From a virus: DNA of 63,982 bases. Under the pieces are notes generated by a model. The model was not told the DNA's origin. It was given only the letters and a program-made list of their open reading frames with translations, and made no database searches. The position numbers and the translations under genes are program-made. How positions within the stretch are numbered: the stretch's first letter is position 1; each line of letters starts with the position of its first letter. The DNA lies in IMG/VR virus record IMGVR_UViG_3300027573_000001, positions 1 to 63,982 of that record. One strand, given 5' to 3'. This document shows positions 1 to 63,982 of the stretch, one piece after another.

Positions 1-127
1 CATTACTAGAGCCCCACTCTAGGGATATGCAGGCATTCCAGAGACAGTACAAGAATGCTGTAGTTCTAGGAAAGAAGTTCTGGACGCTCCATGATGCAAT
101 GAAAGGAATGTTCTTTGTAGATTGGGA
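1..127. repeat. Terminal direct repeat; assembly overlap of a circular or circularly permuted genome
   Basis: nt 1-127 read identically to nt 63856-63982. Confidence 0.95.
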
Positions 128-257
128 AGTGGATGAGAAGCGTAATACTAGATTATGGAAGTTTAGATTGAAAGAGCCGCCGAGAATTAACGGTGTAGCT
201 AATCCTAATGGAGTAGCTGTGCCAACCCCTTTTAAGGTAAGAAATGAGACAGCGTAA
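1..257 (+). CDS. 3' end of the primase-helicase CDS that begins at 61635 (wraps across the window junction)
   Basis: Frame of ATG 61635 stays open to 63982. Position 63856 equals position 1, so it continues in the frame of ORF 27..257 and stops at TAA 255-257. Total 825 aa. Confidence 0.8.
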   Translation, partial: LLEPHSRDMQAFQRQYKNAVVLGKKFWTLHDAMKGMFFVDWEVDEKRNTRLWKFRLKEPPRINGVANPNGVAVPTPFKVRNETA

Positions 258-429
258 GAGTGAAACTGTAATAGTATGCTTGGAGCCTGACTTACGATCA
301 ATATTACAATTGTTATTAGTACGTCAAGACTCTAGTGCATCAGGATATTTCCGACGATTAGCCATAGAAGATTTAAAGAAGAAAGGATTACTTACTGACG
401 AGATACTTACTAAGATTACGGTCGGGTAA
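244..429 (+). CDS. Small protein, possible ribbon-helix-helix DNA binder
   Basis: ORF track. Beta-alpha-alpha pattern VIVCLEP / DLRSILQLLL / SGYFRRLAIEDL. Overlaps the upstream stop. Confidence 0.45.
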   Translation: MRQRKSETVIVCLEPDLRSILQLLLVRQDSSASGYFRRLAIEDLKKKGLLTDEILTKITVG

Positions 430-436
430 ACTAGGT

Positions 437-619
437 ATGCCAAACATAATACAGTTTCCAAAGTGTGATTACTGTAATAAGTCAACTGGCGATATATTCT
501 TCTGTAAGCGTTGTCAACGATACTCCCATTTTAGGTGCCTAGTCGAAATAACAGAGGCCGATCGCTGTACACATAAAGCGTATGTACCAGTTCAAGGGGA
601 AGGTTGGGATATTCCATGA
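437..619 (+). CDS. Cys-rich zinc-finger-like small protein
   Basis: CDYC...CKRC...H..C pattern in the ORF-track translation. Confidence 0.5.
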   Translation: MPNIIQFPKCDYCNKSTGDIFFCKRCQRYSHFRCLVEITEADRCTHKAYVPVQGEGWDIP

Positions 620-879
620 CATACGATGAAATGATTACATACGTAATTAATACAGGAGTATATCGCGAAACCTTAGAGCAAGGATTACTGGACGTTAAAG
701 GTAAGGGCCATAGTCCAGTACAAACTCCGCCCTCCAAGTATATAGTAGAGGCTGACTCAGTAGGTTATACTTGCTCTAGGTGTGGTGGTGTACTGAATGA
801 AATGTACAATAGCAAAGATAGCATTATCTACGGCGGGAGTATGCTCTATGGTACTTGTCACGCAGGTAGCGTACAATAA
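616..879 (+). CDS. Hypothetical protein (CxxC-containing)
   Basis: ORF track 604..879. ATG at 616 forms an ATGA overlap with the upstream stop. Confidence 0.5.
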   Translation: MTYDEMITYVINTGVYRETLEQGLLDVKGKGHSPVQTPPSKYIVEADSVGYTCSRCGGVLNEMYNSKDSIIYGGSMLYGTCHAGSVQ

Positions 880-1256
880 TGCAAATGTTAACAATGATGC
901 CTCAGCACTTATGGGTTTTTCGTGCTAGAGTAGAAAGGGTTATTGATGGAGATACTTTAGACGTAACTATTGATTGGGGATTTCATTCTTCTAAAGTAGA
1001 ACGTATACGACTATTAGGAATTAATACACCAGAGAAAACTGGTTCAACACGAGTGGAAGGAATAGCTGCACAGGAATTTACTAGCTTGTGGTATGCTAAT
1101 GCGTTACATATGGCAAAGTGGCCTCTCATTATTCAAACAGAAAAGTCCGATGCATTTGGTAGGTACTTAGCTACAGTGTGGCGTATTATAGACGGTGCGT
1201 GTCTAAATGACGATTTAATTACAGAGGGTATGGCTGTTATTGATATACGTAAGTAG
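879..1256 (+). CDS. Staphylococcal-nuclease-like (thermonuclease) protein
   Basis: RVIDGDTLDV ... RIRLLGINTPE ... FGRYLA, the typical SNase motif order. Confidence 0.8.
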   Translation: MQMLTMMPQHLWVFRARVERVIDGDTLDVTIDWGFHSSKVERIRLLGINTPEKTGSTRVEGIAAQEFTSLWYANALHMAKWPLIIQTEKSDAFGRYLATVWRIIDGACLNDDLITEGMAVIDIRK

Positions 1257-1261
1257 GCAAT

Positions 1262-1320
1262 AAGCGGCGGTAGTCGCTACGCGCTACTATACCCCCTGTG
1301 CAATGCGGTTTTTGAGATAC
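1262..1320 (-). repeat. Dispersed motif copy F (core CCCTGTGCAA 1294-1303 on plus; CGCTACGCG mini-hairpin 1275-1283)
   Basis: Reverse complement reads TATCTCAAAA..GCATTGCACAGGGGG..GCGCGTAGCG, matching the other copies. Confidence 0.8.
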
Positions 1321-1335
1321 GTGTAGGAATGTATT

Positions 1336-1533
1336 ATGCCTCTCCAAGATCGGAAATTAAAGTGTGACAAGTTAGATGGCGTGCATTTATTTGATATAGT
1401 ACGTCAACGACTTGGAGTAACTTGTAGGTGTGGGCAACGCAAACAAGACTTTGAGTACTTACAAGGTTATAACTTAACGGTACGTGTAAAGATTAAAGGT
1501 AAGAGTAAGATCAACTTTAGTGGGGTGAACTAA
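1336..1533 (+). CDS. Hypothetical small protein
   Basis: ORF track; packed with same-strand neighbours. Confidence 0.45.
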   Translation: MPLQDRKLKCDKLDGVHLFDIVRQRLGVTCRCGQRKQDFEYLQGYNLTVRVKIKGKSKINFSGVN

Positions 1534-1535
1534 TT

Positions 1536-1976
1536 ATGTTAAAGACTGTTATGTGTATGCATGGTGAGGCTATTAATTTCTATTCTTGCCCTGAATGTTA
1601 TAAAATGGCATATGAATATAAGCCTGACGGTAATATAACTCTTAGTCAAGCTATGTCTGAGTCATATAGTAATGCTAAGGAGAAAGGATTTCATAACGTA
1701 AATCAGTCGTTTGGCGATAAGATGATGCTTGCTGTTAGTGAACTAGCAGAGGCATTAGAAGAATATCGTAATGGGTGTGGAGTGCAAACAATATACTTTG
1801 TATTAGATAGTGAGGGTAAACCAAAGCCAGAAGGAGTGCCAATAGAAATAATAGATTGCATGATTCGCCTGTTCGATAATTGTGGGTATTATAATATACC
1901 TATTACACAAATATACATGCTAAAGACTGAGTATAACAAAAGCCGCCCACATTTACATGGTAATAAGAAGCTATGA
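1536..1976 (+). CDS. MazG-like nucleotide pyrophosphohydrolase (putative)
   Basis: Helical EXXE-type motif LAVSELAEALEEYRNG and a later acidic helix IEIIDCMIRLFD. Confidence 0.55.
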   Translation: MLKTVMCMHGEAINFYSCPECYKMAYEYKPDGNITLSQAMSESYSNAKEKGFHNVNQSFGDKMMLAVSELAEALEEYRNGCGVQTIYFVLDSEGKPKPEGVPIEIIDCMIRLFDNCGYYNIPITQIYMLKTEYNKSRPHLHGNKKL

Positions 1977-2143
1977 TTATTACGACTAAGAATGGTAAAC
2001 CTTACATGAGTAGCTGTCACAAGGTTATGCCGTTAAAGCGTATAGATACTAATAGCCTGAAAGAACGTGCTCAGCGATTGGCTGAGAAGCATAAGAAATC
2101 ACTTAAAATTTTAGAAGAAAGTGATAAAAGAGTAAATGGTACT
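1973..2143 (+). CDS. Hypothetical 56-aa protein (below ORF-track cutoff)
   Basis: ATGA overlap with the upstream stop; manual translation MIITTKNGKPYMSSCHKVMPLKR...; ends within the polymerase start. Confidence 0.3.
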
Positions 2144-4613
2144 AGCTGAGGCACAAACACACGTATACGGATCACAATGCCACTCGAATGGTATTCGAGG
2201 ATATGGTAATGCTAATGCAGAAATTATGTTCCTCGGAATCGCGCCAGGGCGTGATGAAGTACGTAAAGGTACGCCGTTTACTGGTCCTAGTGGGCAGTTA
2301 CTTAATAGTGTTCTGCATAGTGTTGGTCTTGAAAGAGATAGTGTCTATTGCACCAACCTTATCTGCTACTGGAAAAATGATCCGACGCCGTCTGAACAAG
2401 CGCCGTGCAGAGAACGCCTCAAAGCAGAGATTAAAGGCATTGGGCCTAAAGTCATATATCTTCTTGGAGCCATAGCTACTGAGGCTTTTGTAGGTCGAGT
2501 GCTTGCAGGTAAGAATGGTGCGCGTGGTGCAGTTATATGGAGTGAAGAATACCAAGCATATCTGATTCCTACATATCACCCGTCTGGTATTCTTCAAGGA
2601 TTAAATGACAGACATGGTAAGGATAGTAGAGGCGGAGAGTTTATCTATGACTTATATCGTGACTTAAAGAAGTGGAATTATGTACGTGAGTGGGGTTCAG
2701 GAATTACAAGTGATCCTACTCCTGGAGGCGGATCGCCATTAGCACAAATAACGTATGAGGTATTAAATGCTGAGGGTAGCAATGATAGTATCTCAGCTAA
2801 AATTAATGCTTTTCTGGATTTACTACCAAGAAATAGTCCAGTCGCCTTTGATGTGGAAACTTATAATCCTTCCCCTGATACTATTGACGTGTGGGGTGAT
2901 ACTCTACTGTGTTTTAGTATATCTACTAGTGAGAGAGCATGGGTCTTTCCGCTTGAACTAATTGAGCGAATGAAAGAACCAGAAGTAGCTAGTCAAATTC
3001 ACTGGCCTAACGATATTCAGTGGACATTCCACAATGCACAATTCGATACACAGATTATAAAGAAGAATCTTGATATATGGCTTACAGTTCATGAAGACAC
3101 TATGCTTATGTCATATAGTCTTGATGAGCGTGGTGGTGTGCATGGATTAAAGACATTAGCACGTGAGTATCTAGGTGCAGGATGGTGGGAGCAAGTACGA
3201 GAAAAGGGTAAGAAGCGGCTTAGTGAAATACCACGAGAACTATTGTACGAGTACAATGCTAAGGATGCGTGCTATACGGCTCGACTTGCAGAGTACTTTA
3301 AGCCACTACAAGAGGCTGACAACGTTCGACAAGTATATGAGAACATACTTATACCAGCCGTTAATGCTGTAAAAGAAGTTCAGTATCGAGGCTTTAAAAT
3401 TAGTCGTAAGAAGCACATGCAGTTTGCTATTGAATGGGGTAAGCTGTATTTAGAACTAGAAGAAAAGCTACAACAAATGGCTCGGGACAATGGATGGGAA
3501 GGTGAACTAAATTTACAGTCTCCGATACAGATTAGCAAGTTTCTATATACATATCTTAGCTTACCTATTAAGAAGATGGGCAAGACTGTAGCATCAACTG
3601 ACATGGAAACGCTAAAGGAATTAGCTGGACTACATGAATTTGTTGACGAGTTTATTCGATATAGACATGTAGCTAGGTATTATGATACTTACATTACAGG
3701 GTTCGGTAAACGTATTAAGGAAGACAGTCGAGTACACGCATACGTTAAAATTCACGGTGCTCGTACAGGACGATGGAGTTATGGCGACCCTCCACTACAA
3801 ACCATCCCCCAAACCTACGAAAAAGAAGGAGTAGAAGAAGACTTCCAGCAAACTAGAGAAATGTTCATACCGTCTACTAAAGATCATGTGATCCTTGAAG
3901 TAGACTATGGTAAGGGGGAGATTTGGTGTGGGCAGGCTCTTAGCGGTGATCCTGTCATGCTTGAAGACCTTATGAGTGGAGATTATCACAGTAAGGTAGC
4001 ATCAGATACTCAGGGAATACCATTACAGGAAGTAAACAAAGAACATAGATTCAAGGCTAAGAAAACAACATTTGGAGTTATGTATGCGATCGAAGCCAAC
4101 AGTCTTAGCAAGCAGATTAAAGTCTCTAAGCTCGAAGCTCAAATATACATTGACCGATTCTATCGGCGTTACCCTACTTATACTAAATACGTCGAGTGGG
4201 TCAAGAAGCAAGTCTTACAGTTGGGGGAACTGGTTTCTAAAACAGGAAGAAAGCGAAGATTCTTCATACTGGACAGTGGTGTACGCGCCCTCAAACAAGC
4301 CGTTAACTATCCAATTCAGTCGGCTCTTGGTGACTTCACAGTACTATCGTATATATACTTACACAATGAGTTTAAGGCTAGGAGTCTGGACGCGCACGTT
4401 CTCGTACAAGTACACGACAGCCTTGTTTTCGAGGTCCACAAATCCTGCTTGGACGAAGTTACTACATTAGTTCATGATGTTATGACAAAGAAGTGGTTTT
4501 CTAATTTTCCACGCTTGCCAGTAGAAATGAGCATGGGGCCAAATTGGGGTAAGACTAAAGGTTTCCATGACTGTGTGTTGAAAGGATGTGTAAATGAGTG
4601 GGCGAGTACCTGA
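2136..4613 (+). CDS. Fusion of family-4 UDG-like domain, 3'-5' exonuclease and family A DNA polymerase
   Basis: N-terminus GIAPGRDEVRKGTPFTGPSG and YHPSGIL (UDG family 4 motifs). Exo region FDVETY / NAQFDTQ. Pol A motifs VDYGKGEIW, RFKAKKTTFGVMY, QVHDSLVFE. Confidence 0.9.
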   Translation: MVLAEAQTHVYGSQCHSNGIRGYGNANAEIMFLGIAPGRDEVRKGTPFTGPSGQLLNSVLHSVGLERDSVYCTNLICYWKNDPTPSEQAPCRERLKAEIKGIGPKVIYLLGAIATEAFVGRVLAGKNGARGAVIWSEEYQAYLIPTYHPSGILQGLNDRHGKDSRGGEFIYDLYRDLKKWNYVREWGSGITSDPTPGGGSPLAQITYEVLNAEGSNDSISAKINAFLDLLPRNSPVAFDVETYNPSPDTIDVWGDTLLCFSISTSERAWVFPLELIERMKEPEVASQIHWPNDIQWTFHNAQFDTQIIKKNLDIWLTVHEDTMLMSYSLDERGGVHGLKTLAREYLGAGWWEQVREKGKKRLSEIPRELLYEYNAKDACYTARLAEYFKPLQEADNVRQVYENILIPAVNAVKEVQYRGFKISRKKHMQFAIEWGKLYLELEEKLQQMARDNGWEGELNLQSPIQISKFLYTYLSLPIKKMGKTVASTDMETLKELAGLHEFVDEFIRYRHVARYYDTYITGFGKRIKEDSRVHAYVKIHGARTGRWSYGDPPLQTIPQTYEKEGVEEDFQQTREMFIPSTKDHVILEVDYGKGEIWCGQALSGDPVMLEDLMSGDYHSKVASDTQGIPLQEVNKEHRFKAKKTTFGVMYAIEANSLSKQIKVSKLEAQIYIDRFYRRYPTYTKYVEWVKKQVLQLGELVSKTGRKRRFFILDSGVRALKQAVNYPIQSALGDFTVLSYIYLHNEFKARSLDAHVLVQVHDSLVFEVHKSCLDEVTTLVHDVMTKKWFSNFPRLPVEMSMGPNWGKTKGFHDCVLKGCVNEWAST

Positions 4614-4758
4614 TAACTGCCCTAAGTGTGGAGCAGTAACGGATACAGAATCCGCAGTAGGTGTAAATGAAAATCACACTACGTATATTTATTGTCTGTG
4701 GTGTGAGTATGTACTAGATGGAAACTATCTCGACGATGAAGGAACGGTGACTAAATGA
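4594..4758 (+). CDS. Zinc-ribbon small protein (54 aa)
   Basis: Manual translation MSGRVPDNCPKCG...CLWCEY; overlaps flanking genes. Confidence 0.4.
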   Translation: MSGRVPDNCPKCGAVTDTESAVGVNENHTTYIYCLWCEYVLDGNYLDDEGTVTK

Positions 4759-4928
4759 GTACTTCTAAGAAAGAAAGATTACTTAAAGTAATTTTACTTT
4801 TGCGTGATCTACCAAGTGCAATCGTATTTAATGAATTAGTTAAAGACAAAAGTAAAGCTAAGGAAGCGCAGCGTCATATTGACGCTGCTGCTGAAATACT
4901 TTACAAAGAATATATGAAACAGTATTAG
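4755..4928 (+). CDS. Hypothetical 57-aa helical protein
   Basis: ATGA overlap with the upstream stop; manual translation MSTSKKERLLKVILLLRD... Confidence 0.4.
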   Translation: MSTSKKERLLKVILLLRDLPSAIVFNELVKDKSKAKEAQRHIDAAAEILYKEYMKQY

Positions 4929-4940
4929 GAAACTTAGAGA

Positions 4941-5393
4941 ATGAAAATTCTTGCAATTGATCCTGGTGAGACTAATGGTGTAGCAGTATGTATTGATAAT
5001 TGTTATATGACTACAATACTAACTGAGCCAACAGACTTCTTTAAGTTCTTTCAGGAAGGCTTAGATGCTGTAGTTATAGAGCAGTTTGCTGCTAGTGTAA
5101 TTAGTAAATATGGACTGCACACAGTCCGTATAGTTGGAGGTATAGAGATTCTTTGTAAGTATTTAGATGTTCCGTTAAAGCATCAGACTCCACAATCGCG
5201 CTTAGCATTTGTAGATTTTGCTATTAGACTAGTACGTAAGCAAGGTACTTATACGTCTATCGGAGACAGGCATCATCATCAAGTAGATGCTTTAGCACAT
5301 TTATTACGTTACCAAAATGACATAGGTTCTATACGTATAAAAGGTGATGATCTAATAACTACTCAGGATAGGAGTGTAATTGTAAGTTTGTAA
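4941..5393 (+). CDS. RuvC-like Holliday junction resolvase
   Basis: MKILAIDPGETNGVAV, VVIEQF and HQVDALAH acidic motifs in the RuvC order. Confidence 0.75.
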   Translation: MKILAIDPGETNGVAVCIDNCYMTTILTEPTDFFKFFQEGLDAVVIEQFAASVISKYGLHTVRIVGGIEILCKYLDVPLKHQTPQSRLAFVDFAIRLVRKQGTYTSIGDRHHHQVDALAHLLRYQNDIGSIRIKGDDLITTQDRSVIVSL

Positions 5394-5404
5394 TACAAGT
5401 ATCC

Positions 5405-5463
5405 TTAATAATATCTTTTATCTTAAAACTCGCTTTGCACAGGGGTTAGGTAGCGCGAAGCGT
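5405..5463 (+). repeat. Dispersed motif copy A (TATCTTTTATCTTAAAA, core TTGCACAGGG 5435-5444, GCGAAGC mini-hairpin 5455-5461)
   Basis: Read directly; 18 nt upstream of ATG 5481. Confidence 0.85.
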
Positions 5464-5480
5464 AATAAAAAGGGGGTTGT

Positions 5481-5921
5481 ATGCCTGGATTTATTTACGA
5501 AAAGGAGGCTACTAGTTTGGGGGCAATACATAAGTTTATAAACATGCCTGAAAAACGTGAGTGTGGAGGGTGTGGACAAGAATTAAGTCATCCCGATCAT
5601 ATACAACCACAAACGTATCGCAAGCCAATCAAGGGAAGGTTTGACCTAATCCCGCCTGTGGCTTTACGTGCATTATCTAAAATATACGAAGAGGGTGCGA
5701 ATGTATATGGAGAGAGTCAGTACATTAGCTCGCCGATGCCTCATAGCGTAGTAATTAATCACTTAATTAATCACTTGACTCTGGCTCAAAGTGGAGATAA
5801 ATCAGAAGATCATTGGGCTAAGATAGCATGGGCTGCTTTCACAATGATAGTGTATGAAAGTATGGATTTAGGAGAAGCTGACTTAACAAGGTACGGAGTA
5901 GTACCTAAGAAGAACGACTAA
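5481..5921 (+). CDS. DUF5664-like protein (dATP/dGTP diphosphohydrolase-like N-terminal domain), putative
   Basis: RFDLIPPVALRALSKIYEEGANVYGESQY resembles the family signature as recalled; SD AAGGGGG upstream. Confidence 0.45.
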   Translation: MPGFIYEKEATSLGAIHKFINMPEKRECGGCGQELSHPDHIQPQTYRKPIKGRFDLIPPVALRALSKIYEEGANVYGESQYISSPMPHSVVINHLINHLTLAQSGDKSEDHWAKIAWAAFTMIVYESMDLGEADLTRYGVVPKKND

Positions 5922-5928
5922 ACAAAAA

Positions 5929-5958
5929 ACAGGCCAGTACAATTAAGTACTGGCCTGT
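5929..5958. terminator. Bidirectional intrinsic terminator between convergent blocks
   Basis: 12-bp perfect stem ACAGGCCAGTAC / GTACTGGCCTGT, 6-nt loop, A-run upstream and T-rich downstream. Confidence 0.75.
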
Positions 5959-5973
5959 TTGTGTGTGTGTGAA

Positions 5974-6129
5974 CTACTGGAACAAATCCTTTAAAGCGTA
6001 AAAGAACAGGCCAGCAGAAATAAATGAGAAACGTGCGATAGACTCGTGTGCCCTATAATTAATAAAAGCGCCTATAGCAAACAACACTATTGCAATTACA
6101 AGACATATAATCTGTGGTGTTACTGCCAT
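5974..6129 (-). CDS. Holin-like small membrane protein (51 aa, two hydrophobic segments)
   Basis: Manual translation MAVTPQIICLVIAIVLFAIGAFINYRAHESIARFSFISAGLFFYALKDLFQ; directly downstream of the amidase. Confidence 0.5.
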   Translation of the reverse strand: MAVTPQIICLVIAIVLFAIGAFINYRAHESIARFSFISAGLFFYALKDLFQ

Positions 6130-6142
6130 GAGTCTTCCCTTT

Positions 6143-6532
6143 CTATACGCTATTTTTCCATTCGTTAAAGTACGGTCCTGGGCATGATGTGGCGTAAGTG
6201 GTGTTATGTGCCATCTTTACTAGTGGCTTCTTTAGTTGTCGTTCACACCACAGACGAGCCTCCTTTAACCCGTCTATTTGTTTAGGCGTAGGACGTACAT
6301 CTCCTGTGTAGCATATACCAATGGCACGCTCGTTACGTCCTGGTGCGCCATTGTGCCACACACGACGATCTAGGTCTTGTGTGTAGTAGAACTTACCTGT
6401 GGAGTCTATTATTATATGATAGGCGATTGCAGGGAAGTCTGCTTGTGCAGTAGGCCCGATCTGATACTGTGCTATGGCCTGTACGCTAGTAACTATTGGC
6501 GATGCTGTGTAGTGGAAGTCTATACTGTCCAC
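6143..6532 (-). CDS. N-acetylmuramoyl-L-alanine amidase (PGRP / amidase_2 type)
   Basis: AYHIIID...VWHNGAPGRNERAIGICYTGD...CPG motifs. Confidence 0.8.
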   Translation of the reverse strand: MDSIDFHYTASPIVTSVQAIAQYQIGPTAQADFPAIAYHIIIDSTGKFYYTQDLDRRVWHNGAPGRNERAIGICYTGDVRPTPKQIDGLKEARLWCERQLKKPLVKMAHNTTYATSCPGPYFNEWKNSV

Positions 6533-6627
6533 GATGCTTATGTTACGTAATGGGTAAGGGTACCGTTGATCGTATCCTGATCGTACAGGTAATTTGCCTC
6601 GTAGGTCTACTGGCTCAGTAAGTGAGG

Positions 6628-8106
6628 CTACTTCTGAGCCGCTCGGAAAAAATATGACTTATTAGCGGATTTATAATACTCCATCTTACCAGTAGTAGTT
6701 AACTGATAAGAGTAGTCTGGATTAGGGTAGATTTCGTGTGTTAATGGGGTGCCAACGACTGCTGGCCCTAATTGATTTGCTAAATCTTTAAAGCCAAAAA
6801 TAAACTCTGGTGCAGTTGGCTGTGGTGTTGGCGTTGGCTGTGCGCTAGCTGGTTCTGCCCAATCCTTACCTAGAATAACATCTAAGTAATGGTGCATCTG
6901 TCCTACATAACAAGACGGTACAACATCCTCATGTGGGCATCGCCAATTACGTGTACCATCCCATGTAGGATGTGTAAGCCCATCCTTTGTGTATCCTGCT
7001 ACGTTGGCTGGCCCCCAATTATATGCAGCTAATGCTTTCTTCCAGGAACCAAACTGATTACGATATTGTTTCATTACGTCCATAGACTTAGTAAGATTAT
7101 TGAAAGGGTCTTCCCAATCACTCGGCGGATAGAAGCGTGAGTTTAACTGTCCTAGTCCTTTAGAGCCTGTAGGAGAGGTTAGTACAGAACCGTCGGCTCT
7201 ATAGTGATTCCAATTTGACTCTTGCCGTATTTGCTTGTTGTACATATCGTCAAATGGTATACCACGTATGGCACAGCCATCTTTAGCAAATACTATCCAC
7301 TGAGGCTGGTCAGCATTAGGATTAGTGGGCATATCAGGTTCCTCCTGTAAGCTAGCTTGATTCATAATTAAATCATAGCGCTCTGGGTTGTGTGCAATAT
7401 CAAATGCCTCAGACCACCACGGAGATGGATTGAACCATTCATATATGAAAAAATAGGACTCTAATCCCTGTTCTAATAAGTATGTAAATATCTGTTTCTC
7501 TTCTTCTAAGTCACCGTTGGCGTGGAATTCTGTTAGGGCTAATGGTAATGTAGAGAACTCTTGTGCATACAAAGTATGTTCAGTGTGTATATTCTCGAGA
7601 TTATCATATGCATGGAAGTTAATTACATCGTGACGGAGTGCTGCATCTTTCCATAAGTATACGTAGTCCATACATTGATGATCTTTGTTTGGAGTGAATG
7701 CAGGCCAGTGCATTTTAGTGTTAGGTAGAGCCTGCCGTAGTATACTTACTAAACGAGTAGCGAAAGCAGCTATTGTAGCATAGCGTCCAGGCAAGTCTTG
7801 GAAGTCGTCTTCATTATCTCCACGCTCGTAATTTAAATCTAATTCATTAGCCCATACAAGATCAGTTACTTGTAGGCCGTGAAGCTCGTCCAGTACCATA
7901 CTAGCGTATCGAGTAGCACTCCAGTTTAGTTCTGCTGGCCGTTTACCAGGGGGAGGTACTATACGATATAATACTTTCTTTCTATTATCATATGCCTCGT
8001 TTACATGCCAGTGCTCGCTACTCAACATGAGTAGTGATCCAGGCAAAGCTAGTATATGATCGTTTCCATGTGTAACAGGTCCATTAGGCCAGCCCACGCC
8101 TATCAT
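6628..8106 (-). CDS. Two-domain glycan hydrolase: N-terminal clan GH-A-like TIM barrel plus lytic transglycosylase (SLT) domain
   Basis: WANELDLN and LALTEFHAN (acid and nucleophile Glu candidates). IRQESNWN...GLGQLNSRFY...AYNWGPANV (SLT). Confidence 0.65.
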   Translation of the reverse strand: MIGVGWPNGPVTHGNDHILALPGSLLMLSSEHWHVNEAYDNRKKVLYRIVPPPGKRPAELNWSATRYASMVLDELHGLQVTDLVWANELDLNYERGDNEDDFQDLPGRYATIAAFATRLVSILRQALPNTKMHWPAFTPNKDHQCMDYVYLWKDAALRHDVINFHAYDNLENIHTEHTLYAQEFSTLPLALTEFHANGDLEEEKQIFTYLLEQGLESYFFIYEWFNPSPWWSEAFDIAHNPERYDLIMNQASLQEEPDMPTNPNADQPQWIVFAKDGCAIRGIPFDDMYNKQIRQESNWNHYRADGSVLTSPTGSKGLGQLNSRFYPPSDWEDPFNNLTKSMDVMKQYRNQFGSWKKALAAYNWGPANVAGYTKDGLTHPTWDGTRNWRCPHEDVVPSCYVGQMHHYLDVILGKDWAEPASAQPTPTPQPTAPEFIFGFKDLANQLGPAVVGTPLTHEIYPNPDYSYQLTTTGKMEYYKSANKSYFFRAAQK

Positions 8107-8127
8107 ATAATACCTATACTTTATAGT

Positions 8128-9462
8128 TTATCGAAGCGCGGTGTAACGATACGTAAAGCCGCTTTCATTAGTATACCCACCAGCAACAGACCCACCAACA
8201 ACGAACCCGTCACTAGCATGTAAATTGTTGTTAGTCAGTGGGCCACCAATGGAACTAGCTGCGAATCCTACACCAGTACTAGCAACTGAGCTATGGATTA
8301 CTGCTAAGGCGGGCTTGCTCTCAGAGGTTATAATAACAAGCTTAGGTACAAATCCTAAAGTTATTTGCCTAGCATTGGATCCATCACCAGAATACGTGCC
8401 TTGTACTCCTACTAGAGAAAATGCCGCAGCATGTAAGCCGTCTACCATATCTGCATTTAAGTTAGTATTTACTGTACCATTACTTATAGGTACATTACCG
8501 CTAGCATTTCCTGCATGTGCGCCATCTACCATATCCGCATTTAAGTTAGTATTTACAGTCCCGTTACTAATGGGTACTCGTCCACTAGCGTTACCAGAAA
8601 GCAAACCACTGAGCAAAGCTGCATTTAAGTTATCATTTAAAGTTCCGTTACTAATAGGTATATTACCGTTGGCATTACCAGACTGCTTACTATCTAGCTG
8701 ATCTGCATTGAGGTCTACATTTAAGGTGGTGTTATTAATAGGTATATTACCAGTAGCATTGCCAGAGTTTTTAGTATCTAGTAAGTCTGCGTTTAAGTTA
8801 GTGTTTAATGTACCATTGCTAATTGGGATTAGGCCAGTACCATTGCCAGCATCTAAACTATCTACTTTGTCTGCGTTTAAACCAGTACTTAATATAGCGT
8901 TATTAATAGGTATATCACCATTACCATTACCAGCATTTCTATTATCTAGTGAGTCTGCGTCTAATCCCGATCCTGAACCATCGTTGTTAGTATTCCATAA
9001 CTTGAACCAGCTACTAGGACTACCATTGATAATCCATCGTATGTAGCAATAATTATCATTAACGAGCCCCATAGCCATTTGTATTCTATGATCCACACTG
9101 TAGTTATAGTATCTATTTTGTATTAAGTACCAGTTAACAACGGCTCCAACTGGCCCGTCAACTACTCCACCAGGGCTATTTTCTATGATATAGAAACCAG
9201 AACCTAGAGCTAGAGCAGCAGCAAATGTAGTATGTACAGGGCTTACTTGATTAACTTTTTGCTCTAGCATAGCAGCGGACGGTAACAGTCCCCATGTAGC
9301 TGTACTCGCCCCTGTACTGTATAATGCTTTATTTATACCTCCTGGATCGGCATTTCCAAGAAGTACCCTGAGATGATTCATATTATCTCTAGTATAAGTA
9401 TTAAACATAGCAGCAGTATAGATATCGCCTGTTGCTACAGTGGGAGGGGCAGTCCAAGTCAT
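8128..9462 (-). CDS. Tail fibre protein with about 8 repeats of GNxxGxIPISNGTLNxxLNADxxD
   Basis: Repeats visible in the translation; LNADMVDGxHA motif is typical of phage fibres. Confidence 0.75.
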   Translation of the reverse strand: MTWTAPPTVATGDIYTAAMFNTYTRDNMNHLRVLLGNADPGGINKALYSTGASTATWGLLPSAAMLEQKVNQVSPVHTTFAAALALGSGFYIIENSPGGVVDGPVGAVVNWYLIQNRYYNYSVDHRIQMAMGLVNDNYCYIRWIINGSPSSWFKLWNTNNDGSGSGLDADSLDNRNAGNGNGDIPINNAILSTGLNADKVDSLDAGNGTGLIPISNGTLNTNLNADLLDTKNSGNATGNIPINNTTLNVDLNADQLDSKQSGNANGNIPISNGTLNDNLNAALLSGLLSGNASGRVPISNGTVNTNLNADMVDGAHAGNASGNVPISNGTVNTNLNADMVDGLHAAAFSLVGVQGTYSGDGSNARQITLGFVPKLVIITSESKPALAVIHSSVASTGVGFAASSIGGPLTNNNLHASDGFVVGGSVAGGYTNESGFTYRYTALR

Positions 9463-9896
9463 TGTAAACGCTCCGAGTTTTCAGCCTGTAACTGTTCTAA
9501 TGGTTCGTTTATGAACCATGTTCTATTAGCAGGATTAGGACGCTGTAGTAGTGTTTTTTCTATTTCATTCAGTACAGTAGGCTCTGGCATGATAATCATA
9601 CGACACTTCCCACCTATATCGGAATTGCCACATAGAGCGCATACCATTATATGTGGGCCTTTTCGCCATACATATTCTGCACCTAAACAATTAGGGCAGT
9701 CTGCAAGTAGTCTACTGTGCGATATATGTACTATCGCAGGATTTTGGTCACTAATATTCTTCTCGTCTGGTACAGTTATCCCTGAGCGTCTTGCGGTCTG
9801 TATCCATTTAGTACGCCAAAAGTCCCTTAGAGACATATCAAAGTTTGACTGCCCGTCTATTAAGTGCTGAGTTTGAGTTTTAGTTTGGGAAGGCAT
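9459..9896 (-). CDS. Hypothetical tail-module protein (Cys cluster CPNC...CALCG)
   Basis: ORF track; start and stop overlap both neighbours. Confidence 0.55.
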   Translation of the reverse strand: MPSQTKTQTQHLIDGQSNFDMSLRDFWRTKWIQTARRSGITVPDEKNISDQNPAIVHISHSRLLADCPNCLGAEYVWRKGPHIMVCALCGNSDIGGKCRMIIMPEPTVLNEIEKTLLQRPNPANRTWFINEPLEQLQAENSERLQ

Positions 9897-11071
9897 TATG
9901 TTAGTCTCGCATTTATTTTTACGTAGGCAGTTTGTCCTAGTAGTATTGCCGAGTGTCCAGCCGTTAGTCCAGCGGCCACTGTAGCTCTCATTAATGGAAG
10001 TATAGGACTAGTTCCTATTACACTAAGTGCTGTGACGTTAGTAGACCCTGCTTGTGTGTATACCTTTAAGTTAGCTATAGTATCTACGCTTACTGTAGGA
10101 GTAGCCCGTTTACGTTGAAATGGTACTAAGAAATCTGCTACTGTCGTACTGGTACAGAAACCAGTACCTACAGCAGTATTAACGTTGTTACCAAGTACTT
10201 CAAAATATCTCTTACACAGTAAATCTTCTATAGCATATGGCCTTACATCATACGGACCGCAATACGGCCCTGGTCGAGCAGTAAGGCCACATACTGAAAA
10301 GTCATTTGATACAGTACCAAGTACATTAGGCTGTACAGATGTGCTCATCTTTAAAGCAGATAGCCATGAGCCTGAAACATCTTGCTGATTAGCTCCGATA
10401 CCTAAAGCGAATCTAATTCTTAGTCCAGTACCAGTCTCATAGTTCCAAGTACCAGCAGTCGGACTAGCAGGTACAGTTATACTTTTTTCTTCCCACGTAT
10501 TAGCTGCGTTTATAGTATAGGTACCTATATAAGTTCTATCACTACCATCATTTACGAAAGCTATACTATATACGCCAGTAAGTGTAGCTTTCACCCAAAA
10601 CCTAATAGTAAACTCTCTTTGTGCTAGTATACCCCAAAGAAATCCCTCAGTAAGATGTTCTAGAAAATACCAGTCAGTAGCAGGGTCTAATGAAGCATCA
10701 GGCGTAGTTACTAATACTCGTAAAGAGTATGGTATTTTTGAGGCATTAACTCCAGGAGTAGGAGTATTAGTAGATATTGCTAAAGTAACTGCTCCCACTC
10801 CCCCCGCGGTATGCCAGCGCCATTGATCGGGGCCATATACTAAGTTACCAATTGCAGGGTAAGATAATGCATCAGACCATATTAGAGGTCCACCGTTTAC
10901 AATAGGATTAGTATTCCATTGTCCATTATATGAATTATCTATAAGAGCTAGGATATTGTCATTTGCTCTATTAATAAGCGAACGTAACCCTAGACCACCT
11001 GCTGCTGAACCAGGAGGGTCAGCAGGTTCAATATCTGGTAACTCAGGAATACCATTAGGAAAGTCAGTCAT
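9896..11071 (-). CDS. Tail or baseplate structural protein (putative)
   Basis: Position between distal tail genes and the fibre; translationally coupled. Confidence 0.5.
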   Translation of the reverse strand: MTDFPNGIPELPDIEPADPPGSAAGGLGLRSLINRANDNILALIDNSYNGQWNTNPIVNGGPLIWSDALSYPAIGNLVYGPDQWRWHTAGGVGAVTLAISTNTPTPGVNASKIPYSLRVLVTTPDASLDPATDWYFLEHLTEGFLWGILAQREFTIRFWVKATLTGVYSIAFVNDGSDRTYIGTYTINAANTWEEKSITVPASPTAGTWNYETGTGLRIRFALGIGANQQDVSGSWLSALKMSTSVQPNVLGTVSNDFSVCGLTARPGPYCGPYDVRPYAIEDLLCKRYFEVLGNNVNTAVGTGFCTSTTVADFLVPFQRKRATPTVSVDTIANLKVYTQAGSTNVTALSVIGTSPILPLMRATVAAGLTAGHSAILLGQTAYVKINARLT

Positions 11072-11076
11072 TAGCC

Positions 11077-12663
11077 TTATCCAAAGAAGTCATTACCAAA
11101 CTCGTCAATACCAAATCTAAAGGCTTCATCTTCGGCAACTAACTCACAACCTAATGTACAGGATACTAATTGCCCATTTAATATCTGTACTGTTTTGCTT
11201 TCTATGAAGTAATCATGATCCAAACCTTGTGCCGTTACAACAACATGTATTCTATCTGATATCCTACTTCTCATTATAAATAATGCCGCATCAACATTAC
11301 TATTATGCACTGTAAGAGTTAACTGATCTCTGGGTTCTCTGTATCTAGTTGCAATGGCGTTTACAATATCTTGTGCAATATTAGAATTAATCTCAGGCCA
11401 AATATCCACAGCTAAGCTGGAGGCACGATACCTAGCTAAAGAAAGTGCTACATCCACAGTAGACTGAACATGTGGAGTAGTAGTTATTACTAATTCTTGT
11501 GCTCTAAGATAAATACCGTCAGACTCCTGCCCTGATGGTCCCGTTATAACTGCACCAGCAGGGCCTGCTGTTATAGTAATACCTATATGTGTTCCACTAG
11601 TATTACTTAAAAGAACTGCGGTTACAGCACCACTAGAGACTAGGTAATCTACAGTATCTACTGGAGGTATAGCATTCTTAACAGGGTTATTGAGAGATGT
11701 CCATAAGGTCTTAATCTCATCAGCGCCTAATGTTAAGACTTGCCCGTAGTTCCATTTCTGGCCCGCTGGTGTAGTCAATTCTCTAACATTAGTTGTAGCA
11801 GTTACGTTGTTCCAAACCTCATCAGGATTTTGATTGAATACAGTAACAGGATTATGATATATAGGATTTCTAAAAGGGACAGTTACAGGATCAACTATCA
11901 TATCATATAAATACCATTGTACTGTATTAGACCTATAATTATTTATTCTATATTGCCTACCCTGAAAGTGTATCACTACCTGTTCGTCTATAACATCTGC
12001 ATATAAGAATGATCCTGGTCCCTCAGTAATCATTAATTTAGGAAATATATTAATAGGTAACTCATCGTCCATCCAGAAATAGTCTATTATTGCATCACCA
12101 GTATCAAAATCTCTAAAATTTGCTGGTATACCTAATTGATCGCATATAGCATGTAATATTAAATCTACTCTAGTATTCTCCATTAGTGGTAAAGTAACTC
12201 TCTTACTAACAAAGAATTCAAAATGCCCTAGAGAACTAATAGCTACGGATTTTATTGCTGCCAAAGTTTGTGGGGCCTGATCTACATATCCAAAGAATAT
12301 AGTAACAAACTCTGGATCATCTAATGTCCAGTCTTCTCCATCAAGGTCAATAGTATCTATCATATCAACATGTATGTCAGAGTTATGATATAATGCAGCC
12401 GCTGTAGACGGTCCCCTATTTACGAATCCTGCTAACGGACCAGCACCGTTATTATATTTTCCGTCTTGATTATTTAGAACAAACTCCATTGTTTCAACAC
12501 GGGCAGGTGCAGTACTCCTAGCTTGGTCCCTTCCCCACGTTGTTGAAAAAGTACCATTTAATACATCGTTAGTTACTTCCCAATAATCTGAGGTGTCAGC
12601 ATCCGTACCTTCACTCCAGTTTACTACTATTCTCTTTTCTAAAATTCTACTAAGCTCGGTCAT
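11077..12663 (-). CDS. Minor or distal tail protein (putative)
   Basis: Immediately downstream of the tape measure gene with a 4-nt overlap. Confidence 0.55.
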   Translation of the reverse strand: MTELSRILEKRIVVNWSEGTDADTSDYWEVTNDVLNGTFSTTWGRDQARSTAPARVETMEFVLNNQDGKYNNGAGPLAGFVNRGPSTAAALYHNSDIHVDMIDTIDLDGEDWTLDDPEFVTIFFGYVDQAPQTLAAIKSVAISSLGHFEFFVSKRVTLPLMENTRVDLILHAICDQLGIPANFRDFDTGDAIIDYFWMDDELPINIFPKLMITEGPGSFLYADVIDEQVVIHFQGRQYRINNYRSNTVQWYLYDMIVDPVTVPFRNPIYHNPVTVFNQNPDEVWNNVTATTNVRELTTPAGQKWNYGQVLTLGADEIKTLWTSLNNPVKNAIPPVDTVDYLVSSGAVTAVLLSNTSGTHIGITITAGPAGAVITGPSGQESDGIYLRAQELVITTTPHVQSTVDVALSLARYRASSLAVDIWPEINSNIAQDIVNAIATRYREPRDQLTLTVHNSNVDAALFIMRSRISDRIHVVVTAQGLDHDYFIESKTVQILNGQLVSCTLGCELVAEDEAFRFGIDEFGNDFFG

Positions 12664-15600
12664 ACTCGCAACCCTGGAACGCCGACATTTCTACCAGTCT
12701 TAGCCATGAGCTTCAAGCCGTAAATCATAATATTTTGTATCTGCTCATTACCGATTAAGACTGGTATCTGTATGGACTGCATAGGACCATCGTTACCATT
12801 ATTGTAATTAGCTGTAGCTGTAGTTCCTAATAACCGTTCAGGCTGTCCAGTTTCACCAGCTATACCCATCTCACCAGTACGCAAGCCTACCATTAATGTA
12901 GGTTCTACAATGTTCTTACCATGCTGGTAGCCTTGAATTATCTCTAAGTAGCGACGAGTTTCTCCAGGCATGTAGCCTTCTTGTAAGCTACCTTCACCAG
13001 CATTGTAAGCCCACAAAGCATTGCGTACACCTGGATTACCATGTAAACCACTGTACCTACGTTCCAAGTAATGCATGTATCGTGCGGCTTTGGTAAGAGA
13101 ATCTATAGGATCATAGACGTTTACACCTAGCATACGGGCCGTGCCGTCCGTGAACTGTGCTATACCCTTAGCTCCAGCGGAGGATTGTCGTCGTCCAGTG
13201 ATAACATCAGGATCGAAATTAGCAGACTCTTGACGCATCTGCCGCCCGAATAACTCTGGATCGCTAAAGTTTTCATTTTGTGCTATCTGTCGTGCTTTGC
13301 TTTCCCAATCAGTAGCCCTAACACGAATAACTACTACAGGACCGTTAGGGCCGAATGGATGTAATTCTAGTATCTCTCCAGTACCACCAATACTAGCCCC
13401 ACCAAGCGGATTAATAAATCCACCCATGTATGGTACAGGATCAATAGTACTGCCTACTGGATCACCGCCAGGACTCTTACGTACTTCATAATGTAAGTGT
13501 GGAGTATTCCACGGCTCTAGTCCAGTAGCACCCAACGTACCAATTAATTGACCACGAGTAAGGCGATCCCCTGCTTTTACCGATACATTATCTAAGTGAC
13601 CATAGTATTCATATAATCCAGTATCACGCATCCTAGTGATAAAGCCCTCACCACCAGCACTTTCACTCGTAGTATTTACTACATCAGCGTCAGTAAATGC
13701 TCCAAGTGGTGTGCCTCTACCACCATTAGGACCAGGCAAAGTTAAGTCAATACCTCTGTGACGTGAAGGGCCATTTGCCCACATGGCCCCACCAGCAAAC
13801 GGGCCGTTATATGGAGCATTATAAGGGAATAACGTATTAAACTGCCCGCCTGAGCTAGCCCCTACACCACCACCGCCGTCCATTCCACCACCACGACGCC
13901 CAGGACGGCCATCATCAGGACGTTGAAAGCCAGGGGCAATAAGTCCGCGTTGTTCTAACTCATTAATCTTATTAATAAAGTCACGTAAAGGTCCATCCAT
14001 TACATTACGTATACTTTGGTTTGTATCCCTCTCCCAACTATTCCACCATATTCTTTGATTTTCTATGCCTTGACGTATTCTTCTGTGTGCTTCTTCATTA
14101 CGAGTAATTAAGCCTTCGGGGCCGTCGTATACATCATGTATCTTACGCTTCTCTGCGTCGTAAGCTTCACTGATAATCCTGGTACGTTCATCATAAGCAG
14201 CTTTTGCCCGCTTATGCATCTCTTCCTGTTTGGCTAATAAGCCATCAACAGGATGGTCATAAACTGTCTTGATAGCCTCTATTTCTCTTTTGTAACCCTC
14301 TTCTACGAGTCTTGTACGTTCCGCATAACTCTCTCTAGCATTATCTATAGCACGTTTTAGTGCAGGAATGGAGCCTGTAAGCGGATCGTCATATGTAGCC
14401 TTAATGTCTTTTTGTTCAGCTTCATATGCTGAGTGAACTATTCTAGCTTTTTCAGCATACTGCTTTTGAGTTTCTTCTTTATTCTTACGTAAGCGTGCTA
14501 GTATACCATCAACAGGATCGTCGTATAAGTCTTGTAGTCTCTTCTTCTCATCATCGTAAGCCTGAGCAACAACTTTCTTACGATTATCAAAGTTTTCTTT
14601 TTCTTCTCTCTGTCGTTCCTTTAAAGCATCGACTGTTCTTTCGTAAGTCTCATTTACTTCATCACGTTCGCTTTCATACGCCTCAGTTATTTTTTCTTTA
14701 CGGCCTTCAAGAGCGTCATCTTCTTGCTTTCGTCTATCAGCTAGCAACTCCATTTGACGCTCATGTTCAGCATCTTCACGAGCGCGCTGATCTTCTATAT
14801 TTAGTTTTCTAGCCTCAAATGCTTGATCTTCTGCATAACGCTGATCGCTTACAGCACGAGAATAAGCTTCATACCTATCTCTAACTGCTTCTTTTTCGGC
14901 CTCAAAATTAAGTTTAACTGCGTCTGTTCGCTCTTTAAGTAGAGCTACCTGCGCGTCTCGACCAATTTCTAATTCAGTTCTTTGTTGCTCAATATGATTT
15001 TTTAGGAGGTTTAATTGGTCTTCTAGATTTACTCTAGCGGCTTCTTTTTCTTCATCTAAAGATGCTCTACGAGCAGCAACTTCATCTGTTAAAAGTATCT
15101 TAAGATTATCAAATCTTAATTTAGCAGTACTTTCTCTAAGATCATACTCAGCTTTAATAGTCGCTTCTGCGAGCTCGTATTCTGCCTTTAGCTGCTCTTC
15201 CCTATTCTTAAATTCTTTCTTAGCAGCATCTTCACGGAGCTTAAATTCGTCTTGTAACTGATCCTCTAGTAAGGATAATTCATCACTTACAGCATCTTTT
15301 TCTACTTTAAGAATTTCCTCAGCAGTCTCGTAGGACTGCCTGATACGCTCTCTACGTATCTCTTCTTCTATTCTTCTAACTTCTGTTACATCGCCTTTAC
15401 GCTCAGCTATAGTAAGAGACTGAGTAAGATCAGTTATTTTGTTTTCGCCAGCAAAAGCACGCTGTAGACTATTTACGGCTCGTATTCTAGAATCAAACTC
15501 ATCTAAACGAGCACGCTTCTCTTCTTGTATAGCCCCTAACGTTGCGCGCTTTTCTTCTTCTATCTGGTTTAATCTAACATCTCGTTCTTCTTCTAATTGA

Positions 15601-17897
15601 TTAAGTCTAGCATCACGCTCTTGCTCAATCTGGTTTAGTCTAGCATCTCCTTCAACCTCAATAGTGTCTAATGTTACACGTTCTTCTTCTTCAAGCTGAC
15701 GTAAACGAGTTGTATGCTCAGCCTTTAATGCGTTTTGTCTATCTTCTATATCATTAATAATTAATTGACTAGCTGCCTTAGACGCTTCTACTTGCGACTC
15801 GTAAGCGTCATTTATTATTTGTAATTGTTCTTGGTAAGCTTTCTGTACTGCTTGGGTTTCAGCCTGTAAAGCTTTTTCTACATTTCCTTGTCGGGACTCT
15901 AATGCTTCTAGTTCTTGTTCTTGTCTATCGCCTATTGCTCGATCTTCTAACTCACGACGACGATCAACACCCTCATTCTGTGCATCTAACGACCGATCTT
16001 CTAATTCACGCTGGCGCTCTATCTGGGCTAGACGTGCTTCTATACGTCGATCTTCTTGTATTCTAGCATTCTCTCTGGCTTTCTCTTGATCTTCTATACT
16101 CTCTAATGCATTATCACGTACTTCCTCAGCAGCCTGTAACTCTTTTTCTTTAGTATCTTCTGCTTGATCTAATCTAGATTGGAAGTACTTTTCCCTACGT
16201 GACTCTTCTATTTCTATATTTGCTAAAGCATTGTCACGAGTCTCATCAGCAGCACGCATTGCTAAGTCTTTAGCACGCTGCTGTTCAGCTATTTGTGTTT
16301 CTACAGCATCTACTATTGCGTCTTTCTCAGCATCCAAAGCTTCTAGCGTATTGTCTCTAGTCTCTTCTGCTAACTCTTTACGCTTATCTCGTGCAATTTC
16401 TTGCTGTGATATTTGCTCTTCCGCAGCTTTTATTACAGCTTCTTTTTCTACTTCTAAGCCACGAACAGCATTCTCTTTATTAGTTTCAGCAGTCTTTAAT
16501 TTCTCATCACGCTCGACACGTAGCTGAGTCATCCTCGCGTCGTGAGCATCATCCTCAGCACGCTTTTCATCTTCTAGAGCTTTTATCGCTCCATCTTTTC
16601 TATCTTCCGCTGCTTGTATAGCAGCATCCTTCGCGAATCCTGTTTGCTTTACTACATTATAATAGCGTTCGTCTTCCATCCGCATCTCTGCTTGTAAAGC
16701 AGCTTGAATGGACTCATTTCTTTCTTTGTTAGCTTTCTCCTGTGCAGTTAAAGCTGCTTTTAATGCAGTTTCAAATCTATCAAGTGCTTGCTTTTGCCTA
16801 GCCTCGTTATCCTCACCCTCTTGTAGAGTTGGACCAATAAATCCAGGCTCACCAGGAAACGGATCACGAGCCCCAGCTGCCGCTGCTTCTAAAGCATCTA
16901 ATTGTCTAATATATTCTTTTAATTCAGCAGTGGCTGCTATCCAATTACCAGCATGCTTAATTAATAAAAGATTAAATTGGGAAATAATATCCATAGCTTT
17001 TTGCTGACGAGCAGAATCAGTTATAAGTTTTGTCATAGCATTAGCGACATTAGTCATAGGAGGAAGTACTATTTGTAAAGCCTGATTAAGTTTTCCTCCT
17101 ATAGATTGACTTAGCTCAATAGTCGCTTTATTCCAAGCATCATATGTACCTAAGTCACTTTTAGCTCTATCTGTAATAGCACTTTGATACTGTAGTGACT
17201 GCTTTTGCGCTTCTGCTAAAAGTAGCTGTGCCCTTTCCGAATCTGATAAAGTATAGAAATGCTTACGTTGTGCTTCTGTCATTAAGCCAACGTTACGTAC
17301 AAAGTCTCGACCTAGAGTTAGGCCAAGCTTTTCCACAGCCTCACCCTCACCACGGATAGCTGCTTGAATATCTCTAGCAGACTGCTCCATATCTCTACCA
17401 CTCTTAGCAGAATATGCAGCAGTAAGTGTAGTAAGAGTCTTAATTTGATCGCTAGTCAAAGCATAGTTTTGCCGCAAGACTCCAAATGCTGTAATGCTGG
17501 CTTGAACCTCAGATGTGGCTCTATTAGTTTGTTTTCCTAAAGCTTCAGCAAATCTAGTATATTCAGAAGCTGAAGACTTGTAAGTTTGCGCTAATTCAAA
17601 CTGGACCTGTTGAAGTTTTATATTTGCAGCAACTGCCTCTGAAGTTACTTTGACTACGCCTTGTAGTCCTACACTAACACCAGCTAGAGCAGCACCAAGA
17701 GCTATAGCCGAGCCAGTGACACCCTTAAAAGAGGCACCTAGAGTATTACTACTCCCAGATGCTTGATTAATAGCAGTAGCTATTTTAGCAGACGACGCTC
17801 TAGCCGCAGCCTCACTCTGAGCAAATGCACGAAGCATCTGCTCATTGTTTGCCGTCATTAAGAATTCAGCTGCACCCAGACCGTATCTGTTTGCCAT
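12660..17897 (-). CDS. Tail tape measure protein (1745 aa) with C-terminal M23 peptidase and SLT lytic transglycosylase domains
   Basis: Long E/R/K-rich coiled coil. HRGIDL...HLHYEV (M23, about 13480-13780). RQESANF...GIAQFT...AYNAGEG (SLT, about 12990-13260). Confidence 0.9.
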   Translation of the reverse strand: MANRYGLGAAEFLMTANNEQMLRAFAQSEAAARASSAKIATAINQASGSSNTLGASFKGVTGSAIALGAALAGVSVGLQGVVKVTSEAVAANIKLQQVQFELAQTYKSSASEYTRFAEALGKQTNRATSEVQASITAFGVLRQNYALTSDQIKTLTTLTAAYSAKSGRDMEQSARDIQAAIRGEGEAVEKLGLTLGRDFVRNVGLMTEAQRKHFYTLSDSERAQLLLAEAQKQSLQYQSAITDRAKSDLGTYDAWNKATIELSQSIGGKLNQALQIVLPPMTNVANAMTKLITDSARQQKAMDIISQFNLLLIKHAGNWIAATAELKEYIRQLDALEAAAAGARDPFPGEPGFIGPTLQEGEDNEARQKQALDRFETALKAALTAQEKANKERNESIQAALQAEMRMEDERYYNVVKQTGFAKDAAIQAAEDRKDGAIKALEDEKRAEDDAHDARMTQLRVERDEKLKTAETNKENAVRGLEVEKEAVIKAAEEQISQQEIARDKRKELAEETRDNTLEALDAEKDAIVDAVETQIAEQQRAKDLAMRAADETRDNALANIEIEESRREKYFQSRLDQAEDTKEKELQAAEEVRDNALESIEDQEKARENARIQEDRRIEARLAQIERQRELEDRSLDAQNEGVDRRRELEDRAIGDRQEQELEALESRQGNVEKALQAETQAVQKAYQEQLQIINDAYESQVEASKAASQLIINDIEDRQNALKAEHTTRLRQLEEEERVTLDTIEVEGDARLNQIEQERDARLNQLEEERDVRLNQIEEEKRATLGAIQEEKRARLDEFDSRIRAVNSLQRAFAGENKITDLTQSLTIAERKGDVTEVRRIEEEIRRERIRQSYETAEEILKVEKDAVSDELSLLEDQLQDEFKLREDAAKKEFKNREEQLKAEYELAEATIKAEYDLRESTAKLRFDNLKILLTDEVAARRASLDEEKEAARVNLEDQLNLLKNHIEQQRTELEIGRDAQVALLKERTDAVKLNFEAEKEAVRDRYEAYSRAVSDQRYAEDQAFEARKLNIEDQRAREDAEHERQMELLADRRKQEDDALEGRKEKITEAYESERDEVNETYERTVDALKERQREEKENFDNRKKVVAQAYDDEKKRLQDLYDDPVDGILARLRKNKEETQKQYAEKARIVHSAYEAEQKDIKATYDDPLTGSIPALKRAIDNARESYAERTRLVEEGYKREIEAIKTVYDHPVDGLLAKQEEMHKRAKAAYDERTRIISEAYDAEKRKIHDVYDGPEGLITRNEEAHRRIRQGIENQRIWWNSWERDTNQSIRNVMDGPLRDFINKINELEQRGLIAPGFQRPDDGRPGRRGGGMDGGGGVGASSGGQFNTLFPYNAPYNGPFAGGAMWANGPSRHRGIDLTLPGPNGGRGTPLGAFTDADVVNTTSESAGGEGFITRMRDTGLYEYYGHLDNVSVKAGDRLTRGQLIGTLGATGLEPWNTPHLHYEVRKSPGGDPVGSTIDPVPYMGGFINPLGGASIGGTGEILELHPFGPNGPVVVIRVRATDWESKARQIAQNENFSDPELFGRQMRQESANFDPDVITGRRQSSAGAKGIAQFTDGTARMLGVNVYDPIDSLTKAARYMHYLERRYSGLHGNPGVRNALWAYNAGEGSLQEGYMPGETRRYLEIIQGYQHGKNIVEPTLMVGLRTGEMGIAGETGQPERLLGTTATANYNNGNDGPMQSIQIPVLIGNEQIQNIMIYGLKLMAKTGRNVGVPGLRV

Positions 17898-17912
17898 ACT
17901 AGTTTAACTCAC

Positions 17913-18179
17913 CTAAGCCACGTCTACGCTATCGCTACCAATCATAGTCTTAAACGCACGCTTCATCTGACGAGCAGACTTAAGTATCTTACCATTAAAG
18001 GAAACTACATTATGCGTATTAAACTTAGGCATAAGTAGTTTAGTTATACCTCTAAACCAATCTCTACGAGAACTGTTGCTAATGTGGGGTAGCATTACGA
18101 CATCTGCCATCTGTAAAGCAGCTAGTGCTTTTATGCGCTGCATTTCTCTTACATGTGCCTCAAACACAGCAGATGTCAT
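17913..18179 (-). CDS. Tail assembly chaperone-position ORF (possible T part of a G/GT pair)
   Basis: Sits between the chaperone-like ORF and the tape measure gene. No SD upstream. Its frame is -1 relative to 18209..18685 and open for about 26 codons of overlap. Confidence 0.45.
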   Translation of the reverse strand: MTSAVFEAHVREMQRIKALAALQMADVVMLPHISNSSRRDWFRGITKLLMPKFNTHNVVSFNGKILKSARQMKRAFKTMIGSDSVDVA

Positions 18180-18208
18180 AGTAGGAGTAATTTCGAATCC
18201 ATGATATA

Positions 18209-18685
18209 CTAAGCGGAGATCGGGGAGGATTCTTGAATAGTCGAGTTCTGATCCGTCTCCGCTTTCACTTCCGGGTCGTCGCTTTCAACTTCCGTAGCTG
18301 GATTCTCTTTCCAGTAACCTATATACTTAAGAGTCTTAATACAAAGCCCATTCTTTTCTTCGTCATCAGATGCAAGTAAATCAGCTTCGTCAAGACTCAT
18401 TCCAGGTATTAATGCTAAGAAACTATCTCTAGCAAATATCTGAAATGCAACGTCACTGAATCCATTAGCATCTACGTCTTCTCTGAATCTCTTACTTACT
18501 TGATGTAGAGTTGCTTTTACAAGTACAGGACATCTTGGGCCATACTTGTACGCTTGTAATACTATAGGCTGAGTTTTATAAACTTTAACTCCATCAGGAC
18601 CATCAAGGGACTCTTCAACTATACGATTAATTCTAACAGGCACATGCTCAGGTACTAAGTCGCCAAGTTCAAGTATGCCAACCAT
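18209..18685 (-). CDS. Tail assembly chaperone (putative)
   Basis: Position; acidic C-terminus. Start moved to internal MVGILELG to avoid overlap with the major tail gene. Confidence 0.5.
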   Translation of the reverse strand: MVGILELGDLVPEHVPVRINRIVEESLDGPDGVKVYKTQPIVLQAYKYGPRCPVLVKATLHQVSKRFREDVDANGFSDVAFQIFARDSFLALIPGMSLDEADLLASDDEEKNGLCIKTLKYIGYWKENPATEVESDDPEVKAETDQNSTIQESSPISA

Positions 18686-18728
18686 AAATATATAGGAGGG
18701 TACGTAATGTACCCTCCCATCCTCCCTA

Positions 18729-19343
18729 CTACGGCAACATGGGCTCGATGTCTCGAATCTTAGCAATACGAGCAGGAGTTACAGTTGTATCAGGTAACAA
18801 CTGCACTTCCAATGGAATCATTGCCTTGTTATCAGCAGTAAAGTCAAGTGTAGGACTACCCATAACCTGACCCTTCCAGCCGATAACTCTAACAGCTTCA
18901 TCATCACCGTTATGCTGAATGTCGAAGCCTAAGCTAATGTAGTTTTCAGCAATAGTAGAATTCAAGTCCCAATCACTATGGCCGCGAGTACCTACACCAG
19001 CGGCCACCGTAGTAATAGCTCCCTGACCAGTAGCATCAAGGATATTTGTCGGGCTAAACTCAGCTAAGTTTGTGCTCATACGCACATCACGTCCAGTAGC
19101 AGGACGCAGGACAGGGTCAAGCTCTTGATCTACTCTAATCTCTGCCCTATCTACGCTTGACGTGAAGTGCAGACCACCATCAACATAACCCGACTCTACC
19201 CACGGAGCAGGCATAGTACCAACAGTTCCCCATGTGGTACCATACAGAACAGTGTCAGCGGGGATAGCGTTATCGTTATCCCAATCTACAACGTATACCT
19301 TGTAGTCTCGACTAGCGAGTACCTTAGCTTGATTGAACGCCAT
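18729..19343 (-). CDS. Major tail protein (putative)
   Basis: Synteny: upstream of the chaperones and tape measure gene. Confidence 0.6.
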   Translation of the reverse strand: MAFNQAKVLASRDYKVYVVDWDNDNAIPADTVLYGTTWGTVGTMPAPWVESGYVDGGLHFTSSVDRAEIRVDQELDPVLRPATGRDVRMSTNLAEFSPTNILDATGQGAITTVAAGVGTRGHSDWDLNSTIAENYISLGFDIQHNGDDEAVRVIGWKGQVMGSPTLDFTADNKAMIPLEVQLLPDTTVTPARIAKIRDIEPMLP

Positions 19344-19369
19344 GTTTTACCCCTTAATTTAGTTGCGCG

Positions 19370-19624
19370 TTAGCGGCTAATAGTACCCGCACCCTCACCT
19401 ACACTTACAGCTTTTGTCTCAACTACAGACCCTTTACTAGCTGCCTTAGCTGCTTCTGCTTCACTACTCTTTAAAGCAGAAACAGGAGTAAAACGATGGC
19501 CTTGCTCAGTGTACCTATCAACTAACGCCTGTGCAAAATTACCAGTAGCCCCACGCCTTACCCCTTCATCATCCTCAGTCTTCTTGAAAAGGTGAGACGG
19601 ACCGTCATACCGAAACTCAGGCAT
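19370..19624 (-). CDS. Hypothetical protein
   Basis: ORF track; tight packing. Confidence 0.5.
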   Translation of the reverse strand: MPEFRYDGPSHLFKKTEDDEGVRRGATGNFAQALVDRYTEQGHRFTPVSALKSSEAEAAKAASKGSVVETKAVSVGEGAGTISR

Positions 19625-19626
19625 TA

Positions 19627-20223
19627 CTATGTCTCCAATCCTGGAAGAACTAACGCAGGCTTACGACCGTGAGCATTAATATTCCATACTAATGCAGCAG
19701 CCTTCTGTTTAGTTATTGGTTCTAATAATCCTAACGATACAGTACCAGCATCAAAGTCTGTTTCCTCAGTACCAAGCTTCTTAGCTGTCTCTGGATGACC
19801 AGTGGCAAAATCTGGTAGGGACTTTGCTAATACACCTTGTATAGCTTGGTAACGCTCTAACTCTACCTCCGTTAAGAAATTCTCTGCACCGTACCTACCA
19901 GCATGATACCAGTAGGCGTGCAAACCTTGCATCACGCCGTTAAAAGGTAATTCTATGCACATATCAGTAAAGTACATATGCTTACCTTTACAGCGTCTAC
20001 ATCGTAGTACCTCACCTAATGTGCCTTGCCGTATCAGAAAAAACTGACTTTCAAGTAGCTTTTTCTTAGCCGCCTGTTGTTCTGGACTTTCTACCCACCA
20101 CGGAATTTCTACTTCCGCTTCCTTTCCGTTAGGTAGTTGTACAGCAGTATGAACAGTTTTTCTGTCTCTAGCTTTTGATAAGTCATAAGGTACTAATATT
20201 TGTGGCTTTTGTGGGTTAAACAT
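19627..20223 (-). CDS. Hypothetical protein (CRRCKGKH Cys motif) inserted in the tail module
   Basis: ORF track; preceded by a 127-bp gap holding repeat copy D. Confidence 0.5.
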   Translation of the reverse strand: MFNPQKPQILVPYDLSKARDRKTVHTAVQLPNGKEAEVEIPWWVESPEQQAAKKKLLESQFFLIRQGTLGEVLRCRRCKGKHMYFTDMCIELPFNGVMQGLHAYWYHAGRYGAENFLTEVELERYQAIQGVLAKSLPDFATGHPETAKKLGTEETDFDAGTVSLGLLEPITKQKAAALVWNINAHGRKPALVLPGLET

Positions 20224-20240
20224 TAGCTATGCACCGATCC

Positions 20241-20313
20241 TATCTTAAGCTCATTGCACAGGGCTGGGCCTAGCGCCCGAGCGGTTAAATCCCTAACGCC
20301 GCGCTTATATTCA
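20241..20313 (+). repeat. Dispersed motif copy D (core TTGCACAGGG 20254-20263; GCGCTTATATTCAC tail)
   Basis: Read directly; plus orientation inside the minus-strand operon. Confidence 0.8.
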
Positions 20314-20350
20314 CGTTCGCGCCTGAATAGTGAGTACGAAGCCACACACA

Positions 20351-20791
20351 TTAGCTTACTGGTACGCCAGCCCACACAGCTACATATGATACCTGTGTGA
20401 ACGGGAGATTAGTAACATCAGTGTCTATTAGCTCGAATGGTCCTGACTCTAGCTCTACCCAAGCTACTCTACACTGTCCCTGTGTGAATCCGTGTACTTC
20501 GGCGCTACCCTGCCCTGGACATATGACAGGATGTACATTTAACCATAAATCATATGCTTGGTCTGGACTCGCGCCGTAGAATTCTATATCTAAACGTGAG
20601 GAGAACATACCTACTTCATACCACCGCTCTATACCAGGAGAGCCATTGATACGTATTACTATTGCCTTACCTGGAGTAGATGTCCATGACTTCCGTAGCG
20701 CACCAGCGATACGAGTAGTTTGTGCGGTGACTGTAGTTGAGGCTTCCAGTCGCTGTATAAATGCTGCTTTTATATCAGGTAAGCTAGCCAC
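20351..20791 (-). CDS. Tail terminator / tail completion protein (DUF3168-like, putative)
   Basis: N-terminus LPDIKAAFIQRLEASTTVTA resembles the family; synteny. Confidence 0.5.
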   Translation of the reverse strand: MASLPDIKAAFIQRLEASTTVTAQTTRIAGALRKSWTSTPGKAIVIRINGSPGIERWYEVGMFSSRLDIEFYGASPDQAYDLWLNVHPVICPGQGSAEVHGFTQGQCRVAWVELESGPFELIDTDVTNLPFTQVSYVAVWAGVPVS

Positions 20792-21158
20792 GTAATGCCG
20801 CCTGTAAGTACTGTGTTACTTTCGGTGCCCAAATGTCTAATGCTTCCCTAAGCTGTGGGTGATATCGGAATTCATGATATAGAGTATGTGGAGCATCGGA
20901 ACCTACGGCGAGAGTACGCTTGCCTCCTGTTACTATATGTAGTTCGGCGAACGCTTCGTCAGCCATTTGCCCCGTCCACTTGTGTAAGTTAGCATGTAAG
21001 TATTGTTCTATGTCCTGCCGCAAGTTTTCCATAGCTCGATTTATGTCGTCATTTATTGTTTTAAGTACAATACCCCCGCGCCAGGTTAGTTTGTAATTTG
21101 ACGTATTGTAAGCTACCATATTAATGCTATACCTACCACCGCTGTGGGTTTGTACCAC
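20784..21158 (-). CDS. HK97 gp10-like neck protein (putative)
   Basis: Synteny and size; true start may be internal. Confidence 0.45.
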   Translation of the reverse strand: MVQTHSGGRYSINMVAYNTSNYKLTWRGGIVLKTINDDINRAMENLRQDIEQYLHANLHKWTGQMADEAFAELHIVTGGKRTLAVGSDAPHTLYHEFRYHPQLREALDIWAPKVTQYLQAALRG

Positions 21159-21540
21159 GTAACTGTAATAAGTAGTTTGTTACTGAACCAAAGCCCATTG
21201 CTGGTTCTTTTATTTCTACATATAATGGGCCAACTTCTACTATCGTTCCATTAGAGTCTTTTATATTAGTTATTCTGTCGAATACTTTTATTGGATCGTC
21301 TTTAGAGACTAGTAAAGTAGGAGTCTGAATAGTGGTTATTGTATTGTCTCGATTGACAAGCTGTCCTTGAGATACATAGTTACATGGTACATCAACTGTT
21401 GCTGCACCCCAATCTAGTACCTCCATGTTCCAGTCGTCTTCTTCGTCTGCTGCGACGTTAGAAGCTTCTCTAGTATACTTATGATAGAGAGTACTCTCTA
21501 CTAAAGTTAGGTACCCTTGTAGTTCCTCAGACGATAGCAT
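21133..21540 (-). CDS. Head closure / head-tail adaptor protein (putative)
   Basis: Synteny only. Confidence 0.45.
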   Translation of the reverse strand: MLSSEELQGYLTLVESTLYHKYTREASNVAADEEDDWNMEVLDWGAATVDVPCNYVSQGQLVNRDNTITTIQTPTLLVSKDDPIKVFDRITNIKDSNGTIVEVGPLYVEIKEPAMGFGSVTNYLLQLRGTNPQRW

Positions 21541-21552
21541 CTTTAAGCATCC

Positions 21553-21876
21553 CTACTGCATCTTCCACGGTTTGAATATGTACAAACCAAAAGCTCCAGG
21601 CGCAGCGAACATAATAGCTAGTACCAATGAATTAAAAGGATCAGTCACAATGATCCAGTTTTCTAAGTCCTGTAACCACCCGTATACTACTACTAAAGAG
21701 GCGTATGTTATGGCTGTCATAAGCATTAGTAAGAAAGCGTACACTCTCTTCATCTCTAAGGATACTTGCTTATGTATGAGTCCTATGAGTGCTCCCAATG
21801 CTAATAATCCATAAGCTATGAAACAGAAGAATCTAAGTACAACAATAAGTACAGTTAGCCCCATATCTAAAGTCAT
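21553..21876 (-). CDS. Integral membrane protein (about 3 TM segments)
   Basis: Hydrophobic stretches LTVLIVVLRFFCFIAYGLLALGALIGL, VYAFLLMLMTAITYASLVVVYGW, LVLAIMFAAPGAFGLYIF. Confidence 0.6.
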   Translation of the reverse strand: MTLDMGLTVLIVVLRFFCFIAYGLLALGALIGLIHKQVSLEMKRVYAFLLMLMTAITYASLVVVYGWLQDLENWIIVTDPFNSLVLAIMFAAPGAFGLYIFKPWKMQ

Positions 21877-22364
21877 CCCTTGTATGCCTTTAATACTAAC
21901 TGCGCCATGTCGTATGTAGACAAAGCTTCATCTGCTATGGCTTCAAAATCAGCTTCCTGCATCTCTTCTAGTAATCTATGCTTCTCAATTATGATCTGCC
22001 TATCAATAAAGTCTGAATAACTTTTATCATCTACTACTCGTAGGCTAACTAGTGGGTACATGAGTATTACTAGTATTATCCCTAATGCTGCATGGATAGC
22101 AACACCAATTTTATATATTGGATTTACATAGTAAATATTTGGCATTAAATTCATATAGATAAACCACGCTATGTGTAAATATGTTAAGATACTAAATCCT
22201 ATAAATCCTGAAAACAGAGTCTTAACTACAGTCATCTTTCGTCTAGATGTAGCAGCATCTATTCTTGGTATGTATACTATACCTAGTATAAAATACACTA
22301 AAGCAGTACATACCTTTAGCGCAGCTAAGATTGCTTGTTGTAAATTTACACCAGTATCATCCAT
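21873..22364 (-). CDS. Integral membrane protein (about 4 TM segments)
   Basis: Several 20-aa hydrophobic segments; 4-nt overlap with the next gene. Confidence 0.6.
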   Translation of the reverse strand: MDDTGVNLQQAILAALKVCTALVYFILGIVYIPRIDAATSRRKMTVVKTLFSGFIGFSILTYLHIAWFIYMNLMPNIYYVNPIYKIGVAIHAALGIILVILMYPLVSLRVVDDKSYSDFIDRQIIIEKHRLLEEMQEADFEAIADEALSTYDMAQLVLKAYKG

Positions 22365-22475
22365 GTTCCAATCGGTCCCGTTCTGCTAATAACCACTTTA
22401 GTTTTTCTGCTCGTATAGCTTCTACAGACTCTCTGAGGCTACGAGCGGAACGTAAGGTGCTTTCAATGCTTACTT

Positions 22476-22871
22476 CTATCTGCTTGGTAATTTCTTCTGT
22501 AAGTTTTCCTGCGATTGTATGCTCAATCCCAGGATGTCCGCCATCGCCTGTAGTGATTTCGTGTTCTCCTGAGTGACTATTGTATTGTCCCTCATCATCT
22601 GGATTAATGCTAGATAAGTGGATTGCATTCCCTGTAGTCTCTGTTCGCAATCTTCTTCTGTTTTTTGTAATTGTGCTTGATGACTTTTCTCTAGATTTTC
22701 TATGCGGATTTTTATTTGTTCTCGTTCGTAGGTCAATTGTGTTTGCGTAGCAAGTAATTCCCGATCTCTGCCATTGAGCATTATCTTGAATACTAAGCCC
22801 AAAGGCGTAGTTAATGCACCTAATAAGACAGTTATTAATGCTATCTCTCCAGTAGTAAATGTTATGTCCAC
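22476..22871 (-). CDS. N-terminal TM plus coiled-coil protein; may continue by frameshift into the 22357..22560 frame
   Basis: MDITFTTGEIALITVLLGALTTPLGLVF followed by heptad-like sequence. A second frame is open to 22357 with protein-like sequence. Confidence 0.5.
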   Translation of the reverse strand: MDITFTTGEIALITVLLGALTTPLGLVFKIMLNGRDRELLATQTQLTYEREQIKIRIENLEKSHQAQLQKTEEDCEQRLQGMQSTYLALIQMMRDNTIVTQENTKSLQAMADILGLSIQSQENLQKKLPSR

Positions 22872-22884
22872 TCACGACCCATTC

Positions 22885-23463
22885 CTACACAATGTACACT
22901 GAACGAGGCGGTAGTAAGCTGCGTATTTCCGCTGATATTTCTTCGTCGCGGAACACTACTGAAATCGCCCTGTTGTCATTAATCGAGCGTACACGTTGCT
23001 GTATAGGATTCATTGAAGAATTCATTTTACTGGCTGCAAGTAGTATAGCTGCTAGCTTTACGTTAGCAGGTACATTAATGGTGTGAGTATAGGTTATTTC
23101 TATGGTATCATATGGTGATATTCCTGGGAAGCCTACGCTACTAGCTAACCTAAGTAAGCCTCTGCTAGCATCAGCTATTTCATATCCAGTACCACTTGCA
23201 AGAGTAACCCAACTTGAACCTACGTATGGTGAGCGTACCCGTACTAAGGTTACTCCAGTAATAGGCCGTCGAGATACGTATATGAAATCTCCGCGTACTA
23301 ATTTGAGTTCCGTTGCAGGGCTGGACGGATTCCATGACTTACCTGTCTGCTGATCTATCCATGCAGATGCAGCTTCAAGGTAGAATGTAGCTTGTACTAA
23401 TTGGTCGGATGTGAGCGACCTACCCATGTAGGTCGCCACATCCTGTGCTGTCGCATACGCCAT
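22885..23463 (-). CDS. Head-tail connector protein (gp6-like)
   Basis: ATAQDVATYMGRSLTSDQLVQATFYLEAASAWIDQQTG is the typical N-terminal signature. Confidence 0.7.
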   Translation of the reverse strand: MAYATAQDVATYMGRSLTSDQLVQATFYLEAASAWIDQQTGKSWNPSSPATELKLVRGDFIYVSRRPITGVTLVRVRSPYVGSSWVTLASGTGYEIADASRGLLRLASSVGFPGISPYDTIEITYTHTINVPANVKLAAILLAASKMNSSMNPIQQRVRSINDNRAISVVFRDEEISAEIRSLLPPRSVYIV

Positions 23464-23504
23464 AGTAGTTTAGTACCTTAAGTGCGTGTGCTTACTAGGG
23501 TATG

Positions 23505-24041
23505 CTACTTGTTACGCTCAGGACCGCGTACAGCCTTATCGGTAGTGGAGGCCCGATCGGCTGCCTTAGTCTCAGCGTTAACTTCTGTATCGTCAGCTTT
23601 CCGTACCTCTACTGGCGCTTCTGGAGTTAACCCTTCATCTTCCTTAGCATCTTCTGCTGCCCTATCCATCTGTAAACCTGCCTTAGCTACATCTTCATCA
23701 CTAAGAGTAGCTACTGGTGCATATGTAGGACCAAGCTTCGTGTGGCCTGACTCCATCATTGCACGGCGGTTGTTCTGTTCCATTTCAAGAGTAGCTTGTT
23801 CAGCTAACTTGTCGTGTACGGAACGCTCGTCGTACTCTTCGCCATCACCAAGAAGACCAAACTTCTTAGCATCTTCCATAGAAAGACTACCATCAGGACC
23901 AACCAACAGGAACGCTGCATCAGGACCAAGCTCTACAGTTTCAGTCTTAGCAAAATTCGTGTAAATCGGCTTACCTGTAGTGTTACGCCACATTGCAGTT
24001 CCTTTCGATGTTAAGTCTATAAGGTTAATCGTAAGTGCCAT
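23505..24041 (-). CDS. Acidic hypothetical head-module protein
   Basis: ORF track; position downstream of the capsid gene. Confidence 0.5.
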   Translation of the reverse strand: MALTINLIDLTSKGTAMWRNTTGKPIYTNFAKTETVELGPDAAFLLVGPDGSLSMEDAKKFGLLGDGEEYDERSVHDKLAEQATLEMEQNNRRAMMESGHTKLGPTYAPVATLSDEDVAKAGLQMDRAAEDAKEDEGLTPEAPVEVRKADDTEVNAETKAADRASTTDKAVRGPERNK

Positions 24042-24049
24042 TTTTACGC

Positions 24050-24274
24050 CTACGTCTGTGCCCCGATTACAGTCCAGGTCACGTTAGAAATCGTACCAGT
24101 GTTGGAATACCAAATACCAGTAAGTATATTTACTAATTGCTGTCCCTTTTCGGCTATACCTACACCAGTACCAGAAGCACCGTTAACAGGTACTCCAGAG
24201 AACGCAAAGGGCTTCATTTCCCAATGCGCTAGGCCACCAGAACCAAGTATATTTCCACCACTAATTACAGGCAT
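24050..24274 (-). CDS. Small Gly-rich head-module protein (decoration-like position)
   Basis: ORF track; position. Confidence 0.45.
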   Translation of the reverse strand: MPVISGGNILGSGGLAHWEMKPFAFSGVPVNGASGTGVGIAEKGQQLVNILTGIWYSNTGTISNVTWTVIGAQT

Positions 24275-24376
24275 GTAAAATTATCCTTTCTAAAGTACAA
24301 GGTAGTTATACGGGAGGATATAACTACCTTGTACTCTAGATACGCGCGCATAACGTGTGCTTAACTGTGGGGCTGG

Positions 24377-25639
24377 TTAAGCACCAGTTACCGTAGCAAA
24401 GGCCGAGGCACGGTAAATCTCTAAGGAGAGCCGTTCCTCGATACGAATAGCAAGTTTGTTAGCAATGAAGTAGTCAGAGTGCTGATCGCTAACATCCAGT
24501 GTTACACCCATCTTACGGGAGATGTGGGAGTAAAGCTGGAAGTCACCAAGCAGTAAGGTATTCTCTGTAGCAGCGGGAGTGCTAATTACAGGAAGTCCCC
24601 ATACACGCTCTACACCAGGATCAGCGGGCGAGCCCCAAATATACACACCGTCTGGAGTACGCAAGAGGCGTATAGTCATCCAGTCATTCGGGTGCATAAT
24701 AACACCGCTAGGCTCAGCGAATCCTGTACCTGCTACTGTACCACGAACCTTCGTCATAGCCTTGAAGATTGCATCAGGTACAGGATCGGCACCTACAGCC
24801 TGAGTCTGAATACCAGCCTTGTTGTAGAAACCAGTCAGGTCAGGAGTAGTACCGCTACCATTAAGAAGCTGATCTTCCTCAGCTAATGCAAGCATTGTAC
24901 GCATACGGTTTTCGATCAATGCTTGAAGCTGTGCTACATCGTCAAGCTGCTGACGAGTAACAGGAATCCACGTAGCAATTACCTCAACAGGTACGGTGCG
25001 CTGCGTGTATGCTAACGCGGATTCTGGCTTAGCCGCACCCTCAGCTACAGTATCGGCTGCGTTAGTAAACGTCGTCTCTTCCATGTAGACAACTGACGGC
25101 TGGTCAATGTTGTCCTGTGGAACTAAGTCTGCTACTACAGGCCGACGTAGTGCATAAGGTACAAGTAATCCACTACGGGTACTTTCAGGCGGAAAGCCAG
25201 CAGTACTCGTCATAAGAGTCTTAGCAGTAAGATCAACCTCTGGAATTTCAAATGCGAACCGAGGCTTTGCAGCACCCTTATTCGTTAAGTAAGTCTGGTT
25301 AGTAGCAATAGCCTTAGCAATGCTAAAGTTCTTTGGTCCTCTTATCCCATAGCCTTCGTCGTCATCATCTTTAGTAGCTTTACCAGACGGCAGCGGTACA
25401 GGGGAATGCTCACGCTGTACCTGGTCACGAATACCACTCAATTCACGCATGGTTTCGTAACGCTTCATACCAGCCTGTAAGTCAAGATTCCTCTTACCAA
25501 TATCCTCTGCTACTTCATCTGACATATTCATGTCAGGGTGCTTCTCAAAGATACCATGAAGCTCTTGGCGCTTTTCGGCGAGAGCCTCACCGATCTCAGC
25601 CATATTAAGGCTTTCCCAAGTAACGGTGTCCGTAGCCAT
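24377..25639 (-). CDS. Major capsid protein, HK97 fold
   Basis: Helical delta region, then IMHPNDWMTIRL...GVYIWGSP...VWGLPVISTPA...LLGDF. Confidence 0.85.
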   Translation of the reverse strand: MATDTVTWESLNMAEIGEALAEKRQELHGIFEKHPDMNMSDEVAEDIGKRNLDLQAGMKRYETMRELSGIRDQVQREHSPVPLPSGKATKDDDDEGYGIRGPKNFSIAKAIATNQTYLTNKGAAKPRFAFEIPEVDLTAKTLMTSTAGFPPESTRSGLLVPYALRRPVVADLVPQDNIDQPSVVYMEETTFTNAADTVAEGAAKPESALAYTQRTVPVEVIATWIPVTRQQLDDVAQLQALIENRMRTMLALAEEDQLLNGSGTTPDLTGFYNKAGIQTQAVGADPVPDAIFKAMTKVRGTVAGTGFAEPSGVIMHPNDWMTIRLLRTPDGVYIWGSPADPGVERVWGLPVISTPAATENTLLLGDFQLYSHISRKMGVTLDVSDQHSDYFIANKLAIRIEERLSLEIYRASAFATVTGA

Positions 25640-26799
25640 TATACTAATACTCCGTTTAATTGCGCTTCAAGCTTAAGGAAATCTATGTAGGCTTGCTTTC
25701 CAGCACTAGCAGCCTTGCCGTCAGTGTCAGAATCACTAGGTGCAGTTTCATCTAGAAGTGCTCGTATTTCAGTTACAGCAGCTTCTAGGTTTGTAGCTAC
25801 ACCTGACATACGTTCACGGCGTGCGCTGGAAATTGGCCTACCCTCTTTACGCCTGCTATCGGACACCGATTTGGAGCGGCGTATGTATTCAGACGCCATA
25901 ACACATAGCGTATCTGCATGAGCAGCATAGGTCATAGTTTGTGTCTGCCCTGTAGCCACAGTAACAGGTACAAACTCAGTGTGCGGTTCTACTTGCTTAG
26001 GATCACCTAGCAGTAGTTCTCCAGAATCATTCCGCGAGTACGATACCTCCCAATAGGATTCCTCTTCGTCATCCCATCGCCACATCATAGCGACAAAATG
26101 ATCGTCGAATGTAGCTACTACATAACTGTAGCCACCGTACATTTCATCAGTAAACTGTCTATCGCGGAAGGCTGTATTTAATTCATCTTTTAGTTCCTCA
26201 TAGGAACCGTCTACTTTTCCATCCAAAAACTTAAGTACATTAGTATCAATGTTATTATTGCTGCTATCAATGTCTGAATGAATGGTGATCGTAGACGTGT
26301 TAGCAGCTTCATTTATTGTAACCTTATGATCGGCACTTCTCGTTTTAACTTCTAAAGTGCCTGTTTCTCGATTAGCCCCCACTAGTACGGGACTAACTTC
26401 AAACTCTTCTGTAGATGTAATAAAGTTAACTGCCCGTCCGTCTTGCTCACCCTTTTCCTGCTTTAGTACACGAAAGCCCCATGAGTACTCTTGAAGATCA
26501 CCCATGCCTTTAACAGTCTCATAGGCATCTTTACCCCAAGAAGTATTTAAAAAGAAATTACCTTCAAATATAGCTTGTTTGCCATCGTTTTTGATAGTAC
26601 CTTTACCAATTGGCCTAGACCAGTCATGTGACCATACTAACGGTATTTGCTTACCATTTTTAATAGCCTCCGACTTGATGACATCACCATCACTATCTAT
26701 AACATCAAAGACGGAGAATACTGCTTTTAAAGTACCTTCATCTGTAAGTTCTTCTGCTTTAAATTGGTACTTCTTTAGTCTAGTATCTGTAGTTGTCAT
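25639..26799 (-). CDS. Prohead protease (HK97/S78 type) with long C-terminal scaffold-like extension
   Basis: FSVFDVIDSDGDVI...VWSHDWSRPIGKG...EYSWGF. Confidence 0.8.
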   Translation of the reverse strand: MTTTDTRLKKYQFKAEELTDEGTLKAVFSVFDVIDSDGDVIKSEAIKNGKQIPLVWSHDWSRPIGKGTIKNDGKQAIFEGNFFLNTSWGKDAYETVKGMGDLQEYSWGFRVLKQEKGEQDGRAVNFITSTEEFEVSPVLVGANRETGTLEVKTRSADHKVTINEAANTSTITIHSDIDSSNNNIDTNVLKFLDGKVDGSYEELKDELNTAFRDRQFTDEMYGGYSYVVATFDDHFVAMMWRWDDEEESYWEVSYSRNDSGELLLGDPKQVEPHTEFVPVTVATGQTQTMTYAAHADTLCVMASEYIRRSKSVSDSRRKEGRPISSARRERMSGVATNLEAAVTEIRALLDETAPSDSDTDGKAASAGKQAYIDFLKLEAQLNGVLV

Positions 26800-26813
26800 T
26801 ATTCATATAATCC

Positions 26814-27170
26814 TTACGGAGCAAAAGCTATGTCGCCTTTACCTACAGTTGTTTCTATTCCATTCGCCTCTTCTACATGTACCCTACAACGATACGTAGT
26901 TTTAATAGTTATAGGATCAGTGTCTTCTGGATTTATAGCTACTATTACTACACCGTCTTCTGAGGTACCTTCTAAAGCTATACCAGCACCTAGAGACTTT
27001 CCTATACTCTGTACAGGAGCAGCAGCATCAGGTAAAGCTAATGTAGCACTAAATGTAACTGTAGCTCCAGTTAAGTCTACTGGCGTAGATACGCCATTTA
27101 CTGTACGTACTATTGGTACACGTATGAATACTGTATCACCACGTACTAAGTCAAAATAAAAATCAGACAC
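26814..27170 (-). CDS. Ig-like (BppU-type) domain small protein, putative
   Basis: FDLVRGDTVFIRV...PVDLTGATVTF pattern. Confidence 0.45.
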   Translation of the reverse strand: MSDFYFDLVRGDTVFIRVPIVRTVNGVSTPVDLTGATVTFSATLALPDAAAPVQSIGKSLGAGIALEGTSEDGVVIVAINPEDTDPITIKTTYRCRVHVEEANGIETTVGKGDIAFAP

Positions 27171-30100
27171 GAGTTACACTCGCAGTCGCGTTGTTATGTA
27201 AGGTAATATCGGCTGTTCTCTGGTTTACCAATGTTATATTAGCTGTAGGAGTAACTAGCACAATTATTATTTCCGCAGTACTCGACATCCCTAGCAAAAA
27301 GCCTGTAAACGTTACGCTAGTTGCTCGTCCTGCTACAAACTGTGTCTTTAATTGACTTGCGCCTCTAATATTACTAGTAGATTGTCTATTAGCTATAAAC
27401 TGTGATCTTAATCTAGCTAAGTTACGGATATTAGTAGTGGATTGCCTATTAGCTATAAACTGTGATCTTAATGTAGCCGAATTACGAATTATTGAAGTGT
27501 TAGACCTGTTCGGCACAGTAGCTATAGCCATATGCCCATATGAAGTTGTTATTATAATAGTAGTACTAGCTCGTAGTCCAACACTACGTATGTGTGATCG
27601 TGTACGTGTAGATGTAGTGCTACTTGATCCACGTATTGCGGTAGAGGTCATACGCCCTATAGCGCGTAATGCAGCAACACCTTCCGTACCAATAACTGTA
27701 AGAGTAGTAGATGCTATACGTGCTCGACCATGTATACGTGCTAATGCAGTGCGAGCACTAGTAACAACTAAACGTGAATCAACCGTTCCACGTTCACTTG
27801 CAATACCAGCAGAGGCTTTCGTAGCTTGTATAGTAGCTCGTATAAAGGAACGTAACGCTGTTGTAGTAGTACCAGCATGTACACCAGCAGTAATAGATCG
27901 GCCAAAGCTCCGTATGTTAGTTACGGTTGCAGTCGCTTTTACTCCTGAATTGACAGCATGTGTAGCCGCACGTATGGATGCAGTAGTTATACTGTTTCGT
28001 GTGACTACTATTATTTCTCGAAGAGACGTACTATGTATACGCGCAGTATTTGTACTAGCTTTAATACTAGTTGTAATTAGCCGCGCTGTACCTTGTATAC
28101 GAGCAGTGTTAGCTACAGCTTTTGTAGCAATTATGGATTGACGTATTGTACCACGTATACTTATAGTAGAAGATACTGCCTTTGTACTAGCCGTTAGTAA
28201 TCGACCTACTGCATGTATTCGCGTGGTATTGAATGCCGCCTTTGTACTAGTAGTTACAGCCCTATTTGTTGTATGTATTCGAGTGGTATTGGATACTGCC
28301 TTTGTACCAACACTTAATAGTCGGCCTACTGCATGTATCCTAGCATTAGAAGTACTAGCCGCATCCTTTATTGCAATATCAGATAGCCTACCTAATCCAT
28401 GTATACGAATAGTATTTGATACTGCTTTTGTAGCACTAATAACATCTCTGCTTAATCCATGTATACGAGCAGTATTTGATACTGCCTTTGTAGTACTAGT
28501 GATATTTCTGCCTAATCCATGTATACGAATAATAGTTGATACTGATTTCGTACTGACATCAGATAGCCTACCTGATCCGTGTATCCGAATAGTATTTACA
28601 GCTCCCTTTGTAGTACTAGTAATATTTCTACTTAATCCATGTATAAGAGTAGTATTTGCTACTGCTTTTGCAGCAACGTCAGACAGTCTACTTAATCCAT
28701 GTATACGAGTAGTATTTGCTACTGCTTTTGCAGCATTAGCAATACTTCTACCTGATCCATGTATACGAGTAATAGTTGATACTGCTTTTGTACTAACAAT
28801 ACTGGACCTACTTGCGCCATGTATACGAATCGTGTTTGCAGCTACTTTTAAGCTAATATCAGAGAGTCGCCCTAATGCGTGTAATCGAATAGTATTAGAT
28901 GCTGCCTTTAATCCTAGAACTACCTCCCTACCTGATCCTTGTATACGAGTAGTATTTGCTACTGCCTTTGCTGCTATTGCTATTACTCGCTGTGTACCTC
29001 TTATGGAAGTAGTAACTGTACCAGCATGAACACCTGCTGTTACTGAACGGCCATCTCCTAATAGAGTTGCTGGTAAACCAGCGCCTACTGCATTTATTCC
29101 TGTAAGTCGTAAAATCGGTCCGCTACCAGACTCAGGGTCAGACTGTGCTTTATCACCTAGACTAATATATGCTTGTGTACCATCAGGACTCCAGGTAAGT
29201 CTACCTACTACGTACCCTTCATATGGAGCAGGAGGTATCCCACTACCATCTTGATGTTGATGCCCAGGAGCATAATTAACGAATGTTAGACGACGCTTAT
29301 TTGCACCTGTACTATCCATAAGCCATATGTCCATAGGTAGCCTATCGATAAATGTATTATCTCTATTCGAAGCCCACGCAATTACTCTTGGAGTAGTTGG
29401 TGAGTAATGAGCATGTTCATCCCAATTGAACAATTCTCCCGACTGACCATGAGAACCTACCAAACGAGTTACATTTGTGCCATCTAAGTCACAAATGAAT
29501 ATGTCCAATGTTTCTTGTACGTGATTAGCAACAGCTACGTTACCTGTAAATATTATTTTATATACACCAGCACCTAGTCCTGGTATAAATTCATGAGTTT
29601 CATAGAATTTACCCTCAGGGGTAGGGTCAACAATAACTGGTGAGATGTTTGCAACTGATGATAATGTAGGTACTCCACCAGGCCAGCTTAATGTAGCGGT
29701 ATTAATTCTCCAGTATCCATATGGTGCATTAGCATCTGCTGCTGATCGTAAGCTAGCCCATGCTACACGTAAGCCATCTTGGCTTACGCAAGGTTGTAGG
29801 CTACCTATTGAGCCATCAGTATCATATTGCCATACACGAGTATGTCCTGTGCCATCTGCTGCACATACCCATAAATCACAATGCCAGCCTTGTCCTGGTG
29901 TCCCTGGTAGCGATGGCCCATCACGCTGAGCCATGTATAAGATATATGTACCTACAGTTGGACGTGTAAACCAAAATCCGTTTCCACAGTGCGATTGCGG
30001 CGCACCAGAAACGCCATATGTTAAAGCAACTTTGTTGCTTACGAAATCAGAATCAACAGCATACATGTGGAAAGTAAGAGTACCGCCAATATCAACATGT

Positions 30101-30339
30101 TCACTATAGAGTACCCTATTAGAGCCTAAATGATCCCAACGTGGGGCCGATGCTCTTGGATGTACCATATGAGCGGATACAAATACACCCTTACTACCAA
30201 ATGACTTTATTTGTCCGTTAGCATAAAAACCTGCTGCTCCAGACGTAGCAGGTGCAGTCGAACCTGCAAACGGAGTAGTACGTCTATGTGGTTGCGGTTG
30301 GTAAGGAGTACGAGTAGGTTGCGGACGAAATAAAGACAT
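27163..30339 (-). CDS. 1058-aa protein: TolB/PD40-like beta-propeller N-terminal half plus about 28 tandem 20-aa repeats
   Basis: DIWLMDSTGANKRRLT, LTWSPDGTQAYISL and VSQDGLRVAWAS (PD40-like). Repeats TKAVSNTTRIHGLGRLSDVS. Confidence 0.8.
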   Translation of the reverse strand: MSLFRPQPTRTPYQPQPHRRTTPFAGSTAPATSGAAGFYANGQIKSFGSKGVFVSAHMVHPRASAPRWDHLGSNRVLYSEHVDIGGTLTFHMYAVDSDFVSNKVALTYGVSGAPQSHCGNGFWFTRPTVGTYILYMAQRDGPSLPGTPGQGWHCDLWVCAADGTGHTRVWQYDTDGSIGSLQPCVSQDGLRVAWASLRSAADANAPYGYWRINTATLSWPGGVPTLSSVANISPVIVDPTPEGKFYETHEFIPGLGAGVYKIIFTGNVAVANHVQETLDIFICDLDGTNVTRLVGSHGQSGELFNWDEHAHYSPTTPRVIAWASNRDNTFIDRLPMDIWLMDSTGANKRRLTFVNYAPGHQHQDGSGIPPAPYEGYVVGRLTWSPDGTQAYISLGDKAQSDPESGSGPILRLTGINAVGAGLPATLLGDGRSVTAGVHAGTVTTSIRGTQRVIAIAAKAVANTTRIQGSGREVVLGLKAASNTIRLHALGRLSDISLKVAANTIRIHGASRSSIVSTKAVSTITRIHGSGRSIANAAKAVANTTRIHGLSRLSDVAAKAVANTTLIHGLSRNITSTTKGAVNTIRIHGSGRLSDVSTKSVSTIIRIHGLGRNITSTTKAVSNTARIHGLSRDVISATKAVSNTIRIHGLGRLSDIAIKDAASTSNARIHAVGRLLSVGTKAVSNTTRIHTTNRAVTTSTKAAFNTTRIHAVGRLLTASTKAVSSTISIRGTIRQSIIATKAVANTARIQGTARLITTSIKASTNTARIHSTSLREIIVVTRNSITTASIRAATHAVNSGVKATATVTNIRSFGRSITAGVHAGTTTTALRSFIRATIQATKASAGIASERGTVDSRLVVTSARTALARIHGRARIASTTLTVIGTEGVAALRAIGRMTSTAIRGSSSTTSTRTRSHIRSVGLRASTTIIITTSYGHMAIATVPNRSNTSIIRNSATLRSQFIANRQSTTNIRNLARLRSQFIANRQSTSNIRGASQLKTQFVAGRATSVTFTGFLLGMSSTAEIIIVLVTPTANITLVNQRTADITLHNNATASVTRV
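27310..29050. repeat. Tandem 60-bp intragenic repeat array (about 28 degenerate units)
   Basis: Units stay in register with the 60-column sequence layout (for example lines 28381-28741 share ..atccatgtatacga..agtatttg.tactgc.tttg). Confidence 0.9.
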
Positions 30340-30358
30340 GTGTAGTTAGTAGTTAGTA

Positions 30359-30859
30359 TTAGTTTTCGTCTAGTACTAGTACAATGTCCCAACCACCTAA
30401 TATAGATGGTGCAGCTAAAAACCGAACAACAAATAATGTAGATGGCGGTACCAAAATCTCTTCTGTAGGATCGGGTTTATATAAGTATCCTGCTGTATTA
30501 GCAAAGGCAAAAGGATGAATACTAGCATACGTACCACCAGAATCAGCCGAAGAGTTAACACCAGAACGTGCGGTACCGCCAGCAGGCGCGGTGTTACCAG
30601 TTAATCCAGATGCAGGTCCGTCTAACGGTCGAATATTACGTGGAGTAGCTGCCGTCATTGTTAATGTACCAGCAGTATTACGAGTAGCTAACTCACCACG
30701 TACCATCGCTAATGTAGTAGAAGCATGCTGACTAATCTCTATACGCTTTATAAGTACGTGAGCCGCGGCATTATTAACAGCAGCACTTTGAAATGCTACT
30801 AATACGAAACCTGTACTTAGTGTCAAGTTTTCGCCTACTAGTTCTGTTACACGGCCCAC
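30359..30859 (-). CDS. Hypothetical protein
   Basis: ORF track; same-strand packing. Confidence 0.5.
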   Translation of the reverse strand: MGRVTELVGENLTLSTGFVLVAFQSAAVNNAAAHVLIKRIEISQHASTTLAMVRGELATRNTAGTLTMTAATPRNIRPLDGPASGLTGNTAPAGGTARSGVNSSADSGGTYASIHPFAFANTAGYLYKPDPTEEILVPPSTLFVVRFLAAPSILGGWDIVLVLDEN

Positions 30860-30880
30860 GTTTTAATCCTTTTTAGTATG

Positions 30881-32086
30881 CTACTGTACTAGCAATTGAT
30901 TCATTTGTCTATGACCACTTAAACCAAATGGTCTACCATGTAATTCTGGTGTATCTTGTGGAGTGTAAGCTACGTATATTCCAGCCCAACATAGATGTAC
31001 TTCGCCAGTATTAGCATTTGTTTTAGCAATACGTACTACTGGCTGTGTAGTTAGAGTTACTGTTGGCGACTCTGTAACTGGACCACTTCTAGTATACCAG
31101 TTAGTAGAATATGTGCCAATAGCTCCAACATTCACCCCCGCTAGGAATGTATTGCTAGAACCGCTAGCAGGATTGGATAGGATCTCTACTGTACCAGTTT
31201 TGCTACCCGATGCTGCTCCCTCTCCATGAACCGTAGTAGCATGTACTGCCCTAATGATGTCATCTTCTTTTAATCCGAAATTACTATATGACTGACATGC
31301 TAAATCTAAATTATTTGGTACTGTCGCATTTGCATTTTTAACCTGAGATGTATTCGTATCAGCGGTTGTCGCTACACCAACAGGAGGAACATTATTTACT
31401 GCTTCGAATAAGTTTGTTGTTCCTCCTGCACCACCTACCCAAGAATTGATAGCACTATCAGATACAGGTAGTAGGATACCAACTTTCCAACTACCCCAAA
31501 TAGTAGCTAAATTTGCGTCATCTGATACAATACCACTAAACAACAGATAAGCCGTTGTTGCATCAATCACACCAAAAACTTGTCTACCCTTAGCGACTGA
31601 TGCAGTAGTCGCTACACTAGCCCATTCTTCACCATCTACAAATACCCTTCTACCATTACCACTAGACCAGCCTACATCAAATTCTATCCAGTGTAATTTC
31701 CCATCAGGTATAAAGGCTTTGGTACTTGTAGCATCGAGAACAAGTGCCCTACCAATGCTTAATGTCCCATTTGAGTTTAGAGTCAACATATCAAAGTATG
31801 ATGTTCCATCAGATAAAGCAACAATTCTAGTACCTGCCGATGGTAAAGCAGCTATCCGTAACCCAAATCTTACTGATCTATAAATTGATGGCACCGTACC
31901 AGCACTATCTACCTGTCCCAATTGTACGAGTGCTGCCGCTGCTGTCGGATTTGTTCGTACTTCATAGTTATGACTTGCACCTAGTGGTGAAGGTACAATA
32001 CCTACTGTGCCCGACGCAAGATTTGATTCACCACCCGCTACTGCTATTGAACCCGACTCTGGCCCATATATGTTTGTTGTAGCCAT
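30881..32086 (-). CDS. Hypothetical protein, possible concanavalin/LamG-like lectin fold
   Basis: GKLHWIEFDVGWSSGNGRRVFVDGEEWAS resembles LamG-type strands; weak. Confidence 0.45.
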   Translation of the reverse strand: MATTNIYGPESGSIAVAGGESNLASGTVGIVPSPLGASHNYEVRTNPTAAAALVQLGQVDSAGTVPSIYRSVRFGLRIAALPSAGTRIVALSDGTSYFDMLTLNSNGTLSIGRALVLDATSTKAFIPDGKLHWIEFDVGWSSGNGRRVFVDGEEWASVATTASVAKGRQVFGVIDATTAYLLFSGIVSDDANLATIWGSWKVGILLPVSDSAINSWVGGAGGTTNLFEAVNNVPPVGVATTADTNTSQVKNANATVPNNLDLACQSYSNFGLKEDDIIRAVHATTVHGEGAASGSKTGTVEILSNPASGSSNTFLAGVNVGAIGTYSTNWYTRSGPVTESPTVTLTTQPVVRIAKTNANTGEVHLCWAGIYVAYTPQDTPELHGRPFGLSGHRQMNQLLVQ

Positions 32087-32129
32087 AGTATATTAATACT
32101 AACAATATCAGTACTGGTAAATACTAGTA

Positions 32130-32744
32130 CTAATCTATCTGCATGGTAACGCTAGTGACAGTGTGAGTACCCTGTGCGCCAAATACTTCAGCAACAATAC
32201 GCTGTAAGAAACCAGAACCTACAGCAGTAATATTAATAGCCGCGCCACCACTCGTAAGAGACAACTGCAAGTCATCAGTTGTAGCAGTAATAACAAAGTA
32301 AATAGTACCTTCAACTAATGGAGCAGGTAGGGACGCTCCAGGCACAGCCCATACTACAACAGTCTGTCCGTTGGTAAATCCGTGTGATGGAGCCTCTAAT
32401 ATATCATTAGCAATATCTGGTACTGCAAACGCTTCAGGTATTCCTGCACCATTCGGTACCATACCCTTAAAGTCACCAACAGTAATAGCGTCCCAACCAC
32501 CAATCCATGCTACAGTAGAACCTGCTGGTACATCAAATACTGGTGCAGTAGATGTAGCTTTGCTTCTACCTGTAGCAGCGGCCCAGGTCGCGACCTCTCT
32601 AGTGTAGGCGGGAGCACCACCAGTAAGCTCGTTAGTACCAGTAGCACTATACGCAGAGTGCAAACTAAAGTGGGTTATGCCCTCGGCATTGGCTTCATCA
32701 AGGGCATCTAACATTACACGTACTGCTTGGTCGCTAAATCTCAC
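32130..32744 (-). CDS. Hypothetical structural-type protein
   Basis: ORF track; SLHSAYSATGTNELTGGAPAYTREV resembles a motif common in phage virion proteins. Confidence 0.45.
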   Translation of the reverse strand: MRFSDQAVRVMLDALDEANAEGITHFSLHSAYSATGTNELTGGAPAYTREVATWAAATGRSKATSTAPVFDVPAGSTVAWIGGWDAITVGDFKGMVPNGAGIPEAFAVPDIANDILEAPSHGFTNGQTVVVWAVPGASLPAPLVEGTIYFVITATTDDLQLSLTSGGAAINITAVGSGFLQRIVAEVFGAQGTHTVTSVTMQID

Positions 32745-32763
32745 GTTAGTCTCCTTTTAACTA

Positions 32764-32970
32764 TTATTCGTTATAATAAGCTGAAACAGCTTCTAAATCG
32801 ACCTTTTTACCGCAATTTAAACAATCTACACGAGTTCCCATAGCATGTGGATTACCGTCTTTATCTAAAGCGTCCACAGCCATAAAATCTCGACCAACTG
32901 GCACAGAATAAGCGAAAAATGCCGTTTTTTCGCACTCTGGATGCCTAATTTCACGTAATCTAAGCGCCAT
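32764..32970 (-). CDS. Small zinc-ribbon protein
   Basis: HPEC...CLNCG; start set to MALRLREI. Confidence 0.45.
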   Translation of the reverse strand: MALRLREIRHPECEKTAFFAYSVPVGRDFMAVDALDKDGNPHAMGTRVDCLNCGKKVDLEAVSAYYNE

Positions 32971-34420
32971 TCGTGTACTCTCCTGGTCCAATTGGTATAG
33001 GATTAATCTTAGCTAATGCTTCGATAAAATCCGTTTGTGATACATAACCATTTTTACGTGATCTATTTTGTGCTTCTGGATCGTCATTTGTAGGTGCTCC
33101 GCCCTCAGGATTACCCCCTATATCATCCTCATTATCACCAGTATTATTTGGTGCTATAGCAGTACCAGGAGATTGCGCTACAGTTACTCCATTCGGTACG
33201 TACCATACGTCCGAATCACTTACTGGAGGATATCCAAGTTGCTTTCTTCCTTCATTAACAGATATAATACCAGTAAGTACATCACCACGCACCCTAACAT
33301 GTAGAGCATTAATATCAGGCTGCAATACCCTAACTTTACTAATATCGTACTGTATAACATGAGTATCTATATTATGTAATTCAGGTAGTAATTGATTAGT
33401 TAGTGTTTCGGCAAAGTCATCCTGCATAGGAATCATGCAGCTTTCGTATGCAGCCTCCCTTGCCTCACTAAAGTTAGCAAATGTGGAGTGAACTAATCCT
33501 GCACCTAAACCTACCACTACAGCAGGTACACCAATAGCTGCTGTAATTCTTTCTTCATCTGAGTGCCTTAAAGCAGTTAGATTCATTTGTTCTGGATCGA
33601 ATGCTAGCTTTTGAACATCAATAGCACCTGACATTATAAGCGGTAATCCACGATTAGAGCCTGTAAAGCGTTGCGTATAGTCTTCTTTTATCTGTTCTGC
33701 ATCTTCTAGAGCTATGGAAGAGTCTTTAGTACCACTAATAATAATTCCTGGTACTCCACTATTCATCAATAGTGCAAGCTTCCAATTAGCTGCTTCGTTA
33801 TCACCTAATAATTCACGTAGTAGAGACGAAAATGCAGATATACCATATCGAGGATTTTTTGGATCAAAGCCATCTCTAAAATGGACAATATCTCGCGGAT
33901 CAATTTCTTGCTTAAATCCATCAACTTCGTATACATAGTGCTTAATAAATACTGTATTGTCATCGGGATCACCTTCGGGTACAATCATGAAGGATGGTAC
34001 CCACCACAGACTATCTACACGCCCTCTACCGTCTATGCCGCCCTCAGCCGTGGAGCGCATTTTTAATAAATAAGCATTTCCAGTATAAATATAATCAGCC
34101 ACAACGCCCTTGAACATAGCAAGGCCGCTATAGTGACTATTTGGCCTCTTTAGGAGTTTTAGTAATCTACTATTTATTACTTTTACAATATCCTGTGAGT
34201 CTACTTTGCCAACCATAATTGGTGCTTCAGACCAATTACGTTGAATCCAGCGAACAGTAGCTACAGCAGCAGAATTACGTACCGCTTCATCAGAAGCATG
34301 ATAAGTATTTAAGTTTAAAGGTCGCCCACGGCCTAGTATAGTAAAGAACTGTGTTGCCGCAGTCCCCCACCGTACAGTGAGTCTTTTAAGAGTATTTACA
34401 CTTCGAGATAAGAGATTCAC
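32960..34420 (-). CDS. Portal protein (HK97 family-like)
   Basis: Size, and position directly downstream of TerL. Confidence 0.8.
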   Translation of the reverse strand: MNLLSRSVNTLKRLTVRWGTAATQFFTILGRGRPLNLNTYHASDEAVRNSAAVATVRWIQRNWSEAPIMVGKVDSQDIVKVINSRLLKLLKRPNSHYSGLAMFKGVVADYIYTGNAYLLKMRSTAEGGIDGRGRVDSLWWVPSFMIVPEGDPDDNTVFIKHYVYEVDGFKQEIDPRDIVHFRDGFDPKNPRYGISAFSSLLRELLGDNEAANWKLALLMNSGVPGIIISGTKDSSIALEDAEQIKEDYTQRFTGSNRGLPLIMSGAIDVQKLAFDPEQMNLTALRHSDEERITAAIGVPAVVVGLGAGLVHSTFANFSEAREAAYESCMIPMQDDFAETLTNQLLPELHNIDTHVIQYDISKVRVLQPDINALHVRVRGDVLTGIISVNEGRKQLGYPPVSDSDVWYVPNGVTVAQSPGTAIAPNNTGDNEDDIGGNPEGGAPTNDDPEAQNRSRKNGYVSQTDFIEALAKINPIPIGPGEYTNGA

Positions 34421-34511
34421 TTAACGCTCATTAACCAGAATGAAAACTACAAGTAATATAACTACTATAATAACTATTAAATCAAAGGGTGGCCTATATC
34501 GCGGCATTAAT

Positions 34512-35849
34512 TTATCCTAAGCTCCGTACTTTCTGCTTCTCTTCTTTTTCGTCAATCATTAAGTGGGTGAATAGCCATACAGCAGCATCTAGTCTATCAG
34601 GGCTATCCATCCCAGGTTCCCACTCTGTTAGCTGTGTCTCTAACTCAGGAAACTGTCCTAAGTGGTGTATTCGTTCTTTTTCGTATAAGGTGGAAACTGG
34701 CTCTGCTCGTGTACGCTTACCTCTAGAGGCATGTACTAATGTTACTTTTAAGTGTGGTGCTAGGGACTGAATTACATACTTCACCATAGCGCCACCATTA
34801 TTTGCTTCTGCAACCACTTCATCAGCATGGTGTCTATATACAGCGGATACTACTTGCTCACCCCACTTAGCAGGATTACCTTTAATCGTCTCATCTGCTA
34901 GTAAATATCCATGTGAGCTAGTATCACGCTTTTGACCTTTGATACCACCTACAACTATTCCACACTCTGATGTTTCATCAGTAGGTTTATCGGAGACTGA
35001 GGGGTCTACTGCAACAATAATTTTTGTGAGTTCCGGTATCTTATTGACACGAGTTTTGTCTATAATATCACTAGTCCATAAAGCGTTAGGATTATCGTCT
35101 AGTACTTCTCCACCAATTTCTTGTCGTCCTAGACGTGTACCCTGATACGTACCTACAATGTCTTTAATCCATGCCTCAGATACATTACCCCGATTAGCTA
35201 ATGTACTCTCTGTAGTAACATGAACGGTATCACCATTCTTTGCTACTAGGTCTTTAACTATTTTAACTGGTCTAGGTGTTGACGTCGCTACGCACTGAGG
35301 ATTGATTCCTAAGCGTAGACCGAACATTAAGTTATTCCAAGTTTCTTCTAAGTATCTCCATGCTGCAATCTCATCTGCCCAAGCAAAACCACATTGAGGA
35401 CCACGTAGTAGGTTAGGCTCATCAGCAGTAAAGCATAGTGCCTTTGCGCCATTGGGCCAAATAAGACTCCTAGTAGTACTTCTATAAACAGGACGATCCC
35501 AGGGAGGGCTAATAGCAAGTATACCACTCTCACCCTCAATCATTACATCTCGAACGTCTGCTGCTGTACGTCCTACTAAGTGGATTCGTTCTATTGTTTC
35601 TGCTTTTTTACGTGTAGTCTCTGCACCTGTTCTTGTCTTACCTGCACCACGACCACTCTTTAGTAGCCATACACGCCATGCCCATGCAGGCATCTTTTGT
35701 GAGTCTCTAGCCCAAAAGTCCCAATCATAAAACAGTCTTTCTGCTTCATAATCAGGTAGCTGCTGTATTTCATTGTAAACGTACTCAATTCCGTATTCGC
35801 TTATTAAATTGTGGACTGATATATTAGTTGGGTGATCTACAATTACCAT
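34512..35849 (-). CDS. terL: Terminase large subunit
   Basis: Walker A KSGRGAGKTRTG; nuclease half IVAVDPS... Confidence 0.9.
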   Translation of the reverse strand: MVIVDHPTNISVHNLISEYGIEYVYNEIQQLPDYEAERLFYDWDFWARDSQKMPAWAWRVWLLKSGRGAGKTRTGAETTRKKAETIERIHLVGRTAADVRDVMIEGESGILAISPPWDRPVYRSTTRSLIWPNGAKALCFTADEPNLLRGPQCGFAWADEIAAWRYLEETWNNLMFGLRLGINPQCVATSTPRPVKIVKDLVAKNGDTVHVTTESTLANRGNVSEAWIKDIVGTYQGTRLGRQEIGGEVLDDNPNALWTSDIIDKTRVNKIPELTKIIVAVDPSVSDKPTDETSECGIVVGGIKGQKRDTSSHGYLLADETIKGNPAKWGEQVVSAVYRHHADEVVAEANNGGAMVKYVIQSLAPHLKVTLVHASRGKRTRAEPVSTLYEKERIHHLGQFPELETQLTEWEPGMDSPDRLDAAVWLFTHLMIDEKEEKQKVRSLG

Positions 35850-35851
35850 TA

Positions 35852-36049
35852 TTATTCAACGTTTAGTAGTTCTTTTTCTAGTTGTCCCATGTAAGCTACA
35901 CACTTTTCGCCATATGTAGAATCTTTACCATTAGAAGACTCTTGTAGAAATTCCGTTACAGCCTGGAACTGGTCATGAAATTTCTTAGGGTCTTCTATGT
36001 ATCGTTGCATCCATAAATTAAATACTCTTATCATATTAGCATGACGCAT
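35852..36049 (-). CDS. Hypothetical protein
   Basis: ORF track; tight packing. Confidence 0.5.
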   Translation of the reverse strand: MRHANMIRVFNLWMQRYIEDPKKFHDQFQAVTEFLQESSNGKDSTYGEKCVAYMGQLEKELLNVE

Positions 36050-36051
36050 AA

Positions 36052-36489
36052 CTAGCCAACATCTTCTGAGGTGGAAGGTACATCAATAATGTCGGATTCT
36101 TTTTCTCTCTTCCACTGTTCTAGTCGAGTAACTAGCTTCGTCTTCGTAGCATTAGCATTCGCTACTTCACCATTAAGCTCAGGAGTTGGCTGATTGGATA
36201 ATGTAGCAAATGTCTGTAACAACGAGCTAAGTGCCTTAGATATAGCATCAGGACTCATCGAAGGTAGACTAGCCTGATACGCTAACTGTGTCTGCGTGAT
36301 AGTCTCAAACAAGCTCAGTACCAATAATGCACGTAAGCCCTCAGTGAGACTTGCAGCATCACCACCACAAATTAGTGCTACTAATTCTTTTTTATCTACA
36401 CCAGCACGTTCGGCAGCTAACGGTAAATTACCACCAGCGGCTACAACAAACTTCATTAATTCTTGTGGGCTGCGTGTAGTTGGAATCAT
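36052..36489 (-). CDS. Terminase small subunit (putative)
   Basis: Position upstream of TerL; HTH-like GGNLPLAAERAGVDKKELVALI. Confidence 0.5.
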   Translation of the reverse strand: MIPTTRSPQELMKFVVAAGGNLPLAAERAGVDKKELVALICGGDAASLTEGLRALLVLSLFETITQTQLAYQASLPSMSPDAISKALSSLLQTFATLSNQPTPELNGEVANANATKTKLVTRLEQWKREKESDIIDVPSTSEDVG

Positions 36490-36507
36490 AATCTCTTTTA
36501 TACTAAC

Positions 36508-36600
36508 CTAGTTCTTAAAGAAGCACTTAGTACATACCCACTTAGTTTCATTTTTCTTAATTAAGCCATTAGTATGTATACCACATAGAGAGCATTGCAT
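36508..36600 (-). CDS. 30-aa zinc-ribbon micro-ORF (MQCSLCG...CTKCFFKN)
   Basis: AGGAG 9 nt upstream of the ATG; CxxC...CxxC; first ORF after the candidate late promoter. Confidence 0.3.
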   Translation of the reverse strand: MQCSLCGIHTNGLIKKNETKWVCTKCFFKN

Positions 36601-36620
36601 AGTTCTCGACTCCTGTACAC

Positions 36621-36629
36621 AGTATATCA
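36621..36629 (-). promoter_or_regulatory. Extended -10 promoter candidate (TGaTATACT) for the late/structural operon
   Basis: Reverse complement of 36621-36629; no good -35; embedded in the CCTGTACA..TGTACAGG inverted repeat 36611-36638. Confidence 0.4.
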
Positions 36630-36690
36630 CATGTACAGGCTGCGTGCGGTATATGTTTTTCTTTATGTTTTTCCAATAATAAATGCAGTA

Positions 36691-36719
36691 TTGTTTTTTC
36701 GCGGGAATCGTGCTATACT
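36691..36719 (+). promoter_or_regulatory. Sigma70-type promoter TTGTTT-17-TATACT (with TGc extension)
   Basis: Read directly; followed by AGGAGAG SD and ATG 36739. Confidence 0.55.
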
Positions 36720-36738
36720 GTCTATAGCAGGAGAGCGC

Positions 36739-37296
36739 ATGGCAGATATATATTATATTTCAGACTCAGCATACGAAAAGTTATTACAGTTAGCCTCTGA
36801 CCAGGGATTTACTAAGTTTCATTACAAGTCCCACAGAGGCTTATCAGATTTTCTAAACAAACTAAGTTATAGTGAATTTATTGATACTAGATCGGAATTT
36901 ATTAAAGAACGACATAGTAAATTACTAAAGGAACATCGACGGCCACAGTGGGCACACGGACTATCTCCTAAGCTACCACGTTGTCTAACATTAACTGACG
37001 AAGCAATATATAATTATGTAGAAACAGCTTTAAGGCTAAAAATACATTTATTGCGTAGACTAGTACGTGGAGGGCAACCGAATCGAAGTGCCGTAGCTAT
37101 TTGTGGATTAGCTTTAGAAGCTTTAGGAGCTGGTTTTATACATCCAGTACAAGTACCAATCTGGTCTGCACCAGCAGGCTCGCCAGTAGTAAGAAGTAAC
37201 AAGAGTAGCCCAAAATCTATTACAGACTCTTCTCTACTAGAAAATCCGTACATAATCTACTTAAGAAAAATACCAAAGAAAGTAGCAGAAGGTTAA
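36739..37296 (+). CDS. Hypothetical protein with RHH-like N-terminus
   Basis: IYYISDSAYEKLLQLASDQG...GLSDFLNKL; paralogous N-terminus in the next gene. Confidence 0.55.
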   Translation: MADIYYISDSAYEKLLQLASDQGFTKFHYKSHRGLSDFLNKLSYSEFIDTRSEFIKERHSKLLKEHRRPQWAHGLSPKLPRCLTLTDEAIYNYVETALRLKIHLLRRLVRGGQPNRSAVAICGLALEALGAGFIHPVQVPIWSAPAGSPVVRSNKSSPKSITDSSLLENPYIIYLRKIPKKVAEG

Positions 37297-37297
37297 A

Positions 37298-37783
37298 ATG
37301 GAAGAATATCAAGTGTGGAGACAAGCACAGGGATTAGCACGCGCCACTCCAAAATACCCAAAACGTTCTCGACCATTTTTTGTATCCGATAACGCTTTTG
37401 AGGGGCTACATAGACTTGCCGAGCAATTTGGATTAATGCATGGTACTAAGCCATCAGCTAGTGGATTAGTAGAAGCCATTGGCTTGAATACTATTCTAGT
37501 ATATCAAGAAGAAGAGACAGACTCAGGTTATGGTTCAGCAGCATATGTAGATACTGACGGACTTACAGTATCACAATGCTTTGAATTAGGTAAAGAAGAC
37601 TACATAGAAAAAAGGCCGATGGCTTTTAGCACATCGGCCCTTGCAGGAGGAAGGAAACGGTCTAGAGTCTTTGTAGAAGCCTATGTTAAAGGCTATACTA
37701 CTGGATTCATAGACGACGAAGTTAGCTATGAACCAAACTCATTTGAAGCGTTATTTGAGACTAACACCCCTTCTAATGAGTGA
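37298..37783 (+). CDS. Hypothetical protein with RHH-like N-terminus (paralog of 36739..37296 N-terminus)
   Basis: PFFVSDNAFEGLHRLAEQFG...SGLVEAIGL. Confidence 0.55.
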   Translation: MEEYQVWRQAQGLARATPKYPKRSRPFFVSDNAFEGLHRLAEQFGLMHGTKPSASGLVEAIGLNTILVYQEEETDSGYGSAAYVDTDGLTVSQCFELGKEDYIEKRPMAFSTSALAGGRKRSRVFVEAYVKGYTTGFIDDEVSYEPNSFEALFETNTPSNE

Positions 37784-38095
37784 TTCTGCAATACGCTGCG
37801 CGTCACGCTGTCGCTGCTGTGCCCTATGGTCGTCAAGCAACCTACGCTGAATATCATACCTATCGCGTGCGCGCTGGCGTGCAGCTTCTTTTGCCTCTTC
37901 TGGTGTACTATACTTACGCGGACGGCCTCGACGCTCTACTTGGTTACGCTTTTCTTCTTCCAAGTCATACCCCGTATATTGCGCTAATGCTTCACGAATA
38001 ACGCACGTTAGAGACTTATCCCCTCTTTGTGCAAATTTATCTGCATGATCTCGTTGTTCCTCACTTAGTTTAACGGTGATAATTACTTTTGCCAT
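37751..38095 (-). CDS. Ribbon-helix-helix (CopG-like) protein with basic tail
   Basis: KVIITVKLSEEQRDHADKFAQRGDKSLTCVIREALAQY; its 3' end overlaps 37298..37783 by 33 nt (convergent). Confidence 0.6.
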   Translation of the reverse strand: MAKVIITVKLSEEQRDHADKFAQRGDKSLTCVIREALAQYTGYDLEEEKRNQVERRGRPRKYSTPEEAKEAARQRARDRYDIQRRLLDDHRAQQRQRDAQRIAESLIRRGVSLK

Positions 38096-38239
38096 ACCAC
38101 CCCCACACAGTAAGCATACCACAGAAAAGCGGCAATGTCAATAAAACAGAGATTGCAATTTCGTTACAAAAAGGTATTACTTTTTCTTATATAAGGTATA
38201 ACGATTTGTTATACCTGTTGGACTGAAAGGATATTATTA

Positions 38240-38431
38240 ATGAATATAGAACCAAAGACTTTCATTTGTGACTCTTGTGGAGAAGAAAGCATAGCAGAGA
38301 GGTCAGAAGAAGAAGTCATACAGGAATATGAAAATAATTTTCAGAGGCCATTCAACAAAGAAGATGCCGCTGCAATTTGTGATGATTGCTACGATAAATT
38401 CATGTCTTGGTATAGACAACAATCTTCTTAA
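38240..38431 (+). CDS. Cys-rich small acidic protein
   Basis: CDSCGEE...CDDC; SD AGGA upstream. Confidence 0.5.
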   Translation: MNIEPKTFICDSCGEESIAERSEEEVIQEYENNFQRPFNKEDAAAICDDCYDKFMSWYRQQSS

Positions 38432-38565
38432 TAATATCTTTTATCTTAAAATTGCGAGTAGCACAGGGGCTGGGTCTGGGCTACGCCCGTAAACTACAGG
38501 TGTTTTGAATATTTAACTTGTACACAAATGGGCTGATCTAGGGGCGGCGCTTATATTCAGAGATA
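38427..38565 (+). repeat. Dispersed motif copy B, long form (core variant TAGCACAGGG 38459-38468; GGCGCTTATATTCAGAGATA tail)
   Basis: Aligns along its length with copy C. Confidence 0.85.
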
Positions 38566-38589
38566 CACGCAGGAAGGTAATAACTAAAA

Positions 38590-38742
38590 ATGGACGCTAA
38601 AGTAAAAGACTTTTTTAATTTTAAAGTAAATTGCCCTAGTAATGGCGCATTTCACTGTGAATGTTACTACGCAATTATGAGAGACGACGATGGCAAGCTA
38701 ATACATCGACAGTGCTGTTACTGCGACGCTGAGCCAGAATAG
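38590..38742 (+). CDS. Cys-rich 50-aa protein
   Basis: Manual translation MDAKVKDFFNFKVNCPSNGAFHCECYY...CCYCDAEPE. Confidence 0.4.
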   Translation: MDAKVKDFFNFKVNCPSNGAFHCECYYAIMRDDDGKLIHRQCCYCDAEPE

Positions 38743-38750
38743 GAGAGAAC

Positions 38751-38930
38751 ATGGATACGTTTAATGTGTATGATGGACTTAAAATAGTAAATAAGCATAG
38801 ATGGGAGAAAGACTGCATTAGGTGCGGGATGCATATGACTTTCACACAAACAATGTGTAGGCACTGTAAGGGACACTTTTGTAAGTGGTGCATGAGTATG
38901 CATCAGTACTTAGACCGAGCGCATGAATAA
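38751..38930 (+). CDS. Cys-rich 59-aa zinc-finger-like protein
   Basis: AGGAGAG SD; CIRCG...CRHCKGHFCKWC. Confidence 0.5.
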   Translation: MDTFNVYDGLKIVNKHRWEKDCIRCGMHMTFTQTMCRHCKGHFCKWCMSMHQYLDRAHE

Positions 38931-38951
38931 GCATAAGATATGGGTGAAGGA

Positions 38952-39206
38952 ATGAGCAATCAAGGCACCGCTAAAGTGCTAAAAACTATGGACGGCGATA
39001 TATTGTACCTACGATTAACGCCTCTTGATTCCGATATACCTACTGTATTCTTTGGGCATTCAATTATGTCAATAAGTCCAAGTGACCTTGACGACGATAC
39101 TGCACTCGCCGTTGTATCGTTCCTTACTGGAGAAAGTATAACAATGGAAAACTCATATAAAGAGGTCATGAGTGAACTAGGGATTCTTAAGTATTTTGAT
39201 ATATAA
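38952..39206 (+). CDS. Hypothetical protein, paralog of 39548..39814
   Basis: Shared DG.LY..RL....FFG.SI...SP..DD...SYK pattern; internal ATG with GAAGGA SD chosen. Confidence 0.55.
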   Translation: MSNQGTAKVLKTMDGDILYLRLTPLDSDIPTVFFGHSIMSISPSDLDDDTALAVVSFLTGESITMENSYKEVMSELGILKYFDI

Positions 39207-39315
39207 ATAAGTGCGAGTACACGTAACTGAACACACAGTTTTTGTAGTTCTCACTGTTTAAGTCGAAAGCTGTGGTAAGTAGAGAGTCTATAGACAGCTG
39301 AAAGATTTATAGTCC

Positions 39316-39451
39316 CTTAATAATATCTTTTATCTTATAATTGCCTTTGCACAGGGTCCGGGTGTAGGGCGTAGCCCGTAAATGGTAGGAATCGTAAAAC
39401 TTAACTTGTACATGAGGGTTTGACGCGGGGCCGCGCTTATATATCGAGATA
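39316..39451 (+). repeat. Dispersed motif copy C, long form (core TTGCACAGGG 39347-39356)
   Basis: Aligns with copy B. Confidence 0.85.
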
Positions 39452-39547
39452 GCGATTAGGGATTAATGAATATAGAACAGCACGGACATACGTATACTGA
39501 TAGCCTGCACGTGAACGGCGAGGGGCGAGTGAGGGCACAGAGGCGCA

Positions 39548-39814
39548 ATGGAATACATAAAGTACTTTAAAGATTATGATGGACACTTGTACTGTATTAG
39601 ATTGAAAGAGTACCATAGTGGAGTTAATAGGCTATTCTTTGGGCGTAGTATTACTGGATTCTCGCCTGCTAGTGATGATACAGCATTTGTTCACTTGATT
39701 GGAAGGGAAACAGTTAGAGTAAGCGAAAGCTATAAGGATATACTGCAACAGGTCGTGTTGCATAATTCCTCTTTAGAGATGGAGGAATTACAAGAATGGG
39801 CGAGGAGTACCTAA
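39548..39814 (+). CDS. Hypothetical protein, paralog of 38952..39206
   Basis: See paralog. Confidence 0.55.
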   Translation: MEYIKYFKDYDGHLYCIRLKEYHSGVNRLFFGRSITGFSPASDDTAFVHLIGRETVRVSESYKDILQQVVLHNSSLEMEELQEWARST

Positions 39815-39841
39815 CATGGCATACTTGGGAGTAGTAAACTA

Positions 39842-41110
39842 ATGGCATACTTTAGTAGTAAAGTTCGGAATGTAAGCCTATGGACGGCGAATGGTGCACG
39901 GTGCCAGATTGCACCCGATAGTACTTATGCAGCGTATGACTACATAGGTACGGATTCGATGTATGATATTAGGCTGGCTTTCCTTGATAGGCCAGGGAGG
40001 TACATTGAGTTAACTAAGGGTAAGGCAGGTGTACCACAACTGAATAACGGCAACCCTGCTTTTCACCCGCTGTGGCCTGCTGTACCTATTATAGTATTTA
40101 CTAGTGAAGCTCCTGAGCATTACTTTGACCACATACCAAGTGTCGGCGACCCAGGCGTGGGTTTGTTCCATGACGTATGGGCAATGAACGTAAGTACTGG
40201 TAGAGTGTATAAGCTTACAAATTACCCTATTAAGATGACGCTAGAGGATGGCATTGTAACTACAGGTTCAGTGTTTCCGAGATTCAATACTGATGGTACT
40301 AAGCTATTATGGACGCATAGGTACGCTAGTGGCGGCGGAGTTAGTACGGCGAGTGATTGGGGTAAGTGGCGATTAATAGAGGCTAACTTTAGTGTTAGTA
40401 GGGGGCGGCCGAGCTTAGGAACACAGGCTACAGTGTATGATCCTGATGTAGCAACTACTGGCGTAGGGAACTATGTAGTTAGTACAGCAGGGTACATACC
40501 TAATACTGATGTAGTTGTTATGGCAAGCAATCATGATGGTCAGCATGAGTACAATATGGATTTATACCTGTTGGACATTAGCGCGCACTTAGCAGCAGGT
40601 GGCGTGGGTAGTGCGGGTATAGCTAACTTAATGCCGCTATGGGGTGCGGGTACATGGGAGGAAGGTAGTGCAATATGTCCGATTTCAGTACCAGGTGGGG
40701 GATTCGCTGGCGCGGCAGGACACAAGATACTTTACATGAGCAGCAAGACTACACCCTTCGCGATAGATTACAATCAGGATTGGGGCGGTCAGGAGAAGTG
40801 GAACGAGTTGTGGTACATGACTACTGACGGCTTAGTGAAGGATCAACTCACTAAGTTTAATAAGTATGTACCTGTGATCGGCGGGGGTGGGCCTGGAGCA
40901 AATATTGATGATAGTGGAATGAATGAGGGACAGGGAGTATATGATGAGTTCATCCGTCCTTATGGACGAGCGCACCCAGCAGTAATGGGTTTCAGTCCTG
41001 ACGGCTTAATTATACTTGCTGCTGTGGGTAGTCGAGCTGATGCGCCGTACCCCGAGGAAGGTACGCATATAATTAGTATTTATCGAATTGATTTGAATGA
41101 ACTTTTGTGA
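39842..41110 (+). CDS. TolB/PD40-like beta-propeller protein
   Basis: RFNTDGTKLLWTH, GFSPDGLIILAAV, LWYMTTDG. Confidence 0.65.
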   Translation: MAYFSSKVRNVSLWTANGARCQIAPDSTYAAYDYIGTDSMYDIRLAFLDRPGRYIELTKGKAGVPQLNNGNPAFHPLWPAVPIIVFTSEAPEHYFDHIPSVGDPGVGLFHDVWAMNVSTGRVYKLTNYPIKMTLEDGIVTTGSVFPRFNTDGTKLLWTHRYASGGGVSTASDWGKWRLIEANFSVSRGRPSLGTQATVYDPDVATTGVGNYVVSTAGYIPNTDVVVMASNHDGQHEYNMDLYLLDISAHLAAGGVGSAGIANLMPLWGAGTWEEGSAICPISVPGGGFAGAAGHKILYMSSKTTPFAIDYNQDWGGQEKWNELWYMTTDGLVKDQLTKFNKYVPVIGGGGPGANIDDSGMNEGQGVYDEFIRPYGRAHPAVMGFSPDGLIILAAVGSRADAPYPEEGTHIISIYRIDLNELL

Positions 41111-41112
41111 GT

Positions 41113-41168
41113 ACTAGTATGATTTGAGATATACTATACATCTAGTATGATTTGAGATATACTATACA
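41113..41168. repeat. 28-bp tandem duplication (CTAGTATGATTTGAGATATACTATACA x2)
   Basis: Read directly. Confidence 0.9.
41135..41163 (+). promoter_or_regulatory. Candidate promoter TATACA-17-TATACT created by the tandem repeat
   Basis: Spacing counted directly; weak -35. Confidence 0.35.
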
Positions 41169-41242
41169 ACTTGTGTATGGTTGGGAACCCCCACGAGAAA
41201 AATTGTAAAATTTGCGATTATCCACTACGGGGGTGATAATTT

Positions 41243-41328
41243 ATTGATACAGTGTATCAATGCACAAATGCGCTCAATCGTTGCACGCATTGCAACTGAG
41301 CATTTGTGCATTGATACACTGTATCAAT
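41243..41328. repeat. Perfect inverted repeat, 29-bp arms (ATTGATACAGTGTATCAATGCACAAATGC), 28-nt spacer holding a further GTTGCA/TGCAAC hairpin
   Basis: Arms 41243-41271 and 41300-41328 are exact reverse complements. Each arm contains a 19-bp near-palindrome. Confidence 0.9.
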
Positions 41329-41344
41329 ACATAATCAAAAGAGA

Positions 41345-41384
41345 AGACCCAATGAACCGTAATTGATTCATTGGGTCTTTTGTT
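41345..41384. terminator. Bidirectional intrinsic terminator
   Basis: 12-bp stem AGACCCAATGAA/TTCATTGGGTCT, then TTTTGTT on plus. T-rich on minus as well. Lies between convergent units. Confidence 0.7.
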
Positions 41385-41387
41385 GCG

Positions 41388-41651
41388 CTACGCTAACGGC
41401 CATCCGTGCGGTATCTCTGGCATTGTCGCTTGGTAACTAATCGCAACACACGGTACACCATTGCGCTTATTGCGTGCGACATGCTCCGCATTATCACAAA
41501 CAAACATGGTGTACCGTGGTACAACCGTTGTGACAGTGTACCGTGCATCCTCTAGGCAAACCTTCACCATACGGACGTAATCCTCCTGACACCGCATGGT
41601 GGATTGTTTCCTCATTGTTAGCGTACCGTGGTCGTATATCGCAACATACAT
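41388..41651 (-). CDS. Hypothetical protein
   Basis: Strong SD AAGGGAGGG upstream of the ATG. Confidence 0.6.
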   Translation of the reverse strand: MYVAIYDHGTLTMRKQSTMRCQEDYVRMVKVCLEDARYTVTTVVPRYTMFVCDNAEHVARNKRNGVPCVAISYQATMPEIPHGWPLA

Positions 41652-41715
41652 ACACCCTCCCTTGTAGGAATACAGTAGGAACCTACCCGTATTCCTAAGT
41701 ACATCCCTAGTATAT

Positions 41716-41827
41716 GCACATAATAGATACTACTTACCAACCCATTGACCAAAATTAACTATACATATATCTATACATAAGTATAGATATACTAAAAGGG
41801 ATCGTAGGTAAGTGGTATCTATTATGT
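41716..41827. repeat. Long-range inverted repeat (22-nt arms, 21/22 match) enclosing the palindrome ATATCTATAC-ATAA-GTATAGATAT
   Basis: CACATAATAGATACTACTTACC (41716-41737) versus GGTAAGTGGTATCTATTATGTG (41806-41827). Confidence 0.8.
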
Positions 41828-41876
41828 GTAAATGTTATGAGGAAATGAGGGGTTATACACCCCTCATTCCACGCAC

Positions 41877-43547
41877 TCACTCCACGCTCATACTATCCAC
41901 ATACACTAGTTCTTCCTTAGCGCGTGTCACGCTAACATACTGTAAGTTCTTTTCCTGTACTAACTCCCATTCCTGCTTTGCCCACCTACTCGGCATGAGC
42001 CCACGATCCAAGACAAACACTCGCCGTGCTTCCAGCCCCTTACTCTTGTGCACACTAGCGCACACTACATACTTACCCTTGATACCATCCTCCCCTGCAC
42101 TCTTCGGAAACATGGTATCAATCGTGTCGTTTAGGTAAGTAATGTCCTGCTTACCGTCATCAATCAACGAATCACTAAGCAGCAACAGGCAATCAACCTT
42201 GTCTGCCACTGCCGCCGCCTTACCCTCCTGTTTCCGCTCAACACACCTACTTACTTCCGCCGCGCCCCACTCCCGCAACCTACTCTGAAACTCACTCAAT
42301 CCCTTACACTTACTCCCTGCAACCCGCCGAATAAGTGCCTTCAACCCTGCACCAATGTCCCGTCCCATCACCTTGACAGGTACCCTAGCCTTCAGGCACT
42401 TATACGCCACGCCTAGCAACGGTGCATTATTCCTGCACACCACTAGATCATCCTTACCCTCACTCCACCTCCAATCTTCCACACTCCATTCCGACACCCC
42501 TCGCACAATCCCTACACTTGCCCCTTCCCGTGCTTCAATATGCGGCACGTATTGTTGTGCCTCACGTACCACACTTGCCGCACACCTATACGAAATACTG
42601 AGCGGTAGCTCCACGCAACCAAACGTATCCCTTATGAGCGCCATGCTATCAGCATCGGCACCCCTAAAGCCATATATAGCTTGGTACTCGTCGCCTACTG
42701 CAATCAACCGTGCATTCCCTCGCGGACCGCTTTGCAGCAATCTTTGCAGTATGTCACGCTGCACGGCGTTAGTATCCTGGCTTTCGTCCACCATGACGTA
42801 CTGCCACGGACTTCCGTACTTATTGCCTACCCTTGCACCCAAGAGTGGCACAAAGTACAGCATATCGTCAAAATCAATCATACCCCCGCACCCAACAATA
42901 TCGTTATTCCGTGTCAGCACCGCCCGAGCGCACATAATCACGGCCTCATCACTAATAGAATCGTCATCCGATTCTATGTCGTAATGTGCCATCAAAGCGC
43001 GCAATTCCTCCGCCGACTGGTCGGGCATCATTACGTTAGCTTTCATGAGGCTAACAAGTTTCTTGACGGCACTCTTGGCCCCACTAAGCGCCTCATCCTT
43101 ACCGTACAACTCATCAAAGATACCGTCCACTTTATAGGCGTCGGTATCCTTTGGGCCAAACTTACGCCCCGTTCTACTCTCAATCACTGGCACAATCGCT
43201 GCACGACCTAGTGCATGGAACGTACTAGCTACTACGTTCGCGGGTAGTTTACGCTTTAGCTCTTCAGCGATGGCCTTATTGAACGCCAGGAATACGCCAC
43301 TCTTCCCACTCTTTGCCATCTCCCGCGCCAGCATGACTAGCGTACTAGTCTTACCACTACCAGCAACCGCCTGGATAATACCGTTACTCGTTTCCGTCTT
43401 GAACCAATCTAGAATCGCCTGCTGATATACGCTAGGCTTATGCTCAATCGGCGTACTAACCTCATTCCGAACGGCGGGCGCACCATACTGCCCATGTCCG
43501 CGCCCCGTACTACCGTACTTCTTAGGCTGCCACTTACCGTAAGCCAT
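41877..43547 (-). CDS. UvrD/Rep/PcrA-family SF1 helicase
   Basis: AVAGSGKTSTLV, VMVDESQDTN, GDEYQAIYGFRGA, SISYRC, VHKSKGLEARRVFV, YVSVTRAKEEL. Start set to MAYGKW (AGGAG SD); the ORF track starts at 43595. Confidence 0.9.
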   Translation of the reverse strand: MAYGKWQPKKYGSTGRGHGQYGAPAVRNEVSTPIEHKPSVYQQAILDWFKTETSNGIIQAVAGSGKTSTLVMLAREMAKSGKSGVFLAFNKAIAEELKRKLPANVVASTFHALGRAAIVPVIESRTGRKFGPKDTDAYKVDGIFDELYGKDEALSGAKSAVKKLVSLMKANVMMPDQSAEELRALMAHYDIESDDDSISDEAVIMCARAVLTRNNDIVGCGGMIDFDDMLYFVPLLGARVGNKYGSPWQYVMVDESQDTNAVQRDILQRLLQSGPRGNARLIAVGDEYQAIYGFRGADADSMALIRDTFGCVELPLSISYRCAASVVREAQQYVPHIEAREGASVGIVRGVSEWSVEDWRWSEGKDDLVVCRNNAPLLGVAYKCLKARVPVKVMGRDIGAGLKALIRRVAGSKCKGLSEFQSRLREWGAAEVSRCVERKQEGKAAAVADKVDCLLLLSDSLIDDGKQDITYLNDTIDTMFPKSAGEDGIKGKYVVCASVHKSKGLEARRVFVLDRGLMPSRWAKQEWELVQEKNLQYVSVTRAKEELVYVDSMSVE

Positions 43548-43604
43548 TACACACTCCTGGTCACGTTTGTTTCGTTCTGACAATGCTTCAAACATGCACG
43601 GTTC

Positions 43605-43650
43605 GACCGCTCGCGGCCACTCTGTACCCTGTGCAAAGAGCTAAAGATAC
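43605..43650 (-). repeat. Dispersed motif copy I (core CCCTGTGCAA 43627-43636 on plus)
   Basis: Reverse complement reads TATCTTTAGCTCTTTGCACAGGGTACAGAGTGGCCGCGAGCGG; upstream of the helicase gene. Confidence 0.8.
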
Positions 43651-43991
43651 AATCCGTGCACGCCTACCGCTCACACTTGCACGTACATGGTTTGCCATCA
43701 TCAGGCCGTAAGTGACCAACTTACGACGACAATACATGCGCCATTCGACGCATGTACTGTTTCGGCATTACTACTCCAATCCGAACTCGGAACGGTTGTA
43801 TACCATGACCGCTCTGATATGCCGCACAATCAACGCCGTAACGTTATCGTGCACTCTCTCACTATTCACGCGGGCCGACATCCAAGTGCAACGCAATCCT
43901 CCATGCATCACGTTGCTACTATAGATGTTACTTTGAACGTTCAATACACGGCAGATATCGTCCGCCGCCGTATCCTCCGAAACTGTCACGT

Positions 43992-44225
43992 CTAGTCGAT
44001 ATGCACAGAACATGACCAAATACCCCAATTCCATGGACTATCTGCACTAACGCGCTTGACGAAACTATTGTCAAGCGTATCCGAAACGATAATCGTATCG
44101 TTTCGGTACTTATACTCTAACAACCTGACGCACTGGTCGCGCATACCCTTTACCGAGTCGGTCCAGTAGACAATCTCATTGTCCACGTATGCACGAAACC
44201 TATCACCGCGAGCCTTACGTGCCAT
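43992..44225 (-). CDS. Hypothetical protein
   Basis: GAGGG/AGGA SD before MARKARGDRF. Confidence 0.5.
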   Translation of the reverse strand: MARKARGDRFRAYVDNEIVYWTDSVKGMRDQCVRLLEYKYRNDTIIVSDTLDNSFVKRVSADSPWNWGIWSCSVHID

Positions 44226-44333
44226 TCCTAATCCCTCAGCGACTAACGACCATCGCTGCAATAGCCAACGCGGCTACTGCGTCATACATCACGAATAACG
44301 CTAACGCAATCAAGCGCCGATCCTCAGCGTTCA

Positions 44334-44486
44334 CTACAATCTAACCTCGCCTCTATCGTCTACGTCCATTCCGAACGTAAACACCGCCAGCATCTCCGAA
44401 CAATCGGCGCAAACATCGGCGGCGTATGGCTGCATGCTTACAGTCATGTGACCGCAAATACTGCACGGCATCTCGTCGTCGAACAT
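44334..44486 (-). CDS. 50-aa zinc-ribbon protein (below ORF-track cutoff)
   Basis: Manual translation MFDDEMPCSICGH...CADCSEML. Confidence 0.35.
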   Translation of the reverse strand: MFDDEMPCSICGHMTVSMQPYAADVCADCSEMLAVFTFGMDVDDRGEVRL

Positions 44487-44493
44487 ATCCCCA

Positions 44494-44709
44494 TCATGCG
44501 CGCGCATACGTCACCCCTTCCTGTACTTCCTCCACGGTGTACATTCGACGCATACCACAATATCGAATCAACTCGTTAGCTGATTCGATACTGATATCTG
44601 CCACTGAACCGTCACTAGTCACCACAACGGCGTGCGTGCTAAACGCTGGAATAGTGATGCTACTCCAAACATCACTATCTGTCAGGTGCCGTACAACGTA
44701 TTCCCTCAT
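44494..44709 (-). CDS. Hypothetical protein
   Basis: GGAG SD upstream. Confidence 0.55.
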   Translation of the reverse strand: MREYVVRHLTDSDVWSSITIPAFSTHAVVVTSDGSVADISIESANELIRYCGMRRMYTVEEVQEGVTYARA

Positions 44710-44714
44710 GGTCG

Positions 44715-45068
44715 TTACTCCAACGTCTCGAAGTACTTATAGATACGATCCATGACCGTATCGTCTAGGGTAGTGCCATAATCGGCGATGCAATCAATAC
44801 CGTTACCCAACACGACAAAAAACCATGATTTTCTGTCGCCATTGCTAACGCTAACGGTAGACTCATCAACGGAAAAGATAACGTCTAGCGTTTCCTTTTC
44901 CGTCAATACTTGATACCGTTCTTCCCCATCGTGTACGTGTGTCACGATCCAGCCAGCGTACTTTAGCTGACGGATCGCGTACCGAATGCACTTCTTTTCA
45001 AGTGCAATCCGATCATGGGCTATGTTGCACGGTTGCCTACACGTTGTACTGCACTTACCCTGCACCAT
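44715..45068 (-). CDS. Hypothetical protein
   Basis: GAGGG SD upstream. Confidence 0.55.
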   Translation of the reverse strand: MVQGKCSTTCRQPCNIAHDRIALEKKCIRYAIRQLKYAGWIVTHVHDGEERYQVLTEKETLDVIFSVDESTVSVSNGDRKSWFFVVLGNGIDCIADYGTTLDDTVMDRIYKYFETLE

Positions 45069-45159
45069 CGCTATACCCTCACAATCGCGTTTCCTGGCTC
45101 GTACAGGCCGCTATGGCCCACTAGCGTACTTTCGTACCCTAGTGGGCTATGGCGGACCG

Positions 45160-45300
45160 TCAAGCCTTACCGTATCGCTTTGCGATCCACTGATAGAACG
45201 CTACGTAAACGTTTATGTCACTAGGGTCTGTAGCGTAAAGCAAAGCGATTGCCATAAAGACAATCGCGGGCAGAACCAAGTAACCCAACACAACTTCCAT
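45160..45300 (-). CDS. Small single-TM protein
   Basis: AGGAG SD before MEVVLGYLVLPAIVFMAIALLY. Confidence 0.45.
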   Translation of the reverse strand: MEVVLGYLVLPAIVFMAIALLYATDPSDINVYVAFYQWIAKRYGKA

Positions 45301-45663
45301 GATCGTCACTCCTGGTCGGCATACGTGCCGCACTAACCCACTAGCTTTCACTAGTGGGCTAGGTCAGACGTAGTACCATAGCGTGCCGCTCATAACGGCC
45401 ACGCATAAGAGAGTAAAGAGCTAATGAGACGTATTGCTGACTATGTACGCTACCGTCACTTACCCGATTCATCCCTACGTAACTGCCTACACTGTCACCA
45501 ATTCGAGGCGTTCACTTCCGCCGTACCGATGGCCGCTAGCAGTGTTCCGAGTCTACTGTCGTTCGTTCTGTGAACGTAGGGTGTAAGGCTAGACGCCCGC
45601 GCTGCACGGATGTTTTACGCTCGCCCCCTGGTGGGGCTTGCAACCGTGTCACCAGTTTTATGC

Positions 45664-45775
45664 GTTGAGAGTGGAGATTACTCCGCCGTTCTTACTAGTG
45701 GCGTTTCCGTCCTACCAGACCGTTGTACGCTAACGGACCAACGTGTGTCGGTAGACTACTGTCGCCACTCTCAAC
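45664..45775. other. 112-nt closed multi-hairpin element (candidate structured RNA) in the GC-rich non-coding stretch
   Basis: 11-bp perfect closing pair GTTGAGAGTGG (45664-45674) / CCACTCTCAAC (45765-45775) with internal CCGTT..AACGG and CGCC..GGCG hairpins. Confidence 0.35.
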
Positions 45776-46202
45776 TTGTAAATGTGCCCGCCCGTGCTTC
45801 AAGTCACAGTATGCTCCTTTCCTGGTCGGCCTACAATAGATATGTGCGCCCAAAAGCCTCATAACGAGCGCACTATGTATCCTATAATTCAAGTATGCTC
45901 ATAACCCTACGCTTTGTGCAGTCGAACGGCGAGCTAATGATACAGCGTATCAATAAACACTACATGACAATACTGTCAGGCAAATACACTTTACATCGTG
46001 TCATTTTGGCTATTTAGGGATATCGTTTATCTCAATTAGGGTAGTGTCTCCGCATGGTTTGACACGTATTGTCGCTGTACGGGCCTACAAACGCCATTTT
46101 CAGGGTGTACAATTTGAGCTAAACAAGTTTAGTACACTAGATCGGAGTTTTGAGCTAAAATGTAAAGAAATAACTAATAAAACGTTTTACCTCGAATAAC
46201 TA

Positions 46203-46214
46203 GAACATTTGTTC
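46203..46214. promoter_or_regulatory. GAAC-N4-GTTC box (Gram-positive-type LexA/Cheo-box-like), arms extend to TAGAAC/GTTCTA
   Basis: GAACATTTGTTC read directly. Confidence 0.5.
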
Positions 46215-46232
46215 TACGGCGACCGATAGCTA

Positions 46233-46279
46233 GGGATATTTACTCTACAGTAGTTTTATTCTAAGGGTATTTACTATAC
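46233..46279 (+). repeat. Iteron pair GGGATATTTACTCTAC / GGGTATTTACTATAC
   Basis: Read directly; same motif at 46515, 46561, 50074 and 50114. Confidence 0.8.
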
Positions 46280-46324
46280 GCTAGTTTTATTATTCCTTTA
46301 CATTAGCAAATATGTATCACGGAA

Positions 46325-46375
46325 TCTCGGCTGCGCGAGCTACCCTGTGCAAATCGCAAACTTGCGATATGAGAT
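46325..46375 (-). repeat. Dispersed motif copy G (core CCCTGTGCAA 46343-46352) abutting the palindrome ATCGCAAACTTGCGAT (46353-46368)
   Basis: Read directly. Confidence 0.75.
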
Positions 46376-46514
46376 CGCAATAATGCTAATTTTGAGATAA
46401 AACGTTTTATGCCGAAATTTGAGATAAAACCTTTTTGTAGAACATATGTGCTCCGCGGCAAGTGTAGCAAATTTGCACTCTCATATCTAACTTTTAGACT
46501 AGAACATATGTTTG

Positions 46515-46600
46515 GGGATATTTACTATACGTTAGTTTTATTATTTTACTAAAATGCTGGGGGATATTTACTATACGTTAGTTTTATTATTTTACTAAAA
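46515..46600 (+). repeat. 46-bp tandem duplication carrying iterons GGGATATTTACTATAC (46515-46530, 46561-46576)
   Basis: GGGGATATTTACTATACGTTAGTTTTATTATTTTACTAAAAT occurs twice. Confidence 0.9.
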
Positions 46601-46646
46601 TTGTCGAGTTTGCCGATCTAATAACTAGACAATTCCTCCCGCGGTA

Positions 46647-46658
46647 GAACAAATGTTC
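46647..46658. promoter_or_regulatory. GAAC-N4-GTTC box (LexA-like)
   Basis: GAACAAATGTTC read directly. Imperfect copies at 46440-46451 and 46502-46513. Confidence 0.5.
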
Positions 46659-46814
46659 TGTTAGTATGGGCTAACAAAAAAGGCTAGCACATGCTAAGGC
46701 TTATCCTTAGTACGTACTAACCTTTTTCATTAGCCTATACTTTCATCTCAAATTAGCTTATGCTCATACACGCCGTTAGCGTAGGCTAACCTATTTTTTA
46801 GGGTCCAACTCAAA

Positions 46815-46935
46815 AAAGGTACGATGGGTAAAATTCAGTCGAAATATTTTAAACTAGAAATTCAAAATTTGTAAAACCAAATTGAAATTCAAAATGGGTT
46901 TACAAATTGGAATTATTAACATTTTGGAATTCTGA
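46815..46935 (+). repeat. AT-rich block, paralog of 50688-50800
   Basis: Shared AAAAAGGTACGATGGGTAAA.TTC....GAAATATTTTAAACT.GAAA...AAAATG..TTTACAAATTG.AA. Confidence 0.8.
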
Positions 46936-46942
46936 TTTATAT

Positions 46943-47446
46943 TTATTCTTCCAAGTTTTTGACTGGTTCTAGTTTGCAAACATATCGAATATTGTTTGGT
47001 AAACTTAGAATAAAGGAGTGTGCGAGGTATTCACAATTAATCTTCTTCATTCCTATATCATACGGATCGAATGGTGGACACTCTCCCTTTGCATGAACTA
47101 TACAGGAATCGTAGTTACCATATATACTAACTCCTTCCAATGCTCGGTCATCAAAGCGTTGCCTGCTTTTCCGTACACTATCCATAATGGCACGTACTAG
47201 AGTACCCTGCCGTGGTATGCCACTGTTAGGTACGCCGAATGTACGTTGAGTATCAATATACTCATTTACTGCATTAGTAATCAGGATAGCTTCTTTTTCT
47301 TCTAATACAGTAGTTACTAGTACACCCTCCGCATTAAAGATACCATATTCCTTTTCTTCATGCAGATCATATGTATCTAACTTGTACGTCCAGTGTCGGT
47401 CAACGGCTTGTAACTTCTGACGGTTAGCGTTACTTTTACTTGCCAC
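46943..47446 (-). CDS. Hypothetical protein
   Basis: GTG start with GGAG SD. Confidence 0.55.
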   Translation of the reverse strand: MASKSNANRQKLQAVDRHWTYKLDTYDLHEEKEYGIFNAEGVLVTTVLEEKEAILITNAVNEYIDTQRTFGVPNSGIPRQGTLVRAIMDSVRKSRQRFDDRALEGVSIYGNYDSCIVHAKGECPPFDPYDIGMKKINCEYLAHSFILSLPNNIRYVCKLEPVKNLEE

Positions 47447-47448
47447 TA

Positions 47449-47775
47449 TTACTCTCCGATTCTACACGCTTTGCACAGTAGGTCGCTTGCTATATTCAGT
47501 CGCTTTAGATCGGCATACTCGTCATTCCTTCCACAGTAAGCACAGCCGTTTTCCTTGTCTTGCACTCGCTGTAAGTGCTTACAAATATCAGGGTTAGCAC
47601 TACTCTTCTTTACTGCCCAGGGACAGGTACAGTACCATACACCATTCTTAGCTAATAGCACACTATAGCTACTACCCTTAGCTACATTGTATACTCGGTA
47701 TTCTGTCTCGCTTACCTTGTGCGCCTGTAGCCTTTCAGCTACAGCGCGCACACGGTTTAGCTTACTATCTGCCAT
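47449..47775 (-). CDS. SWIM-type zinc-finger protein
   Basis: YCTCPWAVKKSSANPDICKHL (CxC..CxH). Confidence 0.6.
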   Translation of the reverse strand: MADSKLNRVRAVAERLQAHKVSETEYRVYNVAKGSSYSVLLAKNGVWYCTCPWAVKKSSANPDICKHLQRVQDKENGCAYCGRNDEYADLKRLNIASDLLCKACRIGE

Positions 47776-47953
47776 TCTTCCTTACCTCATTGTAGCATGT
47801 AAAGTGATAATAGTTTGCACTAATCTGCATCATTACAATAGTTTGTACTTCTACTGCATGTGTGCCGACAGGGTTTTGGCAGTAATCACAATATGTACGC
47901 ATGAATTTATGTGGTAGAGCTACACCGCGAGTCTTAGTGTACATTATCTCCAC
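47765..47953 (-). CDS. Hypothetical small Cys/His-containing protein
   Basis: ORF track; overlaps the next gene's start. Confidence 0.45.
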   Translation of the reverse strand: MEIMYTKTRGVALPHKFMRTYCDYCQNPVGTHAVEVQTIVMMQISANYYHFTCYNEVRKNGR

Positions 47954-48037
47954 TCTAGTTTAGTGTAGGGTATTGGTCACTAGGAGTACCGCTGCTTTAT
48001 GTGCTGTATCCTTACGGTATACAGTATCCTACATTGG

Positions 48038-48271
48038 TTAGCTAACTACTTCTAGCTTATTTATCGCGCTATCAATCGCTCGCAATACTACATCATAGCT
48101 ACGCTCGATCTTGGCACGCTTAGTGATATCCTTTTCCTTTTGGCTAGTTAGCTTCTTTTCTGCTCCCTTGATACGCTTTTGATTATCTAGTGCTCCGAGA
48201 ATCGCAAGCCGTTCATACTCCGTTAGCATGTACTGTGTAACGCTTGATTTTATCTTAGTCCTGGTAGCCAC
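48038..48271 (-). CDS. Hypothetical helical protein
   Basis: ORF track. Confidence 0.5.
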   Translation of the reverse strand: MATRTKIKSSVTQYMLTEYERLAILGALDNQKRIKGAEKKLTSQKEKDITKRAKIERSYDVVLRAIDSAINKLEVVS

Positions 48272-48494
48272 TGTATGATACCTCCTGTACTCTTACTGTA
48301 CCATATATGCCGTTTGCTGTCTGTTCCCTAGAGCACACTTGATCGAACTTACGAATATTCTTCCTATGGCCTAGATAAATATATCCGTGGTACCTACCTT
48401 TACACTGACACTGACATACATCGTTAGTAGCATACTGACATCGACCATCGCACAGCGGATATTGTTTGATATACTTAACCTGAGACTGTGCCAC
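48255..48494 (-). CDS. Cys-rich hypothetical protein
   Basis: TAGGAGG SD; CDGRCQY...CQCQCKGRYH. Confidence 0.55.
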   Translation of the reverse strand: MAQSQVKYIKQYPLCDGRCQYATNDVCQCQCKGRYHGYIYLGHRKNIRKFDQVCSREQTANGIYGTVRVQEVSYSGYQD

Positions 48495-48628
48495 CGAATA
48501 ACCTCCTAGTCTCTATACTAGATTTAGTTCGGTAGGCAAGCTAGGCGGTGAACCTAGTACACACTCTCTCTTGCCTTATGGCAGCTAACGTAAACTCTAC
48601 CTTATGCGCGTTAGCCTTTACTGTAGAG

Positions 48629-48856
48629 TTAGCCCATCTTAGTACGTTTCTTAGCATAACTCTCCGCACACTTCCAAGAGCAAAGATGTCTAGGCTGGTT
48701 TGTATCGTGGTACACTACTAGTCCACTAATTAACACTCCTTCCTCATTAAATGTAATGTAGTTACTGCACGGTCGTCTAGTTCGTGCATTATTCTCACAA
48801 AATGTCTGCTTTGTACCGTTAGATCGTGGAAGATACATACTTAGGTTATGCTTCAT
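48629..48856 (-). CDS. Hypothetical protein
   Basis: GAGGA SD. Confidence 0.5.
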   Translation of the reverse strand: MKHNLSMYLPRSNGTKQTFCENNARTRRPCSNYITFNEEGVLISGLVVYHDTNQPRHLCSWKCAESYAKKRTKMG

Positions 48857-49312
48857 TTTATCCTCAGATAAATTAGACGCCTCATGTACCAGTAGCTAGC
48901 ATACTAGTACAATCCATTTACTACATACTCGTCGCGTCCTAGTTTCGCGAGATATATGTGGCGTCCCATTGTTATGTCTTTTGTGCCATGAGTGTATGGT
49001 TTCCCTAAGATATATGTTTATTTGTGTCCAGTAGTAGGCTAACGGTTCTATAAATCGCCCGACTCATCTACTACTGTATAAGCCTTACGGCTAAGGTTTA
49101 CCTAATGCGTTGACACGCATTGTCTATCCTCCTGTTACGGAATACGGTACCCTGCATCGGTCATGAACCGTCGGCATCTTATGCGTGCAGGGTTACTATT
49201 GATAGCTAGTAGCGTTAGCACTGCGTTAGCAGGCTTAATAGCCTTGTGTATGTACTAAGTAGCATAGCTATAGTTAGCAGTGATTAGCTTAGTTAGCCTT
49301 GTGTGTTGATTA

Positions 49313-49350
49313 GTGAGAGTGTAGACTGCCGTTGCTTCCTACACTCTCAC
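49313..49350. other. 12-bp perfect hairpin (GTGAGAGTGTAG..CTACACTCTCAC) about 40 nt past the RHH gene stop
   Basis: Read directly; no clear U-tract, so terminator status is uncertain. Confidence 0.4.
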
Positions 49351-49391
49351 TATAGCACGTTTTACGCGCTGTGTCTGTTCTCTAGGTTACA

Positions 49392-49820
49392 TTACTCGTC
49401 GTCGTCATCCTCATCATCGACCAGGGATGCAAGGTCGATGTTACCCTCATTGTAAGCCTTAAGAAGAGACTTAATCAACTCGTTACGCTTCTTGCTAGCG
49501 GCCTTTTGTGCGGCCTGCCGTTCCTCGTCAGTGGCGTATTTCTTAGCACGCTGACGGATAACATTAGGCAACTCAACATCGAACGTATCTGCAAGCGTCT
49601 CGCGGACGAAACGCGCAAGGGTCATATTCTCGCCACTCTTAGCTGCCTCATCGAGAAGCTTAATCTTCAACTCAACAGGCATCGTCACCATAACACTAAC
49701 GCGCGTTCCTGGTGCCAACTCGGTAAGCGCCGCTCGTTCGTCCTTATCCTTTTCGTCGTCGTCGTTATCGGCGCCGTTTGCGTTCTGTGTCTGTTCGACA
49801 TCCTTAGCACTGGTAGCCAT
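49392..49820 (-). CDS. Ribbon-helix-helix protein with acidic tails
   Basis: VSVMVTMPVELKIKLLDEAAKSGENMTLARFVRETLA. Start set to MATSAKD (AGGA SD) because the ORF-track start overlaps the promoter. Confidence 0.6.
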   Translation of the reverse strand: MATSAKDVEQTQNANGADNDDDEKDKDERAALTELAPGTRVSVMVTMPVELKIKLLDEAAKSGENMTLARFVRETLADTFDVELPNVIRQRAKKYATDEERQAAQKAASKKRNELIKSLLKAYNEGNIDLASLVDDEDDDDE

Positions 49821-49877
49821 CGTTCCTATTCCTTGTGACCGCGCTTCTGTGAGCGCCGCGCCATTCCTTACACTCTT

Positions 49878-49906
49878 AATGTACCACACCCTATAGGCTG
49901 TGTCAA
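49878..49906 (-). promoter_or_regulatory. Sigma70-type promoter TTGACA-17-TACATT
   Basis: Reverse complement of 49878-49906 reads TTGACAcagcctatagggtgtggTACATT. Confidence 0.55.
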
Positions 49907-50073
49907 TAGGTTTTCAGCGGATTTCGGACCAATTTTAGAAACTCGTTTGATCGTAGTATGATCCGTCTGGAACTAGAACAAGTGTTTCACTTGACAAGCC
50001 CATTATGAGTATGGTATTCGCGCGCACGCGCGCAGCTAACTAGAATAGCAGGAGAGTCCGAACGGCGGTTGGA

Positions 50074-50151
50074 GGGATATTTACTGTACAAGAGTCAAAT
50101 ACCTGGCCTACTGGGGATATTTACTATACATGAGTCAAATACCCTCCTACG
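50074..50151 (+). repeat. Iteron pair GGGATATTTACT(G/A)TACA.GAGTCAAATACC, 40-bp period; each unit is an imperfect palindrome
   Basis: Read directly. Confidence 0.8.
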
Positions 50152-50687
50152 CTCTTGTTAGCCTACGCTAACTACTTGCATTAGTACGTGCTTATAGCTT
50201 GCATTAGCATACTCGCATGGGTTGCATTAGCCCGTGTGTTTCTGGTATAGTGTCATTAATGTAGTAGTGCAACGCTTTGATTGAATACATAACAGATATG
50301 CTAATGAATACGTACCGCTATAGTCTTGATAATACATACAAGGATTACAAGTGTAGTACACTCGCATATTGCAAGTGTAGTACGCTTGACGGTGCGTCGC
50401 GATTAGTATTAGCTAACGCTACATACAATAATTACATGCGCTACAGGGTAGTACGCTCTCACTAGCGGAGTGATGGTGTACTGCCTAATTTTATTTGTTC
50501 GGGTGTACTAATGTAGTTAGTTTGTATGAATTAGTATAGTTAGTATGTACTCACTAAAGCACTAAGCATGGGAGGTTAGCATGGGCTAAGGTAATGGGTT
50601 AGCCCATGCTCAGGTCCAGGGTGAGCATAGGCTCATTCGATCGGCGAGGGGATGCTAAGGTGTTTTGAATTCTAAGTACAACGTAAA

Positions 50688-50800
50688 AAGAGTACGATGG
50701 GTAAATTCCAACTGAAATATTTTAAACTGAAAATGTAAAATTGTGAAAATGAAAACAAAAACCAAAATGCATTTACAAATTGAAAATGTTAACAAAACGG
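50688..50800 (+). repeat. AT-rich block, paralog of 46815-46935
   Basis: See 46815-46935. Confidence 0.8.
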
Positions 50801-50804
50801 ATTT

Positions 50805-50850
50805 GCCGCTACGCGCTACAACTACCCTGTGCAACGGCGAACAAATGTTC
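50805..50850 (-). repeat. Dispersed motif copy H (core CCCTGTGCAA 50825-50834; CGCTACGCG 50807-50815) fused to the LexA-like box CGAACAAATGTTCT (50838-50849 core)
   Basis: Read directly. Confidence 0.75.
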
Positions 50851-50875
50851 TTATTCTCCAAAAAATAATACATAC

Positions 50876-50904
50876 TTGTTTTTTTCATATAAGTATGGTA
50901 CTAT
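50876..50904 (+). promoter_or_regulatory. Sigma70-type promoter TTGTTT-17-TACTAT (TGg extension)
   Basis: Read directly; AGGAG SD and ATG 50927 follow. Confidence 0.55.
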
Positions 50905-50926
50905 GATATAGACAGGAGATCGCGAG

Positions 50927-51169
50927 ATGCCCACTGTAAAGATAGTAAAAAACAAATCAATTACAGATATATTAACTGACCAGGATATCTCAGCGTTGGA
51001 AGTAAATGTCCTAGTAGCACTAAAGAAAGGCGGTAGCGAACTACAAGTAATAGACCTGATTGATAGCGTGCGTAAGCACAATGCAATGTCATATAAGTTT
51101 GTAGACGACCGTCGTTTTTATCATGCAATAGCTAGACTAGTTAAGCGTAAGTATCTAACGTATGGGTGA
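50927..51169 (+). CDS. Winged-helix-like DNA-binding protein (putative)
   Basis: LEVNVLVALKKGGSELQVIDLIDSV...YHAIARLVKRKYLTY pattern. Confidence 0.5.
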   Translation: MPTVKIVKNKSITDILTDQDISALEVNVLVALKKGGSELQVIDLIDSVRKHNAMSYKFVDDRRFYHAIARLVKRKYLTYG

Positions 51170-51174
51170 GGGAA

Positions 51175-51537
51175 ATGGCACGTAAGAATAGTAGCCGCAA
51201 GATGCCTAACAGGCCACGGTACCTGCCTCTTATTGGTGATCCTAGTCCACTACCGCCAGTACAAGATACAACTACTAGTGACGATATTGCACGTCAAATG
51301 CTGCATGAGGAAAAAGTTAACGGCTTTAGTATTGACGATCAATTGGCAAACATGGATGAAAGAGAACTATTTAATATTGGTCTACTGCTAGGTATCAAAG
51401 CAACAGATATGCTTGGAGTTGATAAGTGTATTGAACATAGAGGAATGAAGGAATATATTGGTGTAGTTAGTAGTGTACGATACTCATTGGATATTGTATG
51501 GTGCCGTGGTTGTTTTGTTTCGTATAGGTGGCCTTAA
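51175..51537 (+). CDS. Hypothetical protein
   Basis: ORF track (51166 GTG); ATG 51175 preferred. Confidence 0.5.
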   Translation: MARKNSSRKMPNRPRYLPLIGDPSPLPPVQDTTTSDDIARQMLHEEKVNGFSIDDQLANMDERELFNIGLLLGIKATDMLGVDKCIEHRGMKEYIGVVSSVRYSLDIVWCRGCFVSYRWP

Positions 51538-51546
51538 GCACTGAAC

Positions 51547-51738
51547 ATGGGTATAGCTTCTCGACTATTCAAAACTTATTGTGTAAGGTGTGAGAGGCGT
51601 ACTCAGCACACTTTAATTAATACTGTAACAGAAGCAAGTGTTGAATGTAAAGAGTGCTACCGTAAAATATATGCATATATTACATGGGGAGATAGTGAGA
51701 GTGCCGAAGGCCAAGAAAACGAGAACGGTAAAAATTAA
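51547..51738 (+). CDS. Zinc-ribbon protein
   Basis: CVRCERR...CKECYRK. Confidence 0.5.
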   Translation: MGIASRLFKTYCVRCERRTQHTLINTVTEASVECKECYRKIYAYITWGDSESAEGQENENGKN

Positions 51739-51898
51739 TCGCACTTATACTTTAACTTCTATTAATAGTCCAGGAATGGACGAAGAACTGGATATCATAG
51801 AAAAATACTTAACTCGTACTTGCCTAGACGAAGTAGCAATTAGACAGTTTGCAAAAATATTCAACGCTAATATATCTATTGAGATACATAATGAGTAA
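51638..51898 (+). CDS. Hypothetical protein (true start possibly GTG 51701)
   Basis: ORF track; overlaps the previous ORF. Confidence 0.4.
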   Translation: MLNVKSATVKYMHILHGEIVRVPKAKKTRTVKINRTYTLTSINSPGMDEELDIIEKYLTRTCLDEVAIRQFAKIFNANISIEIHNE

Positions 51899-52418
51899 AT
51901 GGGGACAGGCTGAACCAGAGAGAACAAATTGTAGTATATGTACTTATAACTTTATTACTATAGGTTATCTACCGTGTGAATCTTGTAAGCAATATGTATG
52001 TGAAGCATGTTTCCAGTTTAGGAAGCAATGTTGTAGCGACATGACAATGATTGATGCACGTACACTTAAGCGTAGAGTACCTGATATGTTTGTTGAAAAG
52101 ACGATTGATAGTAAACCTACACAAAATCCTCACTTGCATACAATACAGTGCCAGAGTATTAGATGTATGTATCGTAGTACCTTTGGCAAGTACCCTAATC
52201 CAAGTATAATAAATAGAGAGTATAAGTTTTGCCCTATGTGTGGTTCTGACGCTATAGTAACAGAGTACAATACTGAGGAATACTGGAAGCTACTAGCAAA
52301 GAAGTATAATATACCTGCTAATATACTTAAGAGCCTCTATGATATATGGGATCGTAAAGAATACGAGCGGTTCCAAGACTTTGTAGCTGCGTTCACAAAA
52401 GAGGCTTTGGCAACATAG
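51891..52418 (+). CDS. Multi-Cys zinc-finger protein
   Basis: CSICTY...CESCKQYVCEAC...CPMCG; ATG overlaps the upstream stop region. Confidence 0.55.
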   Translation: MSKWGQAEPERTNCSICTYNFITIGYLPCESCKQYVCEACFQFRKQCCSDMTMIDARTLKRRVPDMFVEKTIDSKPTQNPHLHTIQCQSIRCMYRSTFGKYPNPSIINREYKFCPMCGSDAIVTEYNTEEYWKLLAKKYNIPANILKSLYDIWDRKEYERFQDFVAAFTKEALAT

Positions 52419-52444
52419 GATGACTAGTATGGAGTATATTTTAA

Positions 52445-53791
52445 ATGGTACTAGCTGCTGAACCATTACAAGAAACTACCAATGAGTTACTTACTTTACG
52501 TGAGTATCAACGTATAGGTCGGGACTTCTTAATAGATAAGAAGCGTGCATTCTTAACTGACTGGCCGGGTTTGGGTAAGACACTACAAGCGGCTGAGGCT
52601 ACTGTAGAATTCCCTGCTATAGTTAGTGCGCCTGCTTACTTAACTGAACAATGGTATAATTTCCTTGTTAAGCAGTATCCTAACAAGCGTGTGATTATGG
52701 CTACTGGTGCTACTATGCATCGTTTTGAGCGCCAGAAGATGTTAAATAAGCGTGCCGATTGGTATGTAGTAAACCACCAAATGTTCCGTGGTTGGTTTAC
52801 TATACCAGAATGTAAGACGGTTATATTTGATGAATGCCATCATCTACGCAATCGAACCGCGTTACAGTCTAAGGGAGCAGCAAAGTACGCGGCTAATATG
52901 GATAGACGGGTTTATATGTTATCAGCAACTCCCATGTGGAAAGATACTGATGACATTTGGATGCAGCTTCATATTGTCCAACCGCAAATCTTTACTTCTT
53001 ACAGAGATTTCGTGGACTATTTCATGCTTGTTGATGAAACAGCCTATGGACCCAAAGTACTTGGATTAAAGCGTCAAACTAAAAAAGAACTAGAAGCTAT
53101 GCTTTCAGTTCTAATGCTAGGTCGTTCATATAAGGATGTAGGACGGCAGTTACCTGATACAATTGAAACAGAAATTATTGTAGACTTTCCTAAACCTATA
53201 CAAGAGAAGTATGACGAACTACGAAAGAAGTACCGAGTACAATTCAATGAGGATGAAACGCTCATACTTTCTAGTTACTTGCAGGTACTGCGGTTACTAC
53301 GCTTGTTCACAAACTTTAAGGATAAACAAGAAGCAGCCCTTTCGCGCATTGAAGATGTTGATAAGCCAACATTGGTATTTACATGGTACATTGATACCGC
53401 AGAAGATATCTCAAAACTGATAGCGCAACGGTTCGGTAAGGATAATGTGTACTGTTTAACAGGTCATATTGATCCACAAGAGCGCCATAAGTTAGCACAC
53501 GAAGCACAAAGGAAAGGTAAGCATATTGTAGCTACTCTAAGCTCGCTTGGTGAAGGAATTAATCTGTATCAATATCGACACGTTCTCTTCTATGAAGAAG
53601 ATTGGCCTCCTGGACGAAACTACCAGGGATTGAGTAGAGTTGTACGTGACCGTAATGATGACGGACACAATACTGAACCTGTATTAGTATCATACGTCCA
53701 TGTCAACCGTAGTGTAGATGTCGCTATTCATAAGTCTAGTAAGAAGCGATCGTCTAACATCAAACAAGTTATGCAGGACATATTACTATAA
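52445..53791 (+). CDS. SNF2-family (SF2) helicase/translocase
   Basis: DWPGLGKTLQA, DECHHLRN, LSATP, GEGINL, QGLSRVVR. Confidence 0.85.
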   Translation: MVLAAEPLQETTNELLTLREYQRIGRDFLIDKKRAFLTDWPGLGKTLQAAEATVEFPAIVSAPAYLTEQWYNFLVKQYPNKRVIMATGATMHRFERQKMLNKRADWYVVNHQMFRGWFTIPECKTVIFDECHHLRNRTALQSKGAAKYAANMDRRVYMLSATPMWKDTDDIWMQLHIVQPQIFTSYRDFVDYFMLVDETAYGPKVLGLKRQTKKELEAMLSVLMLGRSYKDVGRQLPDTIETEIIVDFPKPIQEKYDELRKKYRVQFNEDETLILSSYLQVLRLLRLFTNFKDKQEAALSRIEDVDKPTLVFTWYIDTAEDISKLIAQRFGKDNVYCLTGHIDPQERHKLAHEAQRKGKHIVATLSSLGEGINLYQYRHVLFYEEDWPPGRNYQGLSRVVRDRNDDGHNTEPVLVSYVHVNRSVDVAIHKSSKKRSSNIKQVMQDILL

Positions 53792-53795
53792 AGGA

Positions 53796-54767
53796 ATGAG
53801 TATGAGAGATTTGTCAGGCTATCAAGCTAAGATTGTCTGTGATACTACAAATGGTGTAGGTACTCGTGTAACTACATTTGAGCTACAAATGCCTAAGTGG
53901 CTTGTAGCCGAATTGAATACGCATCGTAGTGCGCCCGAGGTTACTCGTCATCTTGCCCGTAATAGTGCTAGTAGCAGAGCAGTACCTACATCACGTATCA
54001 TTGCTGCTGTTACAACCAACCCTGTATACCCTACAGGATGGGAACTACAAGAAGATTTTATAGACGGACTGATTAATAATCCTGTTGTACCTACTGATTG
54101 GCGTGAGAACACAGGAGGTATGCAACAGGATACTATTCTTAGTGACTCAACTATAGCTACGCTTGACTACCTCTGGTTGCGTGCTAGAGATAGTATGATA
54201 AACTACGCTAGGCGTATGCTTGAACTAAAGGCTGATAAGCAGCGTGTGAATCGAATGCTTGAACCGTGGATGTGGACTAAAGTAGTAATTACTAGTACGG
54301 AGTGGGATGCATTCTTTGAACTAAGGAATCATCCCGCTGCACAACCTGAGTTTGGACACATTGCTCACTTAATGCATACAGAGTATAGTTCAAATGAGCC
54401 TAAATTAGCATACTGGCACATGCCATATTTACTTAATGATGATGATTTACAAGATGAGCATATAAACTACTTAAGAGGACTAAAGTTAGCAGGACACGAG
54501 CTTGTTAATCTTAACACTCCAGTCTTTGCTTATTTGCTTATTAGTGCTGCTAGGTGTGGGAGGGTTACATACTATCGTCAAGGAGAGACTAAAGACTTAC
54601 TAGATGATATACAGCGTGGACTCAGCTTTGCTAATAATAAGCATTGGTCACCTTTAGAGCACTGTGGTAGATTAATGAACGATAACAAGTGGTACGGGCC
54701 ATTCTTCGAGTTTAAATCACTACGTAAATATTTCCTTAATGAGTCTGGAAAAGGACGCCGACGGTGA
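53796..54767 (+). CDS. thyX: ThyX-like flavin-dependent thymidylate synthase (divergent motif)
   Basis: ELNTHRS..TRHLARNSASSRAV in place of RHRxxSxxxxSxR; WDAFFELRNHPAAQPEFGHIAHLM. Start moved to the ATG after the AAAGGA SD. Confidence 0.7.
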   Translation: MSMRDLSGYQAKIVCDTTNGVGTRVTTFELQMPKWLVAELNTHRSAPEVTRHLARNSASSRAVPTSRIIAAVTTNPVYPTGWELQEDFIDGLINNPVVPTDWRENTGGMQQDTILSDSTIATLDYLWLRARDSMINYARRMLELKADKQRVNRMLEPWMWTKVVITSTEWDAFFELRNHPAAQPEFGHIAHLMHTEYSSNEPKLAYWHMPYLLNDDDLQDEHINYLRGLKLAGHELVNLNTPVFAYLLISAARCGRVTYYRQGETKDLLDDIQRGLSFANNKHWSPLEHCGRLMNDNKWYGPFFEFKSLRKYFLNESGKGRRR

Positions 54768-54952
54768 ATAAAGACATTATGGTAGCTGATATTAGAGTTA
54801 TATTTGATAACACAAAAGGAGTATTTGTCGTAGGATGCCATACTTGTGAGCAAGAAGTAGAAGCCCCGCTAAACGCTACAGCAACAATTATCAATATGAT
54901 ACCTGAGTTTTCTGTTAAGCATCTACAACGATGTGGGAAGGAAATACAGTGA
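54764..54952 (+). CDS. Hypothetical small protein
   Basis: ORF track; coupled overlaps. Confidence 0.45.
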   Translation: MNKDIMVADIRVIFDNTKGVFVVGCHTCEQEVEAPLNATATIINMIPEFSVKHLQRCGKEIQ

Positions 54953-55455
54953 TTGCTGACGAACAAGAACTAGATCAAATATGGGAACCATATCCGCTAC
55001 AGCTAGGAGCAGTAGTTCGTATTAATATTAGTAACGAATGTAGTGTTGAGATGGAGTCAAGATTACATATTGAACAAATTAATAAAACTTTTGAGGATAA
55101 TAGAAAACACGCCCATCCAAAAGCTTATGATAAACAAATAGGAGTTGTTATTGGTATAGAAGATGATCCAGATAGACGAGGACATAGATATAGAGTTTTT
55201 ACCATCAAGGCTATATCCCACAACAACGAAGATTTATTAGGAGCAGACTTTGCAGGCGTAGAGCTAGAGTACATAGAGAGACATTTAACACGGCATGAAT
55301 GGAGCTTTGTTGTAGGTAGTGCAGTTCTCTTTGGCTTGCCTTGTCCTGAATACTGGAGTATACATCGAGTAGAATACTCTGATACAGGAGAGCCACAGGA
55401 CAAGGTTATTTGTATGGGCAGCTTACTAGACAATACATGTGGAAGGCATAGATAA
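54931..55455 (+). CDS. Hypothetical protein
   Basis: ORF track. Confidence 0.5.
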   Translation: MWEGNTVIADEQELDQIWEPYPLQLGAVVRINISNECSVEMESRLHIEQINKTFEDNRKHAHPKAYDKQIGVVIGIEDDPDRRGHRYRVFTIKAISHNNEDLLGADFAGVELEYIERHLTRHEWSFVVGSAVLFGLPCPEYWSIHRVEYSDTGEPQDKVICMGSLLDNTCGRHR

Positions 55456-55542
55456 TACGTACTTTTCTACGGAAAAAAGTACCTACTTGAATATTTCCTA
55501 TATGTGTGGTACTATGTAATAGTGGGGAGAAACGCACCAGTC

Positions 55543-56589
55543 ATGATTACATCTATTAGCGACATTCAGACGTATTTACGCTGTCGCAGACAGTGGGATT
55601 ACCAGTCTTCAAATAGGCGCAACCTTACTCGCGGCGGTATGAAAGCACCTGAGTTAGAACTAGGCACACTTATCCACGCTGCGTTAGCTGATTGGACACT
55701 TAGACCAGACATTGATCCCGTAAAGCTATTCATGCAGCATAGCGCAAAGCGTCTAAACGAAATTCAGAAGCAGTATCTAGAACTAGTAGGTACAAGTATT
55801 AGTGACGATGAACTATCATCATTCTATGCCTCAATAGATCTAGGCAAGGATATGATAGCTAACTACAAAGAACACTGGAAGACTCCACTACCTAATAACT
55901 TTGAATATGCATTCCCTGAACAAGAGGTTATAGTAGATATTCCTGGCACTGAACATAGATGTAAGTCATGCTTTGATTCAGCATATAAGAATGAAAGCAT
56001 AACAGTTATTTACTCAAATGATGCAGAAATTAAATTCTCTGCTAATAGTGATTGTCCTAAGTGTCATGGTACTGGTGTAGAAAAGCATCAAATCCGTGCT
56101 ATTCTTGATGGCTTGCTAAAGAGTAAGCGTGGTACGTATGTTGTGCTAGAGCGTAAGACATTTGATCCACGCTATGCCCCTACTGAGGAAAGTTTACAGA
56201 CTAACTTTCAGTTTGTAGGGTATACATGGATCGTGCGTGAGTTAGGTATGACACCTGTAGCTGGTGTAGCCTATGATGGACTACGTAAGCAAAAGGCACC
56301 AGGAAAGACAGGTAAAGCAACACGATTGGAAGACTTGTTTATCCGTACAATGGTGCAGTTTACAACTGAGCAACTTGATTTATGGGCAGTAGACCTAGCG
56401 GCTATTGTTAATGAAATGGCTAACAATCCTGTGATTTATCCTCATAGGCCGTGGGATGGATGTCGTCGTTGTTCATTCGATAGCCTGTGCCAGTCACAAT
56501 CACGCGGCGAAGACTTTGAGCACTTGATTCAACTTAACTACGTACAGCGGCCAAACACACGCCCTATTCTTACGGTGGTAAATAACTAA
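55543..56589 (+). CDS. PD-(D/E)XK nuclease, Cas4/RecB-like with C-terminal Cys cluster
   Basis: ISDIQTYLRCRRQW at the N-terminus; ILDGLL..VVLERKT; CRRCSFDSLC at the C-terminus. Confidence 0.7.
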   Translation: MITSISDIQTYLRCRRQWDYQSSNRRNLTRGGMKAPELELGTLIHAALADWTLRPDIDPVKLFMQHSAKRLNEIQKQYLELVGTSISDDELSSFYASIDLGKDMIANYKEHWKTPLPNNFEYAFPEQEVIVDIPGTEHRCKSCFDSAYKNESITVIYSNDAEIKFSANSDCPKCHGTGVEKHQIRAILDGLLKSKRGTYVVLERKTFDPRYAPTEESLQTNFQFVGYTWIVRELGMTPVAGVAYDGLRKQKAPGKTGKATRLEDLFIRTMVQFTTEQLDLWAVDLAAIVNEMANNPVIYPHRPWDGCRRCSFDSLCQSQSRGEDFEHLIQLNYVQRPNTRPILTVVNN

Positions 56590-57176
56590 TGCCTGTTCTG
56601 AGTGATTTTGATTTACTACAACTTGGTGGAAGATTAACTGAACCTTTCATACCTACTAATGTACAGCCTAATAGTATTGATGTGCATTTAGGACAATCGG
56701 TTAAGTACTCAAACATCCCTGTCGATTATGTGTATGATATGCGAAAGGCACATCTTGACGGGATTGATTACACAGAACATGATCTAACTAAAAGTGACTT
56801 AATAATTCCATCAAGACGATTTTGTTTAGGGGTAACTCTAGAAACTATTAAAGTACCACAAGTTTATTATAATTATGCTGGAATCTTCTCTCTTACTGCG
56901 AAGATTGAAGGTAGGTCAGGAGTAGGTAGGACAGGTCTTTGTGTTGTCAATGCAGGTAGAGTAGACACAGGATGGGAAGGTAAGCTAACATTAGAACTAT
57001 ACAACTCGGAGCAGTTTCCTATTGTGTTATTCTATGGTATGCCGATCGCACAAGTAGTATATGAGACTACAGTATCTCCAGTAGGCATACCCTATGGTGC
57101 ACCAGCATTGCACAGTAAGTATCAAGGTGATACTAAAGCTGAACCATCAAAGATGTGGAAGAATTATGCTGATTGA
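56589..57176 (+). CDS. dcd: dCTP deaminase / dUTPase-superfamily protein
   Basis: NSIDVHLG; GRSGVGRTGL..NAGRVDTGWEGKLTLELYN; MPIAQVVY. Confidence 0.8.
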   Translation: MPVLSDFDLLQLGGRLTEPFIPTNVQPNSIDVHLGQSVKYSNIPVDYVYDMRKAHLDGIDYTEHDLTKSDLIIPSRRFCLGVTLETIKVPQVYYNYAGIFSLTAKIEGRSGVGRTGLCVVNAGRVDTGWEGKLTLELYNSEQFPIVLFYGMPIAQVVYETTVSPVGIPYGAPALHSKYQGDTKAEPSKMWKNYAD

Positions 57177-57354
57177 ACTTAGTATAATATACATACTATG
57201 TGCTGTGTCTATCTGTATATCACTCTACTTGTGGTACAAAGTAGGAGAACTAACAGAGGGAAGTAGTCATAATGCATGGACAGTAGAATATAGACTAAAT
57301 AACCTACTAAAGCGAATAGAGAAGTTAGAAGCTGCACAGAAGATAGAAGAGTAA
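57166..57354 (+). CDS. Small single-TM protein
   Basis: MLIELSIIYILCAVSICISLYLWY then a coiled tail; start moved to the internal ATG. Confidence 0.45.
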   Translation: MLIELSIIYILCAVSICISLYLWYKVGELTEGSSHNAWTVEYRLNNLLKRIEKLEAAQKIEE

Positions 57355-57402
57355 ACACTATGGGCGTGGACCGAACGGTTTGACGGTGATTGTCTTATAA
57401 AC

Positions 57403-57476
57403 GGGGCGGAAGCATAACTGGTATATGCAGGCGTCTTATAAGCGCCAGATAGTGCGTTCAAGTCGCACCCGCCCTA
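57403..57476 (+). tRNA. tRNA-Ile (anticodon UAU), tentative
   Basis: Hand fold: acceptor GGGGCGG/CCGCCCT (G1-U72), D stem GCAT/ATGC, anticodon stem GGCGT/GCGCC with loop CTTATAA, T arm GTGCG-TTCAAGT-CGCAC. A at position 8 is atypical. Confidence 0.55.
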
Positions 57477-57478
57477 CC

Positions 57479-57568
57479 GAGTAGAAAGATGACTAATACC
57501 GTGAGGATTAGTGGTGAGTAGTTAGCTATTCGGACTAGCTAATTATCCTATGCAGCATCTTTCTACTC
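57479..57568 (+). ncRNA. Closed structured element 1 (13-bp closing stem, two inner hairpins, GUGA tetraloop)
   Basis: GAGTAGAAAGATG (57479-57491) pairs perfectly with CATCTTTCTACTC (57556-57568). Inner hairpins ACTAAT.CC[GTGA]GG.ATTAGT and TAGTTAGCTA..TAGCTAATTA. Confidence 0.5.
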
Positions 57569-57570
57569 AT

Positions 57571-57654
57571 GCCCGCATGGCGGAATTGGCAGACGCAACT
57601 GATTTAAAATCAGTCGCCAGTAATGGCATCAGGGTTCGAGTCCCTGTGTGGGCA
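57571..57654 (+). tRNA. tRNA-Leu (anticodon UAA), long variable arm
   Basis: Acceptor GCCCGCA/TGTGGGC, anticodon arm ACTGA-TTTAAAA-TCAGT, T arm CAGGG-TTCGAGT-CCCTG. Confidence 0.85.
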
Positions 57655-57656
57655 CC

Positions 57657-57749
57657 GAGTTAGAGATGCTACTAATCGTGAGGTTAGTAGGAAGTTAAGT
57701 AGTATCGTGCCCATCAGTATTACTTAGTTTCTGCCCACATCTCTAACTC
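57657..57749 (+). ncRNA. Closed structured element 2 (paralog of element 1)
   Basis: GAGTTAGAGATG (57657-57668) pairs perfectly with CATCTCTAACTC (57738-57749). Inner hairpin CTACTAATC[GTGA]GGTTAGTAG. Confidence 0.5.
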
Positions 57750-57777
57750 TACTAATTGCGCGGAGGAAGGTTAGGTA

Positions 57778-58089
57778 TTGATTGCTTTAATTATCGGCAC
57801 AGCTATGCTTTGGTGTCAAGAAGCAAGAGTAACTGGATATGTCAGGACGGAGTTTAGCTCATATACTTATGACGGTACACACATCATGACGGATGAACCT
57901 ATTGTAGCTGCCTCGTGGAATATCCCTATTGATTCATATGTATGGATAGAAGGGCTAGGGACATATAGAGTAGCAGATAGGGGTCATCTAGGATCGTCTG
58001 GATGGATTGACATTCCAGTATGGTCTAGACAAGAGGCATACTCTTTGACTGGTTATCGTACAATTTGTATACATCCAAGTGGACAGTAA
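57778..58089 (+). CDS. 3D-domain (MltA/RlpA-like double-psi barrel) protein
   Basis: TTG start after GGAGGAAGG; IVAASWNIPIDSYVWIEGLGTYRVADRGHLGSSGWIDIPVWS. Confidence 0.6.
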   Translation: MIALIIGTAMLWCQEARVTGYVRTEFSSYTYDGTHIMTDEPIVAASWNIPIDSYVWIEGLGTYRVADRGHLGSSGWIDIPVWSRQEAYSLTGYRTICIHPSGQ

Positions 58090-58091
58090 TT

Positions 58092-58421
58092 ATGGATAAA
58101 ATATGGGGGCTACCTATAGTAATAGTAGATAATGGTTCGATACCTAACGATGTTATTATAGTCTCTAACCAAGAGTTACACATTCCGCACGCAAATGAGG
58201 TACGTACTATGAAGCGCACTGTACAGATTGATGTAACGACGAGCATTCCTGTTGAGGTGGCACAAGAAGCATTGGCTAGTCGAGCACTTGAACTATTGAA
58301 GCGTGAGATTGAAATGGCTACTCGTAAGGCTATTCGTGAGTTCATTGCTAATGGTATCAGTGCTAGCCTTGAAGACTTAGCAATTAAGGCCGAGAAGAAG
58401 ACGGTGAAGTATAGTGGATAA
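58092..58421 (+). CDS. Hypothetical protein
   Basis: ORF track; ATG just after the upstream stop. Confidence 0.5.
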   Translation: MDKIWGLPIVIVDNGSIPNDVIIVSNQELHIPHANEVRTMKRTVQIDVTTSIPVEVAQEALASRALELLKREIEMATRKAIREFIANGISASLEDLAIKAEKKTVKYSG

Positions 58422-58508
58422 ATGGATGGCTGCTATGTGTATGTATATCCTAGTAATTGCGGCAACACTAGCGGGACTAATCTTGCTACTAACAACTGGA
58501 GGTAATTA

Positions 58509-59363
58509 GTGGTACAGAGTGTAGTTGACGATACGGCTTCTTACGATATTCCAGAGACATTCGGTGGAGTACCTATTCGTCCCATTGCTAATATTAGTAC
58601 TAGTATGGGTACGTTCATGGCTTTGTATGGGGGAGGGGGAGTAGGTAAAACAGCAACTATTGGTAAGGTAGCTCATAGTCACGGACCGCTATTGTACGTT
58701 GATGCTGAGGGTGGAGGTAAGTCTATTACACATATTCCAGGAATTCATATCGCCGAGGTTACTACATGGAGAGAGATAGCTAATATAACTCGTGACTTGA
58801 AAGGAAAAGCAGGTAAGTACCCCTTCAAGACTATATGTTTCGATAATTTATCGGAGATACAGTCTCTATGCTTAAATGATATTGTCCCAGTAGGTAGCGC
58901 AGTACAAATTCAGCATTACGGCGAAGCTACAGCTAGAATGCTAAAACTTACTAGGGACTTACGAGAAGTAGCACGTACACAGGGGGTGCATGTATTTCTT
59001 ATTGCATGGGATAGTCCAGAAATGAGTGAAGGTGGAGTAGTCACAAAGCGTGGAGTAGGATTCACTCCATCACTCGCACGGCAGTTTCCAGGGATTGTAA
59101 CCTATGTCGGTTATTTACAAGCCGTTGATGGGTACCCGACTATACGCAGACTTAGCTTCACTGTTAGTAGCAAAACCGATGCCAAGTTCCGTGTATCACC
59201 TAGTGAAGCTGTTGCGGAAATACCGCTTGAATTATGGATTCGTCAGGAAGATAACATACTTGGTGATATTATCGAGACAGAAGCAAAAGGAAAGAAGTTC
59301 CCTGCCAACAAGTACGGTAAACCCAACGAGACTGAGCGTGAGAAAGAGCGAGTGCGTATCTAG
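58509..59363 (+). CDS. P-loop ATPase (AAA_24/Sak4-like recombination ATPase, putative)
   Basis: GTG start after GGAGG; ALYGGGGVGKTAT Walker A; ICFDNLSE Walker B-like. Confidence 0.65.
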   Translation: MVQSVVDDTASYDIPETFGGVPIRPIANISTSMGTFMALYGGGGVGKTATIGKVAHSHGPLLYVDAEGGGKSITHIPGIHIAEVTTWREIANITRDLKGKAGKYPFKTICFDNLSEIQSLCLNDIVPVGSAVQIQHYGEATARMLKLTRDLREVARTQGVHVFLIAWDSPEMSEGGVVTKRGVGFTPSLARQFPGIVTYVGYLQAVDGYPTIRRLSFTVSSKTDAKFRVSPSEAVAEIPLELWIRQEDNILGDIIETEAKGKKFPANKYGKPNETEREKERVRI

Positions 59364-59458
59364 TACACGTACTCATACTAACCTACATACATTCTGGTAC
59401 AGGAGTAGAGCACCGCCCATAAACAGAACAAGTTAATCCAGTCCACACCCCCAACATC

Positions 59459-59522
59459 TAAACACTACCTACTAAGTCACATAGTTTAAGACGCGAACGG
59501 TCCGCTTAGTAGGTAGTGTTTA
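59459..59522. repeat. Perfect 18-bp inverted repeat TAAACACTACCTACTAAG / CTTAGTAGGTAGTGTTTA, 28-nt spacer
   Basis: Read directly. Confidence 0.9.
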
Positions 59523-59526
59523 TTCA

Positions 59527-59566
59527 GCATAAACCTACAAATGTAGGCATAAACCTACAAATGTAG
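59527..59566. promoter_or_regulatory. Two tandem 20-bp units, each with the palindrome CCTACAAATGTAGG (operator-like)
   Basis: GCATAAACCTACAAATGTAG x2, 45 nt upstream of the GTG at 59612. Confidence 0.6.
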
Positions 59567-59611
59567 GTACAAGCCTCCTCCCGTTAATCGGGCAAGAAAG
59601 AGGAAACTTCC

Positions 59612-60004
59612 GTGCCAATTATTGACTTTAGTGGTGTGCAAGAGCTTGAAGCTCTTCCCGAAGATACGTACCCCTGCATCATTGCTGATATCAGCCGTGA
59701 GACTGCAAAGGAAGCGGGAAAGTACGACTACTACAAGGTAAAGTTCACGGTCAGCGATGATACCTCCGACGTTAATGGGCGCTCAGTGTACCGTAACTAC
59801 AGCCTTAGCCCTAAGTCGCTGTGGGCACTTAAGCAGTTCATGGTTATTGCTGGTACTGACCCTGAGAAGTTCAGTGGTGAAGTGGACACAGACGAAGAGA
59901 TGCTTGAGCTTAAGGGTGCAGAGGTAGACGTTACTGTATCCGTTAAGACCTATAACGATAAGCTCGTTAATGAGGTCACAAAGGTAGCGCCTCCAGGTAT
60001 CTAA
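59612..60004 (+). CDS. DUF669-like protein (putative ssDNA-binding partner of the Sak4-like ATPase)
   Basis: N-terminal IIDFSGVQELEALPEDTYPCIIADI resembles DUF669; adjacency to the AAA_24-like gene. Confidence 0.45.
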   Translation: MPIIDFSGVQELEALPEDTYPCIIADISRETAKEAGKYDYYKVKFTVSDDTSDVNGRSVYRNYSLSPKSLWALKQFMVIAGTDPEKFSGEVDTDEEMLELKGAEVDVTVSVKTYNDKLVNEVTKVAPPGI

Positions 60005-60101
60005 GAGTACACCACTAGTATTAGGTGGTCAAGTCAGCGGTAAAGAGTATGTGTACGGAGGCTGACTGGCATATACATACTTACCACTTTAGGAGAACAT
60101 A

Positions 60102-60290
60102 ATGCGTAAGACTATTGCAGCGTTTGTTTTCGCACTCACCTTAATGGTGACTACTACTAGTGCTACTTTTGCTGCTCCGTCGCCACCGACGAATGGTGGT
60201 AACGGTGCTGGTTCTAGTGGTAATTGTACTGGTCCTGCCAGTGAGCGTCCGACTTCCTGTCAGTCGCCAGGTGGTGTATCAGGTCGCTAA
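60102..60290 (+). CDS. Secreted small peptide precursor (signal peptide plus 37-aa Pro/Gly/Ser-rich, 2-Cys peptide)
   Basis: AGGAG SD; MRKTIAAFVFALTLMVTTTSATFA|AP... Confidence 0.55.
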   Translation: MRKTIAAFVFALTLMVTTTSATFAAPSPPTNGGNGAGSSGNCTGPASERPTSCQSPGGVSGR

Positions 60291-60479
60291 CTAAAAATAC
60301 TGGCGCCGTAGGGTACTTGGAAGGTAACAACCAAGCTAGTATTTGTGTAGTAGTACATCTCCAAACGCAGTTGGTCAAGCGAACAACGTAAAAGCGTGCG
60401 TTGCCCATTTGGGGCATAGGAACCACTACCACGCTACTGTGTAGACTACTACCCTACATTTATTATACGGAGAATAATT

Positions 60480-60683
60480 ATGACTGAGGAAGATTTTCAG
60501 ACGAAATATCATACTTACTCAACATATAATTATGAGAATGCGAAAGCCGAAGCAGAATCAATTACTCTTAGCGATGGAAGGCATCCTGAGGTAATAGGCT
60601 TTCCATTTGGACAAAATATCCAATATTGCTTAGTTCTACCTAGAGCAGCAAAATATATTAGTAGTCTGTATCTAGCTAGTTAG
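60480..60683 (+). CDS. Hypothetical protein
   Basis: GGAG SD; ORF track. Confidence 0.5.
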   Translation: MTEEDFQTKYHTYSTYNYENAKAEAESITLSDGRHPEVIGFPFGQNIQYCLVLPRAAKYISSLYLAS

Positions 60684-60688
60684 CGCAT

Positions 60689-60765
60689 AGGACCGTTAGC
60701 TCAATCGGCAGAGCACATGGTTTACATCCATGAGGTTCCGCGTTCGAGTCGCGGACGGTCCACCA
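60689..60765 (+). tRNA. tRNA-Val (anticodon UAC), CCA encoded
   Basis: Acceptor GGACCGT/ACGGTCC, anticodon arm CATGG-TTTACAT-CCATG, T arm CCGCG-TTCGAGT-CGCGG. Confidence 0.85.
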
Positions 60766-60854
60766 GAGAGGTTTAGTAACCCTACTGTGATGGACGCATC
60801 CTCCTTAAGATACTCATATAGTGGACTGTATACAGTTCGGCGAACAACTCTCTG
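60764..60854 (+). ncRNA. Closed structured element 3a (starts inside the CCA of tRNA-Val)
   Basis: CAGAGAG (60764-60770) pairs with CTCTCTG (60848-60854), plus 2 more pairs past a bulge. Inner ACTGTATACAGT hairpin. Confidence 0.35.
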
Positions 60855-60857
60855 AAT

Positions 60858-60951
60858 GTAGAGTACGCAGCATAGCTGTGGACCGTAGGGGAAGGTACCC
60901 CCACTCAATAGGTACAACGGAATCTGTGAGAGAGACACAGACGTACTCTAC
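60858..60951 (+). ncRNA. Closed structured element 3b
   Basis: GTAGAGTACG (60858-60867) pairs with CGTACTCTAC (60942-60951). Inner GGGG..CCCC and TCTGTG-AGAGAGA-CACAGA hairpins. Confidence 0.4.
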
Positions 60952-60954
60952 TCT

Positions 60955-61012
60955 TTATAATATCTTTTATCTTAGAATTCGCTTTGCACAGGGCCTAGCT
61001 CGCGCAGCGTAA
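60955..61012 (+). repeat. Dispersed motif copy E (core TTGCACAGGG 60984-60993; CGCGCAGCG 61001-61009)
   Basis: Read directly; upstream of ATG 61041. Confidence 0.85.
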
Positions 61013-61040
61013 TTCGTAGTACTACCAAAAGGATAGCGTA

Positions 61041-61322
61041 ATGCCAATAGAAATCACTAAAATAGATATTCAGCCAGAAACTTTCTACGACGAAGAGACA
61101 GATGAAACCTTTGAATTGCCTGCACGTATTGCTCTAAGTGGAGAGTGTGACGTACATAAAGTAGGGGCTTATGTACCTATTAATGCCTCATGGGCATACG
61201 ACGATCCCAAAACTATGAAATTACTGACCAATCGCCTGCTATATTATATGAGACAAGAAGGCTGTACTTGTGTAGATAATCATCCAGATTATGTACCGCC
61301 AGTAGTCGACGCTGAACGCTGA
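61041..61322 (+). CDS. Hypothetical acidic protein
   Basis: AAAGGA SD; ORF track. Confidence 0.5.
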   Translation: MPIEITKIDIQPETFYDEETDETFELPARIALSGECDVHKVGAYVPINASWAYDDPKTMKLLTNRLLYYMRQEGCTCVDNHPDYVPPVVDAER

Positions 61323-61339
61323 ACGTCAGGGGCGCGATT

Positions 61340-61612
61340 ATGAGTAACTATCTCAACCAAAATGTATTACGAATAGCATCACATAAAGGAAGACAAAAAA
61401 GCTCACTAGCTGATATATACAAACAGAAGTACCGTAACTTAAACGGGCGGCGAAAGAAGCCTAGTAAGCTACCTAAGAGCAAAGAACGAGAAATATTCTA
61501 CACCGAAACAGAATACAATAATATACCAAAGACTTCTAATGCACTACCGAAAAGACATATCGACGAAACCTTTGAGGAATACTACAACAGAATACGAAGT
61601 GGAATTGTATGA
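61340..61612 (+). CDS. Hypothetical basic protein
   Basis: AGGGG SD; ORF track. Confidence 0.5.
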   Translation: MSNYLNQNVLRIASHKGRQKSSLADIYKQKYRNLNGRRKKPSKLPKSKEREIFYTETEYNNIPKTSNALPKRHIDETFEEYYNRIRSGIV

Positions 61613-61634
61613 GTTAGGGGCGTAATCGGATAAC

Positions 61635-63982
61635 ATGAAGTTAGCCGAATTTCTGGAAGAAGTAGTAACTGGTGGAGAGGGCTGGTTTAACCTTTGCCAC
61701 GCGAAAGCTAATGGTACAGGATGGAAAGAAGAGTGGTTCAGATACCCTAATCAGCTTAACGATATATGTAGTAGAATAGGCCAGCTAAAAGCAGAAAATG
61801 TATACTTCTCACCGTACTTGTTTGAGACGAAACAAAGTACAAAAGAGGCTGCGATTGTCGGTCGGACTATAGTCGCCGATCTAGACGATGCTAATGTATT
61901 AACTATTCAACCACGACCTAGTATACTTGTGCAAACAAGTGCTGGAAGGCATCAAGCATATTGGATACTAACTGATGCTCTTTCTCGTAATGCTCATGAA
62001 CACCTTAGCAAGCGCATCACTTATGGTATTCCTGCTTGTGACCGTACAGGATGGTTTATCGGCAAAAGGGTTCGCGTTCCTGGAACTAACAATTATAAGT
62101 GGGATCGTGACAGTGATATCGTTAGAGTGCTTCCTTCAACACATAAACAACATACAGCGGCAGACTTCCAACACTTACCAGAAATCCCTACACGATCAAC
62201 TAATTCAAATGAAGAGGCTGGAGACGCAGATAATTTTATTAGAGACGCGCTTACAGTCAGTAGCGGCCCTCAGGAATTCTTAGAGAAAGTACGCAGCAAG
62301 TTACCACCTAAAGTAGTTACACAGTATAACTTTGAGGCAAGGGACCGTAGTGCTGCACTGTGGACACTGAATATAGCAGCTTTCCGTGCAGGACTAAGTT
62401 CTAAGGAAGTATTCTTCTTAGCACGAGGTAGTGCTAATAATAAGTTCACCAGTCTCCGATTCAACGGCGATGTTGAATTGATGAAGGATGTTCTGCGTGC
62501 ACAACAACAAGTGTACAGCGAGCATATGTCTGGTGATTACAGAGAAAAGATTAAAGAGATTAGGCGGTTTCCAGGATTGGGACACGAGAAGCTAGCTTAC
62601 CTTGCACAAACAGTTAGAGAGAACATGAAAGCTCGCGGACAGTTCATCAACTGTGCCGATGGTACTTCATGGTTCATAGACAATGTACTTGGTAAGCCTA
62701 TGGCGGTTCTAGCTCGCTCAGAAGCTCTACAAACAACACTGGATGCATGGTATGGACTCAATCCTATTGAACGCGAATCAGCATACACTATTGGTCACTT
62801 ATCGTCCTACGTAGCTGGTCTGCCTCCTGTGGGTAGACTCGCTGCGCTATCCTACTATGACATGGACACGAATGCACTGTACCTGCATACTGGACGCAAG
62901 GAAGTTCTCAGGGTTACTTCACGAGACATTACTACAGTTACAAATGGCTATGACAGCTTAGTATTCCATTGGGCATCTTTAAATGAAACAATTAATCCTC
63001 ACTACAAGCACTATGACACTAAATGGGAGGATATTCTCTTCGAGAACGCTTTAGACAATATGATAGGATTGAAGATAAGTGAAGCTAAAGCGTTGCTCAA
63101 AGTGTGGATGCTTATGCTGTTGCTCAGAAGCTCTGTCGTCACGCGTCCTATACTCTGTATCTTTGGTCAACCTGGTGCTGGAAAAAGTACTTTATTCAGG
63201 CGTGTATATACTCTTCTTTATGGGAGGGGTCGCAGCCTTTCTAGTATTACTACTCCTGATAACTTTGATTACGCAACGGCTTCTGATCCTTTGGTAGTAT
63301 TTGATAATGTTGATACATGGGAACGGTGGCTACCTGATAGACTTGCCCTCGCTGCGGCGGTTAGCGAAGTCAAGAAGCGAAAACTGTATACTAACAATGA
63401 CACAATTACTCTTACTAGACAAGCATTCATCGGTCTTACAGCCCACAACCCAAAATTTGGGAGAGAGGATGTTACGGACAGACTTATTATCCTCACTCTC
63501 GAACGACTCAAAAAGTTCGACAGCGAGACAGATATTCTAGGGTATATACATAGCAATCGTAGCACCATTTGGGGACTAATTATTCAAGACATCCAGAAAA
63601 TCTTAAGTACGGAAGTACCTGTTAGTGGATTCACAGACTTTCGTATTCAAGACTTTGCTCGTTACGGAGCTTGGATAGCAAAAGCAGTAGGTATATTAGA
63701 CGAGTTTAACTCGGCACTTGCTACCATAGTTTCGGAACAGAAGACATTTGCTATGGAGGAAGATGGCTTATTACTTGATGCACTGTATAAGTACTTAACT
63801 ATTAAGCACAACTCGAATGAGGAACAAGTATTCCGCCCGCCGAGTAATTGGTGGGCATTACTAGAGCCCCACTCTAGGGATATGCAGGCATTCCAGAGAC
63901 AGTACAAGAATGCTGTAGTTCTAGGAAAGAAGTTCTGGACGCTCCATGATGCAATGAAAGGAATGTTCTTTGTAGATTGGGA
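61635..63982 (+). CDS. Primase-helicase: RepB'-like primase/prim-pol N-terminal domain plus VirE/D5-like P-loop helicase (runs off the window end and continues at 1..257)
   Basis: Manual translation: VYFSPYLF, VADLDD, SAGRHQAYW, RVPGTNNYK. Walker A IFGQPGAGKST; Walker B PLVVFDNVD. No in-frame stop to 63982. Confidence 0.8.
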   Translation, partial: MKLAEFLEEVVTGGEGWFNLCHAKANGTGWKEEWFRYPNQLNDICSRIGQLKAENVYFSPYLFETKQSTKEAAIVGRTIVADLDDANVLTIQPRPSILVQTSAGRHQAYWILTDALSRNAHEHLSKRITYGIPACDRTGWFIGKRVRVPGTNNYKWDRDSDIVRVLPSTHKQHTAADFQHLPEIPTRSTNSNEEAGDADNFIRDALTVSSGPQEFLEKVRSKLPPKVVTQYNFEARDRSAALWTLNIAAFRAGLSSKEVFFLARGSANNKFTSLRFNGDVELMKDVLRAQQQVYSEHMSGDYREKIKEIRRFPGLGHEKLAYLAQTVRENMKARGQFINCADGTSWFIDNVLGKPMAVLARSEALQTTLDAWYGLNPIERESAYTIGHLSSYVAGLPPVGRLAALSYYDMDTNALYLHTGRKEVLRVTSRDITTVTNGYDSLVFHWASLNETINPHYKHYDTKWEDILFENALDNMIGLKISEAKALLKVWMLMLLLRSSVVTRPILCIFGQPGAGKSTLFRRVYTLLYGRGRSLSSITTPDNFDYATASDPLVVFDNVDTWERWLPDRLALAAAVSEVKKRKLYTNNDTITLTRQAFIGLTAHNPKFGREDVTDRLIILTLERLKKFDSETDILGYIHSNRSTIWGLIIQDIQKILSTEVPVSGFTDFRIQDFARYGAWIAKAVGILDEFNSALATIVSEQKTFAMEEDGLLLDALYKYLTIKHNSNEEQVFRPPSNWWALLEPHSRDMQAFQRQYKNAVVLGKKFWTLHDAMKGMFFVDW
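63856..63982. repeat. Terminal direct repeat (copy of 1-127)
   Basis: Identical sequence. Confidence 0.95.

Follow-up and report, generated by a model that had tools for sequence, protein, structure and literature searches.

It is well known that phages can carry LexA boxes in their regulatory DNA. Coliphage 186 with tum, phages of the Gifsy and Fels-2 types with their LexA-repressed antirepressor or inducer genes, and CTXphi in the control of rstA use host LexA as a damage sensor for a phage promoter. In Gram-positive bacteria the LexA operator is the Cheo or SOS box CGAACRNRYGTTYC of B. subtilis LexA (DinR), in which GTTT and GTGC variants are tolerated and of which several may be clustered in one control region. 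In GIL01, a tectivirus of Bacillus thuringiensis, dinBox1 and dinBox1b lie at promoter P1 and dinBox2 and dinBox3 at P3, with gp7 as co-repressor and the LexA homologue gp6 as activator (PMC4551915, PMC6182141).

We analysed six LexA-type palindromes in a tailed phage of an uncultured farmland-soil lineage. The window, that is the whole stretch of DNA studied, represents a complete virus record. It measures 63,982 bp, has a direct terminal repeat of 127 bp and contains about 41% G+C. Its head and packaging genes encode an HK97-type head, a portal and a terminase. A 1745-aa tail or internal protein contains M23 and SLT domains, and among the lysis genes a 129-aa amidase precedes a holin-like gene. 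Replication genes comprise a family-A DNA polymerase carrying a fused UDG-like domain, a RepB-like primase, SNF2 and UvrD helicases and a PD-(D/E)XK nuclease; AAA_24, DUF669, ThyX, dCTP deaminase and a dATP/dGTP diphosphohydrolase-like protein complete the replication and nucleotide genes, and three tRNAs are present. No integrase, S24 peptidase, CI-type HTH or repressor, or partition gene was detected when the ~83 ORFs were scanned with Pfam and PHROG; this is not proof of a lytic life style, many small ORFs having no assigned family.

Like GIL01, the phage has neither a CI-type repressor nor an integrase and carries several LexA-type boxes in regulatory DNA. In contrast to GIL01, a 15-kb tectivirus, it is a 64-kb tailed phage, and it has no gp1, gp6 or gp7 homologue (tblastn of the three proteins against the window gave E > 1 only). 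Its boxes lie upstream of predicted promoters, whereas dinBox1 of GIL01 lies downstream of the start site; none of the six is downstream of a predicted start. The sequence-only reading had likened the phage to GIL01 and its lysogeny switch; a switch of this style is not supported, on these grounds and because no temperate signs were seen. GIL01 is the closest functional analogy, and membership in its class fails on the defining accessory proteins. Phages 186, Gifsy, Fels-2 and CTXphi differ from this one in having an immunity repressor and chromosomal integration, genes for which were not found here among the ~83 ORFs. The setting is unusual: LexA-type boxes occur without lysogeny genes, in duplicated, iteron-rich control regions.

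Six LexA-type boxes in two paralogous control regions

Two regions of the window, NCR1 (45352-46942) and NCR2 (~49822-50926), contain no credible ORF. They are paralogous and repeat-rich, a leftward small-gene module (46943-49820) sits between them, and rightward early genes begin at 50927. An exact-pattern count showed that the perfect motif GAAC-N4-GTTC (GAACNNNNGTTC) occurs exactly three times in the genome, against an expected count of 0.52; three copies were reached in 2 of 100 shuffled sequences. The three perfect boxes reported by the sequence-only reading were thus recovered, two of them at the positions given (46203 and 46647) and the third one nucleotide further on, at 50839-50850 instead of 50838-50849.

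Box 1 (46203-46214) is the centre of a 16-mer (46201-46216, TAGAACATTTGTTCTA) that is a perfect 16-bp palindrome. Box 2 (46440-46451, TAGAACATATGTGCTC) has one mismatch (GTGC), and box 3 (46502-46513, TAGAACATATGTTTGG) is a GTTT variant that directly adjoins the iteron GGGATATTTACTATAC. Box 4 (46647-46658, TAGAACAAATGTTCTG) is perfect. Box 5 (49976-49987, TAGAACAAGTGTTTCA) is centred at about -45 with respect to a predicted promoter, P5, and box 6 (50839-50850, GCGAACAAATGTTCTT), again perfect, at about -66 with respect to another, P_R. Boxes 1 and 4 make up a 20-nt inverted repeat bracketing 418 bp, and sites 1, 3 and 5 have additional left-flank bases in common, ACTAGAACA. On the minus strand box 6 adjoins a copy of a dispersed TTGCACAGGG cassette, in which it fills the slot held by an AT-rich element in the other copies.

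The core of the Cheo box as given in the literature, GAACRNRYGTTY, was fixed as a pattern beforehand. It was found five times against 0.23 expected, a count reached in 0 of 100 shuffles, and all five matches are within NCR1 or NCR2. Five of the six boxes fit this core and the sixth has GTGC. The match to the LexA/Cheo-box consensus claimed earlier therefore holds, inner positions included, and the comparison with shuffled sequence that had been suggested as a check gave a clear enrichment. The generic one-mismatch class of GAAC-N4-GTTC, by comparison, is not enriched (21 found, 17.3 expected). The three imperfect sites that had been put forward stand out from it in that each has TAGAACA plus TGT; all three carry the extended word TAGAACAWNTGT, as the perfect boxes do. 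TAGAACA occurs seven times in the genome, five of them at box sites.

All six boxes fall within the non-coding DNA of these regions, which makes up 2.7 kb of the 64 kb, and their confinement to the two control regions was correctly noted before. With a palindromic weight matrix no other site in the genome scored above 11.4 bits, against 16.0-22.8 bits for the boxes, in agreement with the earlier remark that none was seen elsewhere; the matrix was trained on the same six sites, so these values show merely that no other site is comparable.

The phage boxes share with the Gram-positive LexA operator the GAAC-N4-GTTC core, the inner A and T, the GTTT and GTGC variants and the clustering within a control region. 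They differ from it in their flank, which is mostly TA (TAGAAC) and not C, and in that most of them do not overlap a predicted core promoter.

Other repeats are found in the same regions. Iteron-like repeats (GGGATATTTACTRTAC plus a tail) lie beside the boxes at 46233, 46265, 46515, 46561, 50074 and 50114, and iteron pairs are flanked by boxes in both paralogous regions. A 119-nt AT-rich repeat is present in two copies (46803-46921 and 50676-50794). Each copy has a good predicted leftward promoter of sigma-70 type at the same position (46846-46875 and 50719-50747, minus strand). It is therefore probable that non-coding transcripts run leftward across the two control regions and through their TTAGC-type hairpins. 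Immediately downstream of box 4 there is a near-perfect 81-nt hairpin (46662-46742). No Rfam family was found, the sole match of this hairpin being a plant miRNA precursor far below threshold and spurious. An RNA-level role of the boxes was rejected, as there was no Rfam family and the palindrome is too short for a stable hairpin.

Retention and turnover of the boxes in related phages

Relatives were found by protein look-ups among soil and farmland contigs. They are L001 (80-aa protein 93% identical), L002 and L009 (68%), L004 and L005 (SNF2 helicase 59% identical) and L007 (SNF2 55%). Four relatives were informative, two of them very close to the window. No close DNA relative was found among the cultured phages of a phage collection, exact-pattern scans of viral contigs gave no match, and one metagenome scan re-found L001 only.

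The boxes are kept in three related soil phages while the adjacent repeats differ. L001 keeps boxes 2, 3, 4, 5 and 6 and lacks box 1, which falls inside an indel. In this phage box 2 is perfect (GAACATATGTTC), box 3 is identical to that of the window, and box 4 is a conserved island whose left flank has completely diverged. Box 6 is identical in L001 and in L002/L009. Box 5 of L002/L009 reads GAACAACCGTTC, with the spacer changed from AAGT to AACC and the right half from GTTT to GTTC. In L004/L005 the same divergent region contains a single perfect box, CGAACATTTGTTCTG, which lies 26 nt upstream of the P5 -35 element; the equivalent of box 4 in L004 has decayed by a 1-nt deletion, and that of box 6 has decayed to CGATAAATGTTTAA. 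Among these relatives the half-sites are held and the spacer varies, as in box 5 of L002/L009, box 2 of L001 and the perfect box of L004.

GAAC boxes are absent from L007 and from relatives with 58% or 33% G+C, and in the 58%-GC relative L010 no LexA-type motif of another phylum was recognised. The decay of boxes 4 and 6 in L004 and the loss of all boxes in L007 indicate that most sites are dispensable. As judged from these alignments, the boxes behave as real but individually dispensable binding sites. At the position of box 5, L007 has a different perfect palindrome, TCCAGTTCTGGA (395-410), 7 nt upstream of the -35 element of P5, which may represent an operator swap.

The iterons are found at 2740-2830 in L002, 7140-7270 in L004 and 450-620 in L007, and their sequence is particular to each genome: GGGATATTTACTRTAC in the window, GGATATACACTGTATAC in L002, the GATATACGATA type in L004 and CGTATACACTCCATACGAG in L007. 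Such drift is expected where sites and a phage initiator or regulator evolve together. The palindrome AAAACGTTTT is retained even in the 58%-GC relative. We take this contrast to mean that the iterons and AAAACGTTTT track phage proteins, and the GAAC boxes something outside the phage, as would be expected of sites for a host protein. A second palindrome, (GAGA)TAAAACGTTTTA, recurs in NCR1 (46177-46190, 46397-46410 and 46415-46435) and is also present in L004 (1480-1500 and 1745-1760) and L010 (7150-7166). It is retained more widely than the GAAC boxes and probably serves as operator for a conserved protein encoded by the phage.

Predicted promoters and candidate binding proteins

A number of intergenic sites match the pattern TTGACA-N17/18-TAnnnT and have a TRTG or TG extension; all promoters named here are predicted. 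P5 (49991-50020, plus strand) consists of a -35 hexamer TTGACA (49991-49996), an 18-nt spacer and TATGg-TATTCG (50010-50020), and would be read rightward through a GC hairpin leader (GCGCGC-NN-GCGCGC) and the iterons. Its -35 hexamer and the TGGTA are invariant in the window, L001, L002, L004 and L007, and the spacer between them varies, a pattern that on sequence comparison is a classical promoter footprint. P_R, the putative promoter of the rightward early operon (50876-50904, plus strand), has TTGTTT at 50876-50881, a 17-nt spacer, TACTAT at 50899-50904 and TATGg, and is conserved in L001 and L002. P_L2, assigned to the leftward small-gene operon (49878-49906, minus strand), has TTGACA, a 17-nt spacer, TACATT and a TG extension, and is conserved in all relatives. 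P_L2, P5 and P_R flank NCR2. No convincing promoter could be assigned to boxes 1-4 in the 46-kb region.

The leader of P5 starts with the GCGCGC-NN-GCGCGC palindrome (50020-50036), which has equivalents in L001, L002 and L004. The arms are invariant, and the two central bases are AC or GT depending on the relative.

Box 5 is the only box that abuts a predicted core promoter element. It ends 3 nt upstream of the -35 element of P5 in the window, L001 and L002, and a box is located upstream of this element in every box-bearing relative. In B. subtilis, too, LexA boxes are found upstream of a -35 element, recA being an example, and the position of box 5 therefore does not disqualify it. In the window box 6 lies just past an A-rich tract, its end 25 nt upstream of the -35 element of P_R. 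Both box 6 and the box of L004 lie ~25 nt upstream of a predicted -35 element (centres ~-66 to -70). This placement suits an activator or a blocker of an upstream element better than a classical LexA repressor.

Neither LexA (TIGR00498) nor the LexA DNA-binding domain (PF01726) was detected in the six reading frames of the phage, even at E <= 10. Three small proteins of DNA-binding type are encoded. The first gene of the leftward operon (49392-49820, minus strand) encodes, as read from its translation, a 142-aa ribbon-helix-helix protein. Its CopG-like paralogue (37751-38122) matches a PHROG family of CopG-like repressors. The two proteins have the C-terminal motif R.KY(A/S)T.EE...AA in common, and each gene heads a leftward unit behind a predicted TTGACA/TRTGnTA promoter. 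The first gene of the rightward operon (50927-51169, plus strand) encodes the 80-aa protein, a winged-helix-like candidate DNA binder without a sequence match in Pfam, PHROG or PDB. Its AlphaFold model has a mean pLDDT of 79, and the top Foldseek matches were winged-helix domains (Fur, PerR and others), all with E > 1 and LexA not among them. The 80-aa protein was rejected as a LexA-like domain, as there was no sequence match and the fold match was neither significant nor specific to LexA. The description of the phage as having no repressor of its own agrees with the scans as far as CI-type proteins are concerned, but is too strong in view of the two ribbon-helix-helix proteins and the winged-helix-like protein.

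The consensus match, the enrichment, the confinement to two regions, the conservation and the lack of a LexA-like DNA-binding domain in the phage make host LexA the leading candidate binder. We propose that a dimeric repressor with LexA specificity (Cheo box, GAAC-N4-GTTC), most likely the LexA of the host, would occupy the six palindromes. As operators for host LexA they would chiefly gate the conserved predicted promoter P5, a reading whose chances of being right or wrong seem to us evenly balanced. P5 is the best-anchored target, a putative sigma-70-type promoter that would be read through the GC hairpin leader and the iterons to early and replication genes. We infer that P5, and perhaps P_R and promoters of the paralogous 46-kb region as well, would be damped when LexA is bound. 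On DNA damage, RecA would stimulate LexA self-cleavage and the brake would be lifted, and in this way the phage probably senses DNA damage of its host.

The spacing of box 6 and of the L004 box, the failure to assign a promoter to boxes 1-4 and the decay or loss of boxes in L004 and L007 count against this reading. The palindrome could, moreover, belong to any one of the three small DNA-binding-type proteins that are encoded at the divergent promoters. In addition, modified bases, if present, could alter protein recognition of the boxes. The gene set of PolA with an N-terminal UDG-like domain (SPO1-type), ThyX-like protein, dCTP deaminase and dATP/dGTP diphosphohydrolase-like domain (2136-4613, 5481-5921, 53718-54767 and 56589-57176) suggests non-canonical bases in the phage DNA. 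The remote relative L010 has QueD, QueE and FolE-type genes of the 7-deazaguanine pathway (18893-20984).

The binder of the palindromes could instead be a dimeric regulator encoded by the phage, which would repress or activate the divergent early promoters much as a CI/Cro-type switch or GIL01 gp6 does; we regard this as possible but doubtful. The regulator might be the ribbon-helix-helix protein (49392-49820), its paralogue, the winged-helix-like protein or a zinc-finger-like small protein. DNA-binding-type genes head both divergent operons flanking boxes 5 and 6, and the ribbon-helix-helix protein is well conserved in the box-keeping L004 (59-65% identical, beta-strand kept). With centres at ~-45 and ~-66, the boxes are placed like the sites of class II and class I activators; gp6 of GIL01 binds at -43.5 (PMC6182141). 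However, such a regulator would require an operator that agrees by chance with an 18-bit host consensus, inner positions included, and the phage has neither a recognisable LexA DNA-binding domain nor a gp6 homologue. The winged-helix homologue is 39% identical in L007, which has no box, and 33% identical in L004, which has one, so that box presence does not track winged-helix similarity. The promoter of the ribbon-helix-helix gene itself bears a different inverted repeat over its -35 element, CCTAT-N11-ATAGG, and between relatives the half-sites are constant but the iterons, in which co-evolution with phage proteins is expected, are not. The box distribution, the separate repeat and the coincidence of consensus that would be required are the reasons why we hold a phage binder to be doubtful and host LexA to have an about equal chance of being right or wrong.

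A different role at the DNA level, as architectural or host-factor sites next to the iterons of an origin-like or recombination region or as the ends of duplicated segments, would agree with the flanking of iteron pairs in both paralogous regions, the contact of box 3 with an iteron, the inverted repeat formed by boxes 1 and 4 and the position of box 6 in the AT-rich-element slot of the TTGCACAGGG cassette. We consider it improbable, as we know of no origin or recombinase site with the box sequence, and the box retained in every box-bearing relative is the one tied to a promoter. Boxes 1 and 4 are no mobile-element pair, since L001 lacks box 1 yet keeps the enclosed segment; a MITE reading of the two boxes was rejected for this reason. 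That the boxes are chance matches or products of local duplication without function seems very improbable. The two regions are paralogous and repeat-rich, sites 1, 3 and 5 share their left flank, and one-mismatch matches are at chance level. Against this, no shuffle reached the count of the pattern fixed a priori, and in L002 and L004 the half-sites were kept although spacer and flanks had changed. L004 has a perfect box in its equivalent 1.2-kb non-coding region, where we estimate ~0.02-0.03 to be expected (8 fixed bases).

Host LexA, our preferred binder, could be fitted into a wider scheme, which we think unlikely as a whole. Host LexA would be the sole damage sensor of a tailed soil phage that has no integrase, CI or partition genes, and would gate transcription through two duplicated, iteron-bearing, origin-like regions. 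The result would be an SOS-gated switch of replication or early expression, possibly with a LexA-dependent carrier state, similar to GIL01 in function but built independently in an unrelated 64-kb phage, possibly one with a Chloroflexota host. If host LexA does bind, an apparently virulent phage would read the DNA-damage state of its host at early and origin-like control regions, and LexA-dependent phage regulation would extend beyond the classical temperate phages. P5 and P_R form a small, defined set of promoters on which this can be tested.

Host lineage and the flavour of the boxes

The boxes narrow the host of the phage lineage to Bacillota, Chloroflexota or Actinomycetota, groups with a LexA that recognises GAAC-N4-GTTC. 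About 40 genomes per phylum were sampled from Bacillota, Chloroflexota and Cyanobacteriota and the sequence upstream of lexA was read, for Chloroflexota also that upstream of recA. The sampled Bacillota operators were mostly CGAAC-N4-GTT(C/T)G, some being AGAAC...GTTCT, with 2-4 boxes upstream of lexA about 30 nt apart. The GTTT right half, as in box 3, was the commonest form in these operators, and GAACAAGTGTTT and ACGAACAAATGTTCTT, which are near-identical to boxes 5 and 6, were found upstream of Bacillota lexA genes. In Chloroflexota most operators were TAGAAC-N4-GTTCTA (lexA) or TAGAAC-N4-GTGCTA (recA), which the TA flanks of the phage boxes and the GTGC variant of box 2 match. The TA flank was present in 42 of 76 Chloroflexota half-sites and in 8 of 134 from Bacillota. 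The sampled Cyanobacteriota had mostly TAGTAC-N4-GTTCTA.

A weight-matrix classifier assigned 34 of 38 Chloroflexota and 62 of 67 Bacillota training sites correctly in leave-one-out tests. Applied to the six phage boxes it gave a summed log-likelihood ratio of 0.8 bits, boxes 1, 2 and 4 leaning to Chloroflexota and boxes 3 and 6 to Bacillota. Box flavour thus does not separate Bacillota from Chloroflexota as the host phylum. The sites were said to give a host clue, which they do for lineages with a GAAC-N4-GTTC LexA; between these two phyla the clue is weaker than hoped.

Other features of the genome point in several directions. The TRTG-type extended -10 elements, the frequent GGAG-type ribosome sites and the SPO1/CP-51-like polymerase lean to Bacillota, as does the single cultured-phage match of the amidase, an Exiguobacterium phage. 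No CodY boxes, a Firmicute clue, were found. Amidase homologues were detected in 16 of 301 Chloroflexota genomes (best 65 bits) and in 5 of 301 Bacillota genomes (best 41 bits). The best genomic match of TerL was 54% identical in the Bacillota sample, where it sits in an otherwise unrelated prophage of a 69%-GC genome, and 47% in Chloroflexota; the nearest TerL proteins of cultured phages (44-46%) belong to Brevundimonas, Desulfofustis and Microcystis phages. SNF2 homologues in cellular and prophage genomes were 21-34% identical and came from many phyla. On these sequence comparisons, Bacillota and Chloroflexota are the host candidates.

The SOS box of the ~40 Chloroflexota genomes, as read in the regions upstream of lexA and recA (loci L127-L156 and L187-L216), is a 16-bp element, TAGAAC-N4-GT(T/G)CTA, of which the GTGC right half is typical of recA. 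This form is useful for predictors of SOS regulons and prophage induction. Several Chloroflexota genomes of lower G+C content have TGGTAC-N4-GTTCT, which is cyanobacteria-like.

Follow-up and report, generated by a model that had tools for sequence, protein, structure and literature searches.

Paralogous copies of an undescribed GNRA-capped three-way-junction RNA module at tRNA 3′ ends in an uncultured soil phage

Two spacers in the tRNA cluster of an uncultured soil phage (IMGVR_UViG_3300027573_000001) hold el1 and el2, two paralogues of a structured RNA module that has not been described before. The whole stretch of DNA that we analyzed, 63,982 nt, is referred to here as the window. Both elements are real, RNA-level closed three-way junctions, and five further members in related uncultured phages bring the family to seven copies in five lineages (the two in the window, L053, L056, L061, L064, and L073). 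Annotation usually treats the spacers of phage tRNA clusters as meaningless; those described here are constrained like tRNAs and contain a recognizable RNA family, whose known members all belong to a single clade of uncultured soil phages.

Results

The first tRNA gene of the locus, tRNA-Ile(UAU), occupies positions 57403–57478 of the + strand (anticodon from ARAGORN; Rfam tRNA match at 57403–57476, 54.5 bits). Its discriminator, A, is at 57476 and C74 and C75 are encoded at 57477–78, while A76 is not encoded, the next base being G. The second gene, tRNA-Leu(UAA), lies at 57571–57656 on the + strand (anticodon from ARAGORN; Rfam match at 57571–57654, 55.7 bits), with its discriminator A at 57654, C74 and C75 at 57655–56 and, again, no encoded A76. 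Throughout the phage clade, CC is encoded in 26 of 28 tRNAs, but A76 in only 10, with a G at that position in 13; because so few tRNAs encode A76, precise 3′ processing and addition of the A are required. Two nucleotides upstream of the intact tRNA-Ile is the 5′-half remnant of an older tRNA-Ile gene (57362–57400, + strand), in which the acceptor strand, D arm, and anticodon loop (CUUAUAA) can be recognized. The same remnant is found in L053 (90% identical), and over its first 26 nt it is very similar to the intact tRNA-Ile in L056. We regard the remnant as context for tRNA-gene turnover at this locus. Further tRNA half-remnants stand beside elements in L053 (1241–1305) and in L064 (before position 747).

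Downstream of the cluster is an ORF of 103 aa on the + strand, with a Shine–Dalgarno sequence (GGAGGA, 57762–67) and a TTG start at 57778 (57762–57780 in all). The Shine–Dalgarno sequence begins 13 nt after el2, so that el2 would form the 5′ end of the mRNA once tRNA-Leu was excised. Neither a sigma-70 promoter nor an intrinsic terminator is predicted anywhere in the cluster, and there is no terminator-like site on the + strand between 55000 and 62000. The region that follows tRNA-Val in the window has no significant overall structure (z = −0.95).

The first element, el1, is a GNRA-capped three-way junction of 90 nt (57479–57568, + strand; MFE −34.5 kcal/mol). Its closing helix, P1, is formed by GAGUAGAAAGAUG (57479–57491) and CAUCUUUCUACUC (57556–57568), which make 13 perfect bp. 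P2 (57492–57512) is a hairpin of 8 bp with one bulged A and a C-GUGA-G cap (tetraloop 57501–57504), and P3 (57516–57548) is a hairpin of 11–13 bp with two to three G·U pairs and the loop UUCGGAC (57529–57535). A single-stranded linker of 7 nt, J3/1 (UAUGCAG, 57549–57555), whose sequence is not conserved in the family, leads into the 3′ strand of P1, which is followed by AU (57569–70) and then by the 5′ end of tRNA-Leu. The el1 loop (UUCGGAC/UUCGAAC) looks T-loop-like, a likeness that el2, L064, and L073 do not share.

The second element, el2, is 93 nt long (57657–57749, + strand; MFE −37.5 kcal/mol) and has the same GNRA-capped three-way-junction layout. Here P1 pairs GAGUUAGAGAUG (57657–57668) with CAUCUCUAACUC (57738–57749) in 12 perfect bp. 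P2 (57669–57690; 9 bp with one U·G, C-GUGA-G cap, tetraloop 57678–57681) follows P1 with no unpaired base in between, P3 (57691–57731) has 15 bp and an 11-nt loop (57706–57716), and J3/1 is the 6-nt linker UGCCCA (57732–57737). The initial annotation had placed the two elements, each beginning with GAGT, right after the CC of the two tRNAs, and the Rfam ends and ARAGORN bear out both starts, at 57479 and 57657. The perfect closing helices of 13 and 12 bp that it described are also as we find them, and the shared architecture that it proposed (stem, GUGA hairpin, longer hairpin, and linker) is present in both the MFE and the centroid structures, with second hairpins of 11–13 and 15 bp. The fold is the same when computed within the whole 421-nt precursor region.

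Both elements are more stable on the + strand than shuffled controls, with z = −4.5 to −5.4 for el1 (1/200 shuffles as stable at z = −4.53) and z = −6.91 for el2 (0/200). On the − strand the values are z = −4.60 for el1 and z = −2.64 (−24.4 kcal/mol) for el2. The + strand z-scores across the family run from −5.2 to −8.6, and the + strand is always more stable than the − strand. Within the window, the shared pattern hp1 has only the el1 and el2 sites, with 0 expected.

The earlier view that the two closing stems differ in sequence and yet stay paired was correct, and the five additional homologues extend it. All seven members keep P1, P2, and P3, and 233 of 238 pair cells are canonical (22 of them G·U), although these counts come from our own structure-guided alignment, which is biased towards the structure. 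No shuffle out of 500 reached this level of pairing, and slid controls gave 30–45%. P1 is free of mismatches in every member (86/86 cells). The helices are held by compensatory changes across lineages whose proteins have diverged to as little as 48–54% identity, and a covariance model trained solely on el2-type copies (R1) recovers el1 with E = 8e-5 to 3e-4. Conserved sequence is confined to the helices and the GNRA cap (GAGU/ACUC, AGAUG/CAUCU, and C-GNRA-G); the tetraloop varies only within the GNRA class (GUGA, GUAA, and GCGA), and neither the linker J3/1 (6–8 nt) nor the loop L3 is conserved in sequence across the seven members.

P1 measures 9–14 bp (12–14 bp in six of seven members) and opens, also in six of seven, with a G paired to the 3′ terminal C. 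It is separated from P2 by 0–1 unpaired bases, and the junction strands are 0–3 nt and 6–8 nt long. P3 is a hairpin that varies between members. As P1 and P2 abut, they may stack coaxially, which would give a continuous helix of ~21–23 bp in six members; in L073, where P1 has only 9 bp and P2 contains an internal loop, the sum is ~17 bp.

Between phages, el1 is 88.9% identical to the copy in L056, where neighboring genes are 70–82% identical, and el2 is 91.4% identical to the copy in L053, with one compensatory change in P3 (A-U to C-G). The corresponding figure for tRNA-Leu is 89.5%, and for flanking genes 70–89%. By this measure, the elements are under an apparent constraint as strong as that on the tRNAs. 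The G·U pairs are strand-specific, which places the element at the RNA level, and a DNA-level palindrome is ruled out by the 22 G·U cells together with the consistently better folding of the + strand. A MITE or other insertion sequence can be rejected as well, since the flanks (ACC and AU, ACC and UAC, or GGCU and UAC) show no duplication, and the terminal strands covary, with G·U pairs that become mismatches on the other strand.

The position of the elements recurs among the relatives. P1 starts on the base that follows A-C-C at both tRNAs in the window and at the tRNA-Ile of L056, and in L064 it starts directly after the ACCA of a tRNA 3′ remnant. More generally, a closing helix of at least 9 bp begins within 0–3 nt of the discriminator in 14 of 27 clade tRNAs, compared with 11.5% of random positions. 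At the other end, el1 and a related closed junction in L065 stop 2 nt before the next tRNA. Four of the seven members (el2 of the window, L053, L061, and L064) are the last element before a Shine–Dalgarno sequence, with the start codon 23–36 nt away. Such repeated placement immediately 5′ of ribosome-binding sites points to the protection of RNA ends as a possible role, and a cut between ACC and G would leave no unpaired 5′ nucleotide on the downstream RNA. Two members, L061 and L073, have no tRNA upstream, the L073 copy being located between an ORF stop and tRNA-Lys. In L061, tRNA-Ile and tRNA-Leu are joined by a 5-nt spacer that contains no element; el1 is missing from L053 and L064, and el2 from L056. 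The element is thus dispensable, and its presence or absence is independent in close relatives. HNH and mini-ORFs share spacers with elements.

No known RNA family accounts for the elements, and the initial annotation did not recognize one either. In a scan of 57300–57850 against Rfam 15 (4227 families, permissive filters), neither element had a match at E ≤ 10, and the only matches were tRNA and two unrelated weak ones inside tRNA-Leu. No family other than tRNA was found at the gathering threshold, or in six related loci at E ≤ 1. Among cultured phages (INPHARED, blastn), the sole match was to tRNA-Leu, and the DNA polymerase (tblastn) showed <28% identity throughout, which leaves the phage without a cultured relative. 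Pattern scans gave similarly little: the hp1 pattern had 49 matches in IMG/VR, all of them chance matches in coding DNA, while scans for the P1 ends returned 14 and 33 loci, of which only L122 is possibly relevant. Four other loci (L115, L118, L124, and L125) are high-GC intergenic palindromes without a tRNA and were set aside as unrelated. A scan of GTDB genomes gave at least 120 matches, and the fully paired P1 matches that we examined were all coding (e.g., asd) or long palindromes. Scans of IMG/VR and JGI metagenomes anchored on DCD or AAA_24 yielded no new members, and phages with an AAA_24 protein of 39–42% identity have no tRNAs at the corresponding locus. Two covariance-model matches in the window (41242–41329 and 46662–46742) are plain hairpins of 34–36 bp and not family members.

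Nothing protein-coding was expected at the elements, and indeed no ORF of at least 40 aa covers el1 or el2 on the + strand. A micro-ORF starting from AGAUG was also rejected. Although el1 and el2 contain ORFs of 10 codons, the AUG is buried in P1 and has no Shine–Dalgarno sequence; there is no AUG in L061, and the lengths differ in L064 and L073. Nor are the elements intrinsic terminators, as they are followed by AU and a tRNA, or by UACUAAUU, and there is no U-tract hairpin.

Discussion

Our preferred reading of the module, which we hold tentatively and would place a little short of probable, is that it serves as cis-acting punctuation of a tRNA–mRNA polycistron, with cleavage between ACC and G generating paired, nuclease-resistant ends. 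The module would be transcribed on the + strand inside a polycistron in which tRNAs and protein genes are interspersed. P1 runs from the first base after C75 to 2–4 nt before the next tRNA, or to 12–36 nt before a start codon. Since P1 spans the distance from the tRNA end to the next tRNA or start, the whole spacer would be locked in one self-contained fold, which could not interfere with folding of the tRNAs. Endonucleolytic release of the tRNAs would leave the neighboring RNA with fully paired termini, and such termini should be poor substrates for the 5′-end-dependent RNases E and J and for 3′ exonucleases. RNase P would be the simplest candidate for the cut between ACC and G, with P1 (12–14 bp, G-C-initiated) taken for a helix of the acceptor/T-stem kind; alternatively, RNase III could cleave the possible P1+P2 stack of ~21–23 bp. 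The tRNA would be left with the end ...ACC and finished by the host CCA-adding enzyme. If so, these phages embed tRNAs in their mRNAs in what would be a designed manner, in which a cut site, independent folding, and survival of the severed mRNA are all provided for.

Precedent for the processing comes from the plant-mitochondrial structures described below, and precedent for such end protection from the 5′-terminal stem-loops of ompA and papA, which stabilize bacterial mRNA according to Emory, Bouvet and Belasco (1992), as cited in PMC3997798. If cut as proposed, four of the seven members would resemble these stabilizers in having a fully paired extreme 5′ end and a ribosome-binding site within a few tens of nt. 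In stabilizers of this kind, fewer than ~2–4 nt are left unpaired at the mRNA 5′ end. The ompA/papA-type stabilizers are, however, simple hairpins at the starts of primary transcripts, whereas the 5′ end of the phage elements would arise by excision of a tRNA, their structure is a three-way junction, and some of them have a tRNA on either side. Several points weigh against cis-acting punctuation itself. A plain hairpin would do for end protection, and the conservation of a three-way junction, a GNRA cap, and the AGAUG/CAUCU box hints at a more specific role, perhaps with a protein or RNA as partner. The element is dispensable, as the copies missing from L053, L056, and L064 and the bare 5-nt spacer of L061 show, and there is no RCCA-like tail after P1 of the kind normally used by bacterial type-A RNase P. 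Moreover, with a tRNA on each side, el1 has no mRNA end that it could protect.

A bolder proposal, which we regard as unlikely, is that the elements imitate an acceptor stem and thereby bring RNase P to the ACC–G site or, alternatively, that the excised junction is itself a phage small RNA of a new class, with a partner in trans. In a search for tRNA-like features, an acceptor-like terminal helix with a G-C start was present, but the T arm and the four-way fold were absent. Were the mimicry real, a single enzyme would produce the upstream tRNA's 3′ end (...CC-OH, ready for A76) together with a protected, paired 5′ end on the RNA downstream, and the CC followed by G, rather than A, in 13 of 28 clade tRNAs would be accounted for. 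It would be a bacterial-virus counterpart of the logic of mascRNA and the t-elements, and would offer a simple, portable way to obtain exact RNA ends in bacteria, for instance in tRNA arrays and synthetic operons. The mascRNA of MALAT1 is a further case in which a tRNA-processing enzyme cuts at a structure that is not a tRNA. In plant mitochondria, t-elements and acceptor-stem-like stem-loops direct RNases P and Z to make mRNA ends (Forner et al. 2007, PMC1920247). Like the phage elements, they are structures other than tRNAs that form part of a long transcript. Processed RNA ends map to the termini of these mitochondrial structures, and the tRNA-processing enzymes are proposed or shown to cut at the foot of a terminal helix. 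The t-elements nevertheless keep a T arm (GGTTCRANYCC) and a cloverleaf-like fold, whereas the phage elements have neither a T arm nor an Rfam tRNA score, and their cleavage is only predicted. The t-elements, together with the T4 RNAs considered below, are the closest analogues of the elements, and not homologues.

Taken by itself, the idea that the elements are trans-acting small stable RNAs seems to us somewhat unlikely. They would be end products, freed by tRNA-processing enzymes, and their closed junction would bind, decoy, or sponge up some protein or RNA of the host or the phage. This idea would explain why sequence is conserved in P1 (AGAUG/CAUCU and GAGU/ACUC) and P2 (C-GNRA-G) beyond what an insulator needs, and why conservation reaches the level of the tRNAs. 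The closed ends would give an excised RNA high stability, and the tRNA operon of T4 provides a precedent for the delivery of other stable RNAs (rnaD and rnaC). However, there is no conserved single-stranded segment for base-pairing, as L3 and J3/1 vary freely, and no consistent complementarity to the flanking tRNAs: only el2 has matches of 7–8 nt, to the 3′ strand of tRNA-Leu, which were equaled in 24 of 300 shuffles and are lost in L053. In addition, close relatives differ in the copies they carry, and no candidate partner protein is encoded beside the elements.

RNase III stalks flank the 16S and 23S rRNAs and occur at sites in T7 early mRNA. Like P1, they are helices formed from two flanks that close off a segment of RNA in a polycistronic precursor. 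On this model, which we consider quite unlikely, both strands of P1 would be cut near AGAUG/CAUCU, separating the upstream tRNA, an inner P2–P3 RNA, and the downstream RNA, with exonucleases then trimming the tRNA trailer to CC. The ~21–23 bp of P1+P2 in six of seven members correspond, if stacked, to the usual minimum size of a substrate, which is about 20 bp of (quasi-)continuous helix; the conserved box lies roughly 10–13 bp from the tetraloop, and P1 is without mismatches in all 86 cells. At 9–14 bp, however, P1 by itself falls short of the usual length of an RNase III substrate, and in L073 it has just 9 bp, next to a P2 with an internal loop. A cut within P1 would leave the trailer of one tRNA paired to the leader of the next, and the start of the helix exactly at tRNA position 76 would go unexplained. 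Nor are RNase III sites known to include a conserved GNRA hairpin and three-way junction.

The patchy distribution of the elements among close relatives would be expected if they were selfish insertions or functionless residues of tRNA-gene turnover, left behind or carried along when recombination (homing-endonuclease traffic and tRNA gene replacement) reshuffled the clusters, and tolerated since a closed fold is harmless. The tRNA half-remnants that adjoin elements in the window, L053, and L064 point the same way, as do the HNH and mini-ORFs in the same spacers. We nevertheless judge this improbable, given that purifying selection appears to be as strong as on the tRNAs and that three helices have been kept by compensatory changes while proteins diverged to 48–54% identity. 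Target-site duplications are absent, and the terminal repeats are not conserved but covary.

The initial annotation had offered three options, and the position of the elements fits two of them, a processing module or a trailer-derived RNA. The third, a self-cleaving ribozyme that cuts between C75 and G1 at its own 5′ end and so defines the tRNA 3′ end, is highly improbable. It has in its favor the exact placement at tRNA 3′ ends, a compact and conserved fold, and tRNAs without a complete encoded CCA, as is the case for the tRNAs associated with theta ribozymes (PMC10879173). These HDV-like ribozymes adjoin gut-phage tRNAs, and only 4.5% of the tRNAs associated with them encode CCA (Kienbeck et al. 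2024, PMC10879173); they share with the elements a phage origin and a position a few nt from the tRNA 3′ end. They are, however, nested double pseudoknots with a catalytic C starting J4/2, and the elements have neither feature, nor any HDV-type Rfam match. We consider a ribozyme unlikely because conserved sequence is found only in the helices, the GNRA loop contributing the sole conserved unpaired nucleotides, and because there is no HDV-like or hammerhead core. Nucleotides 1–13 pair with the 3′ end and not with an internal strand, and no alternative P1 is shared: an internal partner of at least 6 bp for nucleotides 1–7 is absent from four of seven members and non-homologous in the remaining three. 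No conserved C opens J3/1 (the first bases in the seven members are U, U, A, U, U, U, and G), the hammerhead core CUGANGA occurs in no member, and the junction strands are unconserved. No Rfam ribozyme family matched at E ≤ 10 in the window or at E ≤ 1 in the relatives, and the hatchet, pistol, twister, and twister-sister models, which were among all 4227 families of Rfam 15 run with permissive filters, gave no match. The scissile site would lie 9–14 bp from the junction, out of reach of the short P3 of L064, and two members, L061 and L073, have no upstream tRNA to release.

Other structured RNAs of unexplained function are encoded near phage tRNA genes. GOLLD and ROOL are large phage-associated ncRNAs (500–800 nt) that are often located beside tRNAs and have Rfam models; neither has an Rfam match in the window or its relatives. 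The T4 RNAs rnaC (species 1) and rnaD (species 2) resemble el1 and el2 more closely, in that they are small structured RNAs on the tRNA strand directly after a tRNA. They are ~120–140 nt long, their cluster also contains a homing endonuclease gene, and their function is unexplained. They are not similar to the elements in sequence or structure. When the covariance model R1 was run over the T4 region with filters off, no score exceeded 9.3 bits (E = 0.38), and that match lay outside rnaC and rnaD. A T arm like that of a tRNA is present in rnaC, and a GNRA-capped junction closed by a helix of 12–14 bp is found in neither RNA. If the RNase P reading is right, the phage elements would also bear on the 50-year-old question of what purpose the extra stable RNAs of phage tRNA operons, such as rnaC and rnaD, serve. 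The T4 annotation puts the start of rnaD 1 nt downstream of tRNA-Arg and that of rnaC 6 nt downstream of rnaD, and rnaC folds far better than its shuffles (z = −4.6).

New structured RNA elements in a phage tRNA cluster

El1 (57479-57568, plus strand) and el2 (57657-57749, plus strand), which follow tRNA-Ile(UAU) and tRNA-Leu(UAA), respectively, belong to a new RNA family known to date only from a single clade of uncultured soil phages, as judged from narrow, pattern-based searches of public collections and a genome scan assessed among the at least 120 matches listed. As described in the initial annotation, both start directly after the tRNA, with GAGT at 57479 and 57657 beginning at the first base past A73-C74-C75, and RNAfold reproduced the reported closing helices and shared architecture. 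El1 (-34.5 kcal/mol) comprises a 13-bp closing helix (P1), a bulged 8-bp GUGA-capped hairpin (P2), an 11-13-bp hairpin (P3), and a 7-nt linker (J3/1) before the 3′ strand of P1. El2 (-37.5 kcal/mol) has a 12-bp P1, a 9-bp GUGA hairpin that abuts P1 directly, a 15-bp hairpin, and a 6-nt linker. Both fold better than shuffled controls (z -4.5 to -5.4 for el1 and -6.9 for el2), the minus strand folds worse by 6-13 kcal/mol, and no reading frame fits either element, in keeping with the view that nothing there is protein-coding. When the entire 421-nt region was folded, el1, el2, and the tRNA-Ile cloverleaf emerged as independent domains.

The elements had not been recognised as a known family, and cmscan against Rfam 15 (4227 families) indeed returned only tRNAs at gathering thresholds. 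A permissive scan of 57300-57850 (E<=10) added only two unrelated weak matches inside tRNA-Leu, six related loci gave a like outcome at E<=1, and blastn against INPHARED matched only tRNA-Leu.

Family members in related phages

The dCTP deaminase and AAA_24 proteins encoded next to the elements have homologues on syntenic contigs from soil and farmland metagenomes (protein identities of 86%, 77%, 74%, 54%, 54%, and 48%), through which relatives were found. Contig L056 carries a copy of el1 (also present in L055, L057, and L059) and L053 a copy of el2, while further copies have a GUAA loop (L064), a 14-bp P1 with two G.U pairs (L061), or a GCGA loop (L073). The L073 copy was detected (E = 2.8e-7) by a covariance model for which only el2-type sequences were used; that such a model also finds el1 (E = 8e-5 to 3e-4) supports the earlier description of the pair as paralogous.

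All members have z-scores of -5.2 to -8.6 on the plus strand, always better than on the minus strand. Aligning the seven copies by structure gave 233 canonical pair cells out of 238 (86/86 in P1; 22 are G.U), a level reached by 0 of 500 shuffles (mean 65%) and far from the 30-45% obtained with a slid 3′ partner, with pair-type counts overstating true covariation because the alignment was fitted to the structure. Two observations are independent of that alignment: P3 contains one A-U to C-G and one G-U to G-C change between window el2 and the L053 copy, which align without gaps, and P1 differs at many positions among five lineages with zero mismatches. For the closing stems, the suspected covariation extends to this set (seven copies, five lineages), which is too small for R-scape-grade statistics.

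Genomic setting

The window is a complete or near-complete genome of ~64 kb (GC 42%) from an uncultured soil phage; its counterpart is JGI 3300009678 contig Ga0105252_10000116, and it is assembled in Logan and ENA too. No cultured relative was found, the DNA polymerase being <28% identical to anything in INPHARED. The elements lie in the replication and nucleotide-metabolism arm, in the order SNF2 helicase, ThyX, PD-(D/E)XK nuclease, dCTP deaminase, tRNA cluster, 103-aa ORF, and AAA_24 ATPase. ARAGORN and Rfam agree on tRNA-Ile(UAU) (57403-57476, plus CC), tRNA-Leu(UAA) (57571-57654, plus CC), and tRNA-Val(UAC) (60690-60762, plus CCA). Since neither a sigma-70 promoter nor an intrinsic terminator is predicted within the cluster, its tRNAs and ORFs are probably on a single transcript. 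Ten window proteins scanned against Pfam gave no match to an RNA-processing family.

The genome also encodes a MazZ-like dATP/dGTP diphosphohydrolase domain (PF18909; 5481-5918), a family-A DNA polymerase and UDG-superfamily fusion (2136-4610), ThyX (53718-54767), and dCTP deaminase (56589-57176), and genes for PTPS, radical-SAM, and GTP cyclohydrolase I proteins occur in a more distant relative, L074. Such gene content may point to modified bases in the DNA of the clade.

Position relative to tRNA ends

Four of the seven copies start P1 right behind an ACC or ACCA, which belongs to a tRNA (el1, el2, and the L056 copy) or a tRNA 3′ remnant (L064); in L053, the same first G comes after GGGGACU of a tRNA remnant. 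At the other end, el1 stops 2 nt before the next tRNA, as does a related closed junction in L065 that has no GNRA cap. For window el2 and the copies of L053, L061, and L064, the next feature is a Shine-Dalgarno sequence, and the start codon follows 23-36 nt past the element; the L073 copy is flanked by an ORF stop and tRNA-Lys. ACCGAG is a recurrent hexamer at tRNA/element boundaries, including two places without a tRNA (L065 10157 and 10827).

More generally, a closing helix of at least 9 bp starts 0-3 nt past the discriminator of 14 of 27 clade tRNAs, versus 11.5% of random positions. Other closed modules include an element in contig L129 and a family of long simple hairpins with a CGCCUCCC-like loop, which begin at the CCA of tRNA-Asn or tRNA-Lys or inside it (L061 8903-8977; L073 6489-6555; L065 10768-10826). 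After the window tRNA-Val-CCA, two closed domains can be drawn within 60763-60955 (CAGAGAG...CUCUCUG and GUAGAGUACG...CGUACUCUAC); taken in full, the region is no more stable than shuffled sequence (z -0.95).

Among 28 tRNAs from the window, L053, L056, L061, L064, L065, L073, and L129, C74C75 is encoded in 26, and the base at position 76 is most often G (13 tRNAs), followed by A (10) and U (3). With G at this position in 13 tRNAs and A in only 10, precise 3′ processing and A76 addition by a CCA-adding enzyme must take place.

Selection and turnover

At the DNA level, window el1 shares 88.9% identity with its L056 copy (flanking genes, 70-82%) and window el2 91.4% with its L053 copy (flanks, 82-89%). 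As these values match that of tRNA-Leu (89.5%) and exceed the flanks, the elements are constrained about as strongly as the tRNAs.

Their presence nevertheless varies: a small ORF occupies the place of el1 in L053 and L064, L056 has no el2, and the tRNA-Ile-tRNA-Leu spacer in L061 is 5 nt. The locus is clearly being reshuffled. Two nt upstream of the intact tRNA-Ile lies the 5′ half of an older tRNA-Ile (window 57362-57400; likewise L053 922-962) with acceptor strand, D arm, and anticodon loop CUUAUAA. Given that L056 retains an intact old-type gene, a newer tRNA-Ile appears to have taken the place of the 3′ half of the earlier gene. In L053 (1241-1305) and L064 (~700-746), the three-way-junction element comes directly after degenerate tRNA 3′ portions with T arm, acceptor 3′ strand, and ACC/ACCA, which suggests that tRNA genes in these clusters have been replaced repeatedly. 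HNH endonuclease genes and small ORFs, located in or beside the clusters (L073 10907-11296; L065 8913-9386 and 14090-14548; L053 ~1064-1160; L064 297-488) much as segB is in the T4 tRNA cluster, likely drive the presence/absence pattern of tRNAs and spacer elements.

Possible functions

The fold is conserved, strand-specific, and self-contained, and its termini directly adjoin tRNA ends or lie ahead of ribosome-binding sites. We classify the elements among the structured processing or spacer modules of stable-RNA operons. Their closest functional analogues are rnaC and rnaD of the T4 tRNA operon, stable RNAs of unknown function that start 6 nt and 1 nt, respectively, past the RNA before them, but to which the elements show no similarity by covariance model (best, 9.3 bits).

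Our tentative reading, which we put a little short of an even chance, is that the element may be a cis-acting punctuation device. The module would sequester the entire spacer, so that the tRNAs fold independently, and would set a helix flush against the cleavage sites, so that the neighbouring RNA would start or end helical, without an overhang, after tRNA excision. According to Emory, Bouvet and Belasco (1992), as listed in PMC3997798, overhang-free helical ends shield bacterial RNAs from 5′-end-dependent RNase E/J and 3′ exonucleases. The downstream tRNA would be freed by RNase P, and the stable trailer would then resist 3′ nibbling; an endonuclease would thus have to cut at or near the ACC/G boundary. 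The simplest candidate, which we nonetheless regard as doubtful, is RNase P itself, which might read the 12-14-bp, G-C-initiated P1 as an acceptor/T-stem-like helix and would yield tRNA-...CC-OH, ready for A addition. MALAT1 mascRNA follows the same logic. So do plant-mitochondrial t-elements and acceptor-stem-like stem-loops (PMC1920247). The main alternative is RNase III acting on P1 and P2, which would offer ~21-23 bp if stacked.

Weak points of cis-acting punctuation are that the element is dispensable in close relatives and that end protection would need nothing as elaborate as a three-way junction whose GNRA cap and box are conserved. The latter keeps a trans-acting small-RNA role alive, although an unlikely one.

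Sequence is conserved only within the helices and tetraloop of the seven copies, namely at the outer end of P1 (GAGU/ACUC), its junction-proximal end (AGAUG/CAUCU; CAGAG/CUCUG in L061), and the top of P2 (A-Y-C-GNRA-G-G). P3 loop and length (6 to 15 bp) vary freely, and J3/1 reads UAUGCAG, UCUGCAA, ACUGGGA, UGCCCA, UACCUA, UUAACCC, or GUUUUCGA. The self-cleaving ribozyme entertained in the initial annotation is consequently most improbable, since all small self-cleaving classes, to our knowledge, need conserved unpaired nucleotides and the family has none; moreover, nt 1-7 have no shared internal partner as required by an HDV-like or theta fold, the CUGANGA core is absent, the would-be scissile bond is 9-14 bp from the junction, and the L061 and L073 members have no upstream tRNA. 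Theta (HDV-like) ribozymes also adjoin phage tRNAs without CCA (PMC10879173), but every structural feature of theirs that we tested is missing from the elements.

Additional structures

Two near-perfect 34-36-bp intergenic hairpins in the window (41242-41329 and 46662-46742; z about -11) were rejected as family copies; they match the covariance model weakly on both strands and may be a terminator, origin, or protein-binding site. The IMG/VR pattern scan returned a closed element whose P1 ends are the same (GAGUAAUAGAUG...CAUCUAUUACUC) at 240-324 of L122 (IMGVR_UViG_3300028048_001169, 225 kb), a large, unrelated phage. It ends 2 nt before tRNA-Lys, has neither a GNRA hairpin nor a covariance-model match, and is possibly related to the family; hairpins begin right after tRNA 3′ ends in that contig's tRNA cluster too. 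A closed hairpin immediately 5′ of tRNA-Val in L061 (10974-11041) matched the nematode sRNA ceN72-3_ceN74-2 (40.8 bits; threshold 38), almost certainly spuriously, the model being hairpin-shaped.

The P3 loop of el2 (GUGCCCA, 57707-57713) and its J3/1 (UGCCCACA, 57732-57739) are each complementary to the 3′ strand of the tRNA-Leu acceptor stem (57647-57654). This is probably chance or a vestige, as 24 of 300 shuffles also produce an 8-nt match and L053 does not keep the pairing.

In L065 (the same phage as L066-L072), the long hairpin at 10768-10826 is followed by UGACC and then another closed element. The same contig has a tRNA-like gene with a CCA end (9872-10014; Rfam tRNA, 44.4 bits), followed by another closed element of ~140 nt. 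In this gene, 77 nt replace the 7-nt anticodon loop, and the insert is self-closed by a helix, with a UUUAAA bulge remaining. A short intron-like insertion is one possibility, a non-decoding tRNA-like RNA another.

Follow-up and report, generated by a model that had tools for sequence, protein, structure and literature searches.

Self-closed branched RNA modules in the tRNA gene spacers of a phage lineage, with two candidate eroded members downstream of tRNA-Val

In the phage lineage studied here, the untranslated stretches next to tRNA genes are filled with previously undescribed RNA modules that are branched and close on themselves. The analyzed stretch of 63,982 nucleotides (IMG/VR record IMGVR_UViG_3300027573_000001; hereafter the window) is a complete phage genome of ~63.9 kb. 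Directly after tRNA-Val it carries two closed elements in tandem, B1 and B2, and we tentatively favor the interpretation that B2 and, with less certainty, B1 represent this lineage-specific module class locally, as its most eroded members. Annotations of phage tRNA clusters usually treat whatever lies between the tRNAs as junk spacer. In this lineage the spacers are structured modules, none of them present in Rfam, that sit to the nucleotide against tRNA 3′ ends. The tRNA-Val locus contains the following features, all on the + strand.

60690..60765, + strand: tRNA-Val(UAC) with encoded CCA, found by ARAGORN and scoring 67.8 bits against Rfam tRNA
60764..60854, + strand: B1, a weakly closed element of 91 nt with the 7-bp closure CAGAGAG/CTCTCTG
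60855..60857, + strand: single-stranded 3-nt linker AAU between B1 and B2, read from the sequence
60858..60951, + strand: B2, a closed multi-branch element of 94 nt with the perfect 10-bp closure GUAGAGUACG/CGUACUCUAC
60953..61005, + strand: dispersed promoter-like or regulatory motif CTTWATAATATCTTTTATCTTA...TTTGCACAGGG, copy 4 of 4 of repeat family D4

Both closing pairs proposed in the initial annotation are present where it had placed them, namely CAGAGAG (60764-60770) with CTCTCTG (60848-60854) in B1, and GTAGAGTACG (60858-60867) with CGTACTCTAC (60942-60951) in B2. B1 does start inside the encoded CCA, with C60764 and A60765, the last two bases of tRNA-Val, serving as the first two bases of its closure. 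Folding also reproduced the internal hairpins claimed for the two elements. Those of B1 are small (UAGUA/UACUG, GAUG/CAUC and GGACUGU/ACAGUUC) and accompany an unpaired stretch of ~21 nt that holds the C-rich CCUCCUUA (60800-60807), and the 74 nt enclosed by the B2 helix form CAGC/GCUG, CCGU[GGGG/CCCC]ACGG and UCUGUG/CACAGA. The distance between B2 and the dispersed motif, given earlier as 3 nt, is 1 nt when the motif is delimited as 60953-61005. This motif is also kept in the related genomes L006 and L009, and a sigma70-like GAGACA-18-TATAAT lies at 60932-60961.

B2 goes beyond chance, modestly. Its predicted fold has a free energy of -31.9 kcal/mol (z=-3.14, with 1 of 200 shuffles equally good) and a closure pair probability of at least 0.9, and we estimate the chance of a perfect 10-bp closure in a 190-nt spacer at p~0.01. 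Genome-wide, 17 perfect closures of at least 10 bp were found against ~10 expected, so the B2 stem alone is not exceptional; the only ones with GAGT...ACTC ends are those of B2 and of two elements described below, A1 and A2, all three in tRNA trailers. The B2 closure includes the class signature GAGUAC...GUACUC. B1 is at chance level, both by stem and by thermodynamics. It folds at -20.1 kcal/mol (z=-0.31), closures of at least 7 bp with at most two G-U pairs occur within 3 nt of the start at 35% of random positions, and its closure probability drops from 0.75 with the tRNA CCA to 0.13 without it. For the Val trailer as a whole (60766-60952), the fold gives z=-0.35. The sole unusual trait of B1 is its exact tiling from the tRNA end to B2. 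The earlier argument that these elements are not chance palindromes stands, modestly, for B2 and falls for B1.

The class to which we compare them includes two elements of the other tRNA cluster in the window.

57479..57568, + strand: A1, an A-type Y-shaped closed element that fills the tRNA-Ile/tRNA-Leu spacer (z=-4.5; 74.7 bits with covariance model R1)
57657..57749, + strand: A2, an A-type Y-shaped closed element directly after tRNA-Leu (z=-6.9; 60.6 bits with covariance model R1)

These tRNA-Ile/Leu elements belong to a true family, which we define as A1, A2 and their copies in L009, L038, L007, L006 and L001. Its members share a 12-14-bp closure starting GAGUAG, a hairpin that stacks directly on this closure and carries a C-GURA-G tetraloop, a variable second hairpin and a 3′ junction of 6-9 nt; closure and stacked GNRA hairpin together amount to 21-22 bp. 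A1 combines a 13-bp closure with two hairpins, one of them of the GNRA type (GUGA), and is near-identical in L009. A2 lies 28 nt upstream of the start codon of the next gene, and its ortholog in L038 shows a compensatory A-U to C-G change. Across the family, 197 of 199 cells pair and double changes occur in 21 of 38 pairs, four of these 21 being in the sequence-homologous closure, while the hairpin CUAAUACC-GURA-GGAUUAG is conserved across genomes. For these structures we used hand alignments padded with N in place of MAFFT output, which did not bring matching stems together; from the raw alignment, RNAalifold recovered one hairpin only. Covariance model R1 recovers all A-type copies, including a held-out L001 member at E=6e-6, and scores 75 bits on the + strand versus 27 on the - strand. 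No A-family sequence occurs in 185,579 genomes of bacteria and archaea or in IMG/VR: the hairpin pattern gave one chance match in each, in a Verrucomicrobiota metagenome-assembled genome and in an IMG/VR coding region, respectively, and a longer pattern gave none.

The syntenic relatives of the window are metagenomic contigs. Searches of 50,697 phage records by megablast and blastn returned tRNA matches only and no close isolate, scans of IMG/VR and JGI by neighboring proteins or by an alignment of these gave no match or relatives at 25-33% identity only, and an exact-pattern scan for the 3′ half of tRNA-Val had 0 matches. Homologs of the 93-aa protein downstream were not found; the other contigs with this protein (L045 and L046) match the window at 100% identity and so add no diversity. 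Among the relatives we define a second trailer family, the CUGAUA family, with two members in L009 and others in L001, L007 and L002, in which the closure is followed by a short hairpin with a C-rich loop, an ACUGAUA-YAUAC motif and a long second hairpin.

In the non-redundant set of 19 tRNA 3′ ends from the window and its relatives, 10 have a closure of at least 10 bp starting within ±3 nt, compared with 1.6% of random positions (p~7e-14). The relatives' elements reach z=-4.4 to -8.2 against shuffles. In L009, tRNA-Val is followed by two tandem closed elements with closures of 13-14 and 15 bp, each at z=-5.9, and in L001 by a 174-nt closed element at z=-2.9. The structural conservation in related genomes that the initial annotation had proposed to look for is thus present at the level of architecture, the L009 pair being one example. 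Element sizes among the relatives range from 60 to 174 nt, the linkers between units measure 0-3 nt (AU from A1 to tRNA-Leu, GAU in L009), and 11 of 15 elements have GAG(U)/(A)CUC ends. The + strand is the more stable one in 16 of 20 elements; where the strands differ by more than 4 kcal/mol, 13 elements favor the + strand and two the - strand. G-U pairs are about twice as numerous on the + strand of the elements, and this strand bias of the class argues for RNA rather than DNA. The idea of a functional-looking class tied to tRNA 3′ ends accordingly finds support in the architecture, the enrichment and the relatives, but the tie is not a strict one. L006 and L007 have no tRNA-Val, yet keep two closed elements at that site, and some tRNAs stand directly before an ORF, or before a spacer of 5-16 nt, without a module, which shows that modules are not required for tRNA maturation.

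B1 and B2 share part of this description. Both fit the tiling pattern, with closures that start and end at most 3 nt from the neighboring units, and both have GAG(U)...(A)CUC helix termini (GAGAG...CUCUC in B1). B2 combines a helix of at least 10 bp with a fold that beats shuffles, and B1 has neither. The RNA-sense bias in stability and G-U pairs toward the tRNA strand is lacking in both: B1 folds at -21.7 kcal/mol on the - strand versus -20.1 on the + strand, and B2 also folds better on the - strand (-37.2 versus -31.9 kcal/mol). Profile and covariance model searches detected no homologs of either element. R1 found nothing in 60764-60951 at E≤10, a CGTRAGG hairpin is absent from that interval, and an nhmmer profile of the CUGAUA family (five members) did not match B1 or B2 at E≤100. 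The CUGAUA covariance model R2 matched only the closure of B2, at 2.9 bits; this model has low power, as it also misses held-out L009 members. The Val-trailer sequence has no conservation in L009, being unalignable between the two genomes. The proposal that B1, B2, A1 and A2 are four members of one size-matched class finds no support, given that B1 and B2 fall outside R1, that topologies differ and that sizes in the relatives span 60-174 nt. B2 is instead a plausible orphan member of the module class, and B1 possibly a decayed module or remnant.

Searches for other identities in the same interval were negative. Rfam 15, including the hammerhead, twister, pistol, hatchet and HDV-like self-cleaving ribozymes, gave no match at the gathering score or at E≤10 with lax filters, and the junction strands have no conserved core. 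A 451-nt cmscan with all 4227 Rfam families at E≤10 showed no match of any kind, tRNA included, in 60766-60951, and ARAGORN with or without introns reported nothing besides three true tRNAs, with no T-loop motif in the elements. We found no + strand terminator-like site (hairpin plus U-tract) in 56500-62000, no PHROG family match for the overlapping ORFs of 63, 80 and 41 aa, no repeat copies of B1 or B2, and no visible target-site duplication at B1, B2, A1 or A2.

B1, and perhaps B2, could instead be neutral or decaying leftovers without a function today, either one-time modules or debris of the tRNA cluster, in which case the B1 closure would be a coincidence. We regard this as unlikely, though the z-scores of B1 (-0.31) and of the whole trailer (-0.35), the frequency of 7-bp closures at random positions and the missing strand bias and homologs of both elements would all be expected from it. 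Two 8-mers resemble the CUGAUA family in the way eroded copies might: CCCUACUG, which follows the UAGUA/UACUG hairpin in B1 and is common to the L001 after-Leu element, and CCCCCACU, which follows GGGG/CCCC in B2 and is shared with CUGAUA family cores. Decay of tRNA clusters is clear elsewhere, with a tRNA 3′ remnant in L007 and a truncated tRNA-Leu remnant in L038 that has turned into a 10-bp-closed element. Debris does not readily account for B2, however, whose perfect GAGUAC closure (z=-3.1) tiles exactly between B1 and the promoter motif, nor for the two very strong closed elements that occupy the same spacer in L009. In addition, one would expect a compact phage genome to have lost 190 nt of functionless spacer, as illustrated by the distant relatives L042, L043 and L049, where intergenic space is nearly absent.

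Under the module interpretation that we favor, we infer the transcription, cleavage and stability of these elements, and any function, along the following lines. Modules tiling the untranslated spacers of the phage group's two tRNA clusters would be transcribed from the + strand, on one polycistronic RNA together with the tRNAs and the adjoining replication genes. The two ends of a module are predicted to pair from the first base to the last, usually 5′ GAG(U)... with 3′ ...(A)CUC, so that the terminal helix would be flanked directly by the tRNA 3′ NCC(A) and by the next unit, this unit being another module, a tRNA, a promoter or a ribosome-binding site separated by 0-3 single-stranded nt. Helix bases could then act as punctuation, with an endonuclease cutting at the junctions; candidates are RNase P (as at the E. 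coli valU/lysT terminator hairpin) and RNase Z, E or III. Such a cut would free the tRNA 3′ end for trimming or terminal A addition and insulate tRNA folding from spacer sequence. The same cut would release the module as an exonuclease-resistant small RNA, like T4 rnaD/rnaC after tRNA-Arg. As processing punctuation, the modules would represent a phage way to organize operons that mix tRNAs and mRNAs; as stable small RNAs set free from the transcript, they would extend the T4 RNA C/D phenomenon to a distant lineage in which it is testable with two defined families.

The T4 locus has a similar layout, in which the last tRNA of the cluster is followed by two tandem same-strand noncoding RNAs of ~100 nt. 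Its order is tRNA-Arg, 1 nt, rnaD (species 2; 119 nt), 6 nt and rnaC (species 1; 139 nt), and the predicted window counterpart is tRNA-Val, B1 (91 nt), 3 nt and B2 (94 nt). The roles of rnaC and rnaD are still unknown (PMC3014915). Our folding shows rnaC to be strongly structured (z=-4.6), and when the T4 locus was included in searches with R1 and R2, it resembled the window elements neither in sequence nor by model. Parts of a tRNA persist in the T4 RNAs (rnaC has the T-arm GGGUUCGAAUCCCGG, and the 3′ end of rnaD is CACCA), whereas the window elements contain neither and, unlike the T4 RNAs, close through long terminal helices beginning at the tRNA CC(A).

RNase P takes off a stem-loop located just 3′ of the last tRNA in two E. 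coli operons, valU and lysT (Agrawal, Mohanty & Kushner 2014; PMC4176162), and this endonucleolytic removal is the first processing step (PMC4176162). The resemblance lies in a stable helix a few nucleotides past the tRNA 3′ end, which offers a mechanistic template for a cut at the 5′ base of the module helix. The E. coli hairpins are simple Rho-independent terminators, while the modules are branched, 60-174 nt long and without U-tracts, and, unlike those hairpins, are often cluster-internal and in tandem.

Release of an RNA coupled to tRNA processing is known from the E. coli 3′ETS-leuZ sponge, MALAT1/mascRNA and the gammaherpesvirus tRNA-miRNA TMERs. The common element is a non-tRNA RNA co-transcribed with a tRNA or tRNA-like unit, as would apply to the modules; in those systems the tRNA processing machinery releases it, and they belong to other organisms and have other folds. 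Structures at the boundaries of polycistronic units also include the intergenic RNase III sites of T7 and the surrogate stem-loops of mitochondrial ‘tRNA punctuation’, both of which define cleavage points and leave stabilizing helices at RNA ends. Each T7 site consists of one irregular hairpin about two helical turns long, in comparison with 21-22 bp in the A family and only 10+4 bp in B2.

The modules might also be trans-acting regulatory sRNAs riding tRNA transcripts and set free by tRNA processing, with C-rich loops (CUCCC/CCUCC; CCUCCUUA in B1) that pair with G-rich Shine-Dalgarno regions and modulate host or phage translation, and with the A-family GNRA hairpin binding a protein or RNA receptor. 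C-rich pentamers (CUCCC/CCUCC) do occur at 10 per kb in the elements versus 1-2 per kb in the background, a 5-9-fold enrichment; most of them fall in predicted loops, and 10 of the 12 non-A elements have them. The B1 8-mer lies in an unpaired stretch and is identical to the 16S rRNA 3′ end. Sequence conservation of the A-family hairpin across genomes and persistence of the elements without a tRNA in L006 and L007 point in the same direction, and regulatory RNAs from tRNA spacers exist, for example the 3′ETS of leuZ in E. coli, which acts as a sponge. Among the sRNAs with C-rich loops in Firmicutes are RsaE/RoxS and the UCCC-motif sRNAs of S. aureus. The modules resemble these sRNAs in unpaired C-rich loop motifs that could pair with Shine-Dalgarno sequences, but differ in being closed by their own 5′ and 3′ ends and in having no Rfam match. 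We nevertheless doubt this explanation, since the window has just three AAGGAGG sites, not above chance, the A-family elements contain no C-rich motifs, and the C-run of B2 is paired with GGGG. The rapid wholesale replacement of the trailer despite a 95% identical tRNA-Val would also be unusual for a regulator with a fixed target. The conserved A-family GNRA hairpin, together with the C-rich loops elsewhere, still suggests sequence-specific roles beyond passive punctuation.

A more far-reaching version, which we consider decidedly speculative, would make the modules a new class of ‘tRNA-riding’ small RNAs with at least two families plus orphans such as B1/B2. Their GAGU/ACUC-ended helices would be recognized by a tRNA-processing endonuclease, making tRNA maturation and small-RNA biogenesis one coupled event, and the end-sealed RNAs would act in trans, for instance as anti-Shine-Dalgarno decoys via C-rich loops, to reprogram translation during infection. 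If true, T4 RNA C and RNA D, a puzzle for 50 years, would thereby gain a first functional model.

At the DNA level, the elements could be selfish or modular cassettes, MITE-like palindromes with GAGTA...TACTC terminal inverted repeats that are spread or exchanged by recombination at tRNA 3′ ends and whose RNA fold is a by-product. Such cassettes would account for the end sequence common to otherwise unrelated elements, for the patchy occurrence of the A elements (A2 absent in L009; A1 absent in L001, L007 and L038), for members of the same family following different tRNAs in different genomes, and for Val trailers that cannot be aligned between the window and L009, two genomes with 95% identity in tRNA-Val and near-identical A1 copies. 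We find this improbable. Neither target-site duplications nor clean empty sites are visible, and the L009 site that lacks A2 is no clean excision; no genome has near-identical multicopy families, no transposase was seen, and the A-family sequences are absent from the bacterial, archaeal and IMG/VR collections searched above. The G-U pairs and the stability that favor the + RNA strand, moreover, would not be selected by a DNA element, and compensatory changes occur inside the stems.

Least credible of all, and very improbable in our view, is a reading of the elements as degenerate tRNAs or structures resembling them, or else as hairpins that act in the DNA, for example as a replication origin or as priming signals. 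In its favor one can cite the additional tRNAs at this site in relatives (tRNA-Glu and tRNA-Gln after tRNA-Val in L001), the acceptor-stem length of the 7-bp B1 closure, the L038 tRNA-Leu remnant that is now a 10-bp-closed element and the position within a replication gene module. It is countered by the negative Rfam and ARAGORN results, by the lack of a T-loop motif and, for the DNA version, by the strand bias and G-U pairs of the class, which point to RNA.

Two further ideas about the dispersed motif were considered and rejected. A check of its copies showed that a closed element does not precede every one of them, and the 825-aa ORF downstream, considered as a phage RNA polymerase with the motif as its promoter, is PolA with a UDG domain. 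The tRNA-Val locus itself lies between an SSB-like gene and this 825-aa gene, at 61635, in the replication gene module.

The window contains three tRNA genes, every one of them on the + strand:

57403-57478, + strand, tRNA-Ile
57571-57656, + strand, tRNA-Leu
60690-60765, + strand, tRNA-Val

All of the stems that the initial annotation quoted for two stretches following tRNA-Val, B1 (60764-60854) and B2 (60858-60951), are present at their coordinates by sequence check, and the internal hairpins were recovered by folding. B2 is closed by a perfect terminal helix of 10 bp and folds at -31.9 kcal/mol (z=-3.1 against shuffles), with pair probabilities of at least 0.9 for the closure. In B1 the closing helix is 7 bp long and the fold gives z=-0.31, with a closure probability of 0.75 when the C and A of the tRNA are included and 0.13 without them; the whole tRNA-Val trailer has z=-0.35. 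Since the entire genome holds 17 perfect closures of at least 10 bp spanning 50-185 nt, against ~10 expected, the B2 stem alone is unexceptional, and since a closure of 7 bp or more starts no further than 3 nt from 35% of random positions, the B1 stem carries no evidential weight. It is the tiling that is unusual: the end of tRNA-Val, B1, AAU, B2, one base and a copy of a dispersed motif (60953-61005) follow one another. The B2 closure includes GAGUAC...GUACUC, and the only GAGT-ended perfect closures of at least 10 bp in the genome are those of B2, A1 (57479..57568, between tRNA-Ile and tRNA-Leu) and A2 (57657..57749, after tRNA-Leu). We regard B2 as a credible orphan in a class of RNA modules from phage tRNA clusters; the class is real and apparently undescribed. 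B1 is indistinguishable from chance apart from its placement, and may be a remnant.

Bases 1-127 of the window recur at 63856-63982, so that it represents a complete genome of ~63.9 kb, circular or terminally redundant. It encodes an HK97-type capsid, portal and large terminase, a fusion of PolA with a UDG domain, a UvrD-like helicase, SNF2, ThyX, a PD-(D/E)XK nuclease, dCTP deaminase, AAA_24 ATPase and SSB-like protein; no phage RNA polymerase was found in it. There is no close isolate: its PolA is <30% identical to that of any GenBank phage, and DNA searches for isolates matched the window only at tRNAs. An 825-aa gene with no family assigned, predicted from contigs L045 and L046, which are identical to the window, occupies 61635-63982 and continues into 128-257. 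It is missing from the window ORF list because it crosses the window end, and because it covers that stretch the short ORFs listed at 61.7-63.9 kb are spurious. A Pfam-less gene of similar size lies at the counterpart position in the relative L001.

IMG/VR, JGI and GTDB yielded no close relative of the window. Relatives were reached via AAA_24 and SSB-like homologs, in the form of syntenic contigs from Logan assemblies and a single JGI assembly. Identities are those of the AAA_24 protein used to find each contig, or of the SSB-like protein for L038:

L001, 71% identity, 39 kb
L002-L005, 54% identity
L006 and L007, 74% identity
L008-L013, 79% identity
L038, 89% identity (SSB-like protein)

The syntenic contigs have gene order and two tRNA clusters in common, with variable tRNA content (in L001, Ile, Leu and Asn in one cluster and Val, Glu, Gln, Lys and Met in the other). 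Three more distant contigs (L042, L043 and L049) are compact, lack comparable spacers and were left out of the tRNA scan. Most tRNA genes of the lineage end in NCC followed by G, not in a full CCA. Several tRNA-Leu(UAA) of relatives (L001, L038) are only 75-76 nt, without the usual long variable arm.

Closures of at least 10 bp start within ±3 nt of 10 of the 19 non-redundant tRNA 3' ends, compared with 1.6% of random positions (binomial p=7e-14 on these 19 ends). In relatives, the elements span 60-174 nt, fold into a Y or a more branched shape, and have z values between -4.4 and -8.2. Most elements, including those in second position that do not touch a tRNA, start with GAG(U) and end with (A)CUC, and units are linked by only 0-3 nt. 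The + strand is the more stable in 16 of 20 elements, by >4 kcal/mol in 13, and carries about twice as many G-U pairs, which argues for RNA in the tRNA sense and not DNA hairpins. Closed modules also occur as tRNA 5' leaders, since the L001 element at 11553-11632 (13-bp closure, GAAUAAGCUACGG/CCGUAGCUUAUUC) precedes tRNA-Val, ending 3 nt before it; its core, GGGUCGGAGU..GGGUUAUCU, is kept in the NCBI contig L050 (~683-765).

The tRNA-Ile/Leu elements are a true family, here named A-type. Each member is closed by a helix of 12-14 bp, on which a hairpin with a C-GURA-G cap stacks directly; a second hairpin, which varies, and a junction of 6-9 nt complete the fold. Closure and stacked hairpin together make 21-22 bp in every case. 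Six copies were aligned with the structure as guide: 197 of 199 cells are paired, and double changes occur at 21 of 38 pairs, although the fit to the structure makes the counts for the second hairpin generous. Four double changes fall within the closure, whose two strands are clearly homologous. The A-type covariance model, R1, finds the L001 copy at E=6e-6 when built without it, and scores the + strand far above the - strand. A second family, CUGAUA, links five elements from L009, L001, L007 and L002.

By these models B1 and B2 appear to belong to neither family. R1 did not match B1 or B2, nor did nhmmer with the CUGAUA-family profile, and the CUGAUA covariance model R2, which has low power, matched only the closure. 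Only core 8-mers are shared with the CUGAUA family (CCCUACUG for B1, CCCCCACU for B2), which is consistent with eroded membership but is not proof. For B1 and B2, a 451-nt Rfam search gave no match even at E<=10, ARAGORN with introns allowed found no tRNA, no terminator-like site was seen on the + strand, overlapping ORFs had no family match, and there were no additional copies or target-site duplications. The functional class proposed in the initial annotation from four size-matched window elements stands in outline, on the enrichment at tRNA 3' ends, and not as a single family, given the R1 result and the size range in relatives.

At the tRNA-Val site, the architecture is conserved while its sequence has undergone replacement and not mere drift, because closed elements recur there in L009, L001, L006 and L007 and the L009 trailer cannot be aligned with B1 or B2. 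In L009, tRNA-Val is 95% identical to that of the window, and two closed elements stand in tandem after it as well (closures of 13-14 and 15 bp, z=-5.9 each, GAU between them); A1 is nearly identical in the two genomes. L001 has a single 174-nt closed element, then tRNA-Glu. L006 and L007 have lost tRNA-Val and retained two tandem closed elements, so a strict tie of the class to tRNA ends does not hold.

The best-supported reading is that of self-contained RNA modules with terminal helices marking processing junctions. The modules would be co-transcribed with the tRNAs and cleaved at the terminal helices, and cutting at the base of the helix would give a tRNA with NCC-OH, ready for A addition; at most tRNAs only NCC is encoded and the first G of the module stands in for the terminal A. 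The excised module, helix-sealed at both ends, would be expected to be stable. In the E. coli valU and lysT operons, a stem-loop just 3' of the last tRNA is removed by RNase P (PMC4176162). The closest precedent is in T4, where tRNA-Arg, 1 nt, rnaD (119 nt), 6 nt and rnaC (139 nt) follow on one strand. Both RNAs are stable, with no role yet assigned (PMC3014915), and, unlike the modules here, retain tRNA-like pieces. The modules are dispensable for tRNA maturation, since they are absent where an ORF follows the tRNA directly or after a short spacer. The modules may instead be trans-acting small RNAs, in view of their persistence in L006 and L007 after loss of the tRNA, the conserved GNRA hairpin sequence of the A family, and C-rich pentamers 5-9-fold enriched in non-A elements, mostly in loops (C-rich CCUCCUUA in B1, 60800-60807, is unpaired), but matching AAGGAGG sites are not in excess in the phage's own genome. 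Mobile or modular DNA, a further possible reading, would account for shared termini and cassette-like replacement, yet the G-U strand bias and the absence of target-site duplications speak against it.

tRNA turnover is rapid in the lineage, and tRNA remnants lie within clusters of L038 (1241-1301) and L007 (~716-745). The former is the 3' part of an old long-arm tRNA-Leu, re-closed by a 10-bp stem and adjoining a newly acquired 76-nt tRNA-Leu; the latter is a bare T-arm/acceptor 3' end (GTTCGAATCGTCACATCGGCACC) immediately 5' of an A-type element. The inter-tRNA spacer of the lineage behaves like a cassette hot-spot, like that of segB in the T4 tRNA cluster. In place of A1 between tRNA-Ile and tRNA-Leu, L007 has a 63-aa Cys-rich ORF (297-488) and L038 a ~35-aa ORF (1053-1160), and HNH genes lie nearby in L002 and L042. 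ARAGORN with introns allowed also predicts a tRNA-Lys(CUU) in L002 (11872-12017) with a 70-nt insertion in the anticodon loop that folds into a closed structure. A group I intron would be far longer than 70 nt, so that the gene represents an interrupted pseudo-tRNA or else something new.

The dispersed 53-nt motif (CTTAATAATATCTTTTATCTTAAAA..TTTGCACAGGG, then a small GC hairpin) occurs in the window at 5404, 38427, 39316 and 60953, and in L006 (~2763) and L009 (~2899). Given its position upstream of + strand genes in every case and its conservation in relatives, it probably acts as a phage-specific promoter or leader; it has no conserved -35 element, and no closed element precedes the copies other than 60953. 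Very long inverted repeats, their arms reaching 38 nt, cluster in the gene-poor 41-47 kb of the window, which is G+C-richer at 42-46 kb (repeats at 41234-41337, 41712-41833, 45657-45782, 46159-46304 and 46366-46487). The start of the element at 45664-45775, GUUGAGAGUGG, resembles the L001 A-type closure GAGAGUGGG; this element has no R1 match and no strand preference. Just 3' of the SSB-like gene, a conserved structured element (60024-60087; L009 2348-2411) contains a hairpin, AGUAUGUGUA/UAUACAUACU in the window and AGUAUACGUG/CAUGUAUACU in L009, with three compensatory pair changes, and potential pairing of GUCAGC (60033-60038) with GCUGAC in the hairpin loop (60061-60066) suggests a pseudoknot. 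Between the AAA_24 and SSB-like genes, 59459-59522 forms a perfect 18-19-bp hairpin (TAAACACTACCTACTAAG...), for which the sole Rfam match, mir-374, is spurious; L001 has a long hairpin in a similar placement (10947-11024).
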